Assembly: GCA_963766925.1 (NCBI GenBank) | Contig: CAVYCI010000003.1 | Span: 879-64,878, forward strand | Reading direction: 5' to 3' | From: an uncultured Alphaproteobacteria bacterium | GTDB taxonomy: Bacteria; Pseudomonadota; Alphaproteobacteria; Rhizobiales; Xanthobacteraceae | DNA: 64,000 nt | Shown: piece after piece, positions 1 to 64,000 of the stretch | Position numbering within the stretch: the first letter of the stretch is position 1 | How the letters are laid out: every line of letters begins with the position of its first letter | Made by a program: the position numbers and the translations under genes | The notes under the pieces: model-generated | What the model saw: the letters and a program-made list of their open reading frames with translations, nothing else | Databases searched by the model: none | Told to the model about the DNA's origin: nothing

Positions 1-1
1 G

Positions 2-571
2 GAGTACGGAACACTCACGCTGGCAGCAAACGGAAACTTCACCTACACGGAAACCGCTCCCAATGCCGTAAGTTTCGGCGTCGCAGAAGATGTGTTCACC
101 TTTAACGTCAGCAACGCCCAGGGCGGAACAGCTGAATCGACTTTCACTGTACTGAACACAAATCCGGACGAAACCTACATCTCCGGCGTCGCCGGCAGCT
201 CCATCAGCGCATCACCCGGATACGCCGTGCTCGACGGGAGCGCCGGCGACATGCACGTTTCAGCGAGCGCTTATGGCGCGACTTCGCAATGGCTCATCGG
301 AGGTCCAGGCGATACCCTCACTGGCGGCAAAGGCGCCGATACGTTCGTGTTCACCCCGAACATTGGCAAGGAGACGATCAATCATTTCAACACCTCGCTC
401 GATGTCATCGACATTCCGGTCAGCCTGGTCCCCGATTTTGCAGCACTTCGGGCCGACATACATCCTTCTGGAGGCGGCGCGGTAATCACGCTCGACGCGA
501 CCGACTCAATCACACTGAGCCACGTTGAGGCCCATAACCTGCAGGCCCATAATTTTCATTTTGTGATTTAA
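2..571 (+). CDS. 3' end of a large secreted repeat protein. It has a VCBS/cadherin-like repeat, one RTX-type Ca-binding nonapeptide and a type I secretion-like C-terminal tail. The 5' end is outside the window.
   Basis: Frame 2 is open from base 2. It reads EYGTLTLAANGNFTYTE, the YGTLxxxxNGxxTYT repeat signature. It also has a GGKGADTFVF Gly/Asp nonapeptide and a tail ...DVIDIP...ITL...HNFHFVI. Stop at 569-571. Confidence 0.6.
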   Translation, partial: EYGTLTLAANGNFTYTETAPNAVSFGVAEDVFTFNVSNAQGGTAESTFTVLNTNPDETYISGVAGSSISASPGYAVLDGSAGDMHVSASAYGATSQWLIGGPGDTLTGGKGADTFVFTPNIGKETINHFNTSLDVIDIPVSLVPDFAALRADIHPSGGGAVITLDATDSITLSHVEAHNLQAHNFHFVI

Positions 572-971
572 ACGCCGCCAAATGGATACCGTTGCGATAG
601 TCGCCTAACGGGTTGGATGGCAACCTTTGCTAAAGACCGGCTGAAGCGCCCCGCTCCCTCACAGTCGAAAACCTCGTCGCCCTGCGTCCGCACCGCTTCC
701 TCCCGGAAATAACGATGGCGGATTGCCAGCCTTCCGCGTTTCACCGAGAAGCACGCCCTCAAGCCCGACGCATCGGGAAGGAGCCTGCGGCAGAAGCGTC
801 GCCGCCATCCCGGCGATCTGTGCTAGTCAGACTAACGCTGTCCGCAACGCCGACGGGGTCATAGAATGAAACAATCCAGGTGAGCAGGATAAGCCGCGCC
901 ACGGAGAACCAGGCCGCGTCGCGGCATTGTCCGCCGAGAGAGCGCTGCGCATTCCTCTGTGTAACTGTCAG

Positions 972-1682
972 ATGCGAAACGTGATATTCGGACGTCTTTT
1001 CATTCTTGCAGCTTGTGTCCTGATACTTTCGGGGCAGTCAGATTTCGCCGATCTCGCCACGCGTGATCCTGCCTCGTCGCTGAAGATCTACGCGGTGAAC
1101 GTTCTGCGGGTACCGCGCGAGTCGTGGACCGGACTGGGTGTCTATCTGGGCAAGGGTCTTGTACTGACGGCGGCGCATGTGGTGAGCCGCAGGTTCTGGG
1201 TTACGAATGAAGTCGAAATCGCGGGCAGAGTTCTGCCCGCGAGAGTCATCAAACAGGGCAGTTTCAGCGATGTTGACCTGGCGCTTCTGTCGATAGACGA
1301 CGAGGCCCTCCCCGTCAGCCTCCGCCTGCGGCGCGTCGGCCTTTGCAGGAATCCGGTTACCGCCGGCGAGGAAATAATTTCCGCGACACCGGCGAAGATC
1401 GCCCGTTCGCATATCGTTGAGCCGGCAAGTCTTCCAGAAAATCTTGACGCAAAATTCCGCACGGCAATGGCCGATGTCGTGTCCACGGGCGCGTCCGGAT
1501 CCGGCGTTTTCGACGCCAGTCAAAAGTGCCTGCTTGGCATAGTAAGCGGGAAGATATTTCAGTCCTCGGGCCCCCAGGCAGGACCCAGAACCAAACTCCC
1601 GCGGGACATCGCGAAGTTTTTCGTCCCCGCGTCGGCAATTGCCGGCTTTATGCCAACCGAATATCGCGACATCCTGCGTTAA
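972..1682 (+). CDS. Secreted trypsin-like (S1 family) serine protease
   Basis: N-terminal signal-like segment MRNVIFGRLFILAACVLILSG. Catalytic triad contexts: LTAAHVV (His), DVDLALLS (Asp), GASGSGVFD (Ser). The ORF extends to a TTG at 927, but the ATG at 972 gives a normal signal peptide. Confidence 0.7.
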   Translation: MRNVIFGRLFILAACVLILSGQSDFADLATRDPASSLKIYAVNVLRVPRESWTGLGVYLGKGLVLTAAHVVSRRFWVTNEVEIAGRVLPARVIKQGSFSDVDLALLSIDDEALPVSLRLRRVGLCRNPVTAGEEIISATPAKIARSHIVEPASLPENLDAKFRTAMADVVSTGASGSGVFDASQKCLLGIVSGKIFQSSGPQAGPRTKLPRDIAKFFVPASAIAGFMPTEYRDILR

Positions 1683-1733
1683 ACCGCCGGAACGGGGCAA
1701 TCGCGGACGAAACCTGCAAATCGACCTGACTGA

Positions 1734-2046
1734 TCAGCGCGCGTGCCAGACCGCGGTACGGGATGCGGCCCAACAAAAATCGTCGGTGTTGGTCCAGGTA
1801 CGCCCTTCCAAAGAAAACCGGCCTCCGCCATTGGCAGCGATGCACCCAGCGTAGACCCGTTCGTAGGTCGCGGTAAATCTCGCCGAATTTCCGTGGCACC
1901 AGTCCTGAATCCACGCCTCGCGCAGACAGGCCCGGTAGGCCGAGTTCCACCGAAGGTGCAAGCAATGTGCCTCCAGCAAACGCCGTGGATATCGGCGCAA
2001 GACAAAGTCCCAAAATGAGGACGCCCCCTGTAACCGAAGCCTTCAT
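1734..2046 (-). pseudogene. Small secreted cysteine-rich protein (about 103 aa), readable only across an apparent +1 frameshift near 1978-1982
   Basis: The ATG at 2046 gives MKASVTGGVLILGLCLAPISTAFA (signal peptide with an AFA cleavage site), after which that frame turns into Arg-rich noise. The adjacent frame continues EAHCLHLRWNSAYRACLREAWIQDWCHGNS...FCWAASRTAVWHAR (6 Cys) to a stop at 1734. Length is 313 nt = 3n+1. Confidence 0.35.
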
Positions 2047-2270
2047 GCCTGCCTCCTCAGCCTCCGCCACTACGGGGGCATGCCTTTAAGGATGTGATAA
2101 TCATGGCAAAGAGTGACGCCCCTGTCACCCCATATTGAAAAGCAGGATTCGCCGAGATCATCGCGGCCGGCCGGAGCCATGCGACCATGCATAACCGCGA
2201 TCAATTGCCGGTAACAGGAACTTAACACCCGCCGGAGGAAAGTTGCACCGGCATACCGGATTTCGCCAAT

Positions 2271-2567
2271 ATGATCGGCTTACTCATTTCCCTGTCCCTG
2301 GGATTGCTGCTGGCGCAACGATTCAAAGCGTTCGTGCTGATGCCGGCTACTGTTCTTGTGGCGCTGGGAACATTCATCTCCGGAATCGCAGATTCCGGGG
2401 CAATCGGGGTTGAATTGCTCCTGGCGGGAGCGGCAGCGATCAGCCTTCAGTTAGGTTACTTTCTCGGGCTTGCCGCTCATGCCGTCCTCGCCGGAACCCG
2501 CGGTAACCGGGCCGCCGGCGTACCAATCGCAAAGCAGGTTCGTTCTTCTGAGCGGCCGGCACACTGA
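2271..2567 (+). CDS. Small integral membrane protein (hypothetical)
   Basis: 98-aa ORF with an ATG start and three hydrophobic segments (IGLLISLSLGLLLA, VLMPATVLVALGTFISGI, LLLAGAAAISLQLGYFLGLAAHAVLA). No recognisable domain. Confidence 0.4.
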   Translation: MIGLLISLSLGLLLAQRFKAFVLMPATVLVALGTFISGIADSGAIGVELLLAGAAAISLQLGYFLGLAAHAVLAGTRGNRAAGVPIAKQVRSSERPAH

Positions 2568-2744
2568 CTTGCCGGCGCCCGGAGGCCGGTGGCGCTCATA
2601 ATCTCACTCAAGACCTTCACACAGATCGAATATCTCGCTTCCGACCACCGACTCTCGCGCGCGCTGAAGCAGGGTGTCCTTGCCTCGAACGGCGCATTGA
2701 GACGCGGGAATCGAGACGCGGGATCTGCAGATTTATGAGCCGAA

Positions 2745-3497
2745 TTAGCTGGCGGCCTGGAGGCGGGCAGCGCCTTTCCGCCCACGGCGCCAGCCAAAAA
2801 AGCCGAAGGCCCCAAAACCCCCGGCAAACAGCGGCAGAGTCGCCGGCAGCGGCGTAGATGATGTTCCCCCTTGAATGAAGGGATTGCCCCACGTCAGGTC
2901 ATCAAGCTCGAAAGAGTTCTGAGATGACGAAAGGACGACGCTGTTAAACACAGCGTTATCACCAAGGATGTTGCTGATGGTGATAAACTGGTTGTTTGCA
3001 TAATCGGTCTGCGACCCTTGCGCGCTCGTGGGCGGAATGATCGCTGCGGCCGCCTGCGTGCCGGTGACCGTCTCGAGCAGCGTACCGTTGTTGTAAAATG
3101 AAATGGAATTATAGGAATTGATCGAGCCCCAATACAGGCCGAGTTTGGTGTACGACCCGGTGAACGCAACATTCTCGCTGGTGCCGCCCAGCACAGCCAG
3201 ATATTGGGAGCTGTCACCAAGCGGCTCGGCGTAAAGACCGAGCGACGTACCGGGGCCCGGATTTGTCATTAGAATACCACCCCCCGAAAAAGCCGCGCCT
3301 CCGTCCGAAAACGGACCCTGAGGGCTGGTTTGACCGTAGGTCGTGGTCGACGGCGGGCTGTTGAAATTCGCGACGTTTCCAAAACTGACGGTGGAATATG
3401 AATCCGTGTTCGAGGACGTAATGGTAGCGGCATTTGCCGCACCCGACGAGACAGCCAGGACGGCAACACCAACACCTGCAAAAAACGATCTGTTCAT
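2745..3497 (-). CDS. Secreted protein with a PEP-CTERM-like (VPLPA-type) C-terminal sorting tail
   Basis: ATG at 3497. Signal peptide MNRSFFAGVGVAVLAVSSGAANA. Ser/Thr/Gly/Asn-rich body. C-terminus is TPLPATLPLFAGGFGAFGFFGWRRGRK: a Pro motif, a TM helix and a basic cluster. Confidence 0.7.
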   Translation of the reverse strand: MNRSFFAGVGVAVLAVSSGAANAATITSSNTDSYSTVSFGNVANFNSPPSTTTYGQTSPQGPFSDGGAAFSGGGILMTNPGPGTSLGLYAEPLGDSSQYLAVLGGTSENVAFTGSYTKLGLYWGSINSYNSISFYNNGTLLETVTGTQAAAAIIPPTSAQGSQTDYANNQFITISNILGDNAVFNSVVLSSSQNSFELDDLTWGNPFIQGGTSSTPLPATLPLFAGGFGAFGFFGWRRGRKGAARLQAAS

Positions 3498-3663
3498 TGC
3501 GCTATCTTTCCCGGCCACGTTAGAATTTCTGATAGTTTGAACACAATATTGACCGGGGTCAACGCGAAGCCCCCAGTGACCCTGACATTTGTTAGTATTG
3601 CCGACTTAACGATCAGACCGATTGACCCCGCCGGGGCAAGCGGCGTGTTGCGCTACCCCAACG

Positions 3664-3695
3664 CCAAAACGAAGAAACGGCCTCGCGGCGGTTTC
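3664..3695 (-). terminator. Rho-independent terminator candidate downstream of the 3719-4288 gene
   Basis: The minus strand reads GAAACCGCCGCGAGGCCGTTTC (stem with one mismatch) followed by TTCGTTTTGG. Confidence 0.45.
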
Positions 3696-3718
3696 TCCGA
3701 AATCCGATCATTCGCTGA

Positions 3719-4288
3719 TCAGGCGGTAGCGACCGCAACGGAACGCTTCTTCATTCCGCGAAAGGCAAACAGGCCAAGACCGGCGAAGCCCGCGACCAGC
3801 ATTGTCCAGGTCGACGGGAGGGGAGTTGCGGTCACACTCCCAAACAGATCCACTTGGCTCTGACCAGGGCTCTGTCCCAGAATATATGGAGCGCCGCTTC
3901 CTGGGGAGAAAATGTTCACGTCCGTGTTCGTGACGGTATTGAGGACGAGCAGTCCGGGGTTATCGAACGCCGTTCCAAATGGCGAATTCAGCGCGGGATA
4001 CAGAACGTTGTCATACAACCACTGGCCGTCGGGACTGGTGGCAGACCCTGGAGGAGTGACAGCACTGCCAAGAAGGGTCACGGCATCGCCCAATATCGTG
4101 CCGGTAACACCGGTAATGGCGACGCCCGCGCCTTCGGCACCGCCCGTAGTGATGTCGAGGCTGACCACGACCGCACCGGACGGCGTCAGTGACCCCGTAA
4201 AAAGAAACGTTGAAGCCCTCGCAGCCGGAGCAAGCGAAATAATAGCCATCGCCACGGCGGCTGCAGAAAGGACGGTCAACTTCTTCAT
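3719..4288 (-). CDS. Secreted protein with a PEP-CTERM-like C-terminal sorting tail
   Basis: ATG at 4288 preceded by AAGGGGAA. Signal peptide MKKLTVLSAAAVAMAIISLAPAARA. C-terminus is TPLPSTWTMLVAGFAGLGLFAFRGMKKR. Confidence 0.7.
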   Translation of the reverse strand: MKKLTVLSAAAVAMAIISLAPAARASTFLFTGSLTPSGAVVVSLDITTGGAEGAGVAITGVTGTILGDAVTLLGSAVTPPGSATSPDGQWLYDNVLYPALNSPFGTAFDNPGLLVLNTVTNTDVNIFSPGSGAPYILGQSPGQSQVDLFGSVTATPLPSTWTMLVAGFAGLGLFAFRGMKKRSVAVATA

Positions 4289-4602
4289 TATGTATTCCCC
4301 TTTAAGCCGGACTTGTCCACTAACGTCTCGACAATCTTCGATTGCAGTCTATGATCGTACCAATCCCAAAACGCGAAGGCTAAGTCAACACTCCCTTAAC
4401 ATTTCTAACGGAGTTAGCCCATTTTTACGAGATTTGGCGTCAGGCTCTGGAAACTATAAACGTCTGATTTTATGGAATAATTATAAGACAGGCGGTGCAA
4501 CGAGACGATCTTTACCCTAGCGCAAAGCGCCTTTGTGAGAATGGAACGTGAGTGACTAAGGTCACCTTCCTCTGATTCTCGCCGGTCGAGGGGAGATTTG
4601 CC

Positions 4603-5436
4603 TTATCGCAGAGCGCGCAACCCGCACATCCAGGACAGCAACTCCCCGTCCGGTGCCGCAAGCGCGTCGAGGATCGTAAAATGGGTTCGGCCGGCGACCT
4701 CGTACAGTTCGGCCCGCGCCCTGCGTGCGCGCCACTCTGCGACAAAGTCGGCCGTCCATCGCTTGAACCCTCGTGTTTCGTCGCCACCGACCAAGCCGAG
4801 CAAAGGTACCAGGGTGACGCCTTCCCTGAGTGCCCTGAGGCGAAGCAACGGACTGGATTCGGCGGCTTCGTCCTCTGACAGACCGAGATCGATATTGATC
4901 GAAGTGTGCAGCAGCGGCCGCAGATCGAACGCGCCGCTGATGGTCGCCAGTCCGATAATTGGCCCCTCCCCACGGGTTGCCTGATCAAGCGCCAGCATGG
5001 CGGCGAGCTGGCCGCCGGCGGAGTGTCCGGAAACAACAATGCATTCGGGCTCGAGATGTCTGACAGTCCAGTTCAACGCCAGACGCATTTGATCGGCGAT
5101 GCCGCCGACACGAACGGCCGGAACCAGGTCGTAGTTCGGCATGACCACCGTTATGCCGGCGTTGCGATACGGCTCCGCGATGAAGGAAACATAAGACTTG
5201 TCGAGCGCCCGCCAGTAGCCGCCGTGGATGAAAAACAGAATCGGCGCGCGGTCGCCCGCTGGGAAAATATCAAGAAGGCAACGCGGGCCCGCCGCATAGC
5301 GTTGATTCAGAAGACAGGCGCCATTGCTCCGCACGATCGCGCTGCGGCGTTGGTGGCCGTCATAGACCAGCTCACGTTCGGGGTGCCGCCTGCGCAGAGC
5401 GAACTCGGCTTCCAGCGCGTCGTCGATCATTGCCAA
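4603..5436 (-). CDS. Alpha/beta hydrolase, arylformamidase/esterase-like
   Basis: FFIHGGYWRALDK oxyanion-type motif and a VSGHSAGGQL nucleophile elbow (GxSxG). It is the last gene of the Liv-type operon, 16-22 nt after livF. The start is TTG 5436 or ATG 5430. Confidence 0.75.
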   Translation of the reverse strand: MAMIDDALEAEFALRRRHPERELVYDGHQRRSAIVRSNGACLLNQRYAAGPRCLLDIFPAGDRAPILFFIHGGYWRALDKSYVSFIAEPYRNAGITVVMPNYDLVPAVRVGGIADQMRLALNWTVRHLEPECIVVSGHSAGGQLAAMLALDQATRGEGPIIGLATISGAFDLRPLLHTSINIDLGLSEDEAAESSPLLRLRALREGVTLVPLLGLVGGDETRGFKRWTADFVAEWRARRARAELYEVAGRTHFTILDALAAPDGELLSWMCGLRALR

Positions 5437-5452
5437 AATGCCCTTCGATCCA

Positions 5453-6169
5453 TCAGGGTTTGAGATAAGCCTCTTTGACGCCGGGATCGTTCATCAGCAC
5501 GCTGGTTTCCGCGCCGCTCACGAGTGCCCCCTCCGCCAGCACGTAGCCATATGTCGCCACGCGCAGCGCCATATTGGCGTTCTGCTCGGCCAGCAGAATC
5601 GACATGCCCGCCTCATTGAGGTGCCTGATGGTCGCGAAAATTTCCTGGACCACCCGGGGAGCAAGCCCGATCGACGGTTCGTCGAGGAGAAGAAGCCTCG
5701 GCTTCGACATCAGAGCCCGCCCGATCGCCAGCATTTGCTGCTCTCCGCCGGACAGCAGCCCGGCGGCCTGACGCTCGCGTTCGCGAAGCCGCGGGAACAG
5801 GTCGAACACCATCGCCATGTCGGCCGCCACCGTGCGATCGCGCCGTGGCCACAGCCGGCGGAAGGCGCCCATTTCAAGATTCTCGCGAACCGTCATCGGC
5901 GAAAAGACGCGCCGGCCTTCCGGCACGAGAGTAACGCCGTAATCCAGCCGGGTGGACGCGGAGCGGCCGGCAATATCGGTGCCCTCGATCAGGATCCGCC
6001 CTTCGTTCGGCGGCAGCAGGCCGCCTAGGCAGCGCAGCAGCGTTGTCTTGCCGGCACCGTTGGCGCCGATCAGACAGACCGACTGTCCGCGCCCGACCCG
6101 GAACGAAATTCGATGCAGAACTTCGATGCTGCCGTAGCCCGCGGTCAGCGCTTCGACTTCAAGCATCAT
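5453..6169 (-). CDS. livF: Branched-chain amino acid-type ABC transporter ATP-binding protein (LivF-like)
   Basis: Walker A GANGAGKTT, signature LSGGEQQML, Walker B LLLLDEPS. Overlaps the livG stop. Confidence 0.9.
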   Translation of the reverse strand: MMLEVEALTAGYGSIEVLHRISFRVGRGQSVCLIGANGAGKTTLLRCLGGLLPPNEGRILIEGTDIAGRSASTRLDYGVTLVPEGRRVFSPMTVRENLEMGAFRRLWPRRDRTVAADMAMVFDLFPRLRERERQAAGLLSGGEQQMLAIGRALMSKPRLLLLDEPSIGLAPRVVQEIFATIRHLNEAGMSILLAEQNANMALRVATYGYVLAEGALVSGAETSVLMNDPGVKEAYLKP

Positions 6170-6932
6170 CGGTCGCACCCAGATACGCGGTCAGGACGTC
6201 CGGATGCCTGCTGATTGCTTCGCCCGGACCTTCCGCGATCCGAACGCCATTGTTCAGAACAAGAATGTCGTGGGAAAGCGACATGACCATGCGCATGTTG
6301 TGCTCGACGAGCAGCACCGTCATTCCCTGTTCGTTCAGGGCCCTGATGATGCCTTCCATGTGATCGGCTTCCGCCCGCGGCAGTCCGGCGGTCGGCTCGT
6401 CGAGCAGAAGGAGACGCGGCCCGCCGGCAAGCGCGCGTGCGAGTTCGAGCATCTTCATTTCTCCGTAGCTCAGCGCGCCGGCCGGAACGTGTGCCTTGCC
6501 GGCGAGACCGAAACGCCGGAGCAAATCGAATGAAGCTTCCTCGAGCGCACGCTCTTCGGCGCGAAATGACCTGTCGCGCAGAATGGCGTGAGCGAAACCG
6601 GCGCGGCCGCGCAGATGACATCCGGCGACCACATTTTCCAGAACGGTCATATCGCGGAAGATCTGAAGGTTCTGGAATGTGCGGGCGATGCCGAGGCGCG
6701 CCCGCGCAAATGTCGGCAGGGTATCGATGCGGCGGCCGTCGAACCAGATATGACCGGACGTGTGGCGTGTAACGCCGGCGATCATGTTGAAGAGCGTGCT
6801 TTTGCCGGCTCCATTGGGCCCGATGACCGCCTTTATCTCCCCGGCCGCGACATCGAAACTGAGGTCAGCAACGGCGCGAAGTCCCTGGAAATTGCAGTTC
6901 AGTGCTTCAATCTTCAGGAGCGTTGTGCTCAC
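6159..6932 (-). CDS. livG: Branched-chain amino acid-type ABC transporter ATP-binding protein (LivG-like)
   Basis: Walker A GPNGAGKST, signature LSYGEMKML, Walker B LLLLDEPTAG. The GTG start overlaps the livM stop (GTGA). Confidence 0.9.
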   Translation of the reverse strand: MSTTLLKIEALNCNFQGLRAVADLSFDVAAGEIKAVIGPNGAGKSTLFNMIAGVTRHTSGHIWFDGRRIDTLPTFARARLGIARTFQNLQIFRDMTVLENVVAGCHLRGRAGFAHAILRDRSFRAEERALEEASFDLLRRFGLAGKAHVPAGALSYGEMKMLELARALAGGPRLLLLDEPTAGLPRAEADHMEGIIRALNEQGMTVLLVEHNMRMVMSLSHDILVLNNGVRIAEGPGEAISRHPDVLTAYLGATDDA

Positions 6933-7966
6933 GCCGGCCTCCCGCGCCCGCGGGCATGCCGGTTTCGCAACGCCGAGGGTATGCCGGCGAGGCCGCGCGG
7001 AAAGACAACGAGCACGACCAGCATGCCGGCACCGAACAGCAGGAGCTCGGCGTCTTCGTAATCAAGCAAAAGTTGCGGTACGGCAGTGTAAATAATCGCT
7101 CCAAGCACCGGTCCCCAATACGTTCCGGAGCCGCCAAGCGCGACCATCACGACCAGAAGGATGGAGCTCGCGACGCCAAACGTTTCCGGTGAGGCGTACT
7201 GGTTGATGTGGACGTAAAGACTGCCGGCAATTCCCGCCATCCCGGCGCTCATCACAAAAAACAGAAGCTTGACGCGCGCGCTGTCGATGCCCAGCGCTTC
7301 GGCTCCGAGTTCGTTGGTCGCGACTGCGCGGAGCGCGCGGCCGGGCCGCGAGTGCAGGAGGTGCAGAATGGCGACCATCACCAGAAGCGACATCAGCCAG
7401 ACGAGCGGAAATTCGCGCAGGTCGGTGTCGAGCCGGAAACCGCCGATCGAAAATGGCGCAACACCGAGCAGCCCGTTGGGCCCCCCGGTGAGATCGACCA
7501 GGCGGTTGAACAGGACGACGAGAATTGCATTCCAGCCGAGCGTGGCCATCGACAGGTACAAACCGCGCAGCCGCAGAACAGGAACGCCGATCACGAGAGC
7601 GGCCAGACCTGTCGCGAGCATGGCCGCCGGCAATCCGATCCAGCCGGCAATGCCGAACCGGGCACTGAGAATACCGCTGACGTAGGCCCCGAGGCCGAAG
7701 AAGCCGGCGTGGCCCAGCGAAATCTGTCCGCCGTAGCCCATCAGAAGATTAAGGCTCGCGATCAGAATAACGTTGATCAGCAGGAGATTCGCAAGCGAGA
7801 CCAGATAATTGTTGGGAGCAGCAAACGGCACGACAAGAAAAACGAGCCACAGGAGCAGCAATCGCCAACGACCGGACGCAAACGATCCGGCCGGCCTGCC
7901 AGCCGCACGATCCGGCCGGCGTGGGCCGGCGTTCGCGGGAAATGGGCGCGCGTTTTTGCTGTTCAT
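6929..7966 (-). CDS. livM: Branched-chain amino acid-type ABC transporter permease (LivM-like)
   Basis: 345 aa, multi-TM, with a typical LivM core (LNLLMGYGGQISLGHAGFFGLGAY). Confidence 0.85.
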   Translation of the reverse strand: MNSKNARPFPANAGPRRPDRAAGRPAGSFASGRWRLLLLWLVFLVVPFAAPNNYLVSLANLLLINVILIASLNLLMGYGGQISLGHAGFFGLGAYVSGILSARFGIAGWIGLPAAMLATGLAALVIGVPVLRLRGLYLSMATLGWNAILVVLFNRLVDLTGGPNGLLGVAPFSIGGFRLDTDLREFPLVWLMSLLVMVAILHLLHSRPGRALRAVATNELGAEALGIDSARVKLLFFVMSAGMAGIAGSLYVHINQYASPETFGVASSILLVVMVALGGSGTYWGPVLGAIIYTAVPQLLLDYEDAELLLFGAGMLVVLVVFPRGLAGIPSALRNRHARGRGRPA

Positions 7967-7986
7967 GGGCGGCGCCGAACCATCGG

Positions 7987-8869
7987 TCAGACTTTGGTTA
8001 TTTCGGCGCGGCCAAAAAATCCGGACGGACGCAGAAACAGAATCAGCAGCAGGACCGCGAAAGCGATCGCGTCCTTGAAGTCGGACGAAATATAGAAACT
8101 GCCGAATGCCTCCAGCAGTCCGAGTGCGATACCGCCCGCCACCGCTCCACCCAGGCTCCCGATCCCGCCCAGCATCGCGGCGCTGAAGCCTTTGAAACCG
8201 AAAGCAGCGCCCTGATCGTACGAGGCGAGCGTGAGCGGCGTGATGATCGCGCCCGCCAGCGCGCCGGCGAAGGCCGCGATGGCAAATGACAGCATGACCG
8301 TCGTCTCGACCCTCACCCCGACGATCGCTGCCGCCTCACGGTCGGCGGCCGCCGCGCGAAGCGCCTTGCCCAGCATGCTGCGTTCGAAAAACAGATGCAT
8401 GGCGATCAGAAAAACGAGCGTAATGCCGAAAATCCAGAGCGTTTGCGTCTGAAAGCTGATCCCCAAAAACCCGAGGCTTTCGGTTTTTGAAAATCCCGGA
8501 TATCCGACCGGGCTTTTGCCGAGGATCAGCATCATCAGTCCGCGCGTGCAGATGGCAAGTCCGATGCTGATCAGCGTGATCAGCAGCGGGTTGGGGTTAC
8601 GCAACGGCCGGATGACCAGCCGTTCGGAGACGATACCGACGATCGGCCACCAGCAAAACGGCAACGAGACAGGCCAGCGCGACATTGTTCGTTGCGGCAA
8701 ACAGCAGGGCCGAAATCATGCCGCCCATCACCACCCATTCGCCCTGCGCGAAATTCATCGCGCCAGTGCTTTTGAACACCACGTTGAAGCCGAGCGCCAT
8801 GAGTGCGTAAATGCTGCCGGTGCCCGCACCGATGACAAGCAGCTGGACCACGGTCGCCGCGGTGTGCAT
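7987..8869 (-). pseudogene. livH: LivH-like ABC permease interrupted by a +1 frameshift near 8645-8656
   Basis: ATG at 8869 gives MHTAATVVQLLVIGAGTGSIYALMALGFNVVFKSTGAMNFAQGEW...LVAVLLV. The next frame continues PIVGIVSERLVIRPLRNPNPLLITLISIGL... to a stop at 7987. Total 883 nt = 3n+1. Confidence 0.8.
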
Positions 8870-8877
8870 CGCCGCGG

Positions 8878-9807
8878 TCAGAACGTTCGCATGCGGTTGG
8901 TTTCGAACGCCGGGATCACGACGCCCATTTCGCGAAACCTCTGCCGCGCGTTGGCGACGTAGGTTGCCATCGTGTCTTCTTCCTGGGCGCGGCTTGCCGC
9001 ACCCAGGCCCGCTGCGGCACACGCCGCGTCTGCGTCCGCCTCGGCGGCTGCGTGTTCCGGCGCGAGCCAAGGGCAGTGGTAGCCCTTGAACTCCGTATCG
9101 CGGATGTGTGCCGCGACCTGCTCCGCGATGAGCCCGCACTCCGCCGCGGTCCAGCGCGGAGCTCTGCTGGCGAGGTAAAGCCATCCGAACGCCGCGTGCC
9201 GTTCCTTGTCGGCAATGATGTGATCGAGCATTGCAGCGATTGCCGGATTTTTTGCGTTGATCCGCCAGGTGCGGCAGAGCTCCAGTTCGAGCCCGTCCTC
9301 GAAAGCGCAGAAACACGCCACGTAGCTGTCGAGATGCTGCGCGGCGTCGAGCACGCGGCGATGCAGGTTGCGGTTGAACGCCGCCTCATAACCGCGATTG
9401 GCCGGCCTCGTAAGACGGCCTCCGAATGCGTCTGTCACGCGTTCGAAACACTCGACATGCCACGCCTCTTCGGTGTTGCGCACCGTGAGAAAAAACTTGG
9501 GGTCGATTTCGCGGCCGGTCTCCATGCAGAGGCGGACCAACAGGGCAGGAGTTTCGGTAAGGCCGGTGACCTCCATCCACAGCCGTCTGCTCCAGGTCCG
9601 CCTCGCCGCTTCGCGGGTCGGCGCATCGTATTGTTCAGGACGCAATTCGCTCCAGGCGATGTCGCGATGCGGATTCCAGCGGCCTGCCTTGCCGGTATCG
9701 TAAAGCTCCCGGATCTGCGGAAGCGTGACATTCATTTCGAGCGGAAAGCGCCGTTCGACCAGAAGGCGAAGCGGCGGCAGCGCGGCCTGGCCTGCGGCGC
9801 CCTGCAT
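8878..9807 (-). CDS. Ferritin-fold di-iron carboxylate protein, RNR-R2-like (paralogue B)
   Basis: Ligand-like motifs WMEVTGLTETPAL, NTEEAWH (ExxH), FEDGLELE and ADKERH (ExxH). About 30-35% similar by eye to the upstream paralogue. The ATG at 9807 lies 1 nt after the upstream TGA (TGAgATG). Confidence 0.7.
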   Translation of the reverse strand: MQGAAGQAALPPLRLLVERRFPLEMNVTLPQIRELYDTGKAGRWNPHRDIAWSELRPEQYDAPTREAARRTWSRRLWMEVTGLTETPALLVRLCMETGREIDPKFFLTVRNTEEAWHVECFERVTDAFGGRLTRPANRGYEAAFNRNLHRRVLDAAQHLDSYVACFCAFEDGLELELCRTWRINAKNPAIAAMLDHIIADKERHAAFGWLYLASRAPRWTAAECGLIAEQVAAHIRDTEFKGYHCPWLAPEHAAAEADADAACAAAGLGAASRAQEEDTMATYVANARQRFREMGVVIPAFETNRMRTF

Positions 9808-9808
9808 C

Positions 9809-10762
9809 TCAGATGGTACCAAGCTTGGGATGCGAAAACGGCGGCAGGTTGATGCCCAGCGGCCGCATCTGCTCGCGGATGCGCCTTACGGTGGCGATGA
9901 AGACCGGCTTTTCGATTTCCTCGATCGTTGAGCCGAGGCCGGCTTCGTAGGTAACACGATCGGCTTCAACCTCGGTCCGCGACGCCGGGCTGTCGGGCGC
10001 CAGCCAGGAGCTGTGATAGCCGTTGAGTTCGACTTTCTCCATCATGGCGATGACGGAGTCTTCGATCATTTTCTTCTGATCGGGGCTGAGCGTTTCGCAG
10101 ATGGCCTCGAGGAAATACCAGCCGAACGCGCAGTGACGGGATTCGTCCCTCATGATGAAGCGGACGATCTGCTTCGCGACCGGGTCGCGCGTTACGTCGT
10201 CGAGATGACGGAAGACGTCGAACGCAATTTCCTCGGCCGTGCAGACCAGAGCGGCAATAATGCCTTCAAGCGGGGTGCTGGCGCTGAGTGCCGCGCGCCG
10301 TACCCCATGGGTGGCGACCGATCCCTCGAACAGCTGCTGCACCGGCTTTTCAATATAGCCGCCGAGCTTCTCCGCCATGGCGTGACACACTTCGGCATGG
10401 CGCGCCTCTTCCTGCGATCGAATCGTAAAAAACAGCTGCATGTCCGACGGCCGCTGCTCTACGCCAAAGCGCACCTGCAGGGCCGGACTTTCCGAGATGG
10501 CACCGTATTCGCTCCAGGCGCGTCTGCTCCAGTACAGGCGTGCGGCGTAACGCTGATCTTCGGTGTAAGCTTCCGGATCGAGCAGTTCCCATTGCACGTC
10601 GGTTTTTGGATCCCACTGGCTCCGGGTTGCGGTGTGAAAGAGTTCCCGAATCCGCGGCAAGTCCGAATTGAACGTAAGCGGGAACCTGCTTTCGGGCTGG
10701 TCGAGCAGCGTCTGCACCACCTCGAATGCCTGTTCCGCGGACATCTCGCGCGAAAGTGCCAT
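9809..10762 (-). CDS. Ferritin-fold di-iron carboxylate protein, RNR-R2-like (paralogue A)
   Basis: SQWDPKTDVQWELL...YWSRRAWSEYGAISESPAL resembles the R2 N-terminal motif. It also has SQEEARH (ExxH), CTAEEIAFD and MRDESRH (ExxH). The ATG is preceded by AAGGAA. Confidence 0.7.
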   Translation of the reverse strand: MALSREMSAEQAFEVVQTLLDQPESRFPLTFNSDLPRIRELFHTATRSQWDPKTDVQWELLDPEAYTEDQRYAARLYWSRRAWSEYGAISESPALQVRFGVEQRPSDMQLFFTIRSQEEARHAEVCHAMAEKLGGYIEKPVQQLFEGSVATHGVRRAALSASTPLEGIIAALVCTAEEIAFDVFRHLDDVTRDPVAKQIVRFIMRDESRHCAFGWYFLEAICETLSPDQKKMIEDSVIAMMEKVELNGYHSSWLAPDSPASRTEVEADRVTYEAGLGSTIEEIEKPVFIATVRRIREQMRPLGINLPPFSHPKLGTI

Positions 10763-10791
10763 GGTCTGTTCCTTTCGAATAACGGTCCCGT

Positions 10792-11958
10792 TTACGCGTA
10801 GTCGACGAGATTGAACCGTCCGTCGCGCCAGTTGATCAGGACAATATCCTGTTTCGACAGGCCCGAATGACGTTCGGCAGAAAAGTTGAAGACACCGCTG
10901 ACGCCGGCAAAGTTCCGGATTTTCTCCAGACCTTCGGGCAGCTTCGACGGATCACCGCCGACGTTGAGAAGTCCCTGCCGCGCCAGCATCGCGGCATCGT
11001 AGGATTCGGCGGCATAAAAACTCGGAGCGCGGGCGAAGCGGGCCTGATAGCTGTTGAACAGCTTCAGGATGCCCGATTTGAGCGGGTCAGAATCCGGCAA
11101 TTGATCTCCGACCGGAAGCTTGAGGCTTGCCAGCAAAATCGAACCGGCGGCATCCCCGGCGAGCGTCATGTAACGCGACGAAACGAACCCGTAGCTGTGA
11201 AGCAATGTCCGGCTGTCGAGGCCCAGTTCGCGCGCCTGTTTGATGAAAATGACGCCCGCCGGAGTGACGGTCCAGCAGATCACGGCGCCGGCCCCGCTGT
11301 CGCGAATGCGCGTGAGCTGGGGCATCATGTCGGTGTCGGCAGGCCCGAAGGTTTCGTACACGACTTCAAGTTTTCGGCGCGGACCAACCTTGTGCATCTG
11401 GGTCACGGCGCCCTGCCCGAAGCCGCTGGTGTCGGCGATCAGCGCTACCTTGCTGATGTTTTTCTTTTCCAGATAGTCGGCGATACGTTCAAGTACGTCT
11501 TCGTCGTCGACCGTGCTCTTGAACGTCCAGCGACGCTCGGCGACCGGGGTAACGATGGCAAGAGCGCCTTCGCTGGAGATGAACGGAATTTTGGCAGCCT
11601 CCGTCATGGGCGCCATTGCCAGCGCAATGCCGCTCATGTTGCCGCCGCTCACGATGAGCTGGACCTGATCCTGGCTGATCAGGCGGCGGGTCGCAGTTAT
11701 GGCCTTCTGGGTCTGGCTTTCGGCATCGTAAAAGGTCCAGGCGATTTGTCGCCCGTTGATCCCGCTGGAAGCGTTGATCTCGTCGACCGCGAGCTGGAGG
11801 CCGGCCTTCATGTCTTCGCCGAGAAAGGCCGCAGGCCCGGTGACAGACAGGATCGAGCCGACGCGAAGCGGTTCGTCCGCCGCACGCGCGGCCCCCACTT
11901 TCATCGCTGCAAGGGCACCGGGAACAAGCTGAAAGAACTGACGTCGTCCGAGCCGCAC
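10792..11958 (-). CDS. ABC transporter periplasmic substrate-binding protein (Leu/Ile/Val-binding protein family)
   Basis: The GTG at 11958 is 5 nt after AGGAGG. Tat-like RRQFF followed by ...GAARA. Type-1 PBP pattern LRVGSILSVTGPAAFLGEDMKAGLQLAVDEINA. The ORF track extends to 11973. Confidence 0.85.
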   Translation of the reverse strand: MRLGRRQFFQLVPGALAAMKVGAARAADEPLRVGSILSVTGPAAFLGEDMKAGLQLAVDEINASSGINGRQIAWTFYDAESQTQKAITATRRLISQDQVQLIVSGGNMSGIALAMAPMTEAAKIPFISSEGALAIVTPVAERRWTFKSTVDDEDVLERIADYLEKKNISKVALIADTSGFGQGAVTQMHKVGPRRKLEVVYETFGPADTDMMPQLTRIRDSGAGAVICWTVTPAGVIFIKQARELGLDSRTLLHSYGFVSSRYMTLAGDAAGSILLASLKLPVGDQLPDSDPLKSGILKLFNSYQARFARAPSFYAAESYDAAMLARQGLLNVGGDPSKLPEGLEKIRNFAGVSGVFNFSAERHSGLSKQDIVLINWRDGRFNLVDYA

Positions 11959-12032
11959 GATAGCCTCCTGCACTTTACCGGCACTTGCCTTCCAGGTGCC
12001 GCTGATCTTTCACGCGCGCGTAATTCGGCCCG

Positions 12033-12851
12033 TCAGTCGTCGTGAACGCCCGTACAACCGTTTTCGGCGCGGGCGCCTTCGCGGGCCAGCGGCACCTGAA
12101 GCGAATAGCGTACAAGATCGCCGCGGTGGACCGTGTGGCCCGCCATCACGTGACGGCCGTTGACGTCGCGGTATCGCAAATTTCGGATCAAAACCGGCGC
12201 GTTGGCGCCAAGGTGGAGATACTCAATTTCCTCCGGGCCGGCGATGCCTGCTTCAATCGCGAAGTCACCCGTACGCAGCTCCAGTCTTTGCCAGAGGAGG
12301 TGGAGCGGCGATCCGCGGGCGGATGTTTCATTCCAGTCGGCCACGAGATCGTTGGGAATGTAGCGGTAATCGATCGCGACCGGCGCACCGACGGCGGCGC
12401 GCACCCGTTTGATGAACAGCACGACGGCGCTGGCGTCGAGCCGAAGTGCGGCCCCGATGGTGTCTCCGGCCACACGGCGTTCGAAAGCGAGCAGCGTCGA
12501 TTGCATCGGAACGCCGCTTGATTCCCATTGGCGCAGGAAGTCCATGCCCGGTCCGAAGCGTTCTTCCAGCTTGCGCATCGATACGAACGTGCCGACGCCG
12601 CGGCCACGTCGCAGCAGCCCCTCGCGCACCAGTTCTGCAAGCGCCTGGCGGACGGTTTCCCGGCTGACGCAGAAGACCGCGCAAAGCTGTTCATCGGAAT
12701 AGAAGCGGCGGTCCGGTTGATCCCAGCGCAAAATCAAACCGATCAGTCGCTGTTTTATTTGAGCGTACAGGGGCAGAGGCGAGGAACGATCGAGTGGCGG
12801 GTTGGCCCAGGCCGCATGCGCCAAATTCCGATTTGCTGCCATTTCGCTCAT
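12033..12851 (-). CDS. GntR-family transcriptional regulator (HutC/UTRA subfamily)
   Basis: wHTH PLYAQIKQRL...SDEQLCAVFCVSRETVRQALAELVREGLLRRGRGVGTFV with a UTRA-like C-terminal half. It is the first gene of the minus-strand operon. Confidence 0.85.
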   Translation of the reverse strand: MSEMAANRNLAHAAWANPPLDRSSPLPLYAQIKQRLIGLILRWDQPDRRFYSDEQLCAVFCVSRETVRQALAELVREGLLRRGRGVGTFVSMRKLEERFGPGMDFLRQWESSGVPMQSTLLAFERRVAGDTIGAALRLDASAVVLFIKRVRAAVGAPVAIDYRYIPNDLVADWNETSARGSPLHLLWQRLELRTGDFAIEAGIAGPEEIEYLHLGANAPVLIRNLRYRDVNGRHVMAGHTVHRGDLVRYSLQVPLAREGARAENGCTGVHDD

Positions 12852-12942
12852 TAATTTAATTGTCTATCTTGCCATACATTTAATCAAGCCCAATTTTGTC
12901 TGCCTGCGCCGGAGGTCTCCCGTGCTATCGTCTGCGTCAAGC

Positions 12943-13191
12943 ATGATGAAACGCGAGACCTTTTCGGTCGCAGACATCTACGTGCCGGTGAAACGGCGCG
13001 CCACGCTGGAGCAAAAGCGTGTCGATGACATTGCCGCGAGCATGCTCGAGAGCGGCCAGCAATCCCCGATCCTGGTACGGCCCGATGGCGCGCGCTTTAT
13101 CCTGGTCGAAGGCCTGCACCGGCTGGAGGCTGCGAGGGCGCTTGGCGAGAAAACCATAGTCGGGTTCCGCGTCGACGCGCGCAAGCATTGA
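12943..13191 (+). CDS. Stand-alone ParB/sulfiredoxin-like N-terminal domain protein (82 aa)
   Basis: MMKRETFSVADIYVPVKRRATL...SPILVRPDGARFILVEGLHRLEAARALG. The xGxHRxxAxxxxG core is typical of ParB-like nuclease/Srx domains. There is no HTH or dimerisation domain. Confidence 0.6.
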   Translation: MMKRETFSVADIYVPVKRRATLEQKRVDDIAASMLESGQQSPILVRPDGARFILVEGLHRLEAARALGEKTIVGFRVDARKH

Positions 13192-13593
13192 ACAGTTGCC
13201 CTCACTGCGGGGCGGGTCTGTCCGCTTCCGGTCCTGAAAAAAAGATCGGGACTGCAGGAAGCCGCGGCAGCGTCAGCCAAAGAAGCCCCGGCGGCCTGAA
13301 GCTCGGTCGCGCCGGCCGGCCCCCAGTGTATGTCCACTCCCCGGACTCAGCCGTCGCCGGCATTGTGCATGTGGCCCGTTGCGGCAATTCGTTGCGACAC
13401 GCCAACCGACGCTGCGTTCCCGCCATGCCTGGAAATTCTTGAATTCGACGGTGCATTCGCCGGGCCGGATGCTCCGCAATCATGATCGGCACCCGCCATC
13501 GTGACGCGCTGGTTGCCGGTCCCGACGCGCGTCGAGGCTGGCAGCCGGAAACACGCAGTCATCAATAACTGAAAGTCAGGGAGATATCGGTCA

Positions 13594-14460
13594 ATGCAGG
13601 GGTCTTATCGCAGCATCTGGACGGAATTACTTGCAACTCCCTTCCGGCAGGGATGGGTCGATGCCGGCGGCATCAGGACACGCTTTGTGCAGGCCGGCAA
13701 CGAAGCAAACCCGCCGCTTGTCATGCTTCATGGTACCGCGGGCAGCCTGGAAAATTTCGCCGCCAACTTCGCCGCGCACGCGGAACACTTCAACTGCATC
13801 GCATTCGACATGATCGGCTCGGGGATGACCGGGAAGCCGGACTATGACTATGAGACGGAGCATTATGTGAAGCATGCCGTGGACTTTTTCAAAGCCATGG
13901 ACATTGACAGGGCTTCGATCATCGGCCTGTCGCTCGGTGCGCGCGTCGCAAGCCGCTTCGCGATCGACCATCCGGACAAGGTGAACCGGCTTATTCTGCT
14001 TTCCGCGACGGCTTACTTTCCGGCGAGGCCCGTGCAGGGCGACATCAGCAAAACGCGATCGACGGCTGCCGCCAATCCGACATGGGATAATATCCGCGAG
14101 ATCTTCAAAGGCCTGTTTCACGACGAAAACAAAGTGTGGGACGATCTCATTGCCACACGGCTGTTGCTGTATGCGCGGCCCGACATGAAGCGCGCGATGG
14201 CACACATCCTTGCGCTGCTCCAACCCGACATCTACAATCGAAACCGGATCCCTGACGATGACTGGCGAAAGTTACGCGCGCCCACGCTGCTGATTGCGGC
14301 GGTCGACCACCAGGACGTATTTCTTGAAACCGTGAGGGCGATCGCCAAACTCATTCCGAACGCCAGCGTTTTTGAGATGAAGAACTGCAGTCATTGGCCG
14401 CAAATGGAAGATCCGGACACATTCAACAGGCAAAGCCTGGCATTTCTTCGCGCCGATTGA
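13594..14460 (+). CDS. Alpha/beta hydrolase, meta-cleavage product (C-C bond) hydrolase-like (MhpC/BphD/HsaD type)
   Basis: AGGGAGA RBS. Motifs PLVMLHGTAGS, GLSLGARVA (GxSxG) and C-terminal NCSHWPQMEDPDTFN. Confidence 0.8.
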   Translation: MQGSYRSIWTELLATPFRQGWVDAGGIRTRFVQAGNEANPPLVMLHGTAGSLENFAANFAAHAEHFNCIAFDMIGSGMTGKPDYDYETEHYVKHAVDFFKAMDIDRASIIGLSLGARVASRFAIDHPDKVNRLILLSATAYFPARPVQGDISKTRSTAAANPTWDNIREIFKGLFHDENKVWDDLIATRLLLYARPDMKRAMAHILALLQPDIYNRNRIPDDDWRKLRAPTLLIAAVDHQDVFLETVRAIAKLIPNASVFEMKNCSHWPQMEDPDTFNRQSLAFLRAD

Positions 14461-14536
14461 GACGGGATGCCCCCTCGCCTGACCGGAAACAATCGACCAG
14501 GAAGCGTACATTGCGCAATATTGCAGGCCCCCGGGC

Positions 14537-14896
14537 ATGAAACGCGAACGGTCCCGTCAGCTTTGGCTCCGGGCGGCGCAATTTGCGTGGCCGGCCGGAG
14601 CGCTGCTGCTCGCGTTACCGGCGCCGGCCGTGGCGCAGGACATTCGCGGACTGGAATCCTGCTCTGCCGAGACACGGATGGAGCGTCGCACCGGATGCCT
14701 GCAGGCCAATGTTGAATTTCTTCATCAGGCTCTGATGAAGCTGGCGCGGGAGACGCAGGACCGGATGACGGCCGCCGATCGCGAGCTTGCCGTCGCCCGA
14801 GCCGAAATTGCCGCGCTGAAATCGGCGATGGAGAAGCTCCATGGCGAGCTCGCAAAAATGAAAGCGAAGGGCGAGCCCAACATCCCCGGCAAGTAG
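14537..14896 (+). CDS. Secreted coiled-coil protein (hypothetical)
   Basis: Signal-like LLLALPAPAVAQD followed by a heptad-like Ala/Glu/Lys-rich helix (RELAVARAEIAALKSAMEKLHGELAKMKAK). Confidence 0.5.
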   Translation: MKRERSRQLWLRAAQFAWPAGALLLALPAPAVAQDIRGLESCSAETRMERRTGCLQANVEFLHQALMKLARETQDRMTAADRELAVARAEIAALKSAMEKLHGELAKMKAKGEPNIPGK

Positions 14897-15205
14897 ACGG
14901 CGAAGAGCCGCCGCTGCGAATTGAGCGAATGCGATGCCGGACTGCGAACCACCGGAACCCGTCGTTCCGTTGCCTGCCGCAGGCGTCAACACCGCAGAAC
15001 AGCCGATTTTTGCCCGCGAAGGCGCAGGGCCTGACAGCCCGCCCTCCATTCACCGGCCCTCCTGGCCGGGCCGTGGGGCGGCGTCATGGCCACGCGGCCG
15101 CGGCGGACGGATTGACCCCGCGCCGTCCGCCGTGGGAGGGAAACCGGGGCCAAAATTCACTAAAGAATCCTTCCAGCGCGCCTGATCGGTTTGGGTCTTC
15201 GCCGA

Positions 15206-16579
15206 ATGCTGTTTCAATCGCAGTTTTACGTGCTGGTTTTTCTTCCCGCCGTCACGTTGATCTATTACGCCGTTGCCGGCTCGCCCCGCGCCCGGCAGTG
15301 GGTTCTCGTCGTCGCCTCGCTGGTCTTTTATGGCTGGTGGGACGTGCGCCTGGTTGCGCTGCCCGTGATTCAGATCGTCGTCACCTGGCTTCTGGCGCTT
15401 GCATCGAAGCGCTTCGCCAGCCGCGGGCCGCTGATTGCAGGCATCGCCGTCAATCTGGCTTCGCTGGGGACATTCAAATATCTCGACTTCCTCCTTGATT
15501 CTGTCGCATCAGCCGTCGGCACAAGTCTGCCGCACCCGAACATCGTTCTGCCGATTGGCATCAGCTTCTTTACGTTTCAGCTGATCTCCTACCTGGTCGA
15601 CAGACTCCGCGGGGACGCGCCGATCTATCCGTTGCGCCCTTTTGTTCTCTTTGTGCTGCTCTATCCGCACCTGATCGCCGGCCCGATCGTGCGTCACAAC
15701 GAGCTGGTGCCGCAGTTTGCGCTCGATCCGCGCCGCGAAGGTTTGTGGCAGCGGATTGGCCTCGGCCTGATCATCTTCACGACAGGTTTCGCCAAAAAGG
15801 TGCTGCTGGCGGACCGACTTGGCGAGGTCGCTGACCCGCTGTTCGCCAATGTCCACCTGCACGCGCTCAACACCGGCGATGCCTGGACCGCTGTGCTGGC
15901 TTTCTCGTTCCAGCTTTTTCTCGATTTTTCCGCCTATACCGAAATGGCCATCGGCTCGGCGCTGATCTTCGGCCTTATTCTGCCGGAGAATTTTCGCCGC
16001 CCGTATCTCGCGACGGATATCCGCGATTTCTGGCGGCGCTGGCACATCACCCTGTCAAATTTCCTGCGCGACTATCTCTACATTCCACTCGGCGGCAGCC
16101 GCCGCGGAGTTTGGCGTTACCTGCTTGCAACGATGGTTACGATGGGTCTGTGCGGACTGTGGCACGGCGCGGGATGGACCTACGTAGTCTGGGGCCTGTG
16201 GCACGGACTGGGGCTCGCCGCCTGCCATGGCTGGCAGCGTCTGCGTCCCCGCCCGATGCCGGCGTGGACCGGATGGGCGATAACGATGCTGTTCGTGCTG
16301 ATCGGCTGGGTGGTGTTTCGCGCCGCGACTTTTGCCGATGCCCAATCCATCCTTGGCTCGCTGGCGGGGACGGGCGGGCTGGGCGGCTCGCTGCACGACG
16401 TCGGGCTTCTGGGTGCCGCGGCAGTCGCCTCGGCCGTCATTCCTTCCGCGCATGAAATCATCAACGGGCTGAAAAGGCCCCTGCCGCTGCTCGCCGCTGC
16501 CGGAGCGCTGCTCGCGGTGTTCTGTCTGTTCAAAGCCGGAGAAGGCGCGCCGGTGAAGTTCATCTATTTCCAGTTCTGA
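15206..16579 (+). CDS. MBOAT-family membrane-bound O-acyltransferase (AlgI/DltB-like)
   Basis: MLFQSQFYVLVFLPAV N-terminus, ISFFTFQLISYLVD, and WRRWHITLSNFLRDYLYIPLGGSR with the conserved His. The ORF track starts at TTG 15191. Confidence 0.85.
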   Translation: MLFQSQFYVLVFLPAVTLIYYAVAGSPRARQWVLVVASLVFYGWWDVRLVALPVIQIVVTWLLALASKRFASRGPLIAGIAVNLASLGTFKYLDFLLDSVASAVGTSLPHPNIVLPIGISFFTFQLISYLVDRLRGDAPIYPLRPFVLFVLLYPHLIAGPIVRHNELVPQFALDPRREGLWQRIGLGLIIFTTGFAKKVLLADRLGEVADPLFANVHLHALNTGDAWTAVLAFSFQLFLDFSAYTEMAIGSALIFGLILPENFRRPYLATDIRDFWRRWHITLSNFLRDYLYIPLGGSRRGVWRYLLATMVTMGLCGLWHGAGWTYVVWGLWHGLGLAACHGWQRLRPRPMPAWTGWAITMLFVLIGWVVFRAATFADAQSILGSLAGTGGLGGSLHDVGLLGAAAVASAVIPSAHEIINGLKRPLPLLAAAGALLAVFCLFKAGEGAPVKFIYFQF

Positions 16580-16589
16580 AGGGGCCGAG

Positions 16590-17663
16590 ATGCTTTTGCG
16601 GCGCGTGACGGCTTCAACGGACAACAGGCCATCCGGCTGGCGGAGCTTCGTCTTCCAGTTTCTCGGGATATCGATCGCGGTGGCCGGTTCGGCTTACCTT
16701 TTCATCCTGCTGATCGATCCGTTCGGCGTCGTACCGTTTTCATTACCCATCGAACGGCCGGTCATGGGTCACATCGAACGCTGGATGTACCCGCAGATCA
16801 TCCGCAGCAGGCGATTCGATTCCGTCGTTCTCGGAACCTCGACGTCCCGCCTGCTCGATCCCGAACAGCTCGACCGGTTATTCGGCGGACGCTTTGTCAA
16901 TCTCGGGATGGATCAGGCGAAGGCGTGGGAGCAGAAAAATGTCCTGGACCTTTTCCTGCGAGCGGCTGGTCCACCGAAAGTGCTGATCGTCGGCCTCGAC
17001 CCGGTCTGGTGCGACCAGGCGGCGGACCGCACTCGGGTCACCAATCGCGGGTTTCCGGAATGGCTGTACGATGACAGTCCGTGGAACGACTATTTCCATT
17101 TGCTCAACACCGGCACGCTTGAAATTGCCGGCCGCATCCTCGGCTATGCGCTGGGTCTTAAACAGGCAACAATTCGCGGCGACGGTTACGAAGTTTTCGT
17201 ACCCCCGGAAGCGGAATACGATGCGGTGCGCGCCCGTCAAAACATCGGACAGCGCCCGCCGCCGCCGGCCGCTCCGGCACCGGCGCTGTCGCCCGCGGAG
17301 CGCAGCCAACTATCCTTCCCCGCGCTGCCGTGGCTCGACGATCTGCTCGCGCGTATTCCTTCTTCGAGCCTGAAAATTCTGGCCTTCATGCCGGCTCACG
17401 TCGCCACGCAACCCGTTCCCGGCACCCGCGCCGCCTATATCGAGAATGAGTGCAAGGACCGGGTTGTCGCCATCGCCCGGATGCGCGGCGCCATGGTGAT
17501 CGACTGGCGCATCGACTCCCCGCTGACCCGCAACGACCTCAATTATTGGGACGGCGTGCACTATCGCGTCCCTGTCGCCACGCGTATCGCGGAGGAGCTT
17601 GCGGCAGCCACCCTCGGCAACAGCAGCGGTTTGGACGGCAGCTATGTGGTCCTGGTCCGGTAA
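16590..17663 (+). CDS. Membrane-anchored partner of the MBOAT, DltD/SGNH-like (putative extracytoplasmic O-acyl transfer component)
   Basis: It starts 10 nt after the MBOAT stop, with a GAAGGGG RBS. It has one N-terminal TM helix. VVLGTSTSRLL resembles a block I Gly-x-Ser motif and NYWDGVHY resembles a DxxH block V motif. The assignment rests on motifs only. Confidence 0.5.
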   Translation: MLLRRVTASTDNRPSGWRSFVFQFLGISIAVAGSAYLFILLIDPFGVVPFSLPIERPVMGHIERWMYPQIIRSRRFDSVVLGTSTSRLLDPEQLDRLFGGRFVNLGMDQAKAWEQKNVLDLFLRAAGPPKVLIVGLDPVWCDQAADRTRVTNRGFPEWLYDDSPWNDYFHLLNTGTLEIAGRILGYALGLKQATIRGDGYEVFVPPEAEYDAVRARQNIGQRPPPPAAPAPALSPAERSQLSFPALPWLDDLLARIPSSSLKILAFMPAHVATQPVPGTRAAYIENECKDRVVAIARMRGAMVIDWRIDSPLTRNDLNYWDGVHYRVPVATRIAEELAAATLGNSSGLDGSYVVLVR

Positions 17664-17936
17664 GCTCTGCGGAAGCAACTTCTCCATCGGTTCGCATGCC
17701 GGAATCAGGCACTCGACCGCCCTTTCCAGCGGATGCATCTGTAATAAAAATGCGCCGATCTGTCCGTGTCGGGTCCGTTTGCCGCGCCTCACCGTTTATC
17801 CGGAACAATAGTTCGATGAGACCGTTATCCCGCGAGTCCAGCAAATAGCGAATAACAGAAGAAGATCCGAAACTGCAAAGCGCAGTCAGCGGGTCGAAGA
17901 ATCCATTTTCGCAGAAATCTCAACCGGAGAATTCCC

Positions 17937-18023
17937 ATGGAATTGATCCTTATCATCGTCGTTCTGGTGCTGCTGTTTGGTGGCGGCGGCGGATATTTTG
18001 GGCGCAGGCGGGGGTATTGGTGA
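17937..18023 (+). CDS. 28-aa hydrophobic micro-protein (not in the ORF track)
   Basis: GGAGA lies 8 nt upstream of the ATG. Sequence is MELILIIVVLVLLFGGGGGYFGRRRGYW*. It is followed by a stem-loop and T-run at 18084-18121. Confidence 0.45.
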   Translation: MELILIIVVLVLLFGGGGGYFGRRRGYW

Positions 18024-18083
18024 AGCAATCACTCCACACAACTAAAAGCCAACGACAAGAATAAATCGGCACGAATGCAATTT

Positions 18084-18121
18084 GGCCTCGGACTGGCGCG
18101 TGCCAGCCGGGGCTTTTTGTT
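18084..18121 (+). terminator. Rho-independent terminator candidate
   Basis: GGCCTCGGACTGGCgcgtGCCAGCCGGGGC followed by TTTTTGTT. Confidence 0.5.
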
Positions 18122-18429
18122 ATCGCGGCGGGAACCGGGATTTGGGTGCCATTCGCCCATGAGGCAACCAGGTCAGTTGACGCGACTGACGGGCGTGCCG
18201 GCCTTCAGGTCAGTGACAGCCTAATGAAAGCTCAAAACGCTGATCGTGATGGAGCCGATAGCCTTGCCATTATCGGTTGCACCCGCCGTCATCGCGGCTG
18301 CACAGGCTGAATCGACTCGCGTCGCGAGTTCGCGATGAAGCCGACATGCGCCGCCGGGCTATCGGCCACACCTATGTGCCAGCCGTTGCGACCGCGTGAC
18401 CAGGCCGAATTACAAAACCTTGAAATTAT

Positions 18430-18505
18430 TGGCGCTCCCTACCGGAATCGAACCGGTGTTTCAGCCTTGAGAGGGCCGCGTCCTGGACCGCTAGACGAAG
18501 GGAGC
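18430..18505 (-). tRNA. tRNA-Glu (anticodon CUC)
   Basis: The reverse complement is GCTCCCTTCGTCTAGCGGTCCAGGACGCGGCCCTCTCAAGGCTGAAACACCGGTTCGATTCCGGTAGGGAGCGCCA. It folds as a cloverleaf with a 7-bp acceptor stem, anticodon loop CU-CUC-AA, GGTTCGATTCC T-arm and an encoded CCA. Confidence 0.9.
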
Positions 18506-18670
18506 GTGACGGTCGAAATAGCCCCGATGGCGCGGGCGTGCAAGCGTTGCCTCATTTGCGGCGCGCGCCTCGGGGTGGGGAATGAAACCCGGTGCCACGG
18601 CCGGGGATTCCGCAGTTGCGCCCGGGCAAGGGCCAAGGCAAAGCCCCCCGCCGCGCACAAGACGAACGCG

Positions 18671-19111
18671 TCAGGGCTCGGTGGCGAACCTGATCCGTCC
18701 GGTCTCCTTCAGCGTCCTGACGTCGAAGGTGCGTATTTCCGTGGCGCCGGCGATATCGAGCGTCACGACGATGCGGTCGTCGGCCACCGCGGTCGCGGTC
18801 ACGCGCGCGCCCTTCGGCAATGTGGTAATGGCCTCGGCGGGCGCCGCGGTGCCGTTGCCGCCGGCCCGGTAGACACGATAACCGATCACGCCCACCACAG
18901 CCGCGATCGCAAGGAGCGTGGTCAGGCCCGATATGATCATCAGCCAGCGCACGCGCGCGACCATGCCGGAGGCGACGGCGTCGAGTTCGGGCTCGGAAGC
19001 CGCCTCGCGCACGTCGCCGGACTGCCGCGCGTCCGGCTGGTTTTCCTGCCGGTCTTTGTGCCGGTTTTCTTGCCGGTCTTCGTGCCGCTCGGCGGCAGCT
19101 AATTTCGCCAT
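18671..19111 (-). CDS. Membrane-anchored hypothetical protein, divergent from rluD
   Basis: Charged repeat ERHEDRQENRHKDRQENQ, one TM helix (WLMIISGLTTLLAIAAVVGVIGY), then a beta-rich domain (RVTATAVADDRIVVTLDIAGATEIRTFDV). Confidence 0.6.
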   Translation of the reverse strand: MAKLAAAERHEDRQENRHKDRQENQPDARQSGDVREAASEPELDAVASGMVARVRWLMIISGLTTLLAIAAVVGVIGYRVYRAGGNGTAAPAEAITTLPKGARVTATAVADDRIVVTLDIAGATEIRTFDVRTLKETGRIRFATEP

Positions 19112-19134
19112 CTGGATACCTGAATAGACACTCG

Positions 19135-20181
19135 ATGAAGTCCACGCAGAAATCGATCAGTATTTCGCCCGAGGACGCCGGCGCGCGGCTCGACCGCGCT
19201 CTCGCCGCCCAGGTCGCCGAACTCTCCCGTACCCGGCTCAAGGCGCTGATCGAGGCGGGCGCGGTCGCGATCGACGGGCGCACGATCCGCGATCCCGGCC
19301 ATCGCGTCAATTCGGGCGCGGCGATCGTGGTCGATATTCCGGAACCGGAGCCTGCGAAGCCCGCGCCGGAGCCGATTCCGCTCAACGTGGTTTACGAGGA
19401 CGCCGACATCATCGTCATCGACAAGCCAAAGGGTCTGGTCGTGCATCCCGCGGCCGGACACGCCACCGGCACGCTGGTCAACGCGCTGATCGCGCATTGC
19501 GGCGACAGCCTCTCGGGCATCGGCGGAGAACGGCGGCCTGGCATCGTGCACCGGCTCGACAAGGACACCACCGGCCTGATGGTGGTCGCGAAGAACGACC
19601 TGGCGCACCGGGCGCTGGCGGCGCAATTCGCGAGCCACGGCCGCGATGGCGACGGTTTCGAGCGCGGCTACCTCGCGTTCGTCTGGGGCGCGCCGGACCG
19701 GCCGCGCGGCACCGTCGACCGCCCCATCGACCGGCACAAAATCGCCCGCGATCGCATGGCGATCCGCGAGGGTGGACGCGAGGCGGTCACGCACTGGGAG
19801 GTTCTGGCGCGATACGGGGCTCCGAAGGCCGCGAAGCGGCTCCCCGGAGGCGGCGCCGCGGGGCCGGTAGCGAGCCTGCTGGCCTGCACGCTTGAAACCG
19901 GCCGAACCCACCAGATCCGGGTGCACTTGGCCTCGATCGGGCACCCGCTGCTGGGTGACAATACCTACGGCGCCGGTTTCCGAACCAAAGCAGCCCTGCT
20001 GCCGGACCAGGCCCAATTCGCGCTGATGGCCCTTGGCAGACAGGCTCTGCATGCCCATATACTGTCGATAAAGCACCCCACCAGCGATAAAATCCTGAGA
20101 TTTCGGGCGGAACTGCCGCCCGATCTGGTCCGTTTGCAAAAGGGACTGGCGGCCATGCAGGCAGCGCCTGACAAGTCGTAA
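19135..20181 (+). CDS. rluD: 23S rRNA pseudouridine synthase, RluD/RluA family
   Basis: N-terminal S4-like domain (RLDRALA...SRTRLKALIEAGAV) and the catalytic HRLDKDTTGLMVVAKN motif. Confidence 0.9.
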   Translation: MKSTQKSISISPEDAGARLDRALAAQVAELSRTRLKALIEAGAVAIDGRTIRDPGHRVNSGAAIVVDIPEPEPAKPAPEPIPLNVVYEDADIIVIDKPKGLVVHPAAGHATGTLVNALIAHCGDSLSGIGGERRPGIVHRLDKDTTGLMVVAKNDLAHRALAAQFASHGRDGDGFERGYLAFVWGAPDRPRGTVDRPIDRHKIARDRMAIREGGREAVTHWEVLARYGAPKAAKRLPGGGAAGPVASLLACTLETGRTHQIRVHLASIGHPLLGDNTYGAGFRTKAALLPDQAQFALMALGRQALHAHILSIKHPTSDKILRFRAELPPDLVRLQKGLAAMQAAPDKS

Positions 20182-20403
20182 AGTCTTACCACTACAACGG
20201 ATTTTAAACGCTGTCGGATGCATCACGGGCTCGTCGCGCCGATGTTACGGCAAGTTCACTTCCACTGGTCCGATTCGGCCCGTATACCGTTTATGTTGCG
20301 AGTGCGAAGAGAAACTGGCTTTCGCCGTCGGCTCGGGGAGCGACGGCACCACCCCGTTCGCCGCGCTGGCGGGAACGTAAATTTTTGAGGAAAGGGCGCT
20401 ACG

Positions 20404-21309
20404 ATGGCCCAGACTGCTGCACTGCCCATTCTGTCCGGTGAAACCGGCCTTACCAGATATCTCGAAGAAATCCGCCGGTTCCCGATGCTGGAACCGCAGG
20501 AAGAATTCATGCTGGCCAAAAGCTGGCGCGAGCACGAGGACCGCGAAGCGGCTCATCGGCTCGTCACCAGCCATTTGCGCCTCGTCGCCAAGATTGCCAT
20601 GGGCTATCGCGGCTACGGGCTGCCGATTTCGGAAGTGATCTCCGAGGGCAACGTCGGCCTGATGCAGGCGGTCAAGCGTTTCGAGCCCGACAAGGGCTTC
20701 CGCCTGGCGACCTACGCGATGTGGTGGATCAAGGCCGCGATCCAGGAATACATCCTGCGCTCGTGGTCGCTTGTGAAGATGGGCACCACCGCCAATCAGA
20801 AGAAGCTGTTCTTCAATCTGCGCAAGGCTAAGAGCCGGATCTCGGCGCTCGACGAAGGCGACATGCGTCCCGATCAGGTCAAGCTGATCGCGAAGCGCCT
20901 CGGCGTGACCGAGCAGGACGTGATCGACATGAACCGCCGGCTCGGCGGCGATGCGTCGCTCAACGCGCCGATCCGCGAAGACGGCGATTCCGGCGAGTGG
21001 ATGGACTGGCTGGTCGACGACAGCGTCAGCCAGGAAAGCCGGCTTGCGGAATCCGAGCAGTCGAGCAACCGGCACAAGGCGCTGGGCGAAGCGCTCGGCG
21101 TGCTCAACGATCGCGAGCGGCGCATCTTCGAGGCGCGGCGGCTTGCCGACGAGCCGATCACGCTGGAAGAACTCGCCGACGAGTTTGGCGTGTCGCGCGA
21201 GCGCGTCCGCCAGATCGAGGTGCGCGCGTTCGAGAAAGTGCAGAAGGCGGTGAAGAACACCATCGCCACGATGGAAACTCCCGCGGCCGCCGTTGCGGCC
21301 GCGCACTAA
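20404..21309 (+). CDS. rpoH: RNA polymerase sigma-32 heat-shock factor
   Basis: Region 2 VTSHLRLVAKIA, the RpoH box QKKLFFNLRK, and region 4 LADEFGVSRERVRQIE. Confidence 0.9.
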   Translation: MAQTAALPILSGETGLTRYLEEIRRFPMLEPQEEFMLAKSWREHEDREAAHRLVTSHLRLVAKIAMGYRGYGLPISEVISEGNVGLMQAVKRFEPDKGFRLATYAMWWIKAAIQEYILRSWSLVKMGTTANQKKLFFNLRKAKSRISALDEGDMRPDQVKLIAKRLGVTEQDVIDMNRRLGGDASLNAPIREDGDSGEWMDWLVDDSVSQESRLAESEQSSNRHKALGEALGVLNDRERRIFEARRLADEPITLEELADEFGVSRERVRQIEVRAFEKVQKAVKNTIATMETPAAAVAAAH

Positions 21310-21324
21310 TCCCGGAATTCCCGT

Positions 21325-24300
21325 TTAATCCGCCATATCGGCCAGCGCCGCTTCGGCGCGGCGCGCCAGGATGATTGCGCCCTGGCGCTCCGCGACGTCG
21401 CGCGCAGTACCGAAAGCCCGCCGCGCCTCGTCGCGGTTGTCGCGGTCGAGAGCCAGCAGCAGATGGCCGCGCAGACGATAGATTTCCGGCAGATAAAATC
21501 CGACGCCGGGTTCGTCTATCCCCGCAATGGCGCGATCAAGGTACGCGAGACCGTCGGCCGGGCGGCCTGCTGCCAGCATGACCTCGGCCGCTACGGCCAG
21601 ATAATATTGCGGCAGCGGGCCGGCAGCGGTGGCGGCGCCCAGCTCGGCGTCGATCACGCGCGCCGCGTCGGCGACGCCTGAGCCTACCGCCGTCGCCCAT
21701 CCCCGCAGCACCGCGCTGCTCGCACGCCAAAGTGTCAGCCCGAACTTCTCGGCAAGGACCGCCGCCCGATCAGCGGCCACAAACGTTGCGGCCCGGTCGC
21801 CGATGATCTGATGCCCCATCGCGCCGTTGTGCAGCGCGTGTCCGAGGCTGTTGGCGTGGTCGAGCATTTCGGCCAGCGCGATCGCCTGCGTATAGTGATT
21901 TCGAGCCGCTGCCTGGTCGCCGGAAGTCTGTAAAACGTTGGCAAGCACCACCTGCGCGCACACACCGGGATCGTGTCCGCCGAACGCGTGGCCGAGGTGA
22001 CGGTGGCGCGCGATGTCATAGGTCGCGACGCCAATCCGCGCATCATCGACGGCTGCTGCGACATCGCCGCGGAAAAAAGCCGTCGACCAGCGGCAATGAT
22101 AGGCTTCGAGCAGCATTTCCCCGTCACCGGAACGCTTCGCGAGCGCCACCAGTTCGACGGCCCGATCGCGCGCAAGCGCCGTCTTGCGCTGCAGATTGGC
22201 GGTGAGCCACAAGCCCCATTTGGCTTTATACGATCCGGCGGCGTCGTCCAGCTGTTCGCCAAGTTCACTGGCGCGACGATAGACAGCCTCGACTTCGGGG
22301 CTCTGCATGCCGCGAAGCGGCATCAGCGCCGGACCGAGCTTGAGCAAAAAATCAAGCTGGCGGCGCGGACGGTCGGCCGGCTCCGGCAGGGTTTCCGCCA
22401 GTTTGAGACCGGTCGAAAAATGCGCCGTCGCTTCCTGATAAGCCGAACGCTGCACCGCGTGATCGCCCGCGCGCATCCGGTAATCGCAGGCGGGACCGGC
22501 CAGTCCGGCTTCGCCGAAATGATACGCCAGCAGTTCCGGTTCATTCGCCGCCACTTCGGGAAAACGCTGCTCGAGCGCGCGACCGATGCGCGCGTGCCAT
22601 TCCCGCCGCCGGCCCAGCAGCAAACTTTCATAAGCCGCGTCGCGCACCAGTCCATGTTTGAAGCTGAAGCTCTGATCGCGACCGCGCCCTTCGGGAAACA
22701 CGATCCCCGACGCGACCAGCTTCGCCAGCGCGGTCTCGAGCGCGGCGCCGCCCCTGGGAGCGACTGCGTCGAGCAGTGACAGCGCGAATTGCCGCCCTAT
22801 CACGCTTGCGATCTGCGCCACCTCGCGGGCATCGCCGAGGCGATCAAGCCGCGCCATCAACGAGTCTTTGAGAGTCGCAGGCACCGCCGCGCTGTCCTCG
22901 CCGGCGGATTCCACTACGCTACGGGTCAATTCCTCGGCGAACAGCGGAATGCCGTCCGTCTTTGCGACGATGGTCGCAATGGTGCCCGGCGAGAGGCCGT
23001 GAGCGGCGGCGATCCCCGCGATCAGTTCGGCGCATTCCGCCCGGCTGAGCCTGCCGAGCGTCAACAGCATCGCATGTGGCCGCGTCAGCCAGGGTGGCGT
23101 GAAGTCCGGCCGCGCGGCCACGACAACAAGCAGCCGCGCCTGCGCGATACAGTCGGAAATGCGCGTCATCATTTCCAGTGTCGTGGCGTCGATCCAGTGG
23201 GCGTCTTCCAGAACCAGAAGCACCGGATCGGTCTCGCCGAGACGGACGATCTCGTCGACCAGAAGCGCAATGAGCGCCGCCTTGCGCTGGGCGGGCATCA
23301 ACGAAAGCAGTGCGGTCGTCTCCAGTGGAATTGACAGCAGTTCCGCCAGCAACGGAATCGCCGCGGCGTCCGATTGTGCCCGCCGCGCGAACAGGACGCC
23401 GAGCTTCGCGATCCGGTCGGGCGGAAGATCCGTCGCCGCGAACCCCGCCGCGCGCGCAAGATGCCGGATCAGCGGATAGAGCGCGCTGTCGCTGTGATGG
23501 GGCGAGCATTGCAAATGAATGCGCGTATGCGGCTCAGGCGCGATCGCCTGCTCCAGGGCCTCGACGGAGCGGGATTTGCCTATCCCGGCCTCGCCGATCA
23601 GGGTAACGATCTGGCCCTCGCCGCCGCGCGCCCGTCGCCAGCGGTCCAGCATCAGCCCCATTTCGTGGCCGCGGCCGATCAGGGGCGTGCTGCCGCCGGT
23701 GCGGATGGCGGCGAAACGGCTCTCGATGGCGGCCTCACCGATCACGCGCCACGCCGGCACCGGACGTGAAAATCCTTTCAGCTCGTGCTCGCCGGTGCGC
23801 TCAAGCTCGAACAGTTTGCCAAGCAGATTTTGCGTGGTCTCGCTGATCAGGATGGTGTCAGGGGCCGCCAGCGCCTGAAGCCGGGCGGCGAGATTGGGCG
23901 TTTCGCCGACGATGGTGCGTTCCTGCGCAATACCGGTGCCGACGATTTCACCGACGACCACAAGCCCGGTGGCGATGCCGACCCGCGCCTGAACGCGCGT
24001 GCCGTCCGGGCGCTGGATGGCGCCGACTTCCGCCAGTATGGCGATTGCCGCGCGGACGGCGCGTTCGGCCGCGTCCTCGAACGCGCTTGGAAAGCCGAAA
24101 TAGGCGAGCACGCCGTCGCCCATGAATTTGGCGACGAAGCCGCCAAAGCGGCCGATGGCGCCGGCGGCGGTATCCTGATAGCGCCGGATCAAATTTCCCA
24201 GCAGTTCCGGATCGACCGTGCCGGACAGCGCGGTCGAGCCGACCATGTCGCAGAACATCACCGTGACCTGACGCCGTTCCGCGTCCAGGGGCGCCGCAGA

Positions 24301-24516
24301 AGACACGGCATCATCAGGGGCCGGTGCGGCAATCCCGGCCCCGCACCCGGCGATCGCCTTGAGAAGCCGCCGCCGATTGCCAAGCGACACCCCGAGCTGC
24401 TCGAGATCCCGTTCGGTCAGTTCAGGAAGGATGTCGAGGTCGATATCGGCCGCCTCGAACACGTCGGCATACTGCTCGAACCTGTTGCTTCGCAACCAGT
24501 CGCGAAGGTTGCTCAT
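21325..24516 (-). CDS. Multidomain SAM domain - class III adenylate/guanylate cyclase - AAA/STAND-type NTPase - TPR/helical repeat protein
   Basis: SAM: MSNLRDWLRSNRFEQYADVFEAADIDLDILPELTERDLEQLGVSLGNRRRLLKAI. Cyclase: RRQVTVMFCDMVGSTALS, FMGDGVLAYFGFP, GETPNLAARLQ. Walker A is LIGEAGIGKSR and Walker B is LLVLEDAHWID. There is a roughly 450-aa helical repeat C-terminus. The ATG at 24516 follows GGGAGAA; the ORF track extends to 24552. Confidence 0.85.
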   Translation of the reverse strand: MSNLRDWLRSNRFEQYADVFEAADIDLDILPELTERDLEQLGVSLGNRRRLLKAIAGCGAGIAAPAPDDAVSSAAPLDAERRQVTVMFCDMVGSTALSGTVDPELLGNLIRRYQDTAAGAIGRFGGFVAKFMGDGVLAYFGFPSAFEDAAERAVRAAIAILAEVGAIQRPDGTRVQARVGIATGLVVVGEIVGTGIAQERTIVGETPNLAARLQALAAPDTILISETTQNLLGKLFELERTGEHELKGFSRPVPAWRVIGEAAIESRFAAIRTGGSTPLIGRGHEMGLMLDRWRRARGGEGQIVTLIGEAGIGKSRSVEALEQAIAPEPHTRIHLQCSPHHSDSALYPLIRHLARAAGFAATDLPPDRIAKLGVLFARRAQSDAAAIPLLAELLSIPLETTALLSLMPAQRKAALIALLVDEIVRLGETDPVLLVLEDAHWIDATTLEMMTRISDCIAQARLLVVVAARPDFTPPWLTRPHAMLLTLGRLSRAECAELIAGIAAAHGLSPGTIATIVAKTDGIPLFAEELTRSVVESAGEDSAAVPATLKDSLMARLDRLGDAREVAQIASVIGRQFALSLLDAVAPRGGAALETALAKLVASGIVFPEGRGRDQSFSFKHGLVRDAAYESLLLGRRREWHARIGRALEQRFPEVAANEPELLAYHFGEAGLAGPACDYRMRAGDHAVQRSAYQEATAHFSTGLKLAETLPEPADRPRRQLDFLLKLGPALMPLRGMQSPEVEAVYRRASELGEQLDDAAGSYKAKWGLWLTANLQRKTALARDRAVELVALAKRSGDGEMLLEAYHCRWSTAFFRGDVAAAVDDARIGVATYDIARHRHLGHAFGGHDPGVCAQVVLANVLQTSGDQAAARNHYTQAIALAEMLDHANSLGHALHNGAMGHQIIGDRAATFVAADRAAVLAEKFGLTLWRASSAVLRGWATAVGSGVADAARVIDAELGAATAAGPLPQYYLAVAAEVMLAAGRPADGLAYLDRAIAGIDEPGVGFYLPEIYRLRGHLLLALDRDNRDEARRAFGTARDVAERQGAIILARRAEAALADMAD

Positions 24517-24573
24517 ATCGAGTTCTCCCAGATACACGGCCGACATTCGCACCAGCCAGGTGCCGGGACACGT

Positions 24574-26014
24574 TCACGCCCGATCGCCTGTCCACTCGGC
24601 CAGCCATCCGCGGAGCGGCCATCGCGCGACAAGCATTGCCGCGCCGGCCGCAGCAGCGATCAAAGCGATCATCAAAAAGAACTGTGGCTTTTCCATTCTG
24701 GTCCAGAAGCTGCCCAGCCAGCCGGCGAGGAATCCGCCGACAAAACTCGTCGCGAGCCACACTCCCATCATCATCGACAAAATCCGCGCCGGAGCAATAT
24801 TCGCGACCAGCGAAAGCCCGATCGGCGAGGTGTACAGCTCCGCCACGGTAATGACGGCGAAGAAAGCGAGCAGCCACAGCCAGCTTGCCTGGCCGTCGCC
24901 TGCACGCCACGCCGCGAACGCCATGATGGCATAGGACAGCGTGGCGCCGAAGCAGCCGAGCGCCATCTTGACGACGGTCGACGGCTCAACGCCACGCGCC
25001 GCCTGACGGGTCCACAACGCAACGATGAACGGCGTGAAGGCAAAGATCATGAAGGGATTGAAGGCCTGAAACCAGGTGGTCGGGATTTGCCCGCTCCAGC
25101 CGAACACGCTGATGGTGCGATCGGTGTAAGTGTCGGCCCATAAGGCTATGCTGTTGCCGGTCTGTTCGTAGGTCCCGAAGAACAGGGCGGTCGGCAGGAA
25201 CAGCACCAGCAGCGCGATCACAGCGCGGCCCTCGTTGCGGCCGAGCGGCTTGCGCACCGCGGGGGACGTTCTCGCCTTGTGCAGTTCGTCCTCCGGCAAC
25301 AGCGGCAGCGCATAGAGATAAATCGACAGCCCGATCAGCATGCCGACGCCGGCCGCGGCAAAACCGTAATGCCACCCCGCCTTCTCGCCGAGCGTGCCGC
25401 AGACCAGCGGCGCGAGGAACGCGCCGATATTGATGCCGACATAGAAAATGGAATAGGCGCGGTCGCGGCGCCGGTCCCCCGGCGCATAAAGCCGCCCGAC
25501 CTGCGTGGAAATATTCGGCTTGAACGCACCGTTGCCGAGGATCAGGGCGGCCAGCGCCAGCAGAAAAAGCTGCTCGACCGCCATCAGAAAATGACCGATC
25601 GCCATGAGCACCGCGCCGACGATAACCGTGCGGCGCTGGCCCAGCACGCGGTCGGCGAGAAGGCCGCCGAAAATCGGAGTGAGATAAACCAGCGCGGTAT
25701 ACAGCCCGTAGATCTGGGACGAGAGCGGCTGCACCTCGAGCGGGCCGAATACCGCTTCCAGCGCGCTTTTGAGGCCGGCAAGCCCTGCAACCTGCCCGGC
25801 GCGATCGGGTACCAGCAGATATTTCGTCATATAGAGGACAAGGAGCGAGCGCATCCCATAATACGAGAACCGCTCCCACATCTCGGTCGTGAACAGGAAG
25901 GCAAGGCCCCTGGGGTGGCCGAACAGGCCGGGCGCGAGCGCGCCTTGCAGGGCCCGCTGCCGGCGGGCTTCCGGGTGCTCGTGTAACCGCAGATTCTGGC
26001 AAATCTTCCGCCAT
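24574..26014 (-). pseudogene. POT/PTR2-family proton-dependent oligopeptide transporter with an apparent +1 frameshift in the first ~30 codons
   Basis: The ORF from 25881 starts at MWERFSYYGMRSLLVLYMT. The conserved LFGHPRGLAFLFTTE lies directly upstream in the same frame, with no start codon before a TGA. ATG 26014 (MAEDLPES...) is in the -1 frame. 1441 nt = 3n+1. Confidence 0.75.
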
Positions 26015-26121
26015 TCTCATTCCCGGCAAAGCGAGTATAAATCGATCCCTGACGGTCCGCATAACCACAGGCGGATGCAGGCTCCCGGCCTCTGGCGAGC
26101 CTGATCGAGGAGGAATAAAGC

Positions 26122-28459
26122 GTGACTAAATTCGGCATTGGCCAGCCCGTTGCGCGGCTGGAAGATCCCCGCTTCATCACCGGCCGCGGCCGCTACGTGG
26201 ACGACATCGATCTCCCGCGACAATGTCACGGTGTCGTGGTGATGTCGCCGCACGCGCACGCCCTCATCAAAAGCATCGACACTGCCAGGGCGAAGGCAGC
26301 CCCCGGCGTGCTGGCCGTACTGACCGGCGCCGACGTCGAGGCGGACGGGCTCGGCAGCCTCGTTCCGGTGATGCCGGAGGACATGGGCGGGCCGAAAGGC
26401 TTTCGCACCATGCGCCCGATCCTCAGCAGCAGGCGGGTGCGCGCGGTCGGCGACCGTGTCGCGTTCGTCGTCGCCGAAACGCTGGCGCAGGCACGCGACG
26501 CCGCCGAACTGGTCGAGGTCGAGTACGAGCAGCTTCCGTCCGTCATCGCCATGGAAGACGCCATCAAACCGGGCGCGCCGGCGGTCTGGGACGAGGCGCC
26601 GGACAATGTCGCCGTTACCCTGATGATGGGCAGCAAGGAAGCGACTGATGCTGCCTTCGCAAAGGCGAAGCACGTCGCCTCGGTCAGGCTGGTCAACAAC
26701 CGGGTCAACGCCAATTCGATCGAGCCGCGCGCCACGCTCGGCCAGTTTCATCCCGAGAACGACAGCTACACGCTCTACAGCACCACGCAGAACCCGCACG
26801 GCACCCGCGCGCATATCGCCCGGGACGTGCTGAAACTGCCCGAGGTCAGGGTGCGGGTAATCTCGCCGGACGTCGGCGGCGGCTTCGGCATGAAAGGCGC
26901 GGTTTATCCCGAGGACGCGCTGGTGCTTTGGGCCTCGCGGCGCTGCGGCGGACGTCCGGTCAAATGGGTGTCGACGCGCGCGGAGGCTTTCCTCGGCGAT
27001 TCTCACGGCCGCGACCAGGTCGTGACCGGCGAACTGGCGCTGGACGGAGGATGGCAAGATCCTCGGCCTGCGGGTCGACGCGCTGCACGGCATGGGCTCG
27101 CACGTATTCGATGCGTCGATGGTGGTGCCGCTGTTTGCGCTCAAGCTCGCGCCCGGCGTCTATCAGGTCCCGGCGGTGCACGCGGTCGGCCGCGCGGTGC
27201 TCACCAATACGCCCCCGCTGCAGCCCTATCGCGGCGCGGGACGGCCCGAAGCGACGTATCTGATCGAGCAGTTGCTCGACCGCGCCGCCCGCGTGATCGG
27301 CGTCGATCCGATCGAGATCCGGCGACGCAACTTCGTGCCGCCGTCCGCCATGCCGCACAAACTGCATTCCGGCATCGCCTTCGACAGCGGCGAGTTCATG
27401 CGCGTCATGGACGAATGCCTCAAGCTCGCCGACTGGGACGGCTTTCCGAAGCGTGCGGCGGAATCGAAAAAGCACGGCAAGCTGCGTGGCCGCGGCATCG
27501 GCTATTTCATCGAGGAAGCCGCGATATTCAACGACCGCATGGTGATCCGGTTCGATCCGAGCGGCACCCTGCAGATCCTCGCCGGCACGCATTCGCACGG
27601 CCAGGGCCATCAGACCGTCTACGCCCAGATGGTGCACGAATGGCTCGGCGTGCCGTTCGAGTCGATCGGCTTCGTCCAGGGCGACACCAACGAAGTGTCG
27701 ATCGGACGCGGCACCTACGGCTCGCGCAGCATGCATGTCGGCGGCAACGCGCTCAAACGCGCCGCCGACGCGATCATCGAGAAGGCGAAGCCGATGGCGG
27801 CGATGATGCTCGAGGCCGCCGTAGGCGATCTCGAGTTCAAGGACGGCAGCTTCCGCATCGTCGGCACCGACCGCGCGCTGCCGTTGACCGCAGTGGCGCA
27901 GTCGCTGCACCGGCCGATGTTTCTGCCGCCGCAGTTCGAAGTGGGTCTGGAAGCGTCGGGCACGTTCGCGGCCGAGCCGTCGAACTTTCCCAACGGCTGC
28001 CATCTCTGCGAGGTCGAGATCGATCCGGAAACCGGCGTCGTGACGCTGGCGCGTTACGCGGCGGTCGATGACGTCGGCAAGGTGATGAATCATCTGCTGT
28101 GCGAAGGGCAGATCCACGGCGGCGTGGCGCAGGGCGTGGGCCAGGCGCTGATGGAATCGATCGTGTTCGACGATGACGGCCAGCTCGTCACCGGCAGCTT
28201 CCAGGACTACGCGATGCCGCGCGCCGAGGATTTCCCCGATCTGCTGTCGGAACTGACCGAAGTGCCGGCCACCACCAATCCGCTCGGCGTCAAAGGCGCG
28301 GGCGAAGCCGGGGCGACCGGCGCGCCGCCGGCAGTGGTGGGCGCCATTCTCGACGCGCTGCGGCCGCTCGGCATCGAGCACATCGACATGCCGGCGACAC
28401 CAAACCGCGTCTGGCACGCGATTAACGATCGCGCCCCGGCAAAGATCGCGGCGGAATAA
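26122..28459 (+). pseudogene. Molybdopterin-binding large subunit of a xanthine dehydrogenase/CoxL-family hydroxylase, +1 frameshift at about 27046-27050
   Basis: The N-terminal frame reads GIGQPVARLEDPRFITGRGRYVDDI...ISPDVGGGFGMKG...ELALDG. The next frame continues (D)GKILGLRVDALHGMGSH...YRGAGRPEA... to a stop at 28459. 2338 nt = 3n+1. The context is GACGGAGGATGGC. Confidence 0.85.
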
Positions 28460-28476
28460 GGCAGCCGTCGCAGATA

Positions 28477-28504
28477 CGGCCTTCAAACAGCGGCCTTCAA
28501 ACAG
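28477..28504. repeat. Perfect tandem duplication of a 14-nt unit (cggccttcaaacag x2)
   Basis: Read directly at 28477-28490 and 28491-28504, just upstream of the terminator hairpin. Confidence 0.7.
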
Positions 28505-28506
28505 AA

Positions 28507-28548
28507 ACGGCCCGGATCGCCTCATGGCAATCCGGGCCGTTGTTTTTT
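28507..28548. terminator. Bidirectional rho-independent terminator between the convergent CoxL-like and permease genes
   Basis: Perfect 11-bp stem ACGGCCCGGAT / ATCCGGGCCGT with a 12-nt loop. It is followed by TGTTTTTT on the plus strand and TTTCTGTTTG on the minus strand. Confidence 0.65.
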
Positions 28549-28577
28549 CAGGACAGACTCGGGGCGTCGGCCCGGTG

Positions 28578-30176
28578 TCACTCCGCGGGTGTGGCGTCCG
28601 GTACACCCTCGTGCGGCGCGGTGGGGTCCCAGGCCGTAACGGGTGCGCGGCTCAGGGCAAACAGGAACGCGGCGACGATCAAGTAGGCAATCGCCACCAC
28701 CGGCGTGACCGCAAATCCGACGGCCTCGCCGTGCATGAACCCGAAGAACGTCAGGACCGCGCCGGCAGCAGCGAAGCCTGAAGCCTGTACGAACTTTTTG
28801 TCGATGACAAAGGCACCGATCGCACCCAGCACCAGCCCGGTGAGGATCGAGCCGCCGCCGAGCGTTTGCAGCCCGCCGTACAGCACGCCGAACCCGCCGA
28901 GCTTGGCAAAGCCGATGGCGACCGCAGAAGTCCCCGCGGCAGCCAGAGCGCCGTCCATCAGCGTTTTGCACCAGCCGGCGAGATGCGGCGCCAGCGAAAG
29001 CACGATGGCCGGCGCATGGGCCCTCGGCGTACTCTGGAACGCCTGCGCCCCGATCAGCATGCCGATGTACAGCAGGATCGGCGAAATCGCGACCACAGGT
29101 ACGATGGCCAGCAGCAGCGAGATCACCCCGAACCACGCCAGGATAATGACCATGATGCCCGTCGCAGCCGAGTAGCCGATACGGCCGCCCATCGCCTTCC
29201 AGCCGGGGTGACCGATATAGACCGCGTTGATGAACGGGTTGCCCATCAAACAGCCGATCAGGCTGACGACGCCGTCGGCGGTGAGCACGCGGGTGGTCGG
29301 ATAGGAGTCTCCGGCCGCTTCCGCGCTCTCCACGTTGTCCATCGCCTCGACCAGATCGTAGATGCCGAACGGGATCGCGGTGATGAGGATGACGCCCAGG
29401 AATTCGAACCCGCCGAAGACGTGATCGATGGCCGGGAGCGGCACCGAGAAGCCGAAATTGGAGAACGCATCGCCGATGCCCTTCACGGTCAACCCGCCGT
29501 AATTCAGGTCGAACAGGTTGGAGCCCCAGGCGATGATCATGCCGACGACGATGGCGACGAGGCCCGCCGGAATGCCTTTCGGATATTTAAATCCGCCGAA
29601 CCAGCTCACCATGATCACGGCGAAGCAGGTCAGGCCGATAACCGGCGTCATGTACATTTCGAGCGCCGGACGCATGGAGATGAAGGTGATCGACACGCCC
29701 GCGAGCGTGCCGAGCAGGGCGGCGCGCGGCGTGATCCGCCGCACAAACGGCGCGATGAAGCCGCCGATCATCAGGATGAAGCTCTGGAAGAACACCCAGG
29801 CAAGGCCCGCTTCCCAGCCCTTGATCGGATCGTTGGTCTTGAGCGTGATCGGCAGCATGATCACGAAGGTCACGATGAACATGTGCGGCACGCTGACGCC
29901 GGACGGCAGCGCGCAGACATCGTTGCGCCCGGTGGTCTTCGCCAGCCGGTAGGCGAGGTACGCATAGTAAAATGTCGAAAGGCACAGCATCAGGCCGAGA
30001 GCCGGCAAGATACGGCCGAACACGATCGCGTCCGGCATTTTGATCACAAACCGCAACAGGCCGGTGAGCACCAGCATGTTGACAAGGATATTGGTGCCGA
30101 AGCCGAAAAAGGCGTTCAGGTCACCAGCCATCCAAAGATGCGGACGATAGCTCGTCCCCGACGTCATGACCGTCAT
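28578..30176 (-). CDS. NCS2/AzgA-like nucleobase-type permease (xanthine/uracil/vitamin C permease superfamily)
   Basis: About 533 aa and 12+ TM helices. The N-terminus WMAGDLNAFFGFGTNILVNMLVL is typical of the long AzgA-like subgroup. ATG at 30176; the ORF track's 5' extension is Arg/Cys-rich noise. Confidence 0.65.
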   Translation of the reverse strand: MTVMTSGTSYRPHLWMAGDLNAFFGFGTNILVNMLVLTGLLRFVIKMPDAIVFGRILPALGLMLCLSTFYYAYLAYRLAKTTGRNDVCALPSGVSVPHMFIVTFVIMLPITLKTNDPIKGWEAGLAWVFFQSFILMIGGFIAPFVRRITPRAALLGTLAGVSITFISMRPALEMYMTPVIGLTCFAVIMVSWFGGFKYPKGIPAGLVAIVVGMIIAWGSNLFDLNYGGLTVKGIGDAFSNFGFSVPLPAIDHVFGGFEFLGVILITAIPFGIYDLVEAMDNVESAEAAGDSYPTTRVLTADGVVSLIGCLMGNPFINAVYIGHPGWKAMGGRIGYSAATGIMVIILAWFGVISLLLAIVPVVAISPILLYIGMLIGAQAFQSTPRAHAPAIVLSLAPHLAGWCKTLMDGALAAAGTSAVAIGFAKLGGFGVLYGGLQTLGGGSILTGLVLGAIGAFVIDKKFVQASGFAAAGAVLTFFGFMHGEAVGFAVTPVVAIAYLIVAAFLFALSRAPVTAWDPTAPHEGVPDATPAE

Positions 30177-30202
30177 TGCACGCTCCTGTTCATGCCGAGT
30201 TT

Positions 30203-30222
30203 CATTGCTGCGCGCAGCAATG
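30203..30222. promoter_or_regulatory. 20-bp perfect palindrome 27 nt upstream of the permease start (operator or 5'-UTR hairpin)
   Basis: CATTGCTGCGCGCAGCAATG, read directly. Confidence 0.3.
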
Positions 30223-30517
30223 CTCACAGCCCTGTCGTCCGCCCGCCTGTTTGACGGGCAGTGATTGGCGAGTTGAGACCCCCGCCCCCCTGGCGGGAAA
30301 CAAGCGCAACCAACGCCGGTTGCGACATCGGCGTCGCAAGCCCCATGCCAAAAAGCGGCGATCAACAACAAACCGGCCGGACGATGGCGAAGGCAATGAA
30401 TCGCCTGTGGAATCAGATAACCGTCAAATAGCTTTCGGACCGTTGTTGCAGTGCGGCAAGCCTGCAAAGCGGGACTGGCAGGCGCAGGTGAGACCAAATA
30501 ACAGTCATGATGCTGTC

Positions 30518-30598
30518 AAAAAAAACAGCACCGCCGGCCGGGCGGAGGGGGCAGCCGGAGCAGAAACGCGTCCGCACATTCTGAAACAGCGGTGCTCC
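30518..30598 (-). terminator. Long hairpin plus T8 tract downstream of the isochorismatase-family gene
   Basis: The minus strand has GCACCGC...GCGGTGC outer pairing enclosing a GC-rich inner stem, followed by TGTTTTTTTT (A-run at 30518-30525 on the plus strand). Confidence 0.4.
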
Positions 30599-30607
30599 GG
30601 GCCTTGA

Positions 30608-31285
30608 TCAGGCCAGTGCCGCCAGCGAATCAAGCAGCGGCGCCGAGGCCGCGACGGATCCGAAAATGCCGCCCTGCGCCTTGATCATGGCGAGGCCGGC
30701 CGCGTGGAAGTCCGGGAAATAGGACGCACAGCAGTCCGACAGCACAATGCAGCGGAAGCCGCGATCGTTCGCTTCGCGCACGGTGGTATTGACGCAGACC
30801 TCCGTGGTCACGCCGCAGACGAACAGGGTATCGATGCCGTGGTTATGCAGCATCAATTCCAGATCGGTCTGATAGAACGCGCCCTTGCCGGGCTTGTCGA
30901 TAACCGGCTCATCCTTCAGCGGATAAAGCTCCGGAATGATGTCGTGACCGGGCTCGCCGCGTACCAGAATACGGCCCATGGGGCCGGGCGCGCCAATCCG
31001 GGTGGCCGGGTCGCCGCGCACCACCTTGTGCGGCGGCGCATCGGACAGATCGGGACGGTGACCTTCTCGGGTGTGAATGACCAGCATGCCGATGCGGCGC
31101 GCGGCGGCGAGGATATCGCGGCACGGCGCGACCGCCGCCTGGAGGCGTGACACGTCGTTGCCCAAAGCTTCGCCAAAACCGCCCGGCTCGAGGAAATCAC
31201 GCTGCATGTCGATGATAACCAGCGCGCTCCGGTCCACATCGACTGAAAGCGGCGCCGGTTCGGCCTCGAAAGTCACGCTTCGCAT
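30608..31285 (-). CDS. Isochorismatase-family cysteine hydrolase (RutB/BiuH/N-carbamoylsarcosine amidase-like)
   Basis: SALVIIDMQRDFLEPGGF (Asp), KPGKGAFYQTDL (Lys), VCGVTTEVCVNTTVREA (Cys nucleophile). ATG at 31285; the ORF track extends to 31357. Confidence 0.8.
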   Translation of the reverse strand: MRSVTFEAEPAPLSVDVDRSALVIIDMQRDFLEPGGFGEALGNDVSRLQAAVAPCRDILAAARRIGMLVIHTREGHRPDLSDAPPHKVVRGDPATRIGAPGPMGRILVRGEPGHDIIPELYPLKDEPVIDKPGKGAFYQTDLELMLHNHGIDTLFVCGVTTEVCVNTTVREANDRGFRCIVLSDCCASYFPDFHAAGLAMIKAQGGIFGSVAASAPLLDSLAALA

Positions 31286-31585
31286 CTCGGTCCCCCGCCT
31301 GGTACTGAAAGACATTTGGCGACTTGCAAGATGAGGGCCAGCACGTCCCCCCGCCAAAATCGTGCTTCAGCCGCGCTGCTTAATTCTTGAGCCTGGCCCG
31401 CGACAACGCAACAGGCCCCGCTCCAGATCGCAGTCGGCTCCGTCCCGACCGGTTGTTTGCACAGGACCGATCCGTTCAAAACTGCTAGGTGAAAGTCGGC
31501 GCCGCCGGCAGGACCGTTCTGCGGGGGCGCCCCGGCAGGCCCGTTCCGGCCCGCCGGGACATTTTGGTTCACCCGACACCACCGC

Positions 31586-31858
31586 ATGACCCGAAAAACC
31601 GCCCGCAAACGTCATAAACCTTCCCCGCCCAAAACCGCCGCCCGCCGGAGGGCCGGCAAGCCGGCCGCGGGCCACAAACCCGCCGATCCCGTCGCAACAC
31701 TCGCCGAGGCAAGCGCCACGGCGCTGGGGCTTTCGATCGATCCCGCCTGGCGCGCCGGCGTGGTACGCAATCTGCACCTGATCCTCGCACACGCGGCCGT
31801 CGTCGAGCGGACGCCGCTGCCCGACGATATCGAACAGGCGCCGGTGTTCCGTGCTTGA
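31586..31858 (+). CDS. AtzG-like small subunit (DUF4089-type) with a basic N-terminal extension
   Basis: The C-terminal 55 aa, VATLAEASATALGLSIDPAWRAGVVRNLHLILAHAAVVERTPLPDDIEQAPVFRA, match the AtzG-like pattern. It overlaps the amidase start by 8 nt. Confidence 0.6.
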   Translation: MTRKTARKRHKPSPPKTAARRRAGKPAAGHKPADPVATLAEASATALGLSIDPAWRAGVVRNLHLILAHAAVVERTPLPDDIEQAPVFRA

Positions 31859-33257
31859 GGCCGCCGGCCGCGATCTTGCCTGGGGCACCGCGGACGAGAT
31901 TGCGACCGCGGTCGCAACCGGACGCGCCAGCGCGCACGGCGTCGTCGAGGCAGCGCTGCTCCGCGTCCAGTCGCGCGATCCCCTGCTGAATTCGTTTACC
32001 GCCGTCACCGAGCAGCGCGCGCTCGCCCGCGCGCGGGCACTTGACGAAGCGCTCGCCAGGGGCGAGCGGCAGGGGCCGCTGGCGGGGGTGCCGTTCGCGG
32101 TCAAGAACCTGTTCGACATTGCCGGTTTGACGACACTCGCAGGCTCGAAAATCAATCGCGACGATCCGCCGGCGAAGCGGGACGCAGCGCTGATCCGCCG
32201 GCTCGAGGCGTCAGGCGCCATCCTGATCGGCGCGCTCAATATGGGCGAATACGCCTACGACTTCACCGGCGAGAACGTCCACGACGGCCCGTCGCGCAAT
32301 CCGCACGATCTCAAACGCATGAGCGGCGGCTCCTCCGGCGGTTCGGCCGCGGCTGTCGCCGGCGGCCTCGTGCCGCTCGCGCTCGCATCCGACACCAACG
32401 GTTCGATCCGGGTGCCGGCCTCGCTGTGCGGCCTGTTCGGCCTCAAGCCGACCTACGGACGCCTGAGCTGCGCCGGCGCCTTTCCGTTCGTCACAAGCCT
32501 CGATCACGTCGGTCCGATGGCGCGCAGCGCACGCGATCTCGCGCTCGCTTTCGACGCGATGCAGGGCGGCGATCCCGACGATCCGGTGTGCGTTGACCGG
32601 CCGCCCGAGCCGGTCACTCCCTTACTCGACCGCGGCGTCGACGGGCTGCGCATCGCGGTTGCCGGCGGCTATTTCAGGGGCCGCGCGGCGGAGCCGGTCC
32701 AGGCCATCGACCGCATCGCGGCGGCGCTCGGCGCAAATCGCGACATCGAGATACCGCATGCGGAACGCGCGCGGTCGGCGGCCTTCATCATCACCGCAAG
32801 CGAAGGCGCGAGCCTGCATCTCGAGCGCCTGCGGACCCGCGCCGGGGATTTCGATCCCGCCGTGCGTGACCGGCTGATCGCAGGCGCCATGGTGCCTGGC
32901 TCGCTGGTGACGCGGGCGCAGCGTTTCCGCCGCTGGTATCGCAGCGAGGTGCTGAAGCTGTTCACCGAAGTCGACGCCATCCTCGCGCCGGCGACGCCCT
33001 GCACCGCGCCGCTTGTCGGGCAGCAGACTTTCATGTTCGGCGACGACGAGCTGGCGGTGCGGCCCAATCTCGGTCTTTACACGCAGCCGATTTCCTTCAT
33101 CGGCCTGCCGGTGGTCGCCGTGCCGGTACCGCTCTCGCCGCTGCCGATCGCGGTGCAGGTGATCGCAGCACCCTGGCGCGAGGACGTGGCGTTGCGCATC
33201 GCGCATGCGCTGGAGACGGCAGGCGTCGCCACCGCGATGCGCCCGGCGGAATTTTAA
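31851..33257 (+). CDS. AtzE-family amidase (amidase signature enzyme, 1-carboxybiuret hydrolase-like)
   Basis: GVPFAVKNLFDIAG (catalytic Lys), GGSSGGSAAAVA, and DTNGSIRVPASLCGLFGLKPTYG. The Asn in DTNGS is characteristic of AtzE-like members rather than generic GSDTGGS amidases. Confidence 0.8.
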   Translation: MLEAAGRDLAWGTADEIATAVATGRASAHGVVEAALLRVQSRDPLLNSFTAVTEQRALARARALDEALARGERQGPLAGVPFAVKNLFDIAGLTTLAGSKINRDDPPAKRDAALIRRLEASGAILIGALNMGEYAYDFTGENVHDGPSRNPHDLKRMSGGSSGGSAAAVAGGLVPLALASDTNGSIRVPASLCGLFGLKPTYGRLSCAGAFPFVTSLDHVGPMARSARDLALAFDAMQGGDPDDPVCVDRPPEPVTPLLDRGVDGLRIAVAGGYFRGRAAEPVQAIDRIAAALGANRDIEIPHAERARSAAFIITASEGASLHLERLRTRAGDFDPAVRDRLIAGAMVPGSLVTRAQRFRRWYRSEVLKLFTEVDAILAPATPCTAPLVGQQTFMFGDDELAVRPNLGLYTQPISFIGLPVVAVPVPLSPLPIAVQVIAAPWREDVALRIAHALETAGVATAMRPAEF

Positions 33258-33316
33258 TACACCGGACGCGCCGGGTGACTTCCGGACACAGGCTTCGCGC
33301 ATGACCCGCGGAAATC

Positions 33317-34525
33317 TCAGGCGGTCAGGCGGACCGGCAGCGTCCGGACGAAGTCGCCGTGGGGCTGTCCGTCGCGCACAACGTCACCGATGACCTCGAT
33401 GCGTGCGAACCGCTCGATCAGGAGGCGCAAAGTTTCCTCAAGCTCGACCAGCGCGACCGGCCGGCCCAGGCACAGGTGACGCCCCGAACCAAAATTGAGG
33501 ATCGGCCGCGGCCGCTCGCGCGTGATGCGAAATTCGTCCGGCGCATCGAACACCGCTGGATCGTGGTTACCGGCGATGACCGAAGCGAACAGCCACGTGC
33601 CCCTGGTCACGGAAACCCCGGCGAATTCGTGATCCTCGCGCGCAATCCTCGGATCCGACCAGTTGTTCGGGCGCGTGCGCGCGCATTCCTGCACGGCGTC
33701 GGCCACCAGCGCGGGATTTTTGCGAAGGAAATCCCATTGGTCCGGATGGTCCGCGAACGCCATGACCGCATGCGAAAGGCTCGCATTGGTGTTGTCGGTG
33801 CTCGCCGCCAGTATCGTGAAAAGGATCTCGACGATCTCGTCGGTTGTCGTTTCGCCGCGCTGTTCCGCCGCGATCAGCTGAGACAGCGCATCCTCGCCAG
33901 GATCGCTGCGCTTTCGCTCGATGTGTCGCCGGATGTAATCGATCAGGGTGCGCGTGCCGGTTTCGATCTCCTCGCGATAGGCGGGATCGGCGCGAAACGC
34001 CTTGAGCATGCTGTCGGAACACGCCGCCACCAGCGTACGATCGCTCATCGGCGCCCCGATCAGGTAGCAGAAGAAGGCTGAAGGCACGTGCGGCGCGATA
34101 TCGCGGGCGAAGTCAAATTCATTGTCCCGGACGTCGTCGAGCAATTGTTCGACGATCTGTCGCGCGACCTTTCGCGCCCGCTCAATCGCCGCCGGGCTGA
34201 AAAGCGGCGCCAGCAAACGGCGCTGCCGGCGATGCTCTTCGCCCTCCAGCGCCGCCGTGTTGCGTGCAAAGAAGTGATACGCCTCACTGTCCTGGGCGAG
34301 TCCGGTCATGGTAAGCAGTTCTTCAAACCCGACAGGAAATCGTTCGTCGCGCAACAATTCCCACGACAGGTCGTAACTGAGACATTCCAGTCCGCGCGGG
34401 CTTCGCGCCAGCGCATGGCCTTTGCCAAGCGCCCGTATTGCCGCCAATGGGTCCTTCGCGTATTCGGGCGAGAAGACGTTCAGGAACGGCAGCGATTCGT
34501 AGTCAGGCTTCCCCAAAGTGGTCAC
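33317..34525 (-). CDS. Cytochrome P450
   Basis: Heme-binding loop FGSGRHLCLGRPVA, I-helix ILAASTDNT, ExxR (ECARTR). GTG 34525 follows GGGGGAG; the ORF track extends to TTG 34546. Confidence 0.85.
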   Translation of the reverse strand: MTTLGKPDYESLPFLNVFSPEYAKDPLAAIRALGKGHALARSPRGLECLSYDLSWELLRDERFPVGFEELLTMTGLAQDSEAYHFFARNTAALEGEEHRRQRRLLAPLFSPAAIERARKVARQIVEQLLDDVRDNEFDFARDIAPHVPSAFFCYLIGAPMSDRTLVAACSDSMLKAFRADPAYREEIETGTRTLIDYIRRHIERKRSDPGEDALSQLIAAEQRGETTTDEIVEILFTILAASTDNTNASLSHAVMAFADHPDQWDFLRKNPALVADAVQECARTRPNNWSDPRIAREDHEFAGVSVTRGTWLFASVIAGNHDPAVFDAPDEFRITRERPRPILNFGSGRHLCLGRPVALVELEETLRLLIERFARIEVIGDVVRDGQPHGDFVRTLPVRLTA

Positions 34526-34606
34526 GACACTCCCCCATCTCAGCAATCAAAGCCTGTCGCAGAATGCGGCAAACCAGACGCAATTCAGACCATGTCTATG
34601 TTCATC

Positions 34607-34619
34607 AGAGTTAGACTCT
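34607..34619. promoter_or_regulatory. Candidate TetR operator palindrome in the P450/TetR divergent intergenic region
   Basis: AGAGTtagACTCT at 34607-34619. A second palindrome, AGACcatGTCT, lies at 34587-34597. Confidence 0.3.
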
Positions 34620-34654
34620 ATCGAAATGAGTGAAGGTCTTCAAGAGGCTGTTTG

Positions 34655-35314
34655 ATGCCGAAAGTTTCCCGAATGACCCGCAGGGACGAGTACGCTCAGG
34701 CAACGCGGCAGGCGATTTTGGACGCCGCCCGCAGCCTGTTCGCCGAGCGCGGCTATTTCGCCACCAAAGTCGATGACATCGCGGACCGGGCCAGGGTGGC
34801 ACCTGCCACCGTCTATGCCGTGACCGGAGGCAAATACGGCCTGCTTACCGAGCTGATCCGGATATGGACGACAGACCCCATTGTCGAGGCGACGACCATC
34901 CAGATCGGCGCGATGTCCGACCCGGTCGCCATCATCCGGGAACTCGCCGCCGCAAGCCGGCGCATGCGGGAGCAGTATGAGGACATCATGCGGGTCGTGC
35001 TCGCCACGGCGCCGCACGACCCGGCGGTCGCCGCCGCGCTTCAAACCGCGACCCAGGTCTATCGCAAAGCCTTCATTCCGTTCGCCGAGCGGCTGCTGAA
35101 GCTCGGCGCGATGCGGCAAGGCATCGACGTTGCCGCGGCCGTCGATCTGTTCTGGTTCTATTTCGGCTACACGTCATATTTCACGCTGCACGACGACAAT
35201 GGCTGGTCGTACGAACGGGCGGAGAACTGGCTGGCCGAACAGGCCGGCCGCGAACTTCTGTCCAGTCCTGCCGGCACGCGAAGAGCACCGGGTCGAAAGA
35301 AAAAATCGCAATAG
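34655..35314 (+). CDS. TetR/AcrR-family transcriptional regulator
   Basis: N-terminal HTH ATRQAILDAARSLFAERGYFATKVDDIADRARVAPATVYAVTGGKYGLL. Confidence 0.85.
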   Translation: MPKVSRMTRRDEYAQATRQAILDAARSLFAERGYFATKVDDIADRARVAPATVYAVTGGKYGLLTELIRIWTTDPIVEATTIQIGAMSDPVAIIRELAAASRRMREQYEDIMRVVLATAPHDPAVAAALQTATQVYRKAFIPFAERLLKLGAMRQGIDVAAAVDLFWFYFGYTSYFTLHDDNGWSYERAENWLAEQAGRELLSSPAGTRRAPGRKKKSQ

Positions 35315-35364
35315 ACCCCGATCGGCCTGGAGAGCGTTTCAACATCTGTTCAGGAGAAAGAAAA

Positions 35365-35751
35365 ATGGAAATCGACCTGCCGGAGGTCGTCGCCGAAGTG
35401 CGTGCCGCATTCGACCGTTACGAGAAGGCGCTGGGCGACAACGACGTCGCCACGCTCAATGCGATATTTCACAAGGACCCGCGCACCATCCGCTACGGTG
35501 GCGGCGAGAATCTCTATGGCCATGCGGAGATCGAGGCGTTCCGGGTCGCGCGCTCTCCGGCCGGACTCGCGCGCACCATTTCGCGAACCGTGATCAGCAC
35601 CTATGGCCGCGACCACGCCGTCGCCTCGACGCTGTTTCACCGCGCCAGCATGCCTGGCAAAGTCGGCCGTCAGATGCAGACCTGGGTGCGCTTCCGCGAA
35701 GGCTGGCGCGTGGTCGCCGCGCACGTTAGTTTCATCGACGAACCGAAATGA
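35365..35751 (+). CDS. AtzH-like / HpxZ-like NTF2-fold protein (DUF3225-type)
   Basis: VRAAFDRYEKALGDNDVATLNAIFHKDPRTIRYGGGENLYGHAEIEAFR...GRQMQTWVRFREGWRVVAAHVS matches the AtzH-like pattern. Confidence 0.65.
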   Translation: MEIDLPEVVAEVRAAFDRYEKALGDNDVATLNAIFHKDPRTIRYGGGENLYGHAEIEAFRVARSPAGLARTISRTVISTYGRDHAVASTLFHRASMPGKVGRQMQTWVRFREGWRVVAAHVSFIDEPK

Positions 35752-35770
35752 CCGGGAGCTAAAAACCGGA

Positions 35771-37573
35771 TCACGCCGGTGCGGTTTCCTGCGCCATGAA
35801 AGCGCGCCAGCCGCCGAAGCTGGAAATATCGCGTGCGTCCGCCACCGCTTCGGCTTCGACCAAAAAGCCTTTGACGGGGTGGCCGGCCTCCAGTTCGAGC
35901 GTTCCGATCGAAAGCGGCGGCGGGATCGCGGCGACGAAACGGCCGAACGCCGCTTCCGGCATCGCCCAGACTTCCACCTCGATCGCGGCGCCGGCGCCGT
36001 TCCCGACGCGCAGCAGCCCCGGCTTCGGCGGGCGGGTACCGGCGAGCGCGAACAGCCGGTAGTGCGGCGCGGTCGCGGCGCGCGCGAGCAGCCGCGCGCC
36101 GGCTGCGCGCAGTTCGCCGTTGAGCGGCATGCCGGAGAGATGCGCGCCGACCACAGCAAGCGGCACTTCGCCCTCCGCGGCCGCCGCCGACGGCGGTGCC
36201 AGTTTCGGCTGCGGATAGTTGAGCGCGCCCAGCGGGAGGCCGGTCGCGGCATGGAACTCACGGCCGATGGCCGCGAGCAACAGATCCTTGCCGGCCGGCG
36301 CCAGCAGCGTGACACCGAACGGGGTGCCATCGGCATGCATGCTGGCGGGAACCGCAAGCCCGCACATGTCGAGCAGATTGACGAAGTTCGTGTAGGTGCC
36401 GAGCCGGCTGTTGAGCCCGATCGGATCGGCCAGCACCTGCTCCACGGTGTACGTGGTCGGCGTCGTCGGCAGCAGCATGGCCTCGATGCCGCGGAAGGTG
36501 TGATCGCGCACCCGCCGCAATTCCTCGAGCTGATAGAATGCCGCAAAGGCGTCGGCGCTGGTCCCGTGCGCTCCGGCGAGAAGGATCTGGCGTGTGACCG
36601 GATGCAGCGATTCCGGCGAGGAGGCGATCAGCGCACGGACCGTGAGGTAGCGTTCCGCCACCCAGGGGCCTTCGTACAGCAGACGCGCCGCCGCATAGAA
36701 CGGCTCGATATCAAATTCGACGATCTTGACGCCGAGCCCGGCAAATTGCGCGATTGCCGCTTCATAGGCCGCTGCCGACACGCGATCGCCGAAGAAGAGC
36801 CGCTGCCCCGGCAGCGGCACGCCGAGCCGCAGACCTGCCGGCATCGGACCCGGGGCGGAGACGGGCCGGGCACGCGAATAGGGATCGGCCGGATCGGCGC
36901 CGGCAATTACGCCCAGCATCGTCACCGCATCGTCGACGGTAAACGCCATGACGGAAACGCAGTCGAGCGTGCGGCATGCCGGCACCACGCCGGCATTCGA
37001 GACCAGTCCGCGGCTCGGCTTGAGCCCGACGATGTTGCTGAAAGCGGCCGGCACGCGGCCCGACCCGGCGGTGTCGGTGCCGAGCGCGAGCGGCGCGATC
37101 CCTGCACCCACCGAAAGCGCCGATCCGGTGCTGGAGCCCCCCGGAATGAGCTTCGGATCGAACAGATTGCGGCCGATGCCGTACGGCGTGCGGACACCGA
37201 CGAGCCCGGTCGCGAACTGATCGAGATTGGTCTTGCCGAGAATCAGCGCACCCGCGGCGCGCAGCCGCGCGACCGCTGTCGCATCGTGGCCGGGGCGATA
37301 GCTGTAGGCCGGACAGGCGGCGGTGGTCGGCAGGCCCTCGACGTCGATGTTGTCCTTGACGACGACCGGTATGCCGAACAGCGGAAGCGCGGTTTGACCG
37401 GCCGCCATGAGCGCCCGCGCCTCGGCCAGCACCTCGGCCTCGTCGCGGAGCGCGATGAAAATCGCCGGATCGTCGTGGGCCCGGATTCGGGCATAGCTTC
37501 GCCTGACGATATCCTCAGGCGTGGCCGCGCCGGTGCGAAAGGCGTTGAGAATTTCGGCGACCGTCTCGGTCAC
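35771..37573 (-). CDS. atzF: Allophanate hydrolase (AtzF-like)
   Basis: 600 aa. Amidase signature domain (GIPVVVKDNIDV, GGSSTGSALSVG, GTDTAGSGRVPAAF) plus the roughly 120-aa C-terminal allophanate hydrolase domain (...EVWAMPEAAFGRFVAAIPPPLSIGTLEL). Confidence 0.85.
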   Translation of the reverse strand: MTETVAEILNAFRTGAATPEDIVRRSYARIRAHDDPAIFIALRDEAEVLAEARALMAAGQTALPLFGIPVVVKDNIDVEGLPTTAACPAYSYRPGHDATAVARLRAAGALILGKTNLDQFATGLVGVRTPYGIGRNLFDPKLIPGGSSTGSALSVGAGIAPLALGTDTAGSGRVPAAFSNIVGLKPSRGLVSNAGVVPACRTLDCVSVMAFTVDDAVTMLGVIAGADPADPYSRARPVSAPGPMPAGLRLGVPLPGQRLFFGDRVSAAAYEAAIAQFAGLGVKIVEFDIEPFYAAARLLYEGPWVAERYLTVRALIASSPESLHPVTRQILLAGAHGTSADAFAAFYQLEELRRVRDHTFRGIEAMLLPTTPTTYTVEQVLADPIGLNSRLGTYTNFVNLLDMCGLAVPASMHADGTPFGVTLLAPAGKDLLLAAIGREFHAATGLPLGALNYPQPKLAPPSAAAAEGEVPLAVVGAHLSGMPLNGELRAAGARLLARAATAPHYRLFALAGTRPPKPGLLRVGNGAGAAIEVEVWAMPEAAFGRFVAAIPPPLSIGTLELEAGHPVKGFLVEAEAVADARDISSFGGWRAFMAQETAPA

Positions 37574-37764
37574 TTAAAGCTCCGTTTGGCCGCGGGAACC
37601 GCCTGCCCGGTTCCTTTTGGGCCAAAACCCGCCCGTTTCGCAAGTCGCCAGGCCGGTTGCACCCAGGGGGTCATCCGCCTATATTCCATGCGCTTTCCAG
37701 TCATCGCTGATGACTTCAGTGGCTTCGTCCGCAAGGGCGGGCGAAGCACAAAGGAGATTTGCAC

Positions 37765-38455
37765 ATGGCTATCGCGCCCTTGATGCCGAAGGCGACCGCG
37801 GTGTGGCTGGTGGAGAACACCGCGCTTTCGTTCGAGCAAATCGCACAGTTTTGCAACCTGCACGTGCTCGAGGTGAAAGCGATTGCCGACGGCGACGCGG
37901 CGCAGGGCATCAAAGGGCTCGATCCGGTTCTCACCGGGCAACTGACCCGCGAAGAGATCTCCGAAGCCGAGGGCAATCCTGAATACCGGCTGCACATCGC
38001 CGACCCGAAGGTCCGCCTGCCGGAAGCGACCCACAAGAAGGGCCCGCGCTACACGCCGGTATCGCGCCGCCAGGATCGTCCCAACGCGATCCTCTGGCTG
38101 GTGCGCAACCATCCGGAGCTCAAGGACAGCCAGATCATGCGGCTGGTCGGCACGACCAAATCCACCATTCAGGCGATCCGCGACCGCACGCACTGGAATT
38201 CGGCGAACCTGACCCCGCTCGACCCGGTGACGCTCGGTCTGTGCTCGCAGATCGACCTCGATCTGGAAGTTCAGCGCGCCGCCAAGGAGAAGCCGGTTCC
38301 AGTCGAAGTCGCAGGGCGCCACGCTGCTTCCGGCTTCCGTCACCACCGCGCCGAAAGACGAGCCGGAAGAGCCGGTCGCCGCCAAAAAGACCGCGGACCT
38401 CAACGTCGAGGCGGTGTTCGCGAAGCTCAAGCAGCTTGGCGGCAAGAGCGAATAG
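37765..38455 (+). pseudogene. trcR: DUF1013 / TrcR-like cell-cycle transcriptional regulator with a +1 frameshift near 38297-38300
   Basis: MAIAPLMPKATAVWLVENTALSFEQIAQFCNLHVLEVKAIADG... runs to ...QRAAKEKPV. The next frame gives QSKSQGATLLPASVTTAPKDEPEEPVAAKKTADLNVEAVFAKLKQLGGKSE*. 691 nt = 3n+1. The context is CCGGTTCCAG. Confidence 0.75.
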
Positions 38456-38551
38456 TTCAACGAGCAGTCCAACCCATAGTACGGCAGGAAGATTGCTGGC
38501 GCGCGAAATGCCCGCGGGCGGGACACTGTCCGGTTTTTGTTTGTCCGGCTT

Positions 38552-39809
38552 TTATTTCTGCCGGGCGTCGGCGTACGGATAGATCATATCGCCGGTCTTG
38601 TATTGCTGCGGCCATACCACCGGCTGGACCTTGCCGTCGGCGAACTGCCCGACATCGTTCGGCGCCACGTTCTGGAATTGCGTGAACACCGTGCGGCTCT
38701 TCGGTCCATTCGCCGTCCTTGCCGTACGCGATCTCGCCGACGACGGTCGAGAATTTGTGGCTGTGAATGTATTCGGCGAGCTTGTCGCTGATCGAGGCTC
38801 TGCGTTCCCTCCACGGCCTGCGCCAGCACCTGGCCGGCGGCGTAGCCGAACGGCACGAAACGCATAGCCCAGCGGATCGATCTTTTCGCCAGCAGCAGCG
38901 GCGCGATAACGCTTGAGCAGATCGGCCACGCCGGGGAAATTGAACGTCGGCGCCTCCACGAAGCTTTCCATGATGACGAGGCCGTCGAGCATCGGCCCGA
39001 GCTGCGTCTTTGATCGGCGTGATCAGCAGACCGATCATCGTGCCGCCGAACATTTTCGGCGTCAGCCCGATTTCGTTCGCCGCACGCACGATGCCGACCG
39101 TGTCGGGCGGATAGGCGGCGACGAAGACGATGTCCGGATTGGCCGCCTGAATGGCGCGCACCGTCGGCGCGAAATCGGTGGTCGGCGGCGGATAGCTCTG
39201 GTCGTAGACGATTTTGAAACCGGCGGCGGTTGCATTTTCCCGCGCGCCGTCCGCCGAAGTCCGGGCGAATTCCGCATCGGCCGACAGGAAAGCGACCGTC
39301 TGCGGCTTCGGGCTCTGCGCGGCGGCGAGATCGAAAAAGCCCTTCGAGAACGCCCGCACACCGTCGGGCCCGAGCGGCTGCATCGAAAAGTATTTTGAAT
39401 AATTGAAATGCCGGTTGATGCTGACCGCGAGGATCCCGATCGTGACTTTGTTGTTTTGAATGATCACCGGCATCGCGGCAGCCGCCATGTTGGTGGCGTA
39501 CGGACCGAGCAGCAGATCGACTTTGTCGACGCTGATCAGCTTGGTGTAGATGCCCGGCACGTTCGAGGGGTTGCTCTGGTCATCGTAATAGACCAGCTCC
39601 ACCGGCCTGCCGAGCAGGCCGCCCTTGGCGTTGACGTCGTCGCGCCAGAGGTTGATCGCGAGCAGAAGCTGTTTGCCGTTCTGCGCCACGCTGCCGGTCA
39701 ACGCCATGCTGAAACCGACCTTGATGGGGTCGGCGGCGAACGCCGGAGCACCCAGGGCCGACAGCAACATCAGGGCAGCAGACAGTCCGGCGCGCCAGAC
39801 GGAAAGCAT
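38552..39809 (-). pseudogene. Liv-type ABC substrate-binding protein broken by four separate +1 frameshifts
   Basis: The signal peptide and the first ~265 aa are intact (ADPIKVGFSMALTGSVAQNGK...). The frame changes at 39009-39011 (AAA), 38858-38860 (TTT), ~38800-38808 and 38712-38713. Every segment still reads as PBP sequence (...MLDGLVIMESFVEAPTFNFPG / FVPFGYAAGQVLAQAVEG / DKLAEYIHSHKFSTVVGEIAYGKDGEW / KSRTVFTQFQNVAPNDVGQFADGK...). 1258 nt = 3n+4. Confidence 0.8.
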
Positions 39810-39817
39810 CGATCTCC

Positions 39818-39857
39818 CCGAAGAAACATCGCCCCCGTTTTTGAGGCGGGGGCGATG
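39818..39857 (-). terminator. Rho-independent terminator candidate after the extradiol dioxygenase gene
   Basis: Perfect 11-bp stem CATCGCCCCCG / CGGGGGCGATG, followed by TTTCTTCGGGG on the minus strand. Confidence 0.5.
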
Positions 39858-39864
39858 CAGTTTA

Positions 39865-40749
39865 TCAGTTCATCATCTCGTCGCCAGGCATGACGCCCCA
39901 CAAATTCGAGGCGCTCGGATCCTTGCTCCACACCTTCGGCCGCTGCGGGCTGTCACGGTGCCACGGCCGCGGCTCGAAATAGCCCAGCTCCTCGTTGACC
40001 CGATCGAGCTCGGCGAAGGTTTCGGTGATGAGACCGTTCGGCCCGCGGTGATAGGCGAACAGATTGTGCCCGATGCCGTGACGGCCGGGCCCCCACAGCA
40101 GCTTGTAGCCGTGAAGGCTCAGGAAATCGCAGGCATCATGCATGTGGCTCCAGTCGCGCAGCTCGAAAGCGGTATGGAAGTGACGGTTGGAGCCGGTCTC
40201 CATCAGATTGATGGAGTGATGATCGGGGCCGCAGCGCAGGAACGAGAAGAAGTCCGCCATCCAGTCGGACTCGCGGAAACCCAGCACGTCGCAATAGAAC
40301 TTGGTGACGTGCTTCACGTCGGTGACGTGGAAAGCGACATGGCCGAGCTTGAACGGGACGATGCCCTTGTTCTCAAACTTCTGGTGCGAGAACGCGTCGC
40401 GCTTGAACACTTCCATGATCGTGCCCTTCGGATCCTCGAAGGTGACCATGTCGGCGATCGAGGGCTCCGGATCCTTTTTGCGGCTGGTCTTGACGCCCAG
40501 CGCCGCGACCTGCTTTTCGAAATCGTTCAGGTCGGAATCGGTCGCGATCTGGAAACCCAGACGCACGCACTCAGCCTTCGACCCGTGTTCCAGCACGACC
40601 GAATGGTGGTCGATCGTGGAGGCGAGATAGGCCTTCTCCTTGTCCCTGGCGACGAGCTTCAGGCCGAGAATGTCGGTGTAGTATTCGATCTGCTGGTCGA
40701 GGTCGGGCGTCCGGTAGCTGGCGTGCGCGATTTTGGTGACACGAATCAT
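39865..40749 (-). CDS. Type I extradiol ring-cleavage dioxygenase (VOC superfamily, catechol 2,3-dioxygenase/HsaC-like)
   Basis: Two VOC modules (IAHASYRTPDLDQQIEYYTDILGLKL; KLGHVAFHVTDVKHVTKFYCDVLGF). His/His/Glu-type contexts GHVAFHV, DHHSINL, ITETFAE. ATG 40749 follows AGGAGA. Confidence 0.8.
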   Translation of the reverse strand: MIRVTKIAHASYRTPDLDQQIEYYTDILGLKLVARDKEKAYLASTIDHHSVVLEHGSKAECVRLGFQIATDSDLNDFEKQVAALGVKTSRKKDPEPSIADMVTFEDPKGTIMEVFKRDAFSHQKFENKGIVPFKLGHVAFHVTDVKHVTKFYCDVLGFRESDWMADFFSFLRCGPDHHSINLMETGSNRHFHTAFELRDWSHMHDACDFLSLHGYKLLWGPGRHGIGHNLFAYHRGPNGLITETFAELDRVNEELGYFEPRPWHRDSPQRPKVWSKDPSASNLWGVMPGDEMMN

Positions 40750-40768
40750 GCGAATTCTCCTGCGTCCT

Positions 40769-41683
40769 TCAGTTTGAGTTGTTGTGGGGGTCTTTGATGT
40801 TTTGGGCGTGTCGCGGCAGCGAGCCGACCACGTCGACCATGGCGGCGCCGTCGCAATCGCCAAGGCCCATTGCGATGAACCGCTCGAACAGTTCCGCGGT
40901 GCGGTCGAGGATCGGCGTCGCCACGCCGACTTCGTCGGCGAACGCGCCGATCATTTCGATATAGTGCTGCAAACCCTGGATGGTGCCCTGCGGCGGCTTG
41001 AAGCGGCGCTGCGCCATCCACGGGGCGCGAATGCCGAATTGGGTCGAGCCGCCGCTGCCGGTAGCGATTGCCTTGATCATCAGATCGACGTCGACGCCGG
41101 CCTTGAGACCGAGCGACATGGCTTCCGCGGTCGCCGCGATGTTGATCGCGACCAGCAGATTGTTGATGAGCTTGACCCGGCTCGCCGCGCCGAATTCGCC
41201 GAAATAAATGCACGAATCCGCGAAGCCGGCGATCACCGGCTCGATCCGCTTGCAGGCAACCGCGTCGCCCGCGAGATAGACGACGGCCTTGCGCGCAGCC
41301 ACCATGCCCGGCGTGCCCGACACTTCGCCATCGATGAACGCCGCGCCCTTTGCGGCAAGCGGCGCGATCTGGCGCGCCTTGACCGGGACCGGGTATGAGC
41401 CAAGCTCGACCACGACCTGACCGGGCCGCGCGGTTTGGACCAGACCTTGAGGCCCCTGCACGACCTCCTGCAGCGCCTCGTCGGACGGCAGGCAGGACAG
41501 CACCACGTCAGCCTGCTCGCCGACCTCGGCCGGCGACTTCGCAACCACGCCACCGATTTTTTCAAATTCGGCGAGCGAGCTGCGCCGGTAGCCGACGACG
41601 CGAAAGCCTTTGTTGATCAGGTTCTGCGAAATCGGCATGCCGATCTTGCCGACGCCGACAAAGCCAATCGTCTCCATACTCAT
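40769..41683 (-). CDS. NAD(P)-dependent oxidoreductase of the 3-hydroxyisobutyrate/6-phosphogluconate dehydrogenase family
   Basis: Rossmann N-terminus IGFVGVGKIGMPISQNL with a beta-HAD family C-terminal helical domain. Confidence 0.8.
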   Translation of the reverse strand: MSMETIGFVGVGKIGMPISQNLINKGFRVVGYRRSSLAEFEKIGGVVAKSPAEVGEQADVVLSCLPSDEALQEVVQGPQGLVQTARPGQVVVELGSYPVPVKARQIAPLAAKGAAFIDGEVSGTPGMVAARKAVVYLAGDAVACKRIEPVIAGFADSCIYFGEFGAASRVKLINNLLVAINIAATAEAMSLGLKAGVDVDLMIKAIATGSGGSTQFGIRAPWMAQRRFKPPQGTIQGLQHYIEMIGAFADEVGVATPILDRTAELFERFIAMGLGDCDGAAMVDVVGSLPRHAQNIKDPHNNSN

Positions 41684-41686
41684 TCC

Positions 41687-42064
41687 CTACGCCACTTCCA
41701 CGGTCTGATCGGAGAGATTGACCCGCAGTCCCAGCGTACCCTCCATGATCGTCCATTCTTTGATCGTGAAGGTGCGCAGCCCGTTGACCACGAACGGATC
41801 GGCTTCGGCGAGCTGCCGTGCTTCATCAGCGCTCGAAACCCGCAGCACGGTAAGCCCGGCGCCGTCCGGCGGCCCCGGACGGTCGGCGACCGGCCCGGAC
41901 GCGAACAGCAGCCCGCGCTTTTCCAGCGACACCATGTACTGGAGATGCGCCGGCAGAAGCGGCTTTAGTTTCTCCGGCGTCGGCGACGCGTTGGACAGGA
42001 TGATGTAGAATTTTCGCCGCAGCATCTTCTGCGTAAGTTCGGCGATTTGCTCATCAACTCCCAT
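41687..42064 (-). CDS. YciI-family protein
   Basis: 125 aa. FYIILSNASP...HLQYMVSLEKRGLLFASGPV...LTVLRVSSADEARQLAEADPFVVNGL is the typical YCII fold pattern. Confidence 0.7.
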   Translation of the reverse strand: MGVDEQIAELTQKMLRRKFYIILSNASPTPEKLKPLLPAHLQYMVSLEKRGLLFASGPVADRPGPPDGAGLTVLRVSSADEARQLAEADPFVVNGLRTFTIKEWTIMEGTLGLRVNLSDQTVEVA

Positions 42065-42276
42065 GAGGGGCCGCTCCTCCCTGATAACGCTGTTGGCGCA
42101 AGGTCAAGCCGTTCCGGCGCGAGATGTCAACATGCGCTTTTTCATCACGGCGCATTGATTTTGCTGCCCGGAAACACTCGCACACCACGCCGGTGCCGGC
42201 CACTTTATTAATCGGCAGCCAGGCATCGTCCGGCGATCACAACCGGGGCCGGCAGACCACAACCGGAGCCGGATGC

Positions 42277-42810
42277 TCATGCGCCGCGGCCGGTATACTG
42301 GCCGTCCACATAGATCAGCGGATCGACATCGCCGTTCACCGAAATGGACACGATGTGCCCCATGAAAATGGTATGCGTGCCGTATTCAAGCTCCTGGTCC
42401 TTCTGGCAGACGATCGCAGCCTGGGCGCCAATCAAAACCGGCGCCTCCGCACCGGTATCCCAGCGGCCCGCCTCGAACCGGCTTTCCGGGCTGGCGCCGC
42501 CGCTGCACAGGCGCGAAATGTCGACATGCCCCCGGCCAAGAATGTTGATGGCGAATTTGTCGGCGTGATAGATCGCGCGATGGAACGCCGCGGACCGGTT
42601 AACGCACACCAGCATGGATGGCGGGTCCATGCTCAACGCGCTGACCGAGGTCGCGGTCATTGCGCAGTTTCGCCCGTCGGCGACGCAGGTCACGACGCTG
42701 ACCGAACTTGCCAGCCGCCGCATTGCGCGCTTCGCCTCGGAAACGAGGTGCCCACCGACGGGGACGCCGGCAGAAGCCGGATGCTGCATGCCTGGTTGAG
42801 AAGTCATCAT
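42277..42810 (-). CDS. Flavin reductase (split-barrel FMN-binding, HpaC/HsaB-like)
   Basis: AMRRLASSVSVVTC...AMTATSVSALSMDPPSMLVCVNRSAAFH. It sits 11 nt downstream of the oxygenase gene. Confidence 0.8.
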   Translation of the reverse strand: MMTSQPGMQHPASAGVPVGGHLVSEAKRAMRRLASSVSVVTCVADGRNCAMTATSVSALSMDPPSMLVCVNRSAAFHRAIYHADKFAINILGRGHVDISRLCSGGASPESRFEAGRWDTGAEAPVLIGAQAAIVCQKDQELEYGTHTIFMGHIVSISVNGDVDPLIYVDGQYTGRGA

Positions 42811-42821
42811 CGCATGAGGAC

Positions 42822-44066
42822 CTAAAAAAGGCCCACCGGCTCGAGACCGAGCCGCTGTTGCCCGTACATCGTGGCGATCGACTCCCAGTCGAGACTGAGA
42901 TGCAGCGCGGCCGCGTTCACGTCGCGCCAGAAGCGCTGTAACGGCGCCGCCAGATCGCTGCCGGACGCGCCCTCTTTTGCAAACAGATCGTTGACCACCG
43001 CGACCGACTGCTTGGCGGCAAAGCCCTGATTGCGGCGAATGGCGACACGTTCACCGACTTGCAGCGGATGGCCGCGGCGCACTTTTTCCTCGGCGGCGGC
43101 CACGCTGGTCAGCAGCAGGGTCAGCGCGGACTCGATCATCGCCGATGCCGAGCCTATTTTGTTTTGAATCATCGGCGAGCTGGCCATCGAGACGACCATG
43201 CCGGGCTTCGCCGCGCGCACCCGTGTCTGGGCCATCTCGACGAAGGAATTGAGCGCGCCCTGAGCCATGCCGAGCACCGGTGCAACCAGCGCGGTCGGGC
43301 CGAAGGTGGTGAAGCCGAAGCGGCTCATCATGTTGTTTTCGAGTTCGGTTCCAGGCGTCCTGCCGGTCGCGATATCGGCAAATCGCACCATCCTGTGATC
43401 CGGAACAAACACCGGCCGGTCGATGCGCACGGTCTTGCTGCCCGTCCCCTGCAGGCCGCTGGTAAACCAGGTGTCCTGATCGACGATGATGTCGGTTATC
43501 GGTACGAGGCACCACATCGCCTCCGGCACGGCCCGGGAATTCGGCAACAGCGTGCCGAGCATGAGCCACTGGCTGTTTTCGCAGTTGCTGGCGTAAGGCC
43601 AGGAGCCCGCGAGTCTTATGCCGCCCGGAACGATTTCACATTCCCTGCTGGCGTCGTGGGAGCCGGCGACGAGGCTGTCGGGATCGCTCCAGACATCGCG
43701 CTGGCCTTCGAGCGGGAAGAACGACGTCATCCACTGATAGCAGATGGCCAGCGAGCCGCACCAGCCGGTGCTGCCGCAGGCCTGGCCCAGCTCGAAAGCG
43801 ACCTGGGCCAGTTCGCTCAGTCCGTATTCGAAACCGCCGAACCTTGCGGGCCGGAGCATTTTGACAAGCTCGGCCTCCCGCAGGAGGTCCATCGTCTTCT
43901 TCGATACGCGCCGGTTGGTTTCAGTATCCCGGGCGGCATCGCGAAATATCGGTTTCAGATCGCGGACGCGATTGAGCAGCACCGAAAAATCGGTTCGTCC
44001 TGCTTTGACCGTGCCCTTCGCTGGAAAAGGCACGGTGTTGTCCACAAGCTGCACCGTTTTGTCCAT
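42822..44066 (-). CDS. Acyl-CoA dehydrogenase-fold flavin-dependent monooxygenase, oxygenase component (HsaA/HpaH-C2-like), copy 1
   Basis: 414 aa. LRPARFGGFEYGLSELAQVAFELGQACGSTGWCGSL, GSWPYASNCENSQW, RFWRDVNAAALH. Confidence 0.8.
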   Translation of the reverse strand: MDKTVQLVDNTVPFPAKGTVKAGRTDFSVLLNRVRDLKPIFRDAARDTETNRRVSKKTMDLLREAELVKMLRPARFGGFEYGLSELAQVAFELGQACGSTGWCGSLAICYQWMTSFFPLEGQRDVWSDPDSLVAGSHDASRECEIVPGGIRLAGSWPYASNCENSQWLMLGTLLPNSRAVPEAMWCLVPITDIIVDQDTWFTSGLQGTGSKTVRIDRPVFVPDHRMVRFADIATGRTPGTELENNMMSRFGFTTFGPTALVAPVLGMAQGALNSFVEMAQTRVRAAKPGMVVSMASSPMIQNKIGSASAMIESALTLLLTSVAAAEEKVRRGHPLQVGERVAIRRNQGFAAKQSVAVVNDLFAKEGASGSDLAAPLQRFWRDVNAAALHLSLDWESIATMYGQQRLGLEPVGLF

Positions 44067-44072
44067 GCGGCT

Positions 44073-45297
44073 TCAGAATATTCCCTGAGGCTGCTGCCCC
44101 AGTTGCTGCGCGCCGTACAGCGCCGAGAGCGTGTCCCAGTCGATGCTGGCGTGGAGCGAAGCCGTATTCGCGTCGCGCCAGAACCGCTGCACGCGGTTCT
44201 TCTCGTCCGCTGCGGCCGCGCCGGATTTTGCGAAAATGTCGTTTACGACCTCCGACGAGGTCCTCGCGGCAAAGCCGTGATTGCGGCGGATGCGCACGCG
44301 CTGTTCGATCTCGAGCGTCCGGCCTGCGGCAACGGCCTCCTGCCCCTCCTGAAGGCTGGTGAGCATCAGAGTTCGCGCGGCATCGATGCGGGCGGCCGCC
44401 TGGCCGACCAGACTTTGAATAAGCGTGGAATTCGGCAACCTGCTCGAACACGCCGGGCCGCGCCATGCGTCGCGCACCCCGCGCGGTCTCGGTAAACGCA
44501 TCGAGCGCGCCCTGCGCCATGCCGACGATCGGCGCCACCAGCGCGGTCGGCCCGAAGGTGGGGTAACCGAAAAGAGCCTGGGTGTTGCCCGGCACGTCGA
44601 GCCCCGGCACTTTGCCCGAGAAGATACGGCCAAGCGGCAGCACGCGATGGTTCGGCACGAACACCGGATCGTTAATGGCGACGGTTTTGGACCCGGTGCC
44701 CTCAAGGCCGCTGACGTTCCAGCTGTTGTGATCGACGATCACGTCGCGGACGGGAACGAGGCACCAGGCGACGGACGGCGGGCCGTCTTTGCCCGGAAGC
44801 AGCGCAGAGAGGATCAGCCACGTGGCGCTGTCGACACCGCTCGCCCACGGCCAGCTTCCCGCAATTTTGAAACCGCCCTCGACCGCCTCGACTTTGGGAG
44901 TTGGCACGTAGGAGACGGCGAGCAGATTGTCGCGATTGTCCCAAACCTCCTCCTGGGCTTCGAGCGGAAAGAAAGCCACCATCCAGCCGAAGCAGGCCGC
45001 AAGCGTTCCGCACCATCCGGTACTGCCGCAGGCGCGGCCAAGTTCGAAGCCCACCTGGGCGAGTTCGGCGGGGCCATACTCGTATCCGCCGAAACGCCGC
45101 GGCTGCATCAGGCGGAACAGGTCCGCATCGCGAAGCGCCTCCATGGTCTCCGCAGGCACTCGCCTCGCCTTCTCCGACGCAAGCGCCCGCGAAGCGATCT
45201 CGGGGCGCAGCTTCACCAGGCGGCCAAGGATTTCCGGGAAATCCGGCCGCTCGGGCGCTTTGCGGATGGCGGGCTGAAGCCTGGTTTCCGTCTGCAT
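44073..45297 (-). pseudogene. HsaA-like flavin-dependent monooxygenase, copy 2, with a +1 frameshift near 44429-44432
   Basis: The frame MQPRRFGGYEYGPAELAQVGFELGRACGSTGWCGTL...GMAQGALDAFTE...FEQVAE is followed in the next frame by STLIQSLVGQAAARIDAARTLMLTSL...RFWRDANTASLHASIDWDTLSALYGAQQLG*. 1225 nt = 3n+1. The context is GCCGAATTCC. Confidence 0.75.
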
Positions 45298-45457
45298 TGT
45301 GCTTTTCCTCCCAGAAAAGTGCGCTCGATCAGCGCGGTTTGCCGCGCGGCGGCCCGTTCCGGATTCGCGCGCGGCGTCGCGGACGTTTTGTTCTGTTTCC
45401 GAAGTTTACGCTGACAGCAGCCCCGGATATTGACAAATCGAGTTTTCCAACCTGAAG

Positions 45458-45474
45458 TATCGGCCGGACCGATA
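45458..45474. promoter_or_regulatory. Candidate LysR-type binding site (ATC-N9-GAT inside a perfect inverted repeat)
   Basis: TATCGGccggaCCGATA lies 31 nt upstream of the lysR ATG, in the divergent intergenic region. Confidence 0.35.
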
Positions 45475-45504
45475 GTTGGGCCGCCTGTTAATGCATTGAG
45501 CTTT

Positions 45505-46404
45505 ATGCAGAATTTTGATCTCAATTTGCTGACCTCGCTTGACGCGCTGCTTGCGGAGAAGAATGTGACGCGAGCCGCGAGCAAAATGCACGTTACCCAG
45601 TCGACCATGAGCGGCATTCTGCGGCGGCTGCGCGATCAGTTCGACGACGAACTGCTGGTCCGCAACGGACGCCGCTACGACCTGTCGCCGTTCGCGCAGT
45701 CGCTCGCCATTTCGGTTCGTCAAACCATCCTTCAAATCGACTCGACGATTTCCGCAAAGCCGCTGTTCGACCCAAAAAAGGATCGCCGCCAGTTCCGGAT
45801 CATGGCGTCCGACTACAGCACGATGGTGTACCTCGCCGAGGTGTTTCGGCGGGTGGAGAAGCAGGCGCCGCATCTGAGCTACGAGATCGTGCCGATCAAT
45901 TCGCCGCTCGACCAGGTCCGCAGCGGCCTTGTGGACCTGTGCGTCACTGGCAATCCGTTCACGCAGGCCGATGCGAATTCGGACCAGTTGCTGCGCGCCG
46001 ATACGCTGTTCTCGGAGGTCTATTGCTGTGTGGCCGACGAAGCGCATCCGCTGCGCGGCACCGTTGCGCTCGAGCAGCTTTTTGAATTTCCCCATGTCGT
46101 CGCGCAATTCGCCGGCGTGACGATGCAGACCAGCGAAATGAAAACCGGCGCGAGGCGCAACCGCTCCAACCCGATCACCAACGTCTCCTCGTTCAACGTG
46201 ATTCCCGCGCTGGTGCACGGCACGCGGTCGATCGGCATCCTGCCGCGCCGCATGATGGAGGTCGCGCCGCAACGGACCGGATTGCGGATTCTCGACGTGG
46301 CCTTCGAGATGCCGTCATTCACCGAGCATCTGATCTGGCACGCGCGGTTCGCCTATGACCCCGCCTTCTGCTGGCTCCGCAGCATCATGCTGGACGTGGG
46401 CTGA
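45505..46404 (+). CDS. LysR-family transcriptional regulator
   Basis: MQNFDLNLLTSLDALLAEKNVTRAASKMHVTQSTMSGILRRLR HTH with a LysR substrate-binding C-terminus. The ORF track extends to 45430. Confidence 0.85.
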   Translation: MQNFDLNLLTSLDALLAEKNVTRAASKMHVTQSTMSGILRRLRDQFDDELLVRNGRRYDLSPFAQSLAISVRQTILQIDSTISAKPLFDPKKDRRQFRIMASDYSTMVYLAEVFRRVEKQAPHLSYEIVPINSPLDQVRSGLVDLCVTGNPFTQADANSDQLLRADTLFSEVYCCVADEAHPLRGTVALEQLFEFPHVVAQFAGVTMQTSEMKTGARRNRSNPITNVSSFNVIPALVHGTRSIGILPRRMMEVAPQRTGLRILDVAFEMPSFTEHLIWHARFAYDPAFCWLRSIMLDVG

Positions 46405-46427
46405 GAAACCTGACGGCGGACCGAACG

Positions 46428-47213
46428 CTATCTGCTTTGCGGGTGAAGCACGTATCCGGTCCGGTCAAGCGAGGCCGGGCCGAAATAGCCGAAGATCGCG
46501 CGCACCGGGCGTTCCCCGCGGTTCCGAAAGCCGTGCCATTCGTTGCGCGGCGCATACACAACGTCGCCGGGCTTCATCGGCCATTCGTCGCCTTCGACCA
46601 GATGGGAGCCTTCGCCGTCGAACACGCAGAAAAATTCGTCGCCGCGATCGTGCATGTGCAGCAGGTGGGCTGCGTCTTTGACGAACGTACTTTGCCCGAC
46701 CATGAACGATGTTGAGTTTGCTGCTTCGGCGGTGACCAGCCAGCGCGCCGCGACATGCCAGAAACCAAGTTCGGGCTTGTGCACCGGATGGTTTTCAAGG
46801 TCGTCGAGATGCGTGATCTTCGCCGCGGCCGTCGGCGCAGCGGCCGGCGAAGTCTTGCCGGCCTGCGCCACGTCACCGGGCCCGCCGTGAATCAGCAACA
46901 GCCGCAGGATTTCGTTTCCCGCCTGAAGCCCCACGGACGTTTCTGGCGGCAGGAAGATCACCGAGCCGGTGCGAATGCCGGCAGGCCCATCGCCGGTGCG
47001 AACGGTGCCGTGCCCGTCGAGAACAAACAGCATCTCTTCGTTGCCCGGCTCGGGCGCAACGCTCGCGCTGCCACCCGGACCGATTTCGATCACGCCGACC
47101 TTGCCGAGCGTGGCACCGCCGCGTTCGCTGTCGATCAGCCAGTGCGCCTTGACGGCGCTGCCGCCGATACGGTCAGCGAAGTCCGCCCGCCTGTCGCTCG
47201 AAGCCAGATACAT
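46428..47213 (-). CDS. Bicupin-domain protein
   Basis: Two beta-barrel modules. The second has the metal motif HMHDRGDEFFCVFDGEG...GDVVYAPRNEWHGFRN. The first lacks the His pair (EEMLFVLDGHGTV...GSVIFLPPE). The ATG follows GGAGAAAAGA. Confidence 0.7.
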   Translation of the reverse strand: MYLASSDRRADFADRIGGSAVKAHWLIDSERGGATLGKVGVIEIGPGGSASVAPEPGNEEMLFVLDGHGTVRTGDGPAGIRTGSVIFLPPETSVGLQAGNEILRLLLIHGGPGDVAQAGKTSPAAAPTAAAKITHLDDLENHPVHKPELGFWHVAARWLVTAEAANSTSFMVGQSTFVKDAAHLLHMHDRGDEFFCVFDGEGSHLVEGDEWPMKPGDVVYAPRNEWHGFRNRGERPVRAIFGYFGPASLDRTGYVLHPQSR

Positions 47214-47255
47214 TCTTTTCTCCGTCTCCGTAGAACAGGTGCCGGCTGTGCGCGG

Positions 47256-48045
47256 TCAGACCAGCCTGACGCCGCCATCCACCATGAGATTCTGGCCGGT
47301 GATGTAGTCCGATCGCCCCGACGCAAGGAATGTGGTCGCGCCGACCAGATCTTCCGGCGTCGATACCCGGCGCAGGATCGCCTTGTTCTTCGCAAGCTCC
47401 TCGACCGCGTTCGGCTCCTCGCGGTACCCGGCTTTGATCAGATCCTTGTCCAGTCCGTCCCAGAGCTGCGTTTTCACGAAGCCCGGGCTGAAACAGTTGA
47501 CGGTGATGTTGTGCTTGCCGAGCGCCTCGGCGCCCGCCTGCGACAGCGAGATCACCGCCGCCTTGCTGGCGCAGTAGACCGTTGCGATCTCTTCGCCGAC
47601 CTTTCCCGCGATCGATGCGGTGTTGATGATCTTTCCGGGGCCTTTCTGGGCGATCATCTGTTTGGCCGCCTCCTGCATGCCGATCAGCACGCCGAGGCAG
47701 TTGATCCCGGTGATGCGGTTCCAGTCGGCTTCGCTCGCCTCCATGAAACAGGCCGGCTTTGCTGACGCCGGCATTGTTGAACATGACATCGAGACGGCCA
47801 TACTTCGCAACGGCCGACTTGATCATGGCCGCAACACTGGCGCGGTCCACCACATCGACCTTCACCGCGACAGCTTCGCCACCGTCCTTGCGGATGGCGC
47901 CGGCAACACGCTCCGCTGCGGCGAGATCGATATCGGCGACGACGACGCGCCCGCCCTCGGCTGCGAGGTCGCGCGCAATTGCCTCGCCGATACCGCCGCC
48001 CCCGCCGGTAACGATGATCGATTTTCCTTCGACAAGCTTACTCAT
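47256..48045 (-). pseudogene. Short-chain dehydrogenase/reductase (SDR) with a +1 frameshift at 47758-47760
   Basis: MSKLVEGKSIIVTGGGGGIGEAIA...DVMFNNAGVSK is followed in the next frame by PACFMEASEADWNRITGINCLGV...YCASKAAVISLSQ (YxxxK) ...ITGQNLMVDGGVRLV*. 790 nt = 3n+1. AAA run. Confidence 0.8.
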
Positions 48046-48123
48046 CAATTCTCTCCTGCATATTCCGTATGGGTTTGCCGTTTTATTTGCTGAGTGGTCG
48101 CGGCCTCTGGCCGCGCCACGGAT

Positions 48124-49668
48124 CTAGGCCGCCGGCTTCACGCCCGGCTTTGTGCCGGTGTTCATCGCGGTGACCAGTTCATGTTCGGTGAGGGTTTCGC
48201 CGTCGAGATCCCGGGTGAGGACGCCGTCGACAAATACAACGACGCGATCGGAGACCGCGACGATTTCGCCCGGATCGCTCGAGTAAAACAGCACCACGAT
48301 GCCCGATCGCGCCAGTGCCCGGATAATCCGGTGCATCTCGCGTTTGGCGCCGATATCGATACCGCGGGTGGGATCGTCGAGCACGAGCAACGACGGCGCT
48401 GCCTCGATCCACTTCGCAAACACTACTTTTTGCTGGTTGCCGCCCGACAGTGCGCCGGCTTCGAGCTGTACCGAACCAGCGACCACGCCGAGATCGCGGC
48501 AGCGTTCGATCGCGGCTTTGCGCAGCGCATCCGCGCGCAGCACGATGCCGTCGCGCTTGAGCGTCAGCGCGCGCACACTGACGACGTTTTCAGCAACGCT
48601 TTGCCGGAGCATCAGACCGTAGTGCTTGCGGTCCGCGGGCGTATAGGCGATTCCGGCCTGCACCGCGCCCGCCGTGCTTCCCGGCAGCGGAACGCCGCTC
48701 GGCAGCGTTACCTGTCCCGCTTTCGGCCTCGCGCGCCCGAACAGCACCGCGAACAGTTCCTCGACGCCCGCGCCGGCAAGGCCGGCAACGCCGACGATCG
48801 CCCCGGGTTGAACCTCGAGGTGGTCGACAACGAGATCGGCCGGTCCCCGCAGGCCGGTGATACGCAGCGGGCCAACCTTCACTTTGGGAAAATGACCGGC
48901 CGCTGCGCCGTCATCGCCGGATCGCCGCGCGCGCTCCCCTGCCAACTCAGGCGTCTCGCCCAGCATCGCGGCCACGACCGCCTTGAGCCGGTCGACCCCC
49001 GGTGCGAAATCCGCCTGCACCCGCCTGCCGTTGCGAAGGATCACGAGGTTGTCGGAGATTTCCAAAATCTCCTCGAGGAAGTGGCTGACATAGACGATGC
49101 CGATTCCGGAATCGCACAGGCCGCGAATGATCTCGTGCAGGCGTTCGACCTCGGCGACGTGCAGCGACGAGGTCGGCTCGTCGAGGATGAGGACCCGCGG
49201 ATTTTGCAGCAGCGCCCGCGCGATCTCGACCAGCTGCCGGTCCGCGAGCGAGAGCATATAGAGGGGCGTCCTGAGACTGACATTGACGCCGAGTTTTTCC
49301 AGCACGCCATAGGCCCGGCGCGCGAAAGCGCCGCGGGCGTTCCACTCGCTCGCCGCCGGCGTCAGCAGCAGATTTTCTTCGACGCTGAGCGCCGGGAACA
49401 GACTGAGTTCCTGCGAAACGATTGCGATCCCGACCCGGGACGCCGCGGTGATCGACGTCAGCGCGAGCGGACGGCCGTCGAGCGCCAGTTCACCGGAGTC
49501 CGGAGGCAACGCGCCGGCGATGATCTTCAGCAGCGTCGATTTGCCGGCGCCGTTGGCACCGACCAGGCCGTTGACCTTACCCTCGTCGACATCGAAGCTG
49601 ACGTCGCTCAGGGCCTGCACGGCCCCGAAGCGTTTGCTGATGCCTTTCGCGGCATAAATGACAGACAC
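48124..49668 (-). CDS. Sugar-type (CUT2) ABC transporter ATP-binding protein with duplicated ATPase domains
   Basis: Two ABC cassettes (GANGAGKSTLLKIIAG ... LSLADRQLVEIARAL; second LSGGNQQKVVFAKW ... LVLDDPTRGID). The probable GTG start at 49668 gives MSVIYAAKGISKRFGAVQAL. The ORF track extends to 49758. Confidence 0.85.
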   Translation of the reverse strand: MSVIYAAKGISKRFGAVQALSDVSFDVDEGKVNGLVGANGAGKSTLLKIIAGALPPDSGELALDGRPLALTSITAASRVGIAIVSQELSLFPALSVEENLLLTPAASEWNARGAFARRAYGVLEKLGVNVSLRTPLYMLSLADRQLVEIARALLQNPRVLILDEPTSSLHVAEVERLHEIIRGLCDSGIGIVYVSHFLEEILEISDNLVILRNGRRVQADFAPGVDRLKAVVAAMLGETPELAGERARRSGDDGAAAGHFPKVKVGPLRITGLRGPADLVVDHLEVQPGAIVGVAGLAGAGVEELFAVLFGRARPKAGQVTLPSGVPLPGSTAGAVQAGIAYTPADRKHYGLMLRQSVAENVVSVRALTLKRDGIVLRADALRKAAIERCRDLGVVAGSVQLEAGALSGGNQQKVVFAKWIEAAPSLLVLDDPTRGIDIGAKREMHRIIRALARSGIVVLFYSSDPGEIVAVSDRVVVFVDGVLTRDLDGETLTEHELVTAMNTGTKPGVKPAA

Positions 49669-49761
49669 AGTGCGGTCCGATTCTCTCGTCGAGCGTTGCG
49701 GCAGGCGCCGGCAATATTGCGTGGACGGGTGCCGCTCCGCACGGAGCGGCACCCGCAACGA

Positions 49762-50877
49762 TCATTGCGCCGGATGGGTGTAGAGATCCGGATCCGGCAG
49801 TGTGGCGGGAAGATTGTCCCGCGTGGCCTCGATCTGGGCGCTGTAGAAGGCGCGCAGACCGGTCTCGGGCTTTTCCCAGGCCTTCTGATAGGCCGCGATG
49901 TTGCTCTTATCGACCGTGACGTGAGGCACCTTCACCCAGCCCTGGGGCAACGGCTTCCCCTGCAGCAATGCCTGCGCCCCGATGTACACGGCGAGATACG
50001 ACTGCGAGAAGAAGTTCGCCGGCACCGCCGCCGTTATCAATCCCTTGGCGACGTCGTCGCGGACTTCTTCCGGACTGTCATAGGAAACCAGAGGAACTTT
50101 GACTTTGTCGTTCTCCAGAATCTTTGGAATGTTCTCCTCGCCCTCTTCGCAGGGATCGATATAGGTCAGGGCTTTGGGGGTCTTTCGAATCGCCTGATCC
50201 CACAGCGCGAAATTCCGTTCACGATCGGGCTTGGAATCGAAGCTCGTCAGCACGTTGATCTTCGGCATCTTCTTCTTGAGGTAGGCAACCTCGCCCCCCA
50301 GCCGGTTTTCGAGAACCGTCAGGCCGGGAACGCACACGGCGGTGACGACGTCGCCGCTGATCTCCGCCGCCGGCTTGTTGAGGCTCTTCTCGAGAGCCGA
50401 AACAACGATGGCGCCGCCGGTCTGACCCATGCCGAAGGCATCGGACGCGACGAACAGCGCGTTCTTGATCTCGGGCATCGGGGGCACGTTGATCCACGCG
50501 ACGTTCGCCCCCCTCGCCTGCGCTTCCATTGCGGGCTGGGTAAACAGCGGCGGCGCTACGTTCACGACCACCAGCAGGTCCGGCTTGGTATCGAGCTCGG
50601 CGAGAAACATCTGCGCCTGACGCTGCGGATCGAATGTTGTCGGCCCGGTTACCTTGACTTTGACCTTGCCGCCAAGATCCTTTGCCGCGGCATTCGCGCC
50701 CGCGAGAATTTCAGTGCTCCATTCGCCGGCCGCAAGTGCCAGCACCACGGCGACGTTGACTGTTTCTTTGGGCGCCGCGATGGCGGACGAACCCGTAGCT
50801 GCAACGGCTGCCACCGCGCCCAGCAGCGCAATGCGGGACAGCCGCAGCCCGTAACCCTTCAGTGTTCTGGTTTGCAT
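49762..50877 (-). CDS. Periplasmic substrate-binding protein of the sugar-type ABC transporter
   Basis: Signal peptide LLGAVAAVAATGSSAIAAPKE and a type-1 PBP pattern (VNVAVVLALAAGEWSTEILAGANAAAKDLGGKV). Confidence 0.8.
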   Translation of the reverse strand: MQTRTLKGYGLRLSRIALLGAVAAVAATGSSAIAAPKETVNVAVVLALAAGEWSTEILAGANAAAKDLGGKVKVKVTGPTTFDPQRQAQMFLAELDTKPDLLVVVNVAPPLFTQPAMEAQARGANVAWINVPPMPEIKNALFVASDAFGMGQTGGAIVVSALEKSLNKPAAEISGDVVTAVCVPGLTVLENRLGGEVAYLKKKMPKINVLTSFDSKPDRERNFALWDQAIRKTPKALTYIDPCEEGEENIPKILENDKVKVPLVSYDSPEEVRDDVAKGLITAAVPANFFSQSYLAVYIGAQALLQGKPLPQGWVKVPHVTVDKSNIAAYQKAWEKPETGLRAFYSAQIEATRDNLPATLPDPDLYTHPAQ

Positions 50878-50925
50878 TTCCTCACCTCCTTTGGATTTTC
50901 GTTACTTCGTTGTTGGGCCGTTCAG

Positions 50926-51933
50926 TTATTGCGTGCGGCGGCGCTTCACGACCCGGTCGAGCGCGATCGCTCCGATAATCACGATACCGGTAACGAACTC
51001 GGAGTAATTCAGATTGACGCCGTAGAACACGAGCCCGCTGTCGATCGTGGTGATGATCAGCACGCCAAGCGCTGCGCCGAAGATCGTTCCGGAGCCGCCG
51101 GCGAGCGACGTTCCGCCAATCACGACCGCCGCGATGACCTGGAGCCCGAAACTGCGGCCCGATGACGTATCGACGGCCTTGAAGTAGGCGAGCGTCATGA
51201 TGCCGGACAGCGCGGACAGAAATCCGACCAGCGCGGTCGCGTAGATCCGGATGAGGCCGGTGCGCACGCCGATGAATTCGGCGGCTGCCGGATTCGAGCC
51301 GATCGCGCGGACCGTCGCGCCGAAGCGGGTCCGGGTGAAAACGAAATACAGCACAATCGCGCACACCAGCGCGGTCCAGACCGATGCCGGCAGTCCCCAC
51401 AGGTCGCTGCCGAAAATCTGGAAGAACGGATGCTCCTTTGGCAGGCCGTAGATCGCCTTGCCGTCGGACAGAACCAGATGCAGGCCGAAATAGGCGGACA
51501 GCGTGCCGAGCGACACAATGATGAGCGGAACGCGCAGCAGGCTGGTCAGAACCCCGTTGAGCCCGCCGAGCAGGATGCCGGAGACGAGCGCCAGTCCCAC
51601 GGCAATCCAGGGATCGACGTGATGGAATTTGATCAGCAGCGCGGAAAGACTGCCGGCGACCGCGAAGATGCCGCCGACCGACAGGTCGATCTCGACCATC
51701 GCCACCAGGTAAACCATCCCGAACGCGATGATGCCGACCAGCGCCGACTGGCGCAGGATGGTCTTGACCGATCCGAAACTGAAAAATTCCGGATACGGGA
51801 TGCCGATGGCAAGCAGCATTGCAATAAAGACAACGACAAGCCCGCTGTCTTCGAGCCAGCGCCAGCGCATGAGACGGGCGTCGCGCTTGACTGCGGCGGC
51901 ATCAGGATTGCCGAGGGTATCCGAAGCACTCAT
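50926..51933 (-). CDS. Sugar-type ABC transporter permease (RbsC/AraH family)
   Basis: Multi-TM with a typical family core (GGIDLSVGGIFAVAGSLSALL; GSNPAAAEFIGV). Confidence 0.85.
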   Translation of the reverse strand: MSASDTLGNPDAAAVKRDARLMRWRWLEDSGLVVVFIAMLLAIGIPYPEFFSFGSVKTILRQSALVGIIAFGMVYLVAMVEIDLSVGGIFAVAGSLSALLIKFHHVDPWIAVGLALVSGILLGGLNGVLTSLLRVPLIIVSLGTLSAYFGLHLVLSDGKAIYGLPKEHPFFQIFGSDLWGLPASVWTALVCAIVLYFVFTRTRFGATVRAIGSNPAAAEFIGVRTGLIRIYATALVGFLSALSGIMTLAYFKAVDTSSGRSFGLQVIAAVVIGGTSLAGGSGTIFGAALGVLIITTIDSGLVFYGVNLNYSEFVTGIVIIGAIALDRVVKRRRTQ

Positions 51934-51997
51934 GACGGCATCATGCCCGTACAATTATTGCGTCGCGCGTGGCGACCGTTCTGCCCGCACATTAAGG

Positions 51998-52540
51998 TCA
52001 CTTCGCTGCGCCGGCGGGTTTGGCATTTCCAAACACGGCAGCCGCAGCGACCTGCCAGTCGGGATCCGACAGGTCGATCAGGGTCGGATTGCCCTCGCAC
52101 CACTGGAAGCAGTGCTTCAGCCTGCTGATTTTCCAGCCGTCCGCTGTTCGCCGGAAGGAATTCTCGTACCAGCCATACTGCGTGTAGTGATCGTCGCCGT
52201 GCCGGTTCGGGAACCGGTGGCGCGACACGTGGTAGAAAATGCCGTCGGCCCCGTCGCCGCGAATGTTGATGTGGAAATTTGAATACTGGTGCATCACCAC
52301 CAGTCGCTGAAGGCACGCACTCGCGAACCGCGCCCAGACGGCAGGCGTGGTGATGGCGGGCGGACGGCCCGTCAGATCGAAAAAATCCACCTCGAACGGG
52401 TCGGTCAGCGTCGCCGCGTACATGTCCCAGTCATGCAGATCCAGACCACGGCCGAAACGGAGCATGACGTCGCTGATCTGCTGCCTGTTCCACAACTCGC
52501 GTACGATCTCGTCCGTGGTCGGCTCGATTTTTGAACTCAC
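51998..52540 (-). CDS. NTF2-like (SnoaL_4-type) protein
   Basis: IVRELWNRQQISDVMLRFGRGLDLHDWDMYAATLTDPFEVDF... The GTG at 52540 follows GGGGGAGGGA. The ORF track extends to 52570. Confidence 0.65.
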   Translation of the reverse strand: MSSKIEPTTDEIVRELWNRQQISDVMLRFGRGLDLHDWDMYAATLTDPFEVDFFDLTGRPPAITTPAVWARFASACLQRLVVMHQYSNFHINIRGDGADGIFYHVSRHRFPNRHGDDHYTQYGWYENSFRRTADGWKISRLKHCFQWCEGNPTLIDLSDPDWQVAAAAVFGNAKPAGAAK

Positions 52541-52660
52541 CGCAGGTCCGTCCCTCCCCCACTCCGGCAAAATGCTTTTGTCTGCCGGCCCGTCAGAACG
52601 CCTGCGTTCTGATATTGGCCATCATCGTCTGCACGTTCGGATCGAGATAGATGATCTCGG

Positions 52661-53083
52661 TTACGCTTCCCGGATCGTCGGGCACTCGAAATAGCCGAAT
52701 TTGGTGTCCCCGAAGGTCCCCTGCTGTACCAGACTGTAGCCGCGGGCCCGCAGATCGGACGCCGCGGCATCGTAATCGTCGACCGAATAGCCGAGATGAT
52801 GCACGCCGCCCTGCGGCACGCGATCGAGAAACTCGGAATAGGTGCTCTTGCCGGAGACGTTTTCGATGACCTCGAACTGCATGTCGCCGATATAGCCGAA
52901 CGCCATGCTGTGATTGATCTCGGCGGGGCCGCCCCGATACCAGGCGTTCTCCACCATAATGTTGCGGAGGATCATAAAACGCGGCGCGCCGAGGCGGTTG
53001 TTAAGGTGCGCAAGTCCGGCGTCGAGATTGGGTACAACGTAGCCGATCTGGAAAAGCTTTCCCGGCAGTGGGCGGTCCGGCAT
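52661..53083 (-). CDS. Single-module VOC (glyoxalase/bleomycin-resistance/dioxygenase superfamily) protein
   Basis: LFQIGYVVPNLDAGLAHL...FEVIENVSGKSTYSEFL...GGVHHLGYSVDDYDAAASDLRARGY. Confidence 0.7.
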   Translation of the reverse strand: MPDRPLPGKLFQIGYVVPNLDAGLAHLNNRLGAPRFMILRNIMVENAWYRGGPAEINHSMAFGYIGDMQFEVIENVSGKSTYSEFLDRVPQGGVHHLGYSVDDYDAAASDLRARGYSLVQQGTFGDTKFGYFECPTIREA

Positions 53084-53163
53084 GGGCGTCCTCGCGGTTT
53101 TTGGTTTGGGCAGGCGCGGTCGTGCCACCCGGCGCGGTCAGGCGCCGGGCGCGACGGTTGCCG

Positions 53164-54015
53164 TCAGAGCGGACTTGCATCCCCGTAGATGCGGATGTCG
53201 GCGATCTTGTCGCCGCGGCGGCGCAGCACCGTGCAGAACTTGATGGCAACGAGGGTGTCGTCGAGTCTTGTGTACTGCACGATCGCTTCGGCGACGCCGA
53301 CCTGGCCGTCGTTGATCGACCACGCGCCGACCATGCTGTGCGACAGGCCCTTGATGCTGCCCCACAGATGCCCGATCGCGGCCTTGTAACCGTCCTTGCC
53401 GTGGACGGTCGGATGATTGGCGAAGTTCAGCGTGGTGTCGTCGGTGTGCTGCGCGAGCGTGCGATCCATGTCCATCGCATCAACGGCGCGGTAATAGTCG
53501 TAAATCCACCGCACATCGCCCGCGGCATCTGCCGGATTTTTGGGCGGCAGATGTTCACGGCCTTTTTCGTCCACGGTGCGCCGCACCGCGGCCAGCGTCG
53601 AGGCGACTGCGCCCATATAGGCGCCTTCCATCGGCGCGAAGTGTGCCTTCTCGGCGTCGCTGCCTTCCGGAATGCCGTCTTTCTTCAGGCTGAAAGCAAA
53701 CGTAAGTGTGAGGTTTCCCTTGTCGTCTTCGCCGATGATGTTCTCGATCCGACCCAGTTCGGAGCCCTTGATGCGTTCGAAAATCACCCGCTGTTCCGGC
53801 TCGAAAGTGACTTTCTCGCGGAGCGGCACGTCCTTGAGCATGATGTCGCGGATCAGCCATCCGTCGCCCTGCTCGATGACGTTGCACTGCTTCATTTCCG
53901 GCACATAAGGCAAAGCGTTGTTTGCCTTCATCAGCAGGCCGGTCCAGACGTCGTGCCTGCTCAGGAACGATTTCTTCGGCTCGTTGACGGGAACCGTTCT
54001 GCTCAGCTGATACAT
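53164..54015 (-). CDS. Fusion protein: N-terminal DUF1857 (SRPBCC-like, AtaL-type) domain plus C-terminal NTF2/SnoaL-like domain
   Basis: N-terminus: VPVNEP...LSRHDVWTGLLMKANNALPYVPEMKQCNVIEQGDGWLIRDIMLKDVPLREKVTFEPEQRVIFER. C-terminus: IYDYYRAVDAMDMDRTLAQHTDDTTLNFANHPTVHGKDGY...IADIRIYGDASPL. Confidence 0.55.
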   Translation of the reverse strand: MYQLSRTVPVNEPKKSFLSRHDVWTGLLMKANNALPYVPEMKQCNVIEQGDGWLIRDIMLKDVPLREKVTFEPEQRVIFERIKGSELGRIENIIGEDDKGNLTLTFAFSLKKDGIPEGSDAEKAHFAPMEGAYMGAVASTLAAVRRTVDEKGREHLPPKNPADAAGDVRWIYDYYRAVDAMDMDRTLAQHTDDTTLNFANHPTVHGKDGYKAAIGHLWGSIKGLSHSMVGAWSINDGQVGVAEAIVQYTRLDDTLVAIKFCTVLRRRGDKIADIRIYGDASPL

Positions 54016-54169
54016 GGCGCTCTCCCCTGTCGCGACAAACGGAGCTTCTGCAACCTTTTGGCGAGGTTTGCGCTCCGACTGTCCAATCTAAATGTTATTT
54101 TCCAAAGTTTTTAATTTGTGGATATCGCTTAGTCAAGGTGCGCCGCATTTTCCGCAGCGCACGCGCGCC

Positions 54170-54843
54170 TCAACCGCGCTTGAAAACCAGCCGCGGCGTC
54201 CGCGCCAAAACCGAAATCACCTGCTTGGCGGTGGCCTCATAATGTTTTTCCAGCGCCCGCACGGCGGCCTTCACGTCCCGCGACAGCGCGGCATCAAATA
54301 TTTGCCTGTGTTCGCGGACGGTGTCGCGCTTGAGCTTTTTTGCGGCGCGAATTTCACCCGCAGCATGCGGTGCCGTTCGGCCTGATCGAACAGAAGCGCG
54401 GCAAGCTCCATCTGCCAGCGGGAGCCGCAGGCTGAAATCAGCGCCAGATGAAACTGACGATGATGCACCGCCCAGCCTTCGGTGGCGGAGCCTGTTTCCC
54501 TGGGGATCGGATTGCGCGAGAGCGTGTGAAATGCCGCAACGACCGCGGTTTCCCACGCGATATCGCCGTTTTCGATCGACCGTGCCAGCGCGTCGCGCTC
54601 CAGCACGATGCGGGTGCGCATGGTATCTTCGACGTCATAGGCGGTGAGCGGCGCCACCCGAAATCCGCGCTGCCCGACCGACGTGACAAGACGTTCCGAG
54701 GCAAGCCGCGTCAGCGCCTCGCGCAACGGACTGATGCCTACATTATAATGAGCGCGCAATTCGTCGGAGCGAAGCGGCGCGCCGGGTGCAAAACGGCCCC
54801 AGAGCACATCCTGCCGGAGCCGGCGGTAGATCGAACTCGGCAA
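54170..54843 (-). pseudogene. GntR-family regulator (FadR/FCD subfamily) with a net -1 frameshift near 54350-54375
   Basis: wHTH IYRRLRQDVLWGRFAPGAPLRSDELRAHYNVGISPLREALTRLASERLV followed by an FCD domain. The C-terminal helices AAKKLKRDTVREHRQIFDAALSRDVKAAVRALEKHYEATAKQV are in another frame. 674 nt = 3n+2. The N-terminal start is also uncertain: TTG 54843, with an out-of-frame ATG at 54907. Confidence 0.7.
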
Positions 54844-55003
54844 TCGTACGCGGGCCGCCGTTCTGGTCAGCCGGAACCGGGTGAGTTTCCGCGACAGAGC
54901 GCTTCATGAGCGGTCCCGATCTGGAAGAGCTTTTTTCAGATTTTGGAAATTATAGCAGTGTTTCGGAAAATGCCATCAAATAACGAAAGCTCGCCCCGCC
55001 CTG

Positions 55004-56762
55004 TCATTCGTCTCCGACCAGTTCTTTCCGCCGCCGTTCGAGCTCCGCCGCATAGCGGCGAAGCGCATAGGCTTCGGTCAGAAGCCCGATCACCCGGCGT
55101 TCATGAAAGGAATCGACCACCGCCAGCGCTTCCGCCTCGGCGCGATCGAACGCCAGCACTGCTTCCTTGATCGCCATGCCCGGCAGCAGAATGCTGTCGG
55201 TGTAGCGCAGGATGTCCTTGACCGACCTGTCCGGCGCGATTTCGGCGGCATGCGCGTCCGCGACCAGCACCATGCCGAGATAGTGCCCTCCGTCGTCAAC
55301 AGCGACCACCGAGGTTGTCGAACCGACCGGAACGATTTCGCGGAACGCAGCGATCGTCATCGTGGCGACGACAGTCTTTGTATCGCGGCGCATCATTCTC
55401 CCGACTGTGAGTTCGCGCATCCAGCCGACATCGGCAGCGCTGCGGATGGTTTCGCCGCGCAGATGGAAGCGCCACGTGGCGAACGAATAACCGAACCCTT
55501 CTCGCGTTACCTGCGAGGAAATAATCACGGCGATCAGCACCGCGGTGCTGAGCCAGAGGTCGCCCGAGGTTTCCAGCGCGATGAACGTCATGGTCAGCGG
55601 CCCGCCGATCACCGACGCCGAGAGCGCGCTCATGCCGATCACCGCGTAGGCGTTCGAATCGAACACGGTGTCGGGCCAGACCGCGGTCAGCGCCATCGCG
55701 ACCAGATTTCCGCCCAGCGCGCCGATCAGCAGCGAGGAAAAAAACATCCCGCCGCGAAAGCCCGAGCCGAGCGAGACGATCGACGCCACGATCTTGAGGA
55801 CGAAGAACACCGCGAGCGTCCACAGCGACAGCCGCAACATCCCCGACAGGTGCATGGCGCCGTGTCCGGACGACATCACCTGCGGCGCCTCGATCGCCAT
55901 CGAGTCCGACGACGAGCCCGCCGATCGCGGTTCGCATCGCCGGCCGGACCCGGACGAACAGCGCCTCGCATAACGCGACGCCCCGCATCAGCAGGATGCC
56001 GAGCAGCGCTGCCAGAAGACCGATGGTGGCGGCGATGACCAGATCGTGGGTCGCGATGTTGAACCGGTCGGGGCCGACGAGGCCGATTTCCTCCGGCGTC
56101 AGGACATGGGCGACCAGATAGCCGAGCAGGGCAGCGACCGCGACCGGCGCGAGGCTGCTCGGCGAGTAACCGCCGATGATCAGCTCGAACCCGTAGAACG
56201 CACCGGCGAGCGGCGCACCAAACGCACCGGCGATGCCGCCGGCGGCGCCGCAGCCAACCAGGATGCGCAGATCGGCGCGGCGCAGCCGGAATGCGAGACC
56301 AAGCCGGGATGCAATGCCGCCCGCGAGCTGGGTATAGCCGGCCTCCATTCCGACCGAAGCACCGACCCCGCTCGACCAGACGGTCTCCAGCGCGACGATC
56401 AGACTGCCGGCGAGCGACATGCGTCCGCCATGCAGCGCGTTCGCCTCGATCGGATCGATTTCGCGATCCGGCCGCCATCTCGCGATCAGTTCGCGGGCAA
56501 TGCCGAACAGGATACCGCCGGCAAGCGGCACGGAAATCGCGATGAACGGATCGAGATGCAGCAGGCCCGACAGCCGCACGCCGGGATCGAGGTGGAAAAG
56601 CACGCGATGCAGCAGGTCGACGCCTGCCCCCATCACCGCCACCACGACGCCGGCAGCGGCGCCGACGAGGGCTGCGAGCACGATCAGGCTTAATTCGCGC
56701 GCCCGCACGAAGGCGCGCAGCCGTCGCGGGATCTCGAGCTGGCTGGTCAATCTGTCGATCAA
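55004..56762 (-). pseudogene. ClC-family voltage-gated chloride channel with a C-terminal CBS pair, +1 frameshift near 55895-55905
   Basis: The N-terminal frame has ...GVGASVGMEAGYTQLAG...GAFGAPLAGAFYGFE...AIGGLVVGL. The next frame continues MAIEAPQVMSSGHGAM...GSGFRGGMFFSSLLIGA... plus CBS domains. 1759 nt = 3n+1. Confidence 0.8.
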
Positions 56763-56862
56763 ACCCGATCACCTGGCCTTTTGGCGGGACACCCATACAT
56801 GGAACTGTGCCGGGTGCGGCCTGTTCACGTACCGGACCGGCCGGCCCTTTCAGGAGCGCGCC

Positions 56863-58221
56863 ATGTCTTATTCCCTCCCGACCGCAGCTGCCACCGTTGC
56901 CGTCTGCGCTTTTGTGGCGGCCATGCCGCTTGCCGCCGAAACCGGCCCCGCACCGCTGCAGGGCAAGGCAGCGTTCGGCGACTGGCGCAGCGATAATCCC
57001 GGCGTGCGGCGTCTCATCAAGCCGCAGGACCTGCCCGCTCCGGATCCGGGCAGCGCCGTGAGGAATACAGTCACAAAAGTCCATCGCACCGAGGCTCAGA
57101 AGCCCGTGGTGCCGAAAGGCTTCGAGGTCCGCCTGTTTGCGTCGGGTCTTTCGGGTCCGCGGCTCATTCGCACGGCGCCGAACGGCGATATCTTCGTCGC
57201 CGAAAGCGAGGCAGGACGCGTCAGCATTCTGCGCCCTGAGGGCGGGCAGGCGCCGGCGGCCCATGCGTTCGCCACAGGGCTCCTCAATCCGTTCGGCATT
57301 GCGTTTTATCCGCCGGGACCCGACCCGGAATGGGTCTATGTCGGCAACACCGATTCCGTGGTGCGGTTTCCGTACCGCAACGGCGATCTGCAGGCCCGCG
57401 GGCCGGCCGAGACGGTCGTGCCGCATCTGCCGGTCGGCGGCCATCGAACGCGGGATGTCGTGTTCTCGCCGGACGGGCAGACAATGTTTGTCTCGGTCGG
57501 CTCCGGCTCGAATGTCGCGGAGTCGATGGCAAAGCAAAACGCTGCCGAACTGAAAGAATGGGCATCCGGCCATCCGGCGGGGGCGACCTGGGGAAACGAG
57601 ACCGACCGCGCCGACGTGCTTGCGTTCGATCCGCAGGGCAACAATCGCCACCCGTTCGCGACCGGGATCCGCAATTGCGTCGGCATGGCGATCGACCCCT
57701 CCGGCACGCTGTGGTGCTCGACCAACGAACGCGACGGGCTCGGTGACGACGTGCCGCCCGATTACATCACGCGGGTCCGCGAGGGCGCATTCTATGGCTG
57801 GCCCTGGTATTATATCGGCGCCAACGAAGATCCCCGGCACAGGGGAGAGCGGCCTGATCTCAAAGACGGGATCACCGTTCCGGACGTACTGATCCAGGCG
57901 CATTCGGCGTCGCTCGAGATGACGTTCTACGAGGCCTCTCAGTTTCCGGCGCAATACCGTGGGGACATATTCGCGGCCGAACACGGATCGTGGAATCGCG
58001 GCAGGCGCACCGGCTACAAGGTCATCCGCGTCATCCTCAAAGACGGCGTGCCGACGGGCGAGTATGAGGATTTTGTCACCGGCTTCGTCATCAACGACTT
58101 TCAGGTCTGGGGCCGCCCGGTCGGCGTCGCTGTAGACCGTGACGGCGCCCTGCTGGTCTCGGAGGATGCGAGCGGCACGATCTGGCGCGTGACGTACGCT
58201 GGCCACGCCGCGGAGCGTTGA
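56863..58221 (+). CDS. PQQ-dependent sugar (glucose/sorbosone) dehydrogenase, soluble beta-propeller type
   Basis: AGGAG RBS and a signal peptide (AVCAFVAAMPLAAE). Motifs PNGDIFVAE, GNTDSVVRFPY, HRTRDVVFSPDG, FATGIRNCVGMAIDP, NERDGLGDDVPPDY, FYGWPWYY. The ORF track's 5' extension overlaps the ClC gene. Confidence 0.8.
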   Translation: MSYSLPTAAATVAVCAFVAAMPLAAETGPAPLQGKAAFGDWRSDNPGVRRLIKPQDLPAPDPGSAVRNTVTKVHRTEAQKPVVPKGFEVRLFASGLSGPRLIRTAPNGDIFVAESEAGRVSILRPEGGQAPAAHAFATGLLNPFGIAFYPPGPDPEWVYVGNTDSVVRFPYRNGDLQARGPAETVVPHLPVGGHRTRDVVFSPDGQTMFVSVGSGSNVAESMAKQNAAELKEWASGHPAGATWGNETDRADVLAFDPQGNNRHPFATGIRNCVGMAIDPSGTLWCSTNERDGLGDDVPPDYITRVREGAFYGWPWYYIGANEDPRHRGERPDLKDGITVPDVLIQAHSASLEMTFYEASQFPAQYRGDIFAAEHGSWNRGRRTGYKVIRVILKDGVPTGEYEDFVTGFVINDFQVWGRPVGVAVDRDGALLVSEDASGTIWRVTYAGHAAER

Positions 58222-58231
58222 GGCCAACCCG

Positions 58232-59728
58232 GTGAGTGAAGCGGGGGACAGGGCTCAGGCGAGCGCACCCCCGCCACGGCGCGAGGCCGAAGGTTCCGCG
58301 GCCACCGGCATTGTCGAGACCGATATCCCCGCCCGGCTCGATGCCCTGCCGTTCGGGCGTTTTCATCTCCTCGTGATCGTTGCGCTCGGTATCACCTGGA
58401 TTCTCGACGGTCTTGAAGTCACGCTGGCCGGCTCGCTCTCGGGCGAGCTGGAGCAAAGCTCGGGCCTCGGCATGAGCGCGGCGATGATCGGGGCCGCCGG
58501 GAGCGCCTACCTGAGCGGCGCGGTCATCGGCGCGTTCGGGTTCGGCTGGCTGACCGACCGGCTCGGACGGAAGAAACTGTTTTTCATCACGCTTGCCGTC
58601 TATCTCGCCGCCACCGCCGCGACCGGGCTGTCCTGGAATGCCTGGAGCTTCGTGTTCTTCCGCTTTCTGACCGGCGCGGGGATCGGCGGCGAGTACACCG
58701 CGATCAATTCGACCATTCAGGAGATCATCCCGGCGCGCTTTCGCGGCTTTACCGATCTCCTCATCAACGGCAGCTTCTGGATCGGGGCCGCGATGGGCGC
58801 GGGCGGCTCGATCGTGCTGCTCAACCCGGACTTTATCGACCCGGCGCTCGGCTGGCGGCTCGCCTTCCTGATCGGGACCGCGATCGGGCTTGTCATTCTG
58901 GCGCTGCGGCGCCGGGTGCCCGAAAGCCCGCGCTGGCTGATGACGCACGGCTTCATCGCCGAAGCGGACCAAATCGTCACCGCCATCGAAGCCCGCGCCG
59001 GCGGCGCCGCTTCGGCCGAAGCTCCCGGGCACCGGAAGGTCCGGCTGCGGGTGCGCGATCACACGCCGCTCGGGGAAGTCCTGCGCGTCCTGATCCACAC
59101 TTACCGTTCGCGGACGCTGGTATGCCTGACGCTGATGGCGGCGCAGGCGTTCTTCTACAACGCGATCTTCTTCACCTATGCGCTGGTCCTGACCGGCTTC
59201 TACCGGACGCCGCCCGGCGACGTCGGCTGGTACATCCTGCCGTTCGCCGCGGGCAACGTGCTCGGACCGGTGCTGCTCGGCCGGCTGTTCGACACCATCG
59301 GCCGCCGGCCGATGATCGCGGCGACATACGGTGCGTCGGGCGTCCTGCTCGCCGCCACGGCGTACCTGTTCAGTGAGGATCTGCTGTCGGCCGCGACGCT
59401 GACCGCCGCATGGATGATCGTATTCTTCTTCGCCTCGGCGGCGGCAAGCTCGGCCTATCTGACAGCCAGCGAGCTGTTTCCGCTCGAGATGCGCGCGCTC
59501 GCGATCGCGTTCTTCTACGCCGTCGGCACGGGAATCGGCGGCGTGGCAGGCCCTCTTCTGCTCGGCGCGCTGATCGGCACGGGCTCGCGCGCCAACGTTG
59601 CCATCGGCTGGTTCGCCGCTGCGGCGTTGATGATCGCGGCGGCCGCTGTCGAGGCGCGCTGGGGCGTAGCCGCCGAGCGCAAACCGCTCGAGGACGTCAG
59701 CCGGCCGCTGTCGTTTGCCGATTCCTGA
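58232..59728 (+). CDS. MFS transporter (sugar-porter/metabolite:H+ symporter-like)
   Basis: 12 TM helices. Motif A is GWLTDRLGRKKLF. There is an Ala/Gly-rich second half with PLEMRALAIAFFYAVG. Confidence 0.8.
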   Translation: MSEAGDRAQASAPPPRREAEGSAATGIVETDIPARLDALPFGRFHLLVIVALGITWILDGLEVTLAGSLSGELEQSSGLGMSAAMIGAAGSAYLSGAVIGAFGFGWLTDRLGRKKLFFITLAVYLAATAATGLSWNAWSFVFFRFLTGAGIGGEYTAINSTIQEIIPARFRGFTDLLINGSFWIGAAMGAGGSIVLLNPDFIDPALGWRLAFLIGTAIGLVILALRRRVPESPRWLMTHGFIAEADQIVTAIEARAGGAASAEAPGHRKVRLRVRDHTPLGEVLRVLIHTYRSRTLVCLTLMAAQAFFYNAIFFTYALVLTGFYRTPPGDVGWYILPFAAGNVLGPVLLGRLFDTIGRRPMIAATYGASGVLLAATAYLFSEDLLSAATLTAAWMIVFFFASAAASSAYLTASELFPLEMRALAIAFFYAVGTGIGGVAGPLLLGALIGTGSRANVAIGWFAAAALMIAAAAVEARWGVAAERKPLEDVSRPLSFADS

Positions 59729-59812
59729 TCGGCATTTTTGTTCCGCGGAAAGTCGCGCGTGACCATTTCTTAAGACGCTCCCGAAAAAAACTGGCGCGCG
59801 CGCAAAAAACTC

Positions 59813-59841
59813 TTGCATCGGTTGTTCAAGGGGCCTATTTG
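59813..59841 (+). promoter_or_regulatory. Sigma-70-type promoter candidate for the polyamine operon leader
   Basis: TTGCAT (59813-59818), a 17-nt spacer, then TATTTG (59836-59841). It lies about 440 nt upstream of the ODC start. Confidence 0.3.
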
Positions 59842-59849
59842 CCGATTGC

Positions 59850-60262
59850 CCAATTTCGCACGTGCCTGTGGCCGCGTGCCGGTTGGTGGGCATCCGGACA
59901 AGAGGCCGGACAGCCGCCCGGAGCAAACGCCGAAGACTTTCGGTCGTCTGACTTCGAACCACTTAACCGGCAGCCGGAGGCGAAACCGGCGCACCCCGCG
60001 CTCAACGGGGGACGTGGCTTAAAGCAACGACGGAGCGGGCTTCTCTGGTCTCGTTGACCCTCCAAAGGTCGACACCGCAGAGGCTTGTCCATCCTTGCCG
60101 GCCGTGCGGAACGGGTCATCCCGCTCCAAGCCAAGGCAGCATCTCGGGTGCAGAGCCCGCCGTCTTTGTCCGTGTCTCCACCGCACGGCCTGGGCTGCGA
60201 CCCTCACCCGCTGACGCCGGGCGTTCCTTGAACGCCTGAACTTCAACCGGGCCGCGAGGCCT
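59850..60262 (+). ncRNA. Long structured 5' leader of the ornithine decarboxylase gene, candidate alphaproteobacterial speF-type RNA element
   Basis: No protein-like ORF across ~530 nt of intergenic DNA. Many local stems are present (CCCCGcgctcaaCGGGG; CGGGtcatCCCG; GGCGTTCcttGAACGCC; GGCCgcgaGGCC followed by TTTTT just before the RBS). The position upstream of ODC matches where the speF element was described. I did not align the sequence to the covariance model. Confidence 0.4.
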
Positions 60263-60288
60263 TTTTGGACCTTGTGAGGAGAGCGCCA

Positions 60289-61428
60289 ATGACCGCGCGC
60301 ATCCGCGATTTTCTACGCAATCGCCACGAAACCCATCGCGATGACGGGCCCTGCCTCGTCGTCGATCTCGAGGTCGTCCGCGAGAACTATCTCGGCTTCG
60401 CCAAAGCGCTGCCCGACACGCGCGTGTTCTACGCCGTGAAGGCCAACCCGGCGCCCGAGGTGCTCTCGCTGCTCGCCGGGCTCGGTTCCTGCTTCGACAC
60501 CGCTTCGGTCCCCGAGATCGAAATGGTGCTCGCTGCCGGCGCCACCGCGGACCGCATCTCGTATGGCAACACGATCAAGAAGGAGCGGGACATCGCGCGC
60601 GCCTTTGCGCTCGGGGTCCGCCTGTACGCGGTCGATTGCCCGGCCGAGGTCGAGAAAGTCGCGCGTGCAGCGCCGGGAAGCCGGGTGTTCTGCCGCATCC
60701 TCTCCGACTGCGTCGGGGCGGAATGGCCGCTGTCGCGCAAATTCGGCTGCGAGCCGGCGATGGCCGTCGACGTCCTCGATCATGCCCGCCGGCTCGGTCT
60801 GGAGCCCTACGGCATCTCGTTCCACGTCGGCTCCCAGCAGCGCAACCCGCATGCCTGGGACCGTGCGCTGGCGTCCGCGGCCGCAGTGTTCCGTGAGTGC
60901 GGCGACCGCGGCATGACGCTGACGATGGTCAACCTCGGCGGCGGCTTTCCGACCCGGTACCTCAAGAACGTGCCTGCGGTGAAAACCTACGGCGCGGCGA
61001 TCTTCCGGGCCCTGCGGCGCCACTTCGGCAACCGCATCCCGGAGACCATCGTCGAGCCCGGCCGCGGCATGGTCGGCAACGCCGGCGTGATCGAGGCCGA
61101 GGTGGTTCTGGTCTCGAAGAAGAGCGAGAACGACGACGTGCGGTGGGTCTATCTCGACATCGGCAAATTCGGCGGTCTGGCCGAAACGATGGACGAGTCG
61201 ATCCGCTATCAGATCCGCACGCCGCGTGACGGCGAACTCGGCCCCTGCGTGCTTGCGGGACCGACCTGCGACTCGGCGGACGTGATGTACGAGAAGGTAC
61301 CGTACCAGCTGCCGGTAAGCCTCGAGATCGGCGACAGAGTGCTGATCGAAGGAACCGGCGCCTATACGGCCACCTACTCGGCTGTCGCCTTCAACGGCTT
61401 CGCGCCGCTGCAGACGTTTCACATCTAG
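60289..61428 (+). CDS. odc: Ornithine (lysine/ornithine) decarboxylase, alanine-racemase-fold type III PLP enzyme
   Basis: GAGGAG RBS. Motifs RVFYAVKANP (PLP Lys), ISFHVGSQ, NLGGGFP, EPGRGMVG, GPTCDSAD. Confidence 0.85.
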   Translation: MTARIRDFLRNRHETHRDDGPCLVVDLEVVRENYLGFAKALPDTRVFYAVKANPAPEVLSLLAGLGSCFDTASVPEIEMVLAAGATADRISYGNTIKKERDIARAFALGVRLYAVDCPAEVEKVARAAPGSRVFCRILSDCVGAEWPLSRKFGCEPAMAVDVLDHARRLGLEPYGISFHVGSQQRNPHAWDRALASAAAVFRECGDRGMTLTMVNLGGGFPTRYLKNVPAVKTYGAAIFRALRRHFGNRIPETIVEPGRGMVGNAGVIEAEVVLVSKKSENDDVRWVYLDIGKFGGLAETMDESIRYQIRTPRDGELGPCVLAGPTCDSADVMYEKVPYQLPVSLEIGDRVLIEGTGAYTATYSAVAFNGFAPLQTFHI

Positions 61429-61527
61429 CGCTCCGCCCTGAATTCGCCGGGAGCCGGCATGGCCGGCTCCCCTCCATCACACCTTCTGACCAGCCGCGCC
61501 CTGAACCGGCGCTGGAAGGAGTGCGTC

Positions 61528-62094
61528 ATGATGACGATCCGGAACGAAAACCATTGCGACGTCGAGGCGCGCGAGGATCTGCTCGATCGCGTCTGGGGCG
61601 GTTCGCGCTTTGAAAAGACCGCCGAGCGGCTGCGGGAAGGCCGCAGCCCGGCCGCCGGGCTTTCACTGGTCGCGGAACTTGACGGCAGCCTCGCCGGGAC
61701 CGTCCGGCTCTGGCACGTCAGCGCCGGGCCGGGCGTCCCTGCCCTGCTGCTCGGCCCGCTCGCGGTCGAGGAAGCGCACCGGAGCCACGGAATCGGGGCC
61801 GCCCTGATGCGGCGCGCGATCGCTTCTGCGCGCCGGCGCGGACACCGCTCGATCCTTCTGGTCGGCGATGCTTCGTATTACGCGCGGTTCGGCTTCTCGA
61901 CCGGCAAGACCGGCGGGCTGTGGCTGCCCGGCCCCTGCGAGCGCCATCGCCTGCTCGGCCTCGAACTTGTCGAGGGCGGGCTTGACGGCGCCCGCGGCCT
62001 CGTCAGCGCGTCCGGCCGCAAGGCGCCGAAGCGCTTCGACGTACCGGCCGCAGGCCTCGTGCACGCCGGCGCGACAGCGCTGCGCGCAGCGTAA
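61528..62094 (+). CDS. GNAT-family N-acetyltransferase
   Basis: GGAAGGAG RBS. Acetyl-CoA motif A is VEEAHRSHGIGAALMRRAI. ...LLVGDASYYARFGF. Confidence 0.75.
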   Translation: MMTIRNENHCDVEAREDLLDRVWGGSRFEKTAERLREGRSPAAGLSLVAELDGSLAGTVRLWHVSAGPGVPALLLGPLAVEEAHRSHGIGAALMRRAIASARRRGHRSILLVGDASYYARFGFSTGKTGGLWLPGPCERHRLLGLELVEGGLDGARGLVSASGRKAPKRFDVPAAGLVHAGATALRAA

Positions 62095-62126
62095 ATGTCT
62101 TTCGAATCCCGAAAGGAAGGGCGAAA

Positions 62127-63578
62127 ATGAACGCGATGATCAAAGCCACCACCGCCTGGCCCCTGCATGCGGTCGTCGACGGTCCTATCGTCATGATCGG
62201 ATTCGGCTCCATCGGCAGGGGAACGTTGCCCCTGCTGGAGCGGCACATCGGGTTCGATCGCGAAAAGTTCGTGGTGATCGCGCCGGATGCGAAGGATCGG
62301 CGGCTGCTCGACGACCGCCGGCTTCGCTTCGTACACAAGGCGATAACGAACGAGAACTACCGGGAGATCCTGACCCCGCTGCTCACCGGCGGCCGGGGGC
62401 GCGGGATGATCGTGAATTTGTCGGTCGATACGTCGTCGGTCGATCTGATCGCGTTCGCGAAAGACATCGGCGTTTTCTATATCGATACGGTGATCGAGCC
62501 GTGGCCGGGATTTTACACCGACGGCAAGCTGTCGATCCCCGAGCGCTCGAACTACGCGCTCCGCGAGGGCCTGCTCGACCTGCGGCGCAGGCGTCCCGGC
62601 GGCATCACCGGCGTGAGCTGCTGCGGCGCCAATCCCGGCATGGTGTCGTGGTTCGTCAAGCAGGCGCTGCTCGACGTCGCCACCGACCTCGGGCTGAGCT
62701 TCGACGAGCCGAAAACCCGCGAGGAGTGGGCGCGGCTGATGCAGCGGGCCGGCGTCAAGGGGATCCACATCGCCGAACGCGACACCCAGCGCGCGCGCAA
62801 ACCCAGGCAGCGCGGCATGTTCGTCAACACGTGGTCGGTGGAGGGTTTCTGCGCCGAGGGCCTGCAGCCGGCCGAGCTCGGCTGGGGTACGCATGAGAAA
62901 ATCATGCCGCCCAACGCGCGCCGCCACAATTTCGGCTGCGATGCCGCGGTCTACCTCACGCAGCCCGGTGCCGCCACCCGCGTTCGCTCGTGGACGCCGA
63001 CGGCGCGGTCGCAGCACGCCTTTTTGATCACGCATAACGAGGCGATCTCGATCGCGGACTTTTTCACGCTTCGCGAAGACGGCGGAGTGGTTTACCGCCC
63101 GACCTGTCACTACGCCTACCACCCGTGCGACGACGCGATGCTGTCGCTCGACGAGTGGGCCGGCCACGGCTGGGAGCCGCAGCCGAACTGGATGATCCTC
63201 GACGAGAACGAAATCGTCGATGGCGCCGACGAACTTGGCGTGCTGCTCTACGGCCACGCCAAAAACGCCTACTGGTACGGCTCCCAGCTCTCCATCGAGG
63301 AGACGCGGAAACTCGCGCCGTACCAGAACGCGACCGGAATGCAGGTCACGTCGGCGGTGCTGGCGGGCATTGTGTGGATGCTGGAGAATCCCGACCGCGG
63401 CATCGTCGAGGCCGACGAGATGGACTTCCGGCGCTGCCTTGAAATCCAGCGGCCCTATCTCGGGCCGATGATCGGGCGCTACACCGACTGGACGCCGGCC
63501 GACAACCGCGGCGGCCTGTTTCCGGAAAGCGTGGATCGCGAAGATCCCTGGCAGTTCAGCAACGTGCTGGTGCGATAA
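62127..63578 (+). CDS. hss: Homospermidine synthase (bacterial, saccharopine dehydrogenase-like fold)
   Basis: 483 aa. GPIVMIGFGSIGRGTLPLLERH, VNLSVDTSSVDLI, YIDTVIEPWPGFY, CCGANPGMVSWFVKQAL. Confidence 0.9.
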   Translation: MNAMIKATTAWPLHAVVDGPIVMIGFGSIGRGTLPLLERHIGFDREKFVVIAPDAKDRRLLDDRRLRFVHKAITNENYREILTPLLTGGRGRGMIVNLSVDTSSVDLIAFAKDIGVFYIDTVIEPWPGFYTDGKLSIPERSNYALREGLLDLRRRRPGGITGVSCCGANPGMVSWFVKQALLDVATDLGLSFDEPKTREEWARLMQRAGVKGIHIAERDTQRARKPRQRGMFVNTWSVEGFCAEGLQPAELGWGTHEKIMPPNARRHNFGCDAAVYLTQPGAATRVRSWTPTARSQHAFLITHNEAISIADFFTLREDGGVVYRPTCHYAYHPCDDAMLSLDEWAGHGWEPQPNWMILDENEIVDGADELGVLLYGHAKNAYWYGSQLSIEETRKLAPYQNATGMQVTSAVLAGIVWMLENPDRGIVEADEMDFRRCLEIQRPYLGPMIGRYTDWTPADNRGGLFPESVDREDPWQFSNVLVR

Positions 63579-63584
63579 ACGAAA

Positions 63585-63614
63585 GGGGCTGGCGCCGTGT
63601 TCGGGCGCCGGCCC
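63585..63614. terminator. Hairpin between the convergent hss and TMEM175-like genes (possible bidirectional terminator)
   Basis: GGGCTGGCGCC gtgttcg GGCGCCGGCCC (11 bp with one G-U pair). TTTCGTTTAT follows on the minus strand; there is no T-run on the plus strand. Confidence 0.35.
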
Positions 63615-64000
63615 TATTCCGCACTTTCTGCGGCGATGGCGTTCTCGATGCGGCGGTCGGGAACCATCCAGACGACGGCGAGCGCGGTGTAAAACGCCAT
63701 CGCCAGCCAGGGAATAAAAAACGCCGCCACGATTCCGGCGAGGTAAAGAACCGGCGACACCTTGCCCTTGATATCCCTGCCGAGTGCCTTCGCGAGCACT
63801 GAATGCGCGCCCTGCCGGCGAATGATCGCCAGTTGCAGCAGATAATAGGCAATCGCCGGCATCATCAGCGCGATGCCGTACACCACGGTCGGCACCGGCG
63901 CGCCCAGATTGTCGCCCATCCATTCGGTGGCGACGGGAATGAGCGACAGCCAGAACAGCAGGCCAGAATTGGCCCAGAGGATGAGACCGTCCACCCGGGC
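63614..64000 (-). CDS. TMEM175/DUF1211-family membrane protein (putative K+ channel). The C-terminal part is in the window; the 5' end is outside it.
   Basis: The frame is open to the window edge. GLILWANSGLLFWLSLIPVATEWMG...VVYGIALMMPAIAYYLLQ...LYLAGIVAAFFIPWLAMAFY. Confidence 0.65.
   Translation of the reverse strand, partial: ARVDGLILWANSGLLFWLSLIPVATEWMGDNLGAPVPTVVYGIALMMPAIAYYLLQLAIIRRQGAHSVLAKALGRDIKGKVSPVLYLAGIVAAFFIPWLAMAFYTALAVVWMVPDRRIENAIAAESAE

Follow-up and report, generated by a model that had tools for sequence, protein, structure and literature searches.

The two adjacent paralogues described here (A and B), which lie inside a Liv-type importer operon together with an alpha/beta hydrolase gene, are uncharacterised relatives of the ribonucleotide reductase small subunit. 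The whole gene string is conserved in many proteobacteria and most likely represents a hitherto unknown oxygen-dependent breakdown pathway. We lean somewhat towards the string being a catabolic operon induced by its substrate, a small organic acid that contains nitrogen and most likely an amide bond and that would be degraded by an O2-dependent oxidation carried out by A/B and by amide hydrolysis.

The window, i.e. the whole 64,000-nt stretch of DNA that was analysed, contains the string as nine open reading frames, all on the minus strand and at the positions given by the first-pass annotation (Table 1). The co-directional order it had described also held: GntR/HutC regulator, Liv-type binding protein, A, B, livHMGF and the hydrolase follow each other with gaps of 59, 29, 1, 8, 20, -4, -11 to -20 and 16 nt, the range depending on the livF start chosen. 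The start codon of B is located 1 nt past the stop codon of A (TGAgATG). The gene identities agreed with the domains found along the string (GntR plus UTRA, Peripla_BP_6, two BPD_transp_2, two ABC_tran, one of them with BCA_ABC_TP_C, and Abhydrolase_3). No terminator-like site was detected on the minus strand between the genes of the string, and no consensus sigma-70 match was present in the presumed promoter/operator region.

Table 1 Features of the gene string, with positions in the window
Feature	Position	Strand	Description
Presumed promoter/operator	12852..12943	.	AT-rich divergent intergenic stretch ahead of the regulator gene; inferred only
GntR-family regulator, HutC subfamily	12033..12851	-	Winged HTH plus UTRA effector domain; the string starts with this gene
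Liv/HAAT-type periplasmic substrate-binding protein (SBP)	10792..11973	-	Twin-arginine signal GRRQFF, read from the translation
Paralogue A	9809..10762	-	317 aa; R2-like ferritin fold, intact two-metal ligand set; proposed catalytic subunit
A, second ExxH (E207-S-R-H210 codons)	10133..10144	-	Translation DESRH; alignment-invariant
Paralogue B	8878..9807	-	309 aa; R2-like fold with degenerate metal site; partner subunit, proposed to be altered or non-catalytic
B, K201-E-R-H204 codons	9196..9207	-	Translation DKERH; Lys where a Glu ligand is expected
livH-type permease	7987..8869	-	+1 frameshift at ~8643-8646
livM-type permease	6929..7966	-	BPD_transp_2, 139 bits
livG-type ATPase	6159..6932	-	ABC_tran, 112 bits, and BCA_ABC_TP_C
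livF-type ATPase	5453..6178	-	ABC_tran, 105 bits
Serine alpha/beta hydrolase, fold-3 type	4603..5436	-	HGGYW oxyanion motif, GHSAG nucleophile

The regulator (PF00392, 40 bits; PF07702, 72.5 bits) is structurally nearest to NagR/YvoA and DasR. It scored below all NCBIfam equivalog cut-offs, the best model being HutC (92 vs 220). The SBP matched PF13458 with 186 bits and was rejected as a LivJ orthologue (NF011933, 69 vs a cut-off of 477). Its nearest structures are 3sg0, 4dqd, 4gnr and 3ip5-3ipc (E 1e-29 to 1e-19), of which 3sg0 and 4dqd are presumably aromatic-acid binders from Rhodopseudomonas. The livH gene is split by a frameshift that had earlier been overlooked, so that BPD_transp_2 profile positions 3-66 and 69-269 are encoded in different frames. 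It has one base too many compared with the loci L088, L089, L090 and six further relatives, and livH of related loci is unbroken and encodes 289-294 aa. An assembly error is the probable cause of the frameshift.

A and B are true paralogues, 31 % identical to each other (E 3e-46; hhalign E 2e-58). AlphaFold2 models of A and B (pLDDT 81.6 and 81.1, respectively) both had R2lox as best Foldseek matches, with TM values of 0.6-0.7 and 13-18 % identity (for A, E 1e-5 and TM 0.60-0.70), in agreement with their earlier description as R2-like ferritin-fold proteins. A profile alignment of A with the Sulfolobus R2lox spans the N-terminal WDP motif and both ExxH motifs. However, no Pfam or NCBIfam model reached its threshold with either protein. 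The Pfam scores of A were 28.4 for DUF455 (threshold 34.3), 25.7 for AurF (29.6) and 21.9 for R2 (PF00268, 33.6), while B gave no Pfam match at all. The profile-HMM check thus placed A and B in no named family; they form a small family of their own, distinct from the large families R2 and AurF, although some sources label homologues 'AurF'. We found no paper on this family in the literature. As R2lox has no known physiological reaction, the fold match tells little about the chemistry of A/B.

The R2-like N-terminal motif and fold, and the ribonucleotide reductase R2 structures among the Foldseek matches, are also what a divergent pair of ribonucleotide reductase small subunits would show. This explanation is effectively refuted by the R2 score given above, by the NrdF/NrdB models (11-14 bits against cut-offs above 300) and by the radical-tyrosine position (His+4), where A has Cys without exception and B has Phe, Cys or Tyr. 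In addition, a large-subunit gene occurs in none of the loci, and the genes lie in an importer operon. It is very improbable that A and B stand outside the pathway, as iron-handling or stress proteins or as R2lox-like lipid binders travelling with the importer. Their fold is ferritin-like, and their best structural match, R2lox, is a fatty-acid binder with no known catalytic role. Against this, A and B are always encoded between the genes for the binding protein and the permease of a regulated importer, in reading frames that overlap or nearly do so, they stay with the hydrolase where the importer is of another type, and iron-regulation genes are absent nearby. With 310-320 aa and R2 topology they also differ from ferritins and rubrerythrins (160-180 aa).

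The metal ligand set of A comprises E85 or E91, E119-x-x-H122, E177 and E207-x-x-H210, and its motifs are the N-terminal WDP...YWSRR followed by SESPAL, EEARH, TAEE and DESRH. Each ligand is conserved in 97 % or more of 84 sequences, and the first-pass annotation was right in giving A a full ligand set and the WDP...YWS motif. E85 and E91 are both invariant. The E85 alternative had not been noticed before; the first carboxylate may be E85 rather than E91, as E85 agrees better with the R2/R2lox ligand spacing in the profile alignment.

A full E/ExxH/E/ExxH set had been claimed for B as well, but here the claim did not stand. The last motif of B is K-x-x-H, with K201 opposite the ligand E207 of A in a register that is ungapped at this point in both BLASTP and hhalign. 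This position holds Lys in 73 and Arg in 5 of the 78 orthologues. Two more ligand positions are relaxed: H117 is kept in 77 % of orthologues and replaced by Q, A or L in 23 %, and E170 is kept in 85 % and lost in 15 %. B is also the faster-diverging paralogue, with, for example, 51 % identity to Achromobacter compared to 65 % for A. The B protein of this window still has E79/E85, E114-x-x-H117, E170/D171 and H204, with D200 and E202 flanking K201, and it shares the fold of A, all of which would suit a heterodimer with a working di-iron centre in each subunit, as first proposed. In view of K201, the two relaxed ligands and the faster evolution of B, a heterodimer with two intact sites was not borne out and we consider it distinctly unlikely; known pairs, such as PaaA/PaaC and the alpha and beta subunits of multicomponent monooxygenases, likewise have one dead site. 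Given the ligand conservation in A, the pair seems to consist of one catalytic and one degenerate subunit, with B, judging from sequence, more probably being a degenerate partner. The adjacency of the genes, their translational coupling and the fact that R2 proteins are dimers suggest that A and B would form a heterodimer.

The gene order is common to nearly all of the sufficiently long loci among the 80 scanned, which derive from alpha-, beta- and some gammaproteobacteria, and Achromobacter, where A is 63 % identical, has the same order. When checked in related genomes, the linkage of SBP, di-iron and livHMGF genes thus turned out to be strongly conserved. Nearly every locus that extends far enough upstream has the regulator gene next to the cluster. 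The core of the locus consists of GntR, A, B and the hydrolase. In five loci (L070, L071, L074, L081 and L082) A, B and the hydrolase are present and the Liv genes absent; the hydrolase still adjoins A-B in these loci, and GntR adjoins A in all of them except L070. Other ABC binding-protein genes follow the hydrolase in two of the five (SBP_bac_8 in L082, SBP_bac_5 in L074).

The hydrolase (PF07859, 52 bits) is closest to the structures 9n8r, 2pbl and Drosophila kynurenine formamidase 4e11 (E 4e-16), and its description as arylformamidase-like was therefore appropriate. In five loci (L048, L053, L062, L073 and L083) a signature amidase (PF01425, 342 bits) occupies its position, which supports an amide-cleaving role. 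We propose that the hydrolase cleaves an amide (or ester) in the pathway; its activity may be that of an esterase and not of an amidase.

It has to be considered whether A/B are instead the hydroxylase of a multicomponent monooxygenase (PaaABCE, BoxAB or toluene/phenol type), with reductase and ferredoxin encoded elsewhere, acting in aromatic or acyl-CoA epoxidation or hydroxylation and not in nitrogen-linked chemistry. PaaA is among the structural matches of A (4iit_A, rank 39) and a weak NCBIfam match, the catalytic-plus-degenerate pattern is that of these enzymes, the nearest solved SBPs are the presumed aromatic-acid binders, and an acyl-CoA ligase adjoins the cluster in some genomes. However, the PaaA model scored 15.9 against a cut-off of 280, and among families found in at least five scanned loci no PaaB/D/E, reductase, ferredoxin, coupling or effector protein gene was conserved nearby. 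The conserved partner is an amide hydrolase or amidase, which such monooxygenase systems do not use, and we regard this explanation as unlikely.

Other genes accompany the cluster in part of the loci. In two loci a further amidohydrolase gene, of the creatininase family, lies between B and livH. In 37 loci a Rid-family gene directly follows the hydrolase; the protein is without Arg105, the residue required for the imine deaminase activity of RidA, and an imine intermediate thus gains no support from it. In Achromobacter, L030, L044, L047 and L077 the cluster has AMP-ligase, SDR, ACAD and APH-kinase genes as neighbours, in varying arrangements. By gene types only, with generic NCBIfam matches, they resemble the LvaA-E and ACAD10/11 set for 4-hydroxyacyl-CoA (PMC6692424, PMC11342911). 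This module is absent from the window and from most alphaproteobacterial loci, and may be lineage-specific or unrelated.

In the catabolic pathway that we favour, the string would be controlled by the HutC-type regulator, and the compound would be imported by the Tat-exported binding protein and LivHMGF. An arylamine-like substrate had been considered before, but none of the findings singled out an arylamine. In the cytoplasm A and B would form an R2-like dimer with an O2-activating two-metal centre (Fe/Fe or Mn/Fe) in A, and B, in the role that PaaC has for PaaA, would be a partner that provides structure or binds the substrate. A would then oxidise the substrate, hydroxylation or desaturation next to the nitrogen being most plausible, and the hydrolase would cleave an amide bond either original to the substrate or exposed by the oxidation. 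In other genomes the product may pass to the Rid-family protein and the acyl-CoA ligase/SDR/kinase/ACAD set, possibly via a 4-oxo or 4-hydroxy acid.

Among known systems, R2lox (Geobacillus kaustophilus 4hr0, Mycobacterium tuberculosis Rv0233 3ee4) is the best structural match of both proteins (E ~1e-5). It shares with A/B the helix order, the profile-aligned WDP-type and ExxH motifs and the absence of a dedicated reductase gene. However, the NCBIfam R2lox models, with cut-offs of 194-315, gave only 12-20 bits, and Gly87 of A is aligned with the Val that takes part in the Val-Tyr cross-link of R2lox. The R2lox homodimer has two intact Mn/Fe sites, whereas A/B are two paralogues with Lys in one site. 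We know of no R2lox genes in importer operons. The metal-free class Ie ribonucleotide reductase R2 (7mmp, 8bt4) is also among the structural matches of A, and its carboxylate ligands are replaced, one of them by Lys; B, in contrast, retains most other ligands and has neither a radical tyrosine nor NrdE/NrdI partners. The arylamine N-oxygenases AurF and CmlI (PF11583) are ferritin-like di-iron enzymes that act on nitrogen without a dedicated reductase gene. A remained below their gathering score, and their extra His ligand, which we take to lie four residues before the last Glu, corresponds to Ile203 in A. AurF enzymes are homodimers from biosynthetic clusters, unlike a paralogue pair in a catabolic importer operon. 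PaaA/PaaC and the multicomponent monooxygenase alpha/beta subunits resemble A/B as adjacent ferritin-fold paralogues with ligands lost in one, and also in their catabolic operon context, but the conserved partners of A/B are an importer and an amide hydrolase. The oxygenases of DavB/DavA (lysine 2-monooxygenase), IaaM/IaaH and the Rut pyrimidine pathway (RutA, RutB, RutC, RutD) are flavoproteins unrelated to A/B. The analogy, not homology, to these systems lies in a shared pathway logic, an O2-dependent step combined with an amide hydrolase; Rut also includes a Rid-family protein and an alpha/beta hydrolase, and IaaH belongs to the signature amidases, as does the enzyme that replaces the hydrolase in five of our loci.

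A and B are paralogues, sharing 31 % identity (E 3e-46; profile-profile E 2e-58). Their AlphaFold2 models were of fair quality (pLDDT 81.6 for A and 81.1 for B, pTM 0.82) and, when compared with known structures by Foldseek, both showed the helical bundle of R2 topology. R2lox was nearest to both proteins (E about 1e-5, TM 0.60-0.70, 13-18 % identity), followed by RNR R2 and, for A, also by PaaA; the top 30-47 matches of the two models at E ≤ 1e-3 were R2lox and RNR R2. Two Sulfolobus R2lox proteins aligned with a profile of 13 A sequences over the WDP motif, the region of the first carboxylate and both ExxH motifs. R2lox has a Mn/Fe cofactor, a bound fatty acid and a Val-Tyr ether cross-link next to the metal site; its Val three residues after the first ligand Glu (6qrz, 7qbk) aligns with Gly87 of A, at a point where the profile alignment may be one residue off. 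Sequence searches of the PDB with A and with the 13-sequence profile gave nothing solid, only a weak likeness to R2lox and aldehyde decarbonylase.

The profile-HMM searches proposed in the first-pass annotation placed neither A nor B in any Pfam or NCBIfam family of known function at threshold. The NCBIfam R2lox models gave 12-20 bits against cut-offs of 194-315 (NF006200, 19.9 for A and 17.9 for B against 194; NF006198, 15.8 against 274; NF006202, 14.6 against 315). A fell below the cut-offs for AurF/CmlI (PF11583, 25.7 against 29.6 bits) and DUF455 (PF04305, 28.4 against 34.3), and B had no Pfam match at all. The seventh ligand of AurF/CmlI is an extra His ahead of the last ExxH; the corresponding position in A, four residues before E207, is I203. 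The possibility that A and B form an RNR subunit pair would agree with the RNR R2 structures among the Foldseek matches, but the small-subunit models scored below their cut-offs (PF00268, 21.9 against 33.6; NrdF, 14.2 against 355). RNR R2 carries its radical tyrosine four residues past the first ligand His. At this position A has the invariant C126, and B has F121, which is F, C or Y across the orthologues. An nrdA/nrdE-like gene family was conserved in none of 80 related loci, and we give this explanation practically no credence. As the fold and motifs match and yet all scores remain below the cut-offs, the description of A and B as R2-like ferritin-fold proteins is supported, and membership of R2lox, RNR R2, AurF, PaaA or DUF455 is not.

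The metal ligands were compared in 84 A and 78 B sequences from related loci. Both proteins had initially been credited with a full E/ExxH/E/ExxH set, and this held for A, in which E85, E91, E119, H122, E177, E178, E207 and H210 are each kept in at least 97 % of the sequences. The predicted ligands of A (E85 or E91, E119xxH122, E177 and E207xxH210) align with the R2lox motifs. In distant family members E177 is retained while E178 is replaced by Q or G, which makes E177 the likely third ligand. The Trp of the WDP motif precedes E85 by 35 residues and E119 follows it by 34, a spacing that fits R2 and R2lox, and the first carboxylate may thus be E85 rather than E91, the residue chosen earlier; both are invariant. 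Three invariant cysteines, absent as conserved positions from B, stand beside the metal ligands of A: C126, four residues past H122, C174, three before E177, and C211, directly after H210.

The set did not hold for B. E79, E85, E113, E114 and H204 are retained, but H117 gives way to Q, A or L in 23 % of the orthologues, E170 is lost in 15 %, and the last Glu is replaced by K201, which stands opposite E207 of A in a stretch ungapped in both alignments and is K in 73 of the 78 sequences and R in the other five. The sequence DKERH of B had been taken for an ExxH motif, but its Glu precedes the His by two residues instead of three. Divergence, too, is faster in B, which has 51 % identity to its Achromobacter counterpart compared to 65 % for A, and 41-55 % compared to 58-74 % in farther lineages. 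The retained carboxylates and H204 notwithstanding, active metal sites in both proteins, as first suggested, now seem improbable to us with a Lys or Arg in place of the last Glu of B; on its residues, A reads as a putative catalytic subunit and B as its degenerate partner. Since R2 proteins are habitually dimeric, and since the two genes are adjacent in essentially every locus and meet at a TGAgATG junction, the two subunits are putatively paired.

Reading of the ORFs bore out the nine co-directional genes and the spacing described for the string, i.e. 59, 29, 1, 8, 20, -4, -11 to -20 and 16 nt from the regulator gene to the hydrolase gene, in a window with a GC content of 60 %. The Pfam matches agreed with the domains first assigned: GntR with UTRA, Peripla_BP_6, two BPD_transp_2, two ABC_tran and Abhydrolase_3. 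The coordinates are collected in the table together with those of genes found only in related loci. A promoter and terminator scan gave nothing usable, and the minus-strand intergenic gaps were without a terminator-like site.

Genes of the string in the window and additional genes in related loci from other genomes (L-numbers)
Feature	Location	Strand	Remarks
GntR regulator gene	window 12033-12851	-	PF00392 and PF07702
Binding protein (SBP) gene	window 10792-11973	-	Peripla_BP_6
A	window 9809-10762	-	R2-like paralogue
B	window 8878-9807	-	R2-like paralogue
livH	window 7987-8869	-	BPD_transp_2, read in two frames
livM	window 6929-7966	-	BPD_transp_2
livG	window 6159-6932	-	ABC_tran
livF	window 5453-6178	-	ABC_tran
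Hydrolase	window 4603-5436	-	Abhydrolase_3
Creatininase-family amidohydrolase, 417 aa	L084 11907-13160		Between B and livH; Rhodospirillaceae lineage, also L066 and L067
Rid/YjgF-family gene	L001 16166-16558		Directly after hydrolase; 37 loci in all, not in window
Ligase/SDR/ACAD/kinase genes	L001 4764-6401 and 16593-19632		Adjoin cluster
420-430 aa protein	L001 6438-7727, L084 6323-7585	-	Divergent from GntR gene; about 22-25 loci

With Peripla_BP_6, two BPD_transp_2 permeases and two ATPases, one of them with a BCA_ABC_TP_C tail, the importer is of the HAAT (Liv) type. Its binding protein (SBP) has a twin-arginine signal, GRRQFF, and scored below the NCBIfam cut-offs for LivJ/LivK and UrtA orthologues. 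The nearest structures were the Rhodopseudomonas receptors 3sg0 and 4dqd, presumably binders of aromatic keto acids, and Agrobacterium Atu2422 (3ip5-3ipc), with E values of 1e-29 to 1e-19; these are too distant for a ligand to be named from them. The regulator had been called HutC-type, correctly so, as both its GntR helix-turn-helix (PF00392) and its C-terminal UTRA domain (PF07702) were above threshold. It is a generic member of the HutC subfamily, neither HutC nor PhnF proper by NCBIfam scores (92 against 220 and 84 against 157, respectively). The hydrolase carries HGGYW and GHSAG motifs. It matched Drosophila kynurenine formamidase (4e11) at E 4e-16 and was closer to the uncharacterised esterases/lipases 9n8r and 2pbl; on the NCBIfam HaHSL model it reached 150 against a cut-off of 320.

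The livH gene is split over two frames, one covering positions 3-66 and the other positions 69-269 of the BPD_transp_2 profile, a feature that the first-pass annotation did not report. The split is due to a single extra base (GGCCGATCG) near 8643-8646, within 8640-8650 of the window (minus strand). The extra base is missing from nine related sequences: L088 and L089, two 99 % identical contigs with an identical A protein, L090, with 96 % DNA identity, and six relatives of about 90 %. L088 and L089 also have single-base indels of their own, in livM, livF and the hydrolase gene and near the end of livH, respectively. Both observations favour an error of the long-read consensus or assembly, and gene decay is the less likely explanation.

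One genome from each of 185,579 species was scanned, which gave 188 stretches coding for a relative of A; the best 80 loci were analysed. These were from Alphaproteobacteria (Xanthobacter, Bradyrhizobium, Rhodopseudomonas, Pseudolabrys, Azospirillum, Amorphus and Acuticoccus), Betaproteobacteria (Achromobacter, Variovorax, Ottowia, Comamonas, Verticiella, Candidimonas and Lautropia), a few Gammaproteobacteria and Acidimicrobiales bins. Conservation of the linkage of the SBP, di-iron and livHMGF genes, on which the earlier reading had been made to depend, was clear among these best 80 loci. Based on tblastn with the proteins of the window, the order GntR-SBP-A-B-livHMGF-hydrolase was found in nearly all loci that were long enough, and the Achromobacter gene calls agree. 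The plasmid collection gave one match, to an unannotated Paraburkholderia megaplasmid. Two tandem A-type genes precede B in L071 (3364-6244) and L083 (8841-11907). In the complete genome of Ottowia sp. VDI28, B is in two ORFs on the chromosome (L078 10910-11868), possibly as a true pseudogene, possibly through a frameshift error. Apparent fusions of A with B or of B with the hydrolase, or extended ones (the representative proteins P0280, P0302 and P0269), were rejected as Rosetta-stone evidence, being garbled, frameshifted gene calls.

Genes flanking the string in the window are less widely shared. Just downstream of the hydrolase gene and outside the conserved cluster are two secreted proteins (2745-3518 and 3719-4288, minus strand) with weak, sub-threshold matches to PEP-CTERM sorting motifs. 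Divergent from the GntR gene are a small ParB_N-like ORF (about 12944-13191, plus strand) and, after it, an HsaD/BphD-like alpha/beta hydrolase (13594-14460, plus strand), both kept in the 99 % relatives L088 and L089 and not in the wider set of loci.

The variants of the locus indicate which parts belong together. Five loci (L070, L071, L074, L081 and L082) lack the Liv genes and contain A, B and the hydrolase, with the GntR gene beside A in all but L070; the gene just after the hydrolase is a PotD-like SBP_bac_8 in L082 and a Dpp-like SBP_bac_5 in L074. The importer is thus exchangeable, and the core consists of the regulator, A, B and the hydrolase. In five other loci (L048, L053, L062, L073 and L083) the alpha/beta hydrolase is missing and a signature amidase (PF01425, 342 bits) follows livF instead, which is the best evidence for amide cleavage as the hydrolase step.

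The Rid-family protein is probably not a standard imine deaminase, judging from its residues: the column of RidA Arg105, located against E. coli RidA, was Ala or Ser in 19 of 19 proteins, and TIGR00004 gave 61 against 106. With the catalytic Arg missing, the gene was rejected as a sign of an imine intermediate. In Achromobacter, L030, L044, L047 and L077 the cluster borders, in differing arrangements, on genes for an acyl-CoA ligase, an SDR, an acyl-CoA dehydrogenase and an APH-type kinase, a set absent from the window and most alphaproteobacterial loci. In Achromobacter the set continues the string beyond the Rid gene, at spacings of 34, 14 and -4 nt. The protein of 420-430 amino acids matched nothing in Pfam, NCBIfam or the PDB. 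It is missing from the window and occurs in the beta- and gammaproteobacterial versions, including loci without the Liv importer; from match coordinates it appears to head the ligase/SDR/ACAD/kinase string in L044 and L047. In gene content the ligase/SDR/ACAD/kinase set is similar to the Lva system and ACAD10/11, both of which act on 4-hydroxyacyl-CoA (PMC6692424, PMC11342911, PMC10802472), and its NCBIfam matches are generic. This is only a hint that the product of the A/B pathway may be a 4-oxo or 4-hydroxy acid.

As a general statement, we lean towards a catabolic operon with a catalytic A, a degenerate B and amide hydrolysis. The regulated importer would take up a small nitrogen-containing acid, the A/B pair would activate O2 at the two-metal site of A and oxidise the imported compound, and the serine hydrolase or amidase would cut an amide bond that the compound had from the outset or that the oxidation exposes. 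One possible but doubtful form of the oxidation is that a secondary amide or lactam is hydroxylated or desaturated beside its nitrogen, giving a primary amide and a carbonyl compound. Such a reaction would account for the amidase, for the creatininase-type enzyme found occasionally and for the 4-oxo/4-hydroxy-acid module.

One catalytic and one degenerate subunit is also the pattern of PaaA/PaaC and of the alpha and beta subunits of multicomponent monooxygenases, and A and B could form a hydroxylase of the Paa or BMM kind whose electron carriers are encoded elsewhere. PaaA membership found no support in the profile scores (TIGR02156, 15.9 against 280), there was no PaaB, PaaD or PaaE family among the clustered neighbours of the scanned loci, and neighbourhood clustering revealed no reductase or ferredoxin gene family recurring around A and B in these loci; we regard this alternative as unlikely. 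Returning to oxidation next to nitrogen, we suggest, with considerable reserve, that A and B may represent a new enzyme class on the R2 scaffold: a heterodimer in which one site, Fe/Fe or Mn/Fe, is active and the other is filled by Lys. Without a dedicated reductase, this enzyme would hydroxylate, desaturate or oxidatively cleave an imported amide or lactam next to nitrogen.

Among 1.84 billion representative proteins, a profile search picked up 774 relatives at E ≤ 1e-3, 195 at E ≤ 1e-10 and 60 at E ≤ 1e-30, many of them fragments. The A/B family is accordingly a small one and stays apart from the large families of R2 and AurF. No publication on the family was found in a full-text literature search: an Advenella 'ferritin-like' proteomics match was a bacterioferritin, and papers on Mn/Fe hydroxylases concerned amidohydrolase-fold enzymes, which differ from A and B in fold. 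Source annotations call the homologues only 'ferritin-like domain-containing protein' or 'hypothetical'. A non-enzymatic role, ferritin-like or lipid-binding, is in our opinion very improbable, and we classify A and B as a putative O2-activating enzyme of the ferritin fold whose paralogous partner is degenerate and whose importer/amidase context is unusual and well conserved.

Ferritin-fold two-metal enzymes carry out some of the hardest oxidations in biology. The genomic context brings the function of A and B within experimental reach: the fold is R2lox-like and the operon is tightly conserved, regulated and shared with an importer and a putative amide hydrolase, so the substrate can be sought by ligand screens of the SBP, effector screens of the regulator and knock-outs. 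Culturable hosts include Achromobacter xylosoxidans A8 (AXYL_05216), Xanthobacter flavus and Azospirillum species. Such work could bring to light a catabolic pathway and a type of reaction that are both new; if the proposed chemistry is true, the route would be a previously unknown aerobic one, completed by an amidase. No physiological reaction is known for the R2lox-like branch of the superfamily, and that of A and B would then be the first. The conserved Lys of B would add a further natural case of an R2 metal site that was retired while the subunit stayed.

Follow-up and report, generated by a model that had tools for sequence, protein, structure and literature searches.

A predicted triuret-scavenging cluster in an uncultured alphaproteobacterium that combines a TrtA-type hydrolase with AtzG, AtzE, AtzH and AtzF enzymes

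Overall reading and organization of the locus

The locus analyzed here is probably a nitrogen-scavenging cluster for triuret (carbonyldiurea), coding for its import and for the release of all four of its nitrogens, and most likely combines the known triuret hydrolase TrtA with AtzG/E/H/F, which are enzymes of cyanuric-acid breakdown. Triuret is a by-product of urea, and also a product of uric-acid oxidation. The cluster represents a variant of a known pathway. Its individual parts were already known; our literature search found no paper on TrtA combined with AtzG/E/H/F, nor on the accompanying membrane carrier. This reading builds on established features, i.e. the family memberships of the enzymes, the residue signature of TrtA, a recurrent synteny, a conserved promoter motif and the fold of the permease.

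In the proposed mechanism, triuret would be taken up by a permease of an unclassified family, and TrtA would cleave one of its terminal amides, yielding 1-carboxybiuret and NH3. AtzE, assisted by its small partner AtzG, would deaminate 1-carboxybiuret to 1,3-dicarboxyurea ahead of its spontaneous decay to biuret, the AtzH-like protein would convert 1,3-dicarboxyurea into allophanate and CO2, and AtzF would break allophanate down to 2 NH3 and 2 CO2. The net yield would be 4 NH3 per triuret, reached without BiuH or TrtB, and two sigma-54 (nitrogen-control type) promoters would drive trtA and the permease gene, one each. We infer the substrates of all cluster enzymes, the transport role of the permease and the order of the steps, this order by analogy with the characterized Herbaspirillum TrtA and with AtzEG, AtzH and AtzF from Pseudomonas sp. 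ADP, which act in that order after 1-carboxybiuret (Esquirol et al. 2018, PMC6219798).

An ORF check of the window, i.e. the whole 64-kb stretch of DNA that was analyzed, recovered every ORF named in the initial annotation, positions included (Table 1). The arrangement described there is also found: the atzG-like ORF overlaps the AtzE-type amidase by 8 nt, the isochorismatase-family Cys hydrolase diverges from atzG, and the AtzH-like gene and the 600-aa allophanate hydrolase, convergent with each other, lie 2.1 kb after atzE. The host is a soil bacterium, whose genome is 81% complete and whose assembly contains several frameshifts.

Table 1. Features of the cluster and its surroundings (window coordinates).
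Feature	Position	Strand	Evidence or remarks
Orphan CoxL-like molybdopterin subunit	26122..28459	+	Two-piece matches to MoCoBD_1/2, Ald_Xan_dh_C
Strong terminator-like hairpin after permease gene	28506..28541	-	16 pairs
Unclassified permease, ~530 aa (UraA/NAT/SLC26-type 7+7 fold)	28578..30176	-	AlphaFold and Foldseek, synteny
Second sigma-54-like element, TGGCATGGGGCTTGCG	30335..30350	-	In 430-nt spacer, about 160 nt upstream of permease start
Terminator-like hairpin and T-run after trtA	30531..30545	-	Consensus scan only
trtA, predicted TrtA-type triuret hydrolase (isochorismatase-like cysteine hydrolase), 225 aa	30608..31285	-	HMM, structure match, residues, tree
Sigma-54 type -24/-12 promoter element, TGGCCCTCATCTTGCA	31325..31340	-	About 40 nt upstream of trtA ATG
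atzG-like small subunit	31586..31858	+	PF13318 AtzG-like, 59.8 bits vs cut-off 24
atzE, AtzE-family Ser-cisSer-Lys amidase (predicted 1-carboxybiuret hydrolase)	31851..33257	+	NF006631, TIGR02715
Inserted cytochrome P450 and TetR regulator	33317..35314 (P450 33317-34546, TetR 34652-35314)	P450 -, TetR +	Pfam p450, TetR_N
atzH-like NTF2-fold protein (AtzH/TrtB/HpxZ family)	35365..35751	+	PF11533, NF033625
atzF, allophanate hydrolase, 600 aa	35771..37573	-	NF006043, TIGR02713, AH_C domain

The TrtA-type hydrolase

Judged by its sequence, the cysteine hydrolase encoded divergently from atzG is a triuret hydrolase of the TrtA type, predicted to convert triuret to 1-carboxybiuret. The ORF spans 30608-31357, the ATG at 31285 being the most likely real start. 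The product has the isochorismatase fold (PF00857 in Pfam, 166 bits), keeps the Asp-Lys-Cys triad in the alignment (D24, K129, C162), and finds its top match among solved structures in TrtA (6XIX/6XJE, 263 bits). The 13 active-site and discriminator residues published for TrtA are all present, in a pattern identical to 6XIX (D24, F29, F35, N41, E72, K129, K132, A134, E160, C162, Y187, Q202 and I205), and the six positions that discriminate TrtA from BiuH are all TrtA-type (F35, N41, A134, E160, Y187, I205). At these six the BiuH pattern, as seen in the genome's own BiuH and in PDB BiuHs, is Y, Y, S, D, T, V, with the exception of the generalist RhdBiuH (6XJM), which keeps A at the third. In a maximum likelihood tree the protein clades with TrtA 6XIX, itself on a long branch, and apart from the BiuHs (support 90/94), with identities of 59% to the characterized TrtA and 53-56% to BiuHs.

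The hydrolase is not of the BiuH type, judged by its score against the BiuH equivalog model NF050097 (275 bits, below the cut-off of 370), by the TrtA residues and by its grouping with TrtA. The true BiuH of this genome (426 bits) is encoded on contig C1 as part of a separate operon with an ABC importer, and the earlier proposal that carboxybiuret- and biuret-type hydrolases coexist in the cluster is thus not supported. The product of TrtA, 1-carboxybiuret, is the AtzEG substrate (Tassoulas et al. 2020, PMC7948467); hence the missing entry step, considered undescribed in the initial annotation, corresponds to a known enzyme, published in 2020. Its broader suggestion, that a compound other than cyanurate feeds the module, agrees with the present results, and triuret was among the candidates listed.

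AtzG, AtzE, AtzH and AtzF

HMM typing placed the AtzE, AtzG-like, AtzH-like and allophanate hydrolase proteins all above curated cut-offs. AtzE scores 724 bits against NF006631 (cut-off 461) and 690 against TIGR02715 (cut-off 426), matches AtzE 6C62 with 494 bits and carries the signature K, GGSSGGS and DTNGS as AVKNLFD, GGSSGGS and (AS)DTNGSIR. The AtzG-like protein shows a basic N-terminal stretch ahead of its conserved core (residues 42-88), and only weak similarity to Pseudomonas ADP AtzG (6C62_C, E = 0.32); its gene lies directly upstream of atzE, as in a GatC-like small partner. The two together are a predicted 1-carboxybiuret hydrolase. AtzF reaches 844 bits with NF006043 (cut-off 487) and 784 with TIGR02713 (cut-off 511), includes the AH_C domain (PF21986, 164 bits), and is the only over-cut-off allophanate hydrolase match in a genome-wide HMM search of the 81%-complete genome.

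Concerning the AtzH-like protein, it scores 190.6 bits against PF11533 (cut-off 27), 190 against the HpxZ model NF033625 (cut-off 135) and 142 against AtzH 6BJT. In a gap-free alignment to 6BJT its Y19, R43 and R70 correspond to Tyr22, Arg46 and Arg73 of AtzH, a register confirmed by the R73K variant 6D63, and the protein is a predicted 1,3-dicarboxyurea decarboxylating amidohydrolase. It should be noted that the carboxybiuret decarboxylase TrtB, AtzH and HpxZ are homologues with conserved catalytic residues common to all three; as these residues do not separate them, the AtzH assignment is based on synteny and on a 128-column tree of poor resolution.

Permease and promoters

The permease has no Pfam match even at E = 10, the NCS2 family (Xan_ur_permease) included, and no PDB match by sequence or profile search. 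Its AlphaFold model (pLDDT 91, pTM 0.86) is matched in Foldseek by UraA, SVCT1, AZG1, SLC26Dg and BicA, with TM about 0.5-0.6. It shares the predicted 7+7 inverted-repeat fold with the NCS2/NAT, AzgA (UraA, UapA, AZG1) and SLC26/SulP carriers, and like UraA has a pair of short strands, at residues 93-95 and 318-320 of the model, but differs from all of them in having no detectable sequence-family membership, with 11-17% identity in structural alignments. The NCS2-like permease of the initial annotation is thus correctly positioned upstream but does not belong to the NCS2 sequence family, the likeness being limited to the predicted fold and to JGI automatic naming, which labels homologues 'AGZA family'. 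In 62 of 82 related loci the permease gene follows trtA on the same strand within 2.5 kb, with a gap below 150 nt in 35 of these. The protein is a candidate triuret importer.

The element upstream of trtA, TGGCCCTCATCTTGCA, shows one mismatch to TGGCAC-N5-TTGCW, and 56 of the 82 related loci have an equivalent sigma-54 element no more than 260 nt ahead of trtA (background rate 0.01 per 270 nt). The one upstream of the permease, TGGCATGGGGCTTGCG, has two mismatches to the sigma-54 consensus; of the 13 close relatives sharing the roughly 400-nt spacer, 12 have a matching element, 129-198 nt ahead of the permease gene.

Recurrence in related genomes

About 36 of the 82 related loci, which belong to several families, encode AtzE and AtzH, usually together with AtzF, no more than 10 kb from trtA, and most of the AtzE-containing loci co-cluster an allophanate hydrolase. 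An order-wide sample comprised 201 genomes, 44 of them with an AtzE-family gene. A TrtA/BiuH-family gene adjoins atzE in 20 of these 44, and shows the TrtA signature in all 12 of those examined; only 7 of the 44 have AtzD at a distance of 5 kb or less from atzE.

Alternative readings

The published triuret route decarboxylates 1-carboxybiuret to biuret with TrtB, and then employs BiuH (PMC7948467, PMC12625717). We consider it very unlikely that this route operates here, with the AtzH-like protein acting as TrtB, the BiuH of contig C1 yielding allophanate for the local AtzF, and AtzEG working on another amide. TrtB does share a family with AtzH and HpxZ, a true BiuH is present in the genome, and atzH in this genome lies beside atzF, not atzE. 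However, the AtzH-like protein falls in a 100/95 clade in which every member with a readable context is AtzE-linked (128-column tree, with deep nodes poorly resolved), proteins that are TrtB-like by context (loci without AtzE) fall in other clades, atzH starts about 35 nt after atzE in relatives, and atzG-atzE are the immediate divergent neighbour of trtA. It is highly improbable that the cluster completes, in trans, the cyanuric-acid pathway, with an AtzD encoded on contig C23 opening cyanurate, the local AtzGEHF finishing its degradation and the cysteine hydrolase being incidental. As initially annotated, the module lacks a local AtzD, and the contig has no AtzD/TrzD/barbiturase family match; this absence holds for the cluster but not for the genome, whose only match of that family is an AtzD equivalog on C23 (NF052395, 331 bits over the first three quarters, plus a further C-terminal piece). 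Its product would also be 1-carboxybiuret, and superclusters with atzD, trtA and atzGEH together are present in other Hyphomicrobiales. This AtzD is, nevertheless, frameshifted in the assembly and encoded on another contig, within a transporter/amidase cluster of its own, and trtA is a far commoner neighbour of atzE than atzD in the order-wide sample. Because AtzD and TrtA feed the same intermediate, such a role is compatible with triuret use.

A different substrate also has to be weighed. Klebsiella HpxXYZ are homologues of AtzGEH, and the TrtA-like enzyme and the AtzGEH/HpxXYZ-like trio could have as their substrate, instead of triuret, an oxalurate-type compound or another product of urate oxidation, entering through the purine-permease-like carrier. 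We regard this reading as quite unlikely. It would fit the passing of the NCBI HpxZ (oxalurate catabolism) equivalog model and the JGI family name of the carrier, adenine/guanine/hypoxanthine permease. Closely related TrtA-type genes are, moreover, found next to allFGH and carbamate kinase, which are oxalurate genes, in one Burkholderiales MAG and on E. coli avian plasmids, where genes 67% identical to the window trtA are fused into the allFGH/carbamate-kinase operons; therefore, another ureide substrate is possible for the window subclade. On the other side, all substrate-contacting and second-shell residues are the same as in the ultraspecific triuret enzyme TrtA, the allophanate hydrolase, needless for an oxalurate route, is co-clustered in most AtzE-containing loci and the genome's only one lies in this cluster, and an HpxW/GGT gene is absent from the contig, GGT-family matches being found on contigs C9 and C14 only. 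It is likewise unlikely that the permease-linked TrtA subclade and its UraA-fold carrier serve an unrecognized natural ureide (e.g. an oxaluramide-like urate-oxidation product) and not fertilizer-derived triuret, with AtzGEH/AtzF or AllFGH/carbamate kinase as alternative downstream branches according to lineage; if true, this would be an undescribed side pathway of purine salvage, widespread and under sigma-54 control.

Comparison with known systems

Read as a triuret cluster, the locus has in common with the Herbaspirillum sp. pathway the type of entry enzyme, TrtA, the AtzF end enzyme, the 1-carboxybiuret intermediate and the nitrogen-scavenging role, although its TrtA falls into a subclade sister to that of the characterized enzyme. 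The middle steps differ, TrtB and BiuH with decarboxylation first in Herbaspirillum versus AtzG/AtzE/AtzH with deamination first as predicted here, and so does the carrier, a BMP-type ABC importer there and a single UraA-fold permease here. The locus also lacks a GntR regulator, having sigma-54 promoter elements at trtA and the permease gene instead.

With atzDGEHF of Pseudomonas sp. ADP the cluster shares orthologue-level AtzG, AtzE, AtzH and AtzF, the atzG/atzE overlap and the predicted chemistry from 1-carboxybiuret onward; in contrast, TrtA replaces AtzD as the presumed source of 1-carboxybiuret, atzF is convergent instead of co-directional, and the P450/TetR pair separates atzE from atzH. 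Esquirol et al. (2018, PMC6219798) had already described atzG-atzE-atzH clusters that lack atzD as common. Like these and Klebsiella HpxWXYZ, the window presents the three-gene family set outside a cyanurate context, and its AtzH-like protein resembles the oxalurate system in passing the HpxZ model; unlike Klebsiella, it shows no nearby gamma-glutamyltransferase/HpxW or allantoate genes, but an allophanate hydrolase and TrtA.

Neighbouring and inserted genes

The Mo-hydroxylase that the initial annotation tied to the module is only weakly linked to it: a lone CoxL-like large subunit gene, interrupted near 27047 by a +1 frameshift and convergent with the permease gene, which only the closest relatives also have as a neighbour of the cluster. 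It is probably unrelated to the cluster. The P450-TetR pair has no homologue in any of 80 related loci, and no flanking repeats were found around it; it is probably an insertion private to this genome and not part of the pathway. Lying between atzE and atzH, it implies that their co-transcription is lost in this genome; in one relative (L021), atzH starts 35 nt past the atzE stop.

Gene content and family assignment

The arrangement proposed in the initial annotation agrees with the ORF map, atzG and atzE overlapping by 8 nt and the atzH-like gene converging with that of allophanate hydrolase, and HMM typing confirmed the AtzE, AtzG-like, AtzH-like and allophanate hydrolase names, all with scores above the curated cut-offs (see Table).

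Table. Features of the locus and of compared sequences; positions are those of the window unless a contig or locus is given.
Feature	Position	Strand	Remarks
CoxL-like gene	26122-28459	+	upstream of the cluster; +1 frameshift near 27047 (extra G)
Permease	28578-30176	-	upstream of the cluster
trtA-permease spacer	30177-30607		430 nt
Second sigma-54-like -24/-12 element	30350-30335	-	in the spacer
trtA (isochorismatase family)	30608-31357	-	ATG at 31285 favoured as start
Sigma-54 type element	31340-31325	-	TGGCCCTCATCTTGCA; ~40 nt upstream of the ATG at 31285
atzG-like	31586-31858	+	PF13318, 59.8 bits (cut-off 24)
atzE	31851-33257	+	NF006631, 724 bits (cut-off 461)
Cytochrome P450	33317-34546	-	
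TetR regulator	34652-35314	+	
atzH-like	35365-35751	+	PF11533, 190.6 bits (cut-off 27); NF033625 (HpxZ), 190 bits (cut-off 135)
Allophanate hydrolase, 600 aa	35771-37573	-	NF006043, 844 bits (cut-off 487); TIGR02713, 784 bits (cut-off 511); AH_C domain
Liv-type binding-protein gene	38457-39809		read in at least two frames
AtzD equivalog	C23:23071-24142		read in two frames; sole AtzD-family gene found in the genome
Cluster of the AtzD equivalog	C23:17600-24142		L011 4600-11152
Cyclo-ligase-family gene, ~267 aa	L109 11614-12417		between atzE and atzH
Example plasmid operon	L101 10001-18179		E. coli pACN001-B, NC_023327.1

Two neighbours look unrelated to the cluster. A Mo-hydroxylase had been put forward as a partner, but the CoxL-like gene is a lone, frameshifted large subunit, convergent with the permease gene and adjacent to the cluster in the nearest relatives only, which does not favour such a role. 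The P450-TetR pair (33317-35314) is a 2.1-kb insertion between atzE and atzH, private to this genome; no homologue of it was found in 80 related loci, where atzH comes directly after atzE (35 nt from stop to start in the relative L021). A mobile-element signature was ruled out, as no direct or inverted (terminal) repeats of note flank the insertion.

The AtzG-like ORF carries a Lys/Arg/Pro-rich N-terminal stretch of ~40 residues (31586-31708) ahead of its conserved core, which may be translated or may reflect a mis-called start.

Identity of the cysteine hydrolase

On the NCBI BiuH equivalog model the cysteine hydrolase of the window scores 275 bits, under the 370-bit cut-off, while a paralogue on contig C1 reaches 426 bits. 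Among solved structures its top match is TrtA of Herbaspirillum sp. BH-1 (6XIX/6XJE, 263 bits), BiuH 6AZO scoring 245 bits. The triuret-binding residues have been tabulated by Tassoulas et al., and six positions (F35, N41, A134, E160, Y187 and I205) separate TrtA from the BiuH consensus (PMC7948467). The window protein shows the TrtA-type residue at all 13 sites examined, whereas Y, Y, S, D, T and V occupy the six discriminators in the paralogue from C1 and in the BiuHs of the PDB; only the generalist RhdBiuH (6XJM) departs from this, with Ala retained at the third. The exact TrtA pattern is found in 83 of 84 TrtA-like sequences, a count that takes in the window protein and the reference. Maximum-likelihood analysis joins the window protein to 6XIX (support 90/94) and keeps it separate from all BiuHs. 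Judged by its sequence, the window enzyme is thus of the TrtA type and the C1 paralogue is the genome's real BiuH; a BiuH or RutB identity for the former is ruled out by the HMM cut-offs and the signature residues. Identity is only 59% to the characterised TrtA, against 53-56% to BiuHs, which, together with the long branch of 6XIX, places the enzyme in a sister subclade of the characterised TrtA.

A predicted triuret route through AtzEG and AtzH

To our knowledge, the sole published bacterial triuret route passes through TrtB (carboxybiuret decarboxylase) and BiuH. TrtA converts triuret to 1-carboxybiuret (PMC7948467). This unstable compound is also the product of AtzD acting on cyanurate, and its deamination by AtzEG gives 1,3-dicarboxyurea, after which the AtzH step gives allophanate and AtzF frees the last two ammonia (PMC6219798). 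The 2020 TrtA paper itself mentions AtzEG as hydrolysing the TrtA product (PMC7948467). The notion of an undescribed entry step was consequently not borne out: the product of TrtA is the substrate of AtzEG, so that the window encodes a predicted full alternative route, which would be independent of both TrtB and BiuH. In it, TrtA would turn triuret into 1-carboxybiuret, AtzEG would yield 1,3-dicarboxyurea, the AtzH-like protein would form allophanate from it, and AtzF would release the last two ammonia. The published TrtA-TrtB-BiuH-AtzF pathway (PMC7948467) has TrtB and BiuH in the middle, whereas the window has AtzEG and the AtzH-like protein there instead. All of the enzymes fall into known families, and the pathway logic is that of two published pathways recombined. 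We found no description in the literature of trtA joined to atzGEH, of the permease family or of sigma-54 control.

Triuret is an impurity of urea fertiliser, put on fields in very large amounts, and also a product of uric acid oxidation. The commonness of atzG-atzE-atzH clusters devoid of a cyanuric acid hydrolase has been a puzzle since 2018 (PMC6219798); a BiuH-independent triuret route, if true, would account for it, would mean that enzymes later recruited to atrazine degradation had a natural role predating herbicides, and would provide the first triuret importer candidate, whose membrane-protein family has no function assigned to it. The outcome is a refinement at the annotation and pathway level, no new kind of biology, and its use lies mainly in annotation.

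Other assignments and substrates

AtzH, TrtB and HpxZ belong to one family, as far as the family of TrtB can be derived from a supplement legend (PMC12625717). The window AtzH-like protein keeps the catalytic Tyr and Arg (Y19, R43, R70), but so does 2OWP, likely a TrtB-type structure, and these residues hence do not discriminate between the three. In a 128-column tree, with its deep nodes unresolved, every member of the window protein's clade (100/95) is AtzE-linked where the gene context is readable, and the proteins of AtzE-less clusters branch outside it. GGT/HpxW was searched for on the window's contig and none was found.

Concerning the substrate of TrtA, an operon with a TrtA-signature cysteine hydrolase occurs on 78 plasmids of E. 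coli, most of them of poultry origin. These TrtA-type genes, 67% identical to that of the window, stand together with oxalurate genes: DUF2877, FdrA and DUF1116 genes (AllH/F/G, oxamate carbamoyltransferase) and carbamate kinase, accompanied by a cytosine-type permease and a LysR regulator. The operon connects a TrtA-type enzyme with ATP-yielding ureide breakdown of the oxalurate type, in a habitat rich in uric acid, and such company makes a substrate other than triuret possible for the window subclade.

Recurrence of the trtA-atzGEH linkage

The related loci (n=82) comprise 80 from a one-genome-per-species scan and 2 plasmid loci. In ~36 of them trtA has AtzE and AtzH, and in most cases AtzF too, at a distance of up to 10 kb, the carriers being Xanthobacteraceae, Bosea, Chelatococcus, Microvirga, Methylobacteriaceae, Chenggangzhangella and one Steroidobacteraceae MAG; BiuH is near trtA in 8 of the 82, AtzD in 4 and allFGH in 2. 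In a second sample of 201 genomes spread evenly over the same order, 44 have an AtzE-family gene above cut-off, and 20 of these a TrtA/BiuH-family gene within ~1 kb of atzE, with the TrtA signature in all 12 of the 20 adjacent genes that were fetched. Only 7 of the 44 have AtzD at 5 kb or less from atzE, each time inside a more extensive supercluster (BMP-type importer, biuH, atzD, ATPase, trtA, atzG, atzE, 5-formyl-THF-cyclo-ligase-like, atzH, gntR, atzF) in which trtA still adjoins atzG-atzE. AtzE-less clusters keep the published layout of importer, biuH, trtA, AtzH-like gene and atzF, the AtzH-like gene being presumably TrtB. The linkage is recurrent, not accidental.

The 5-formyltetrahydrofolate cyclo-ligase family gene between atzE and atzH in locus L109 has counterparts in the same place in L107, L112, L113 and L116; these genes are conserved in bmp-biuH-trtA-atzGE-atzH-gntR-atzF superclusters of other Hyphomicrobiales.

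Promoters and permease

The position of the sigma-54 type element ahead of trtA speaks for the ATG at 31285 being the true start. Elements equivalent to it (at most 1 mismatch, GG/GC kept, within 260 nt upstream of trtA) are present in 56 of the 82 loci, against a background of 0.01 per 270 nt. A spacer of ~400 nt between trtA and the permease gene is common to 13 close-relative loci, and in 12 of these a second sigma-54-like element precedes the start of the permease gene by 129-198 nt. A riboswitch or other known RNA in the spacer was rejected, with no credible Rfam match there or elsewhere in 28400-38000. Terminator-like hairpins follow trtA and, more strongly, the permease gene; a consensus scan for sigma-70 promoters gave none.

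In 62 of the 82 loci trtA is followed by the permease gene in the same orientation, with a gap below 150 nt in 35 of those, and this near-constant pairing makes the protein the best candidate for a triuret importer. Pfam gave no match for it, nor did the PDB, whether queried by phmmer or by profile search; the JGI pipeline names its homologues "AGZA family". Of the classification searches only the fold search was informative: the confident AlphaFold model (pLDDT 91, pTM 0.86) retrieved UraA, SVCT1, AZG1, SLC26Dg and BicA at TM ~0.5-0.6 and 11-17% identity. Fold matches at such identity, with no sequence match, point to a family of its own with the predicted 7+7 elevator-type fold of nucleobase/SLC26 carriers.

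Rest of the genome

The assembly (4.45 Mb, 31 contigs) is 81% complete, and homologues point towards Xanthobacteraceae soil MAGs. The CoxL-like, Liv-type binding-protein and AtzD genes are read in at least two frames; given that long-read soil MAG sets are the source of many of the close relatives, indels introduced by assembly and genuine pseudogenes are equally likely.

The absence of AtzD noted in the initial annotation holds for the window and its immediate surroundings, but not for the genome. An atzD just beyond the window was discarded, as the window begins 878 nt into contig C3 and the sole gene of the AtzD family lies on contig C23, 23 kb from its start. BiuH on contig C1 lies inside a bmpA-nupABC-type importer operon. 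The allophanate hydrolase of the window is the only one found in the genome, and therefore probably serves all three feeder routes. The cluster of the AtzD equivalog also encodes an ABC importer of the NMT1/SsuA type, an amidase that is not of the AtzE family and an amidohydrolase resembling 8-oxoguanine deaminase (679 bits, cut-off 532), and may form a feeder module of its own for triazines or oxidised purines.
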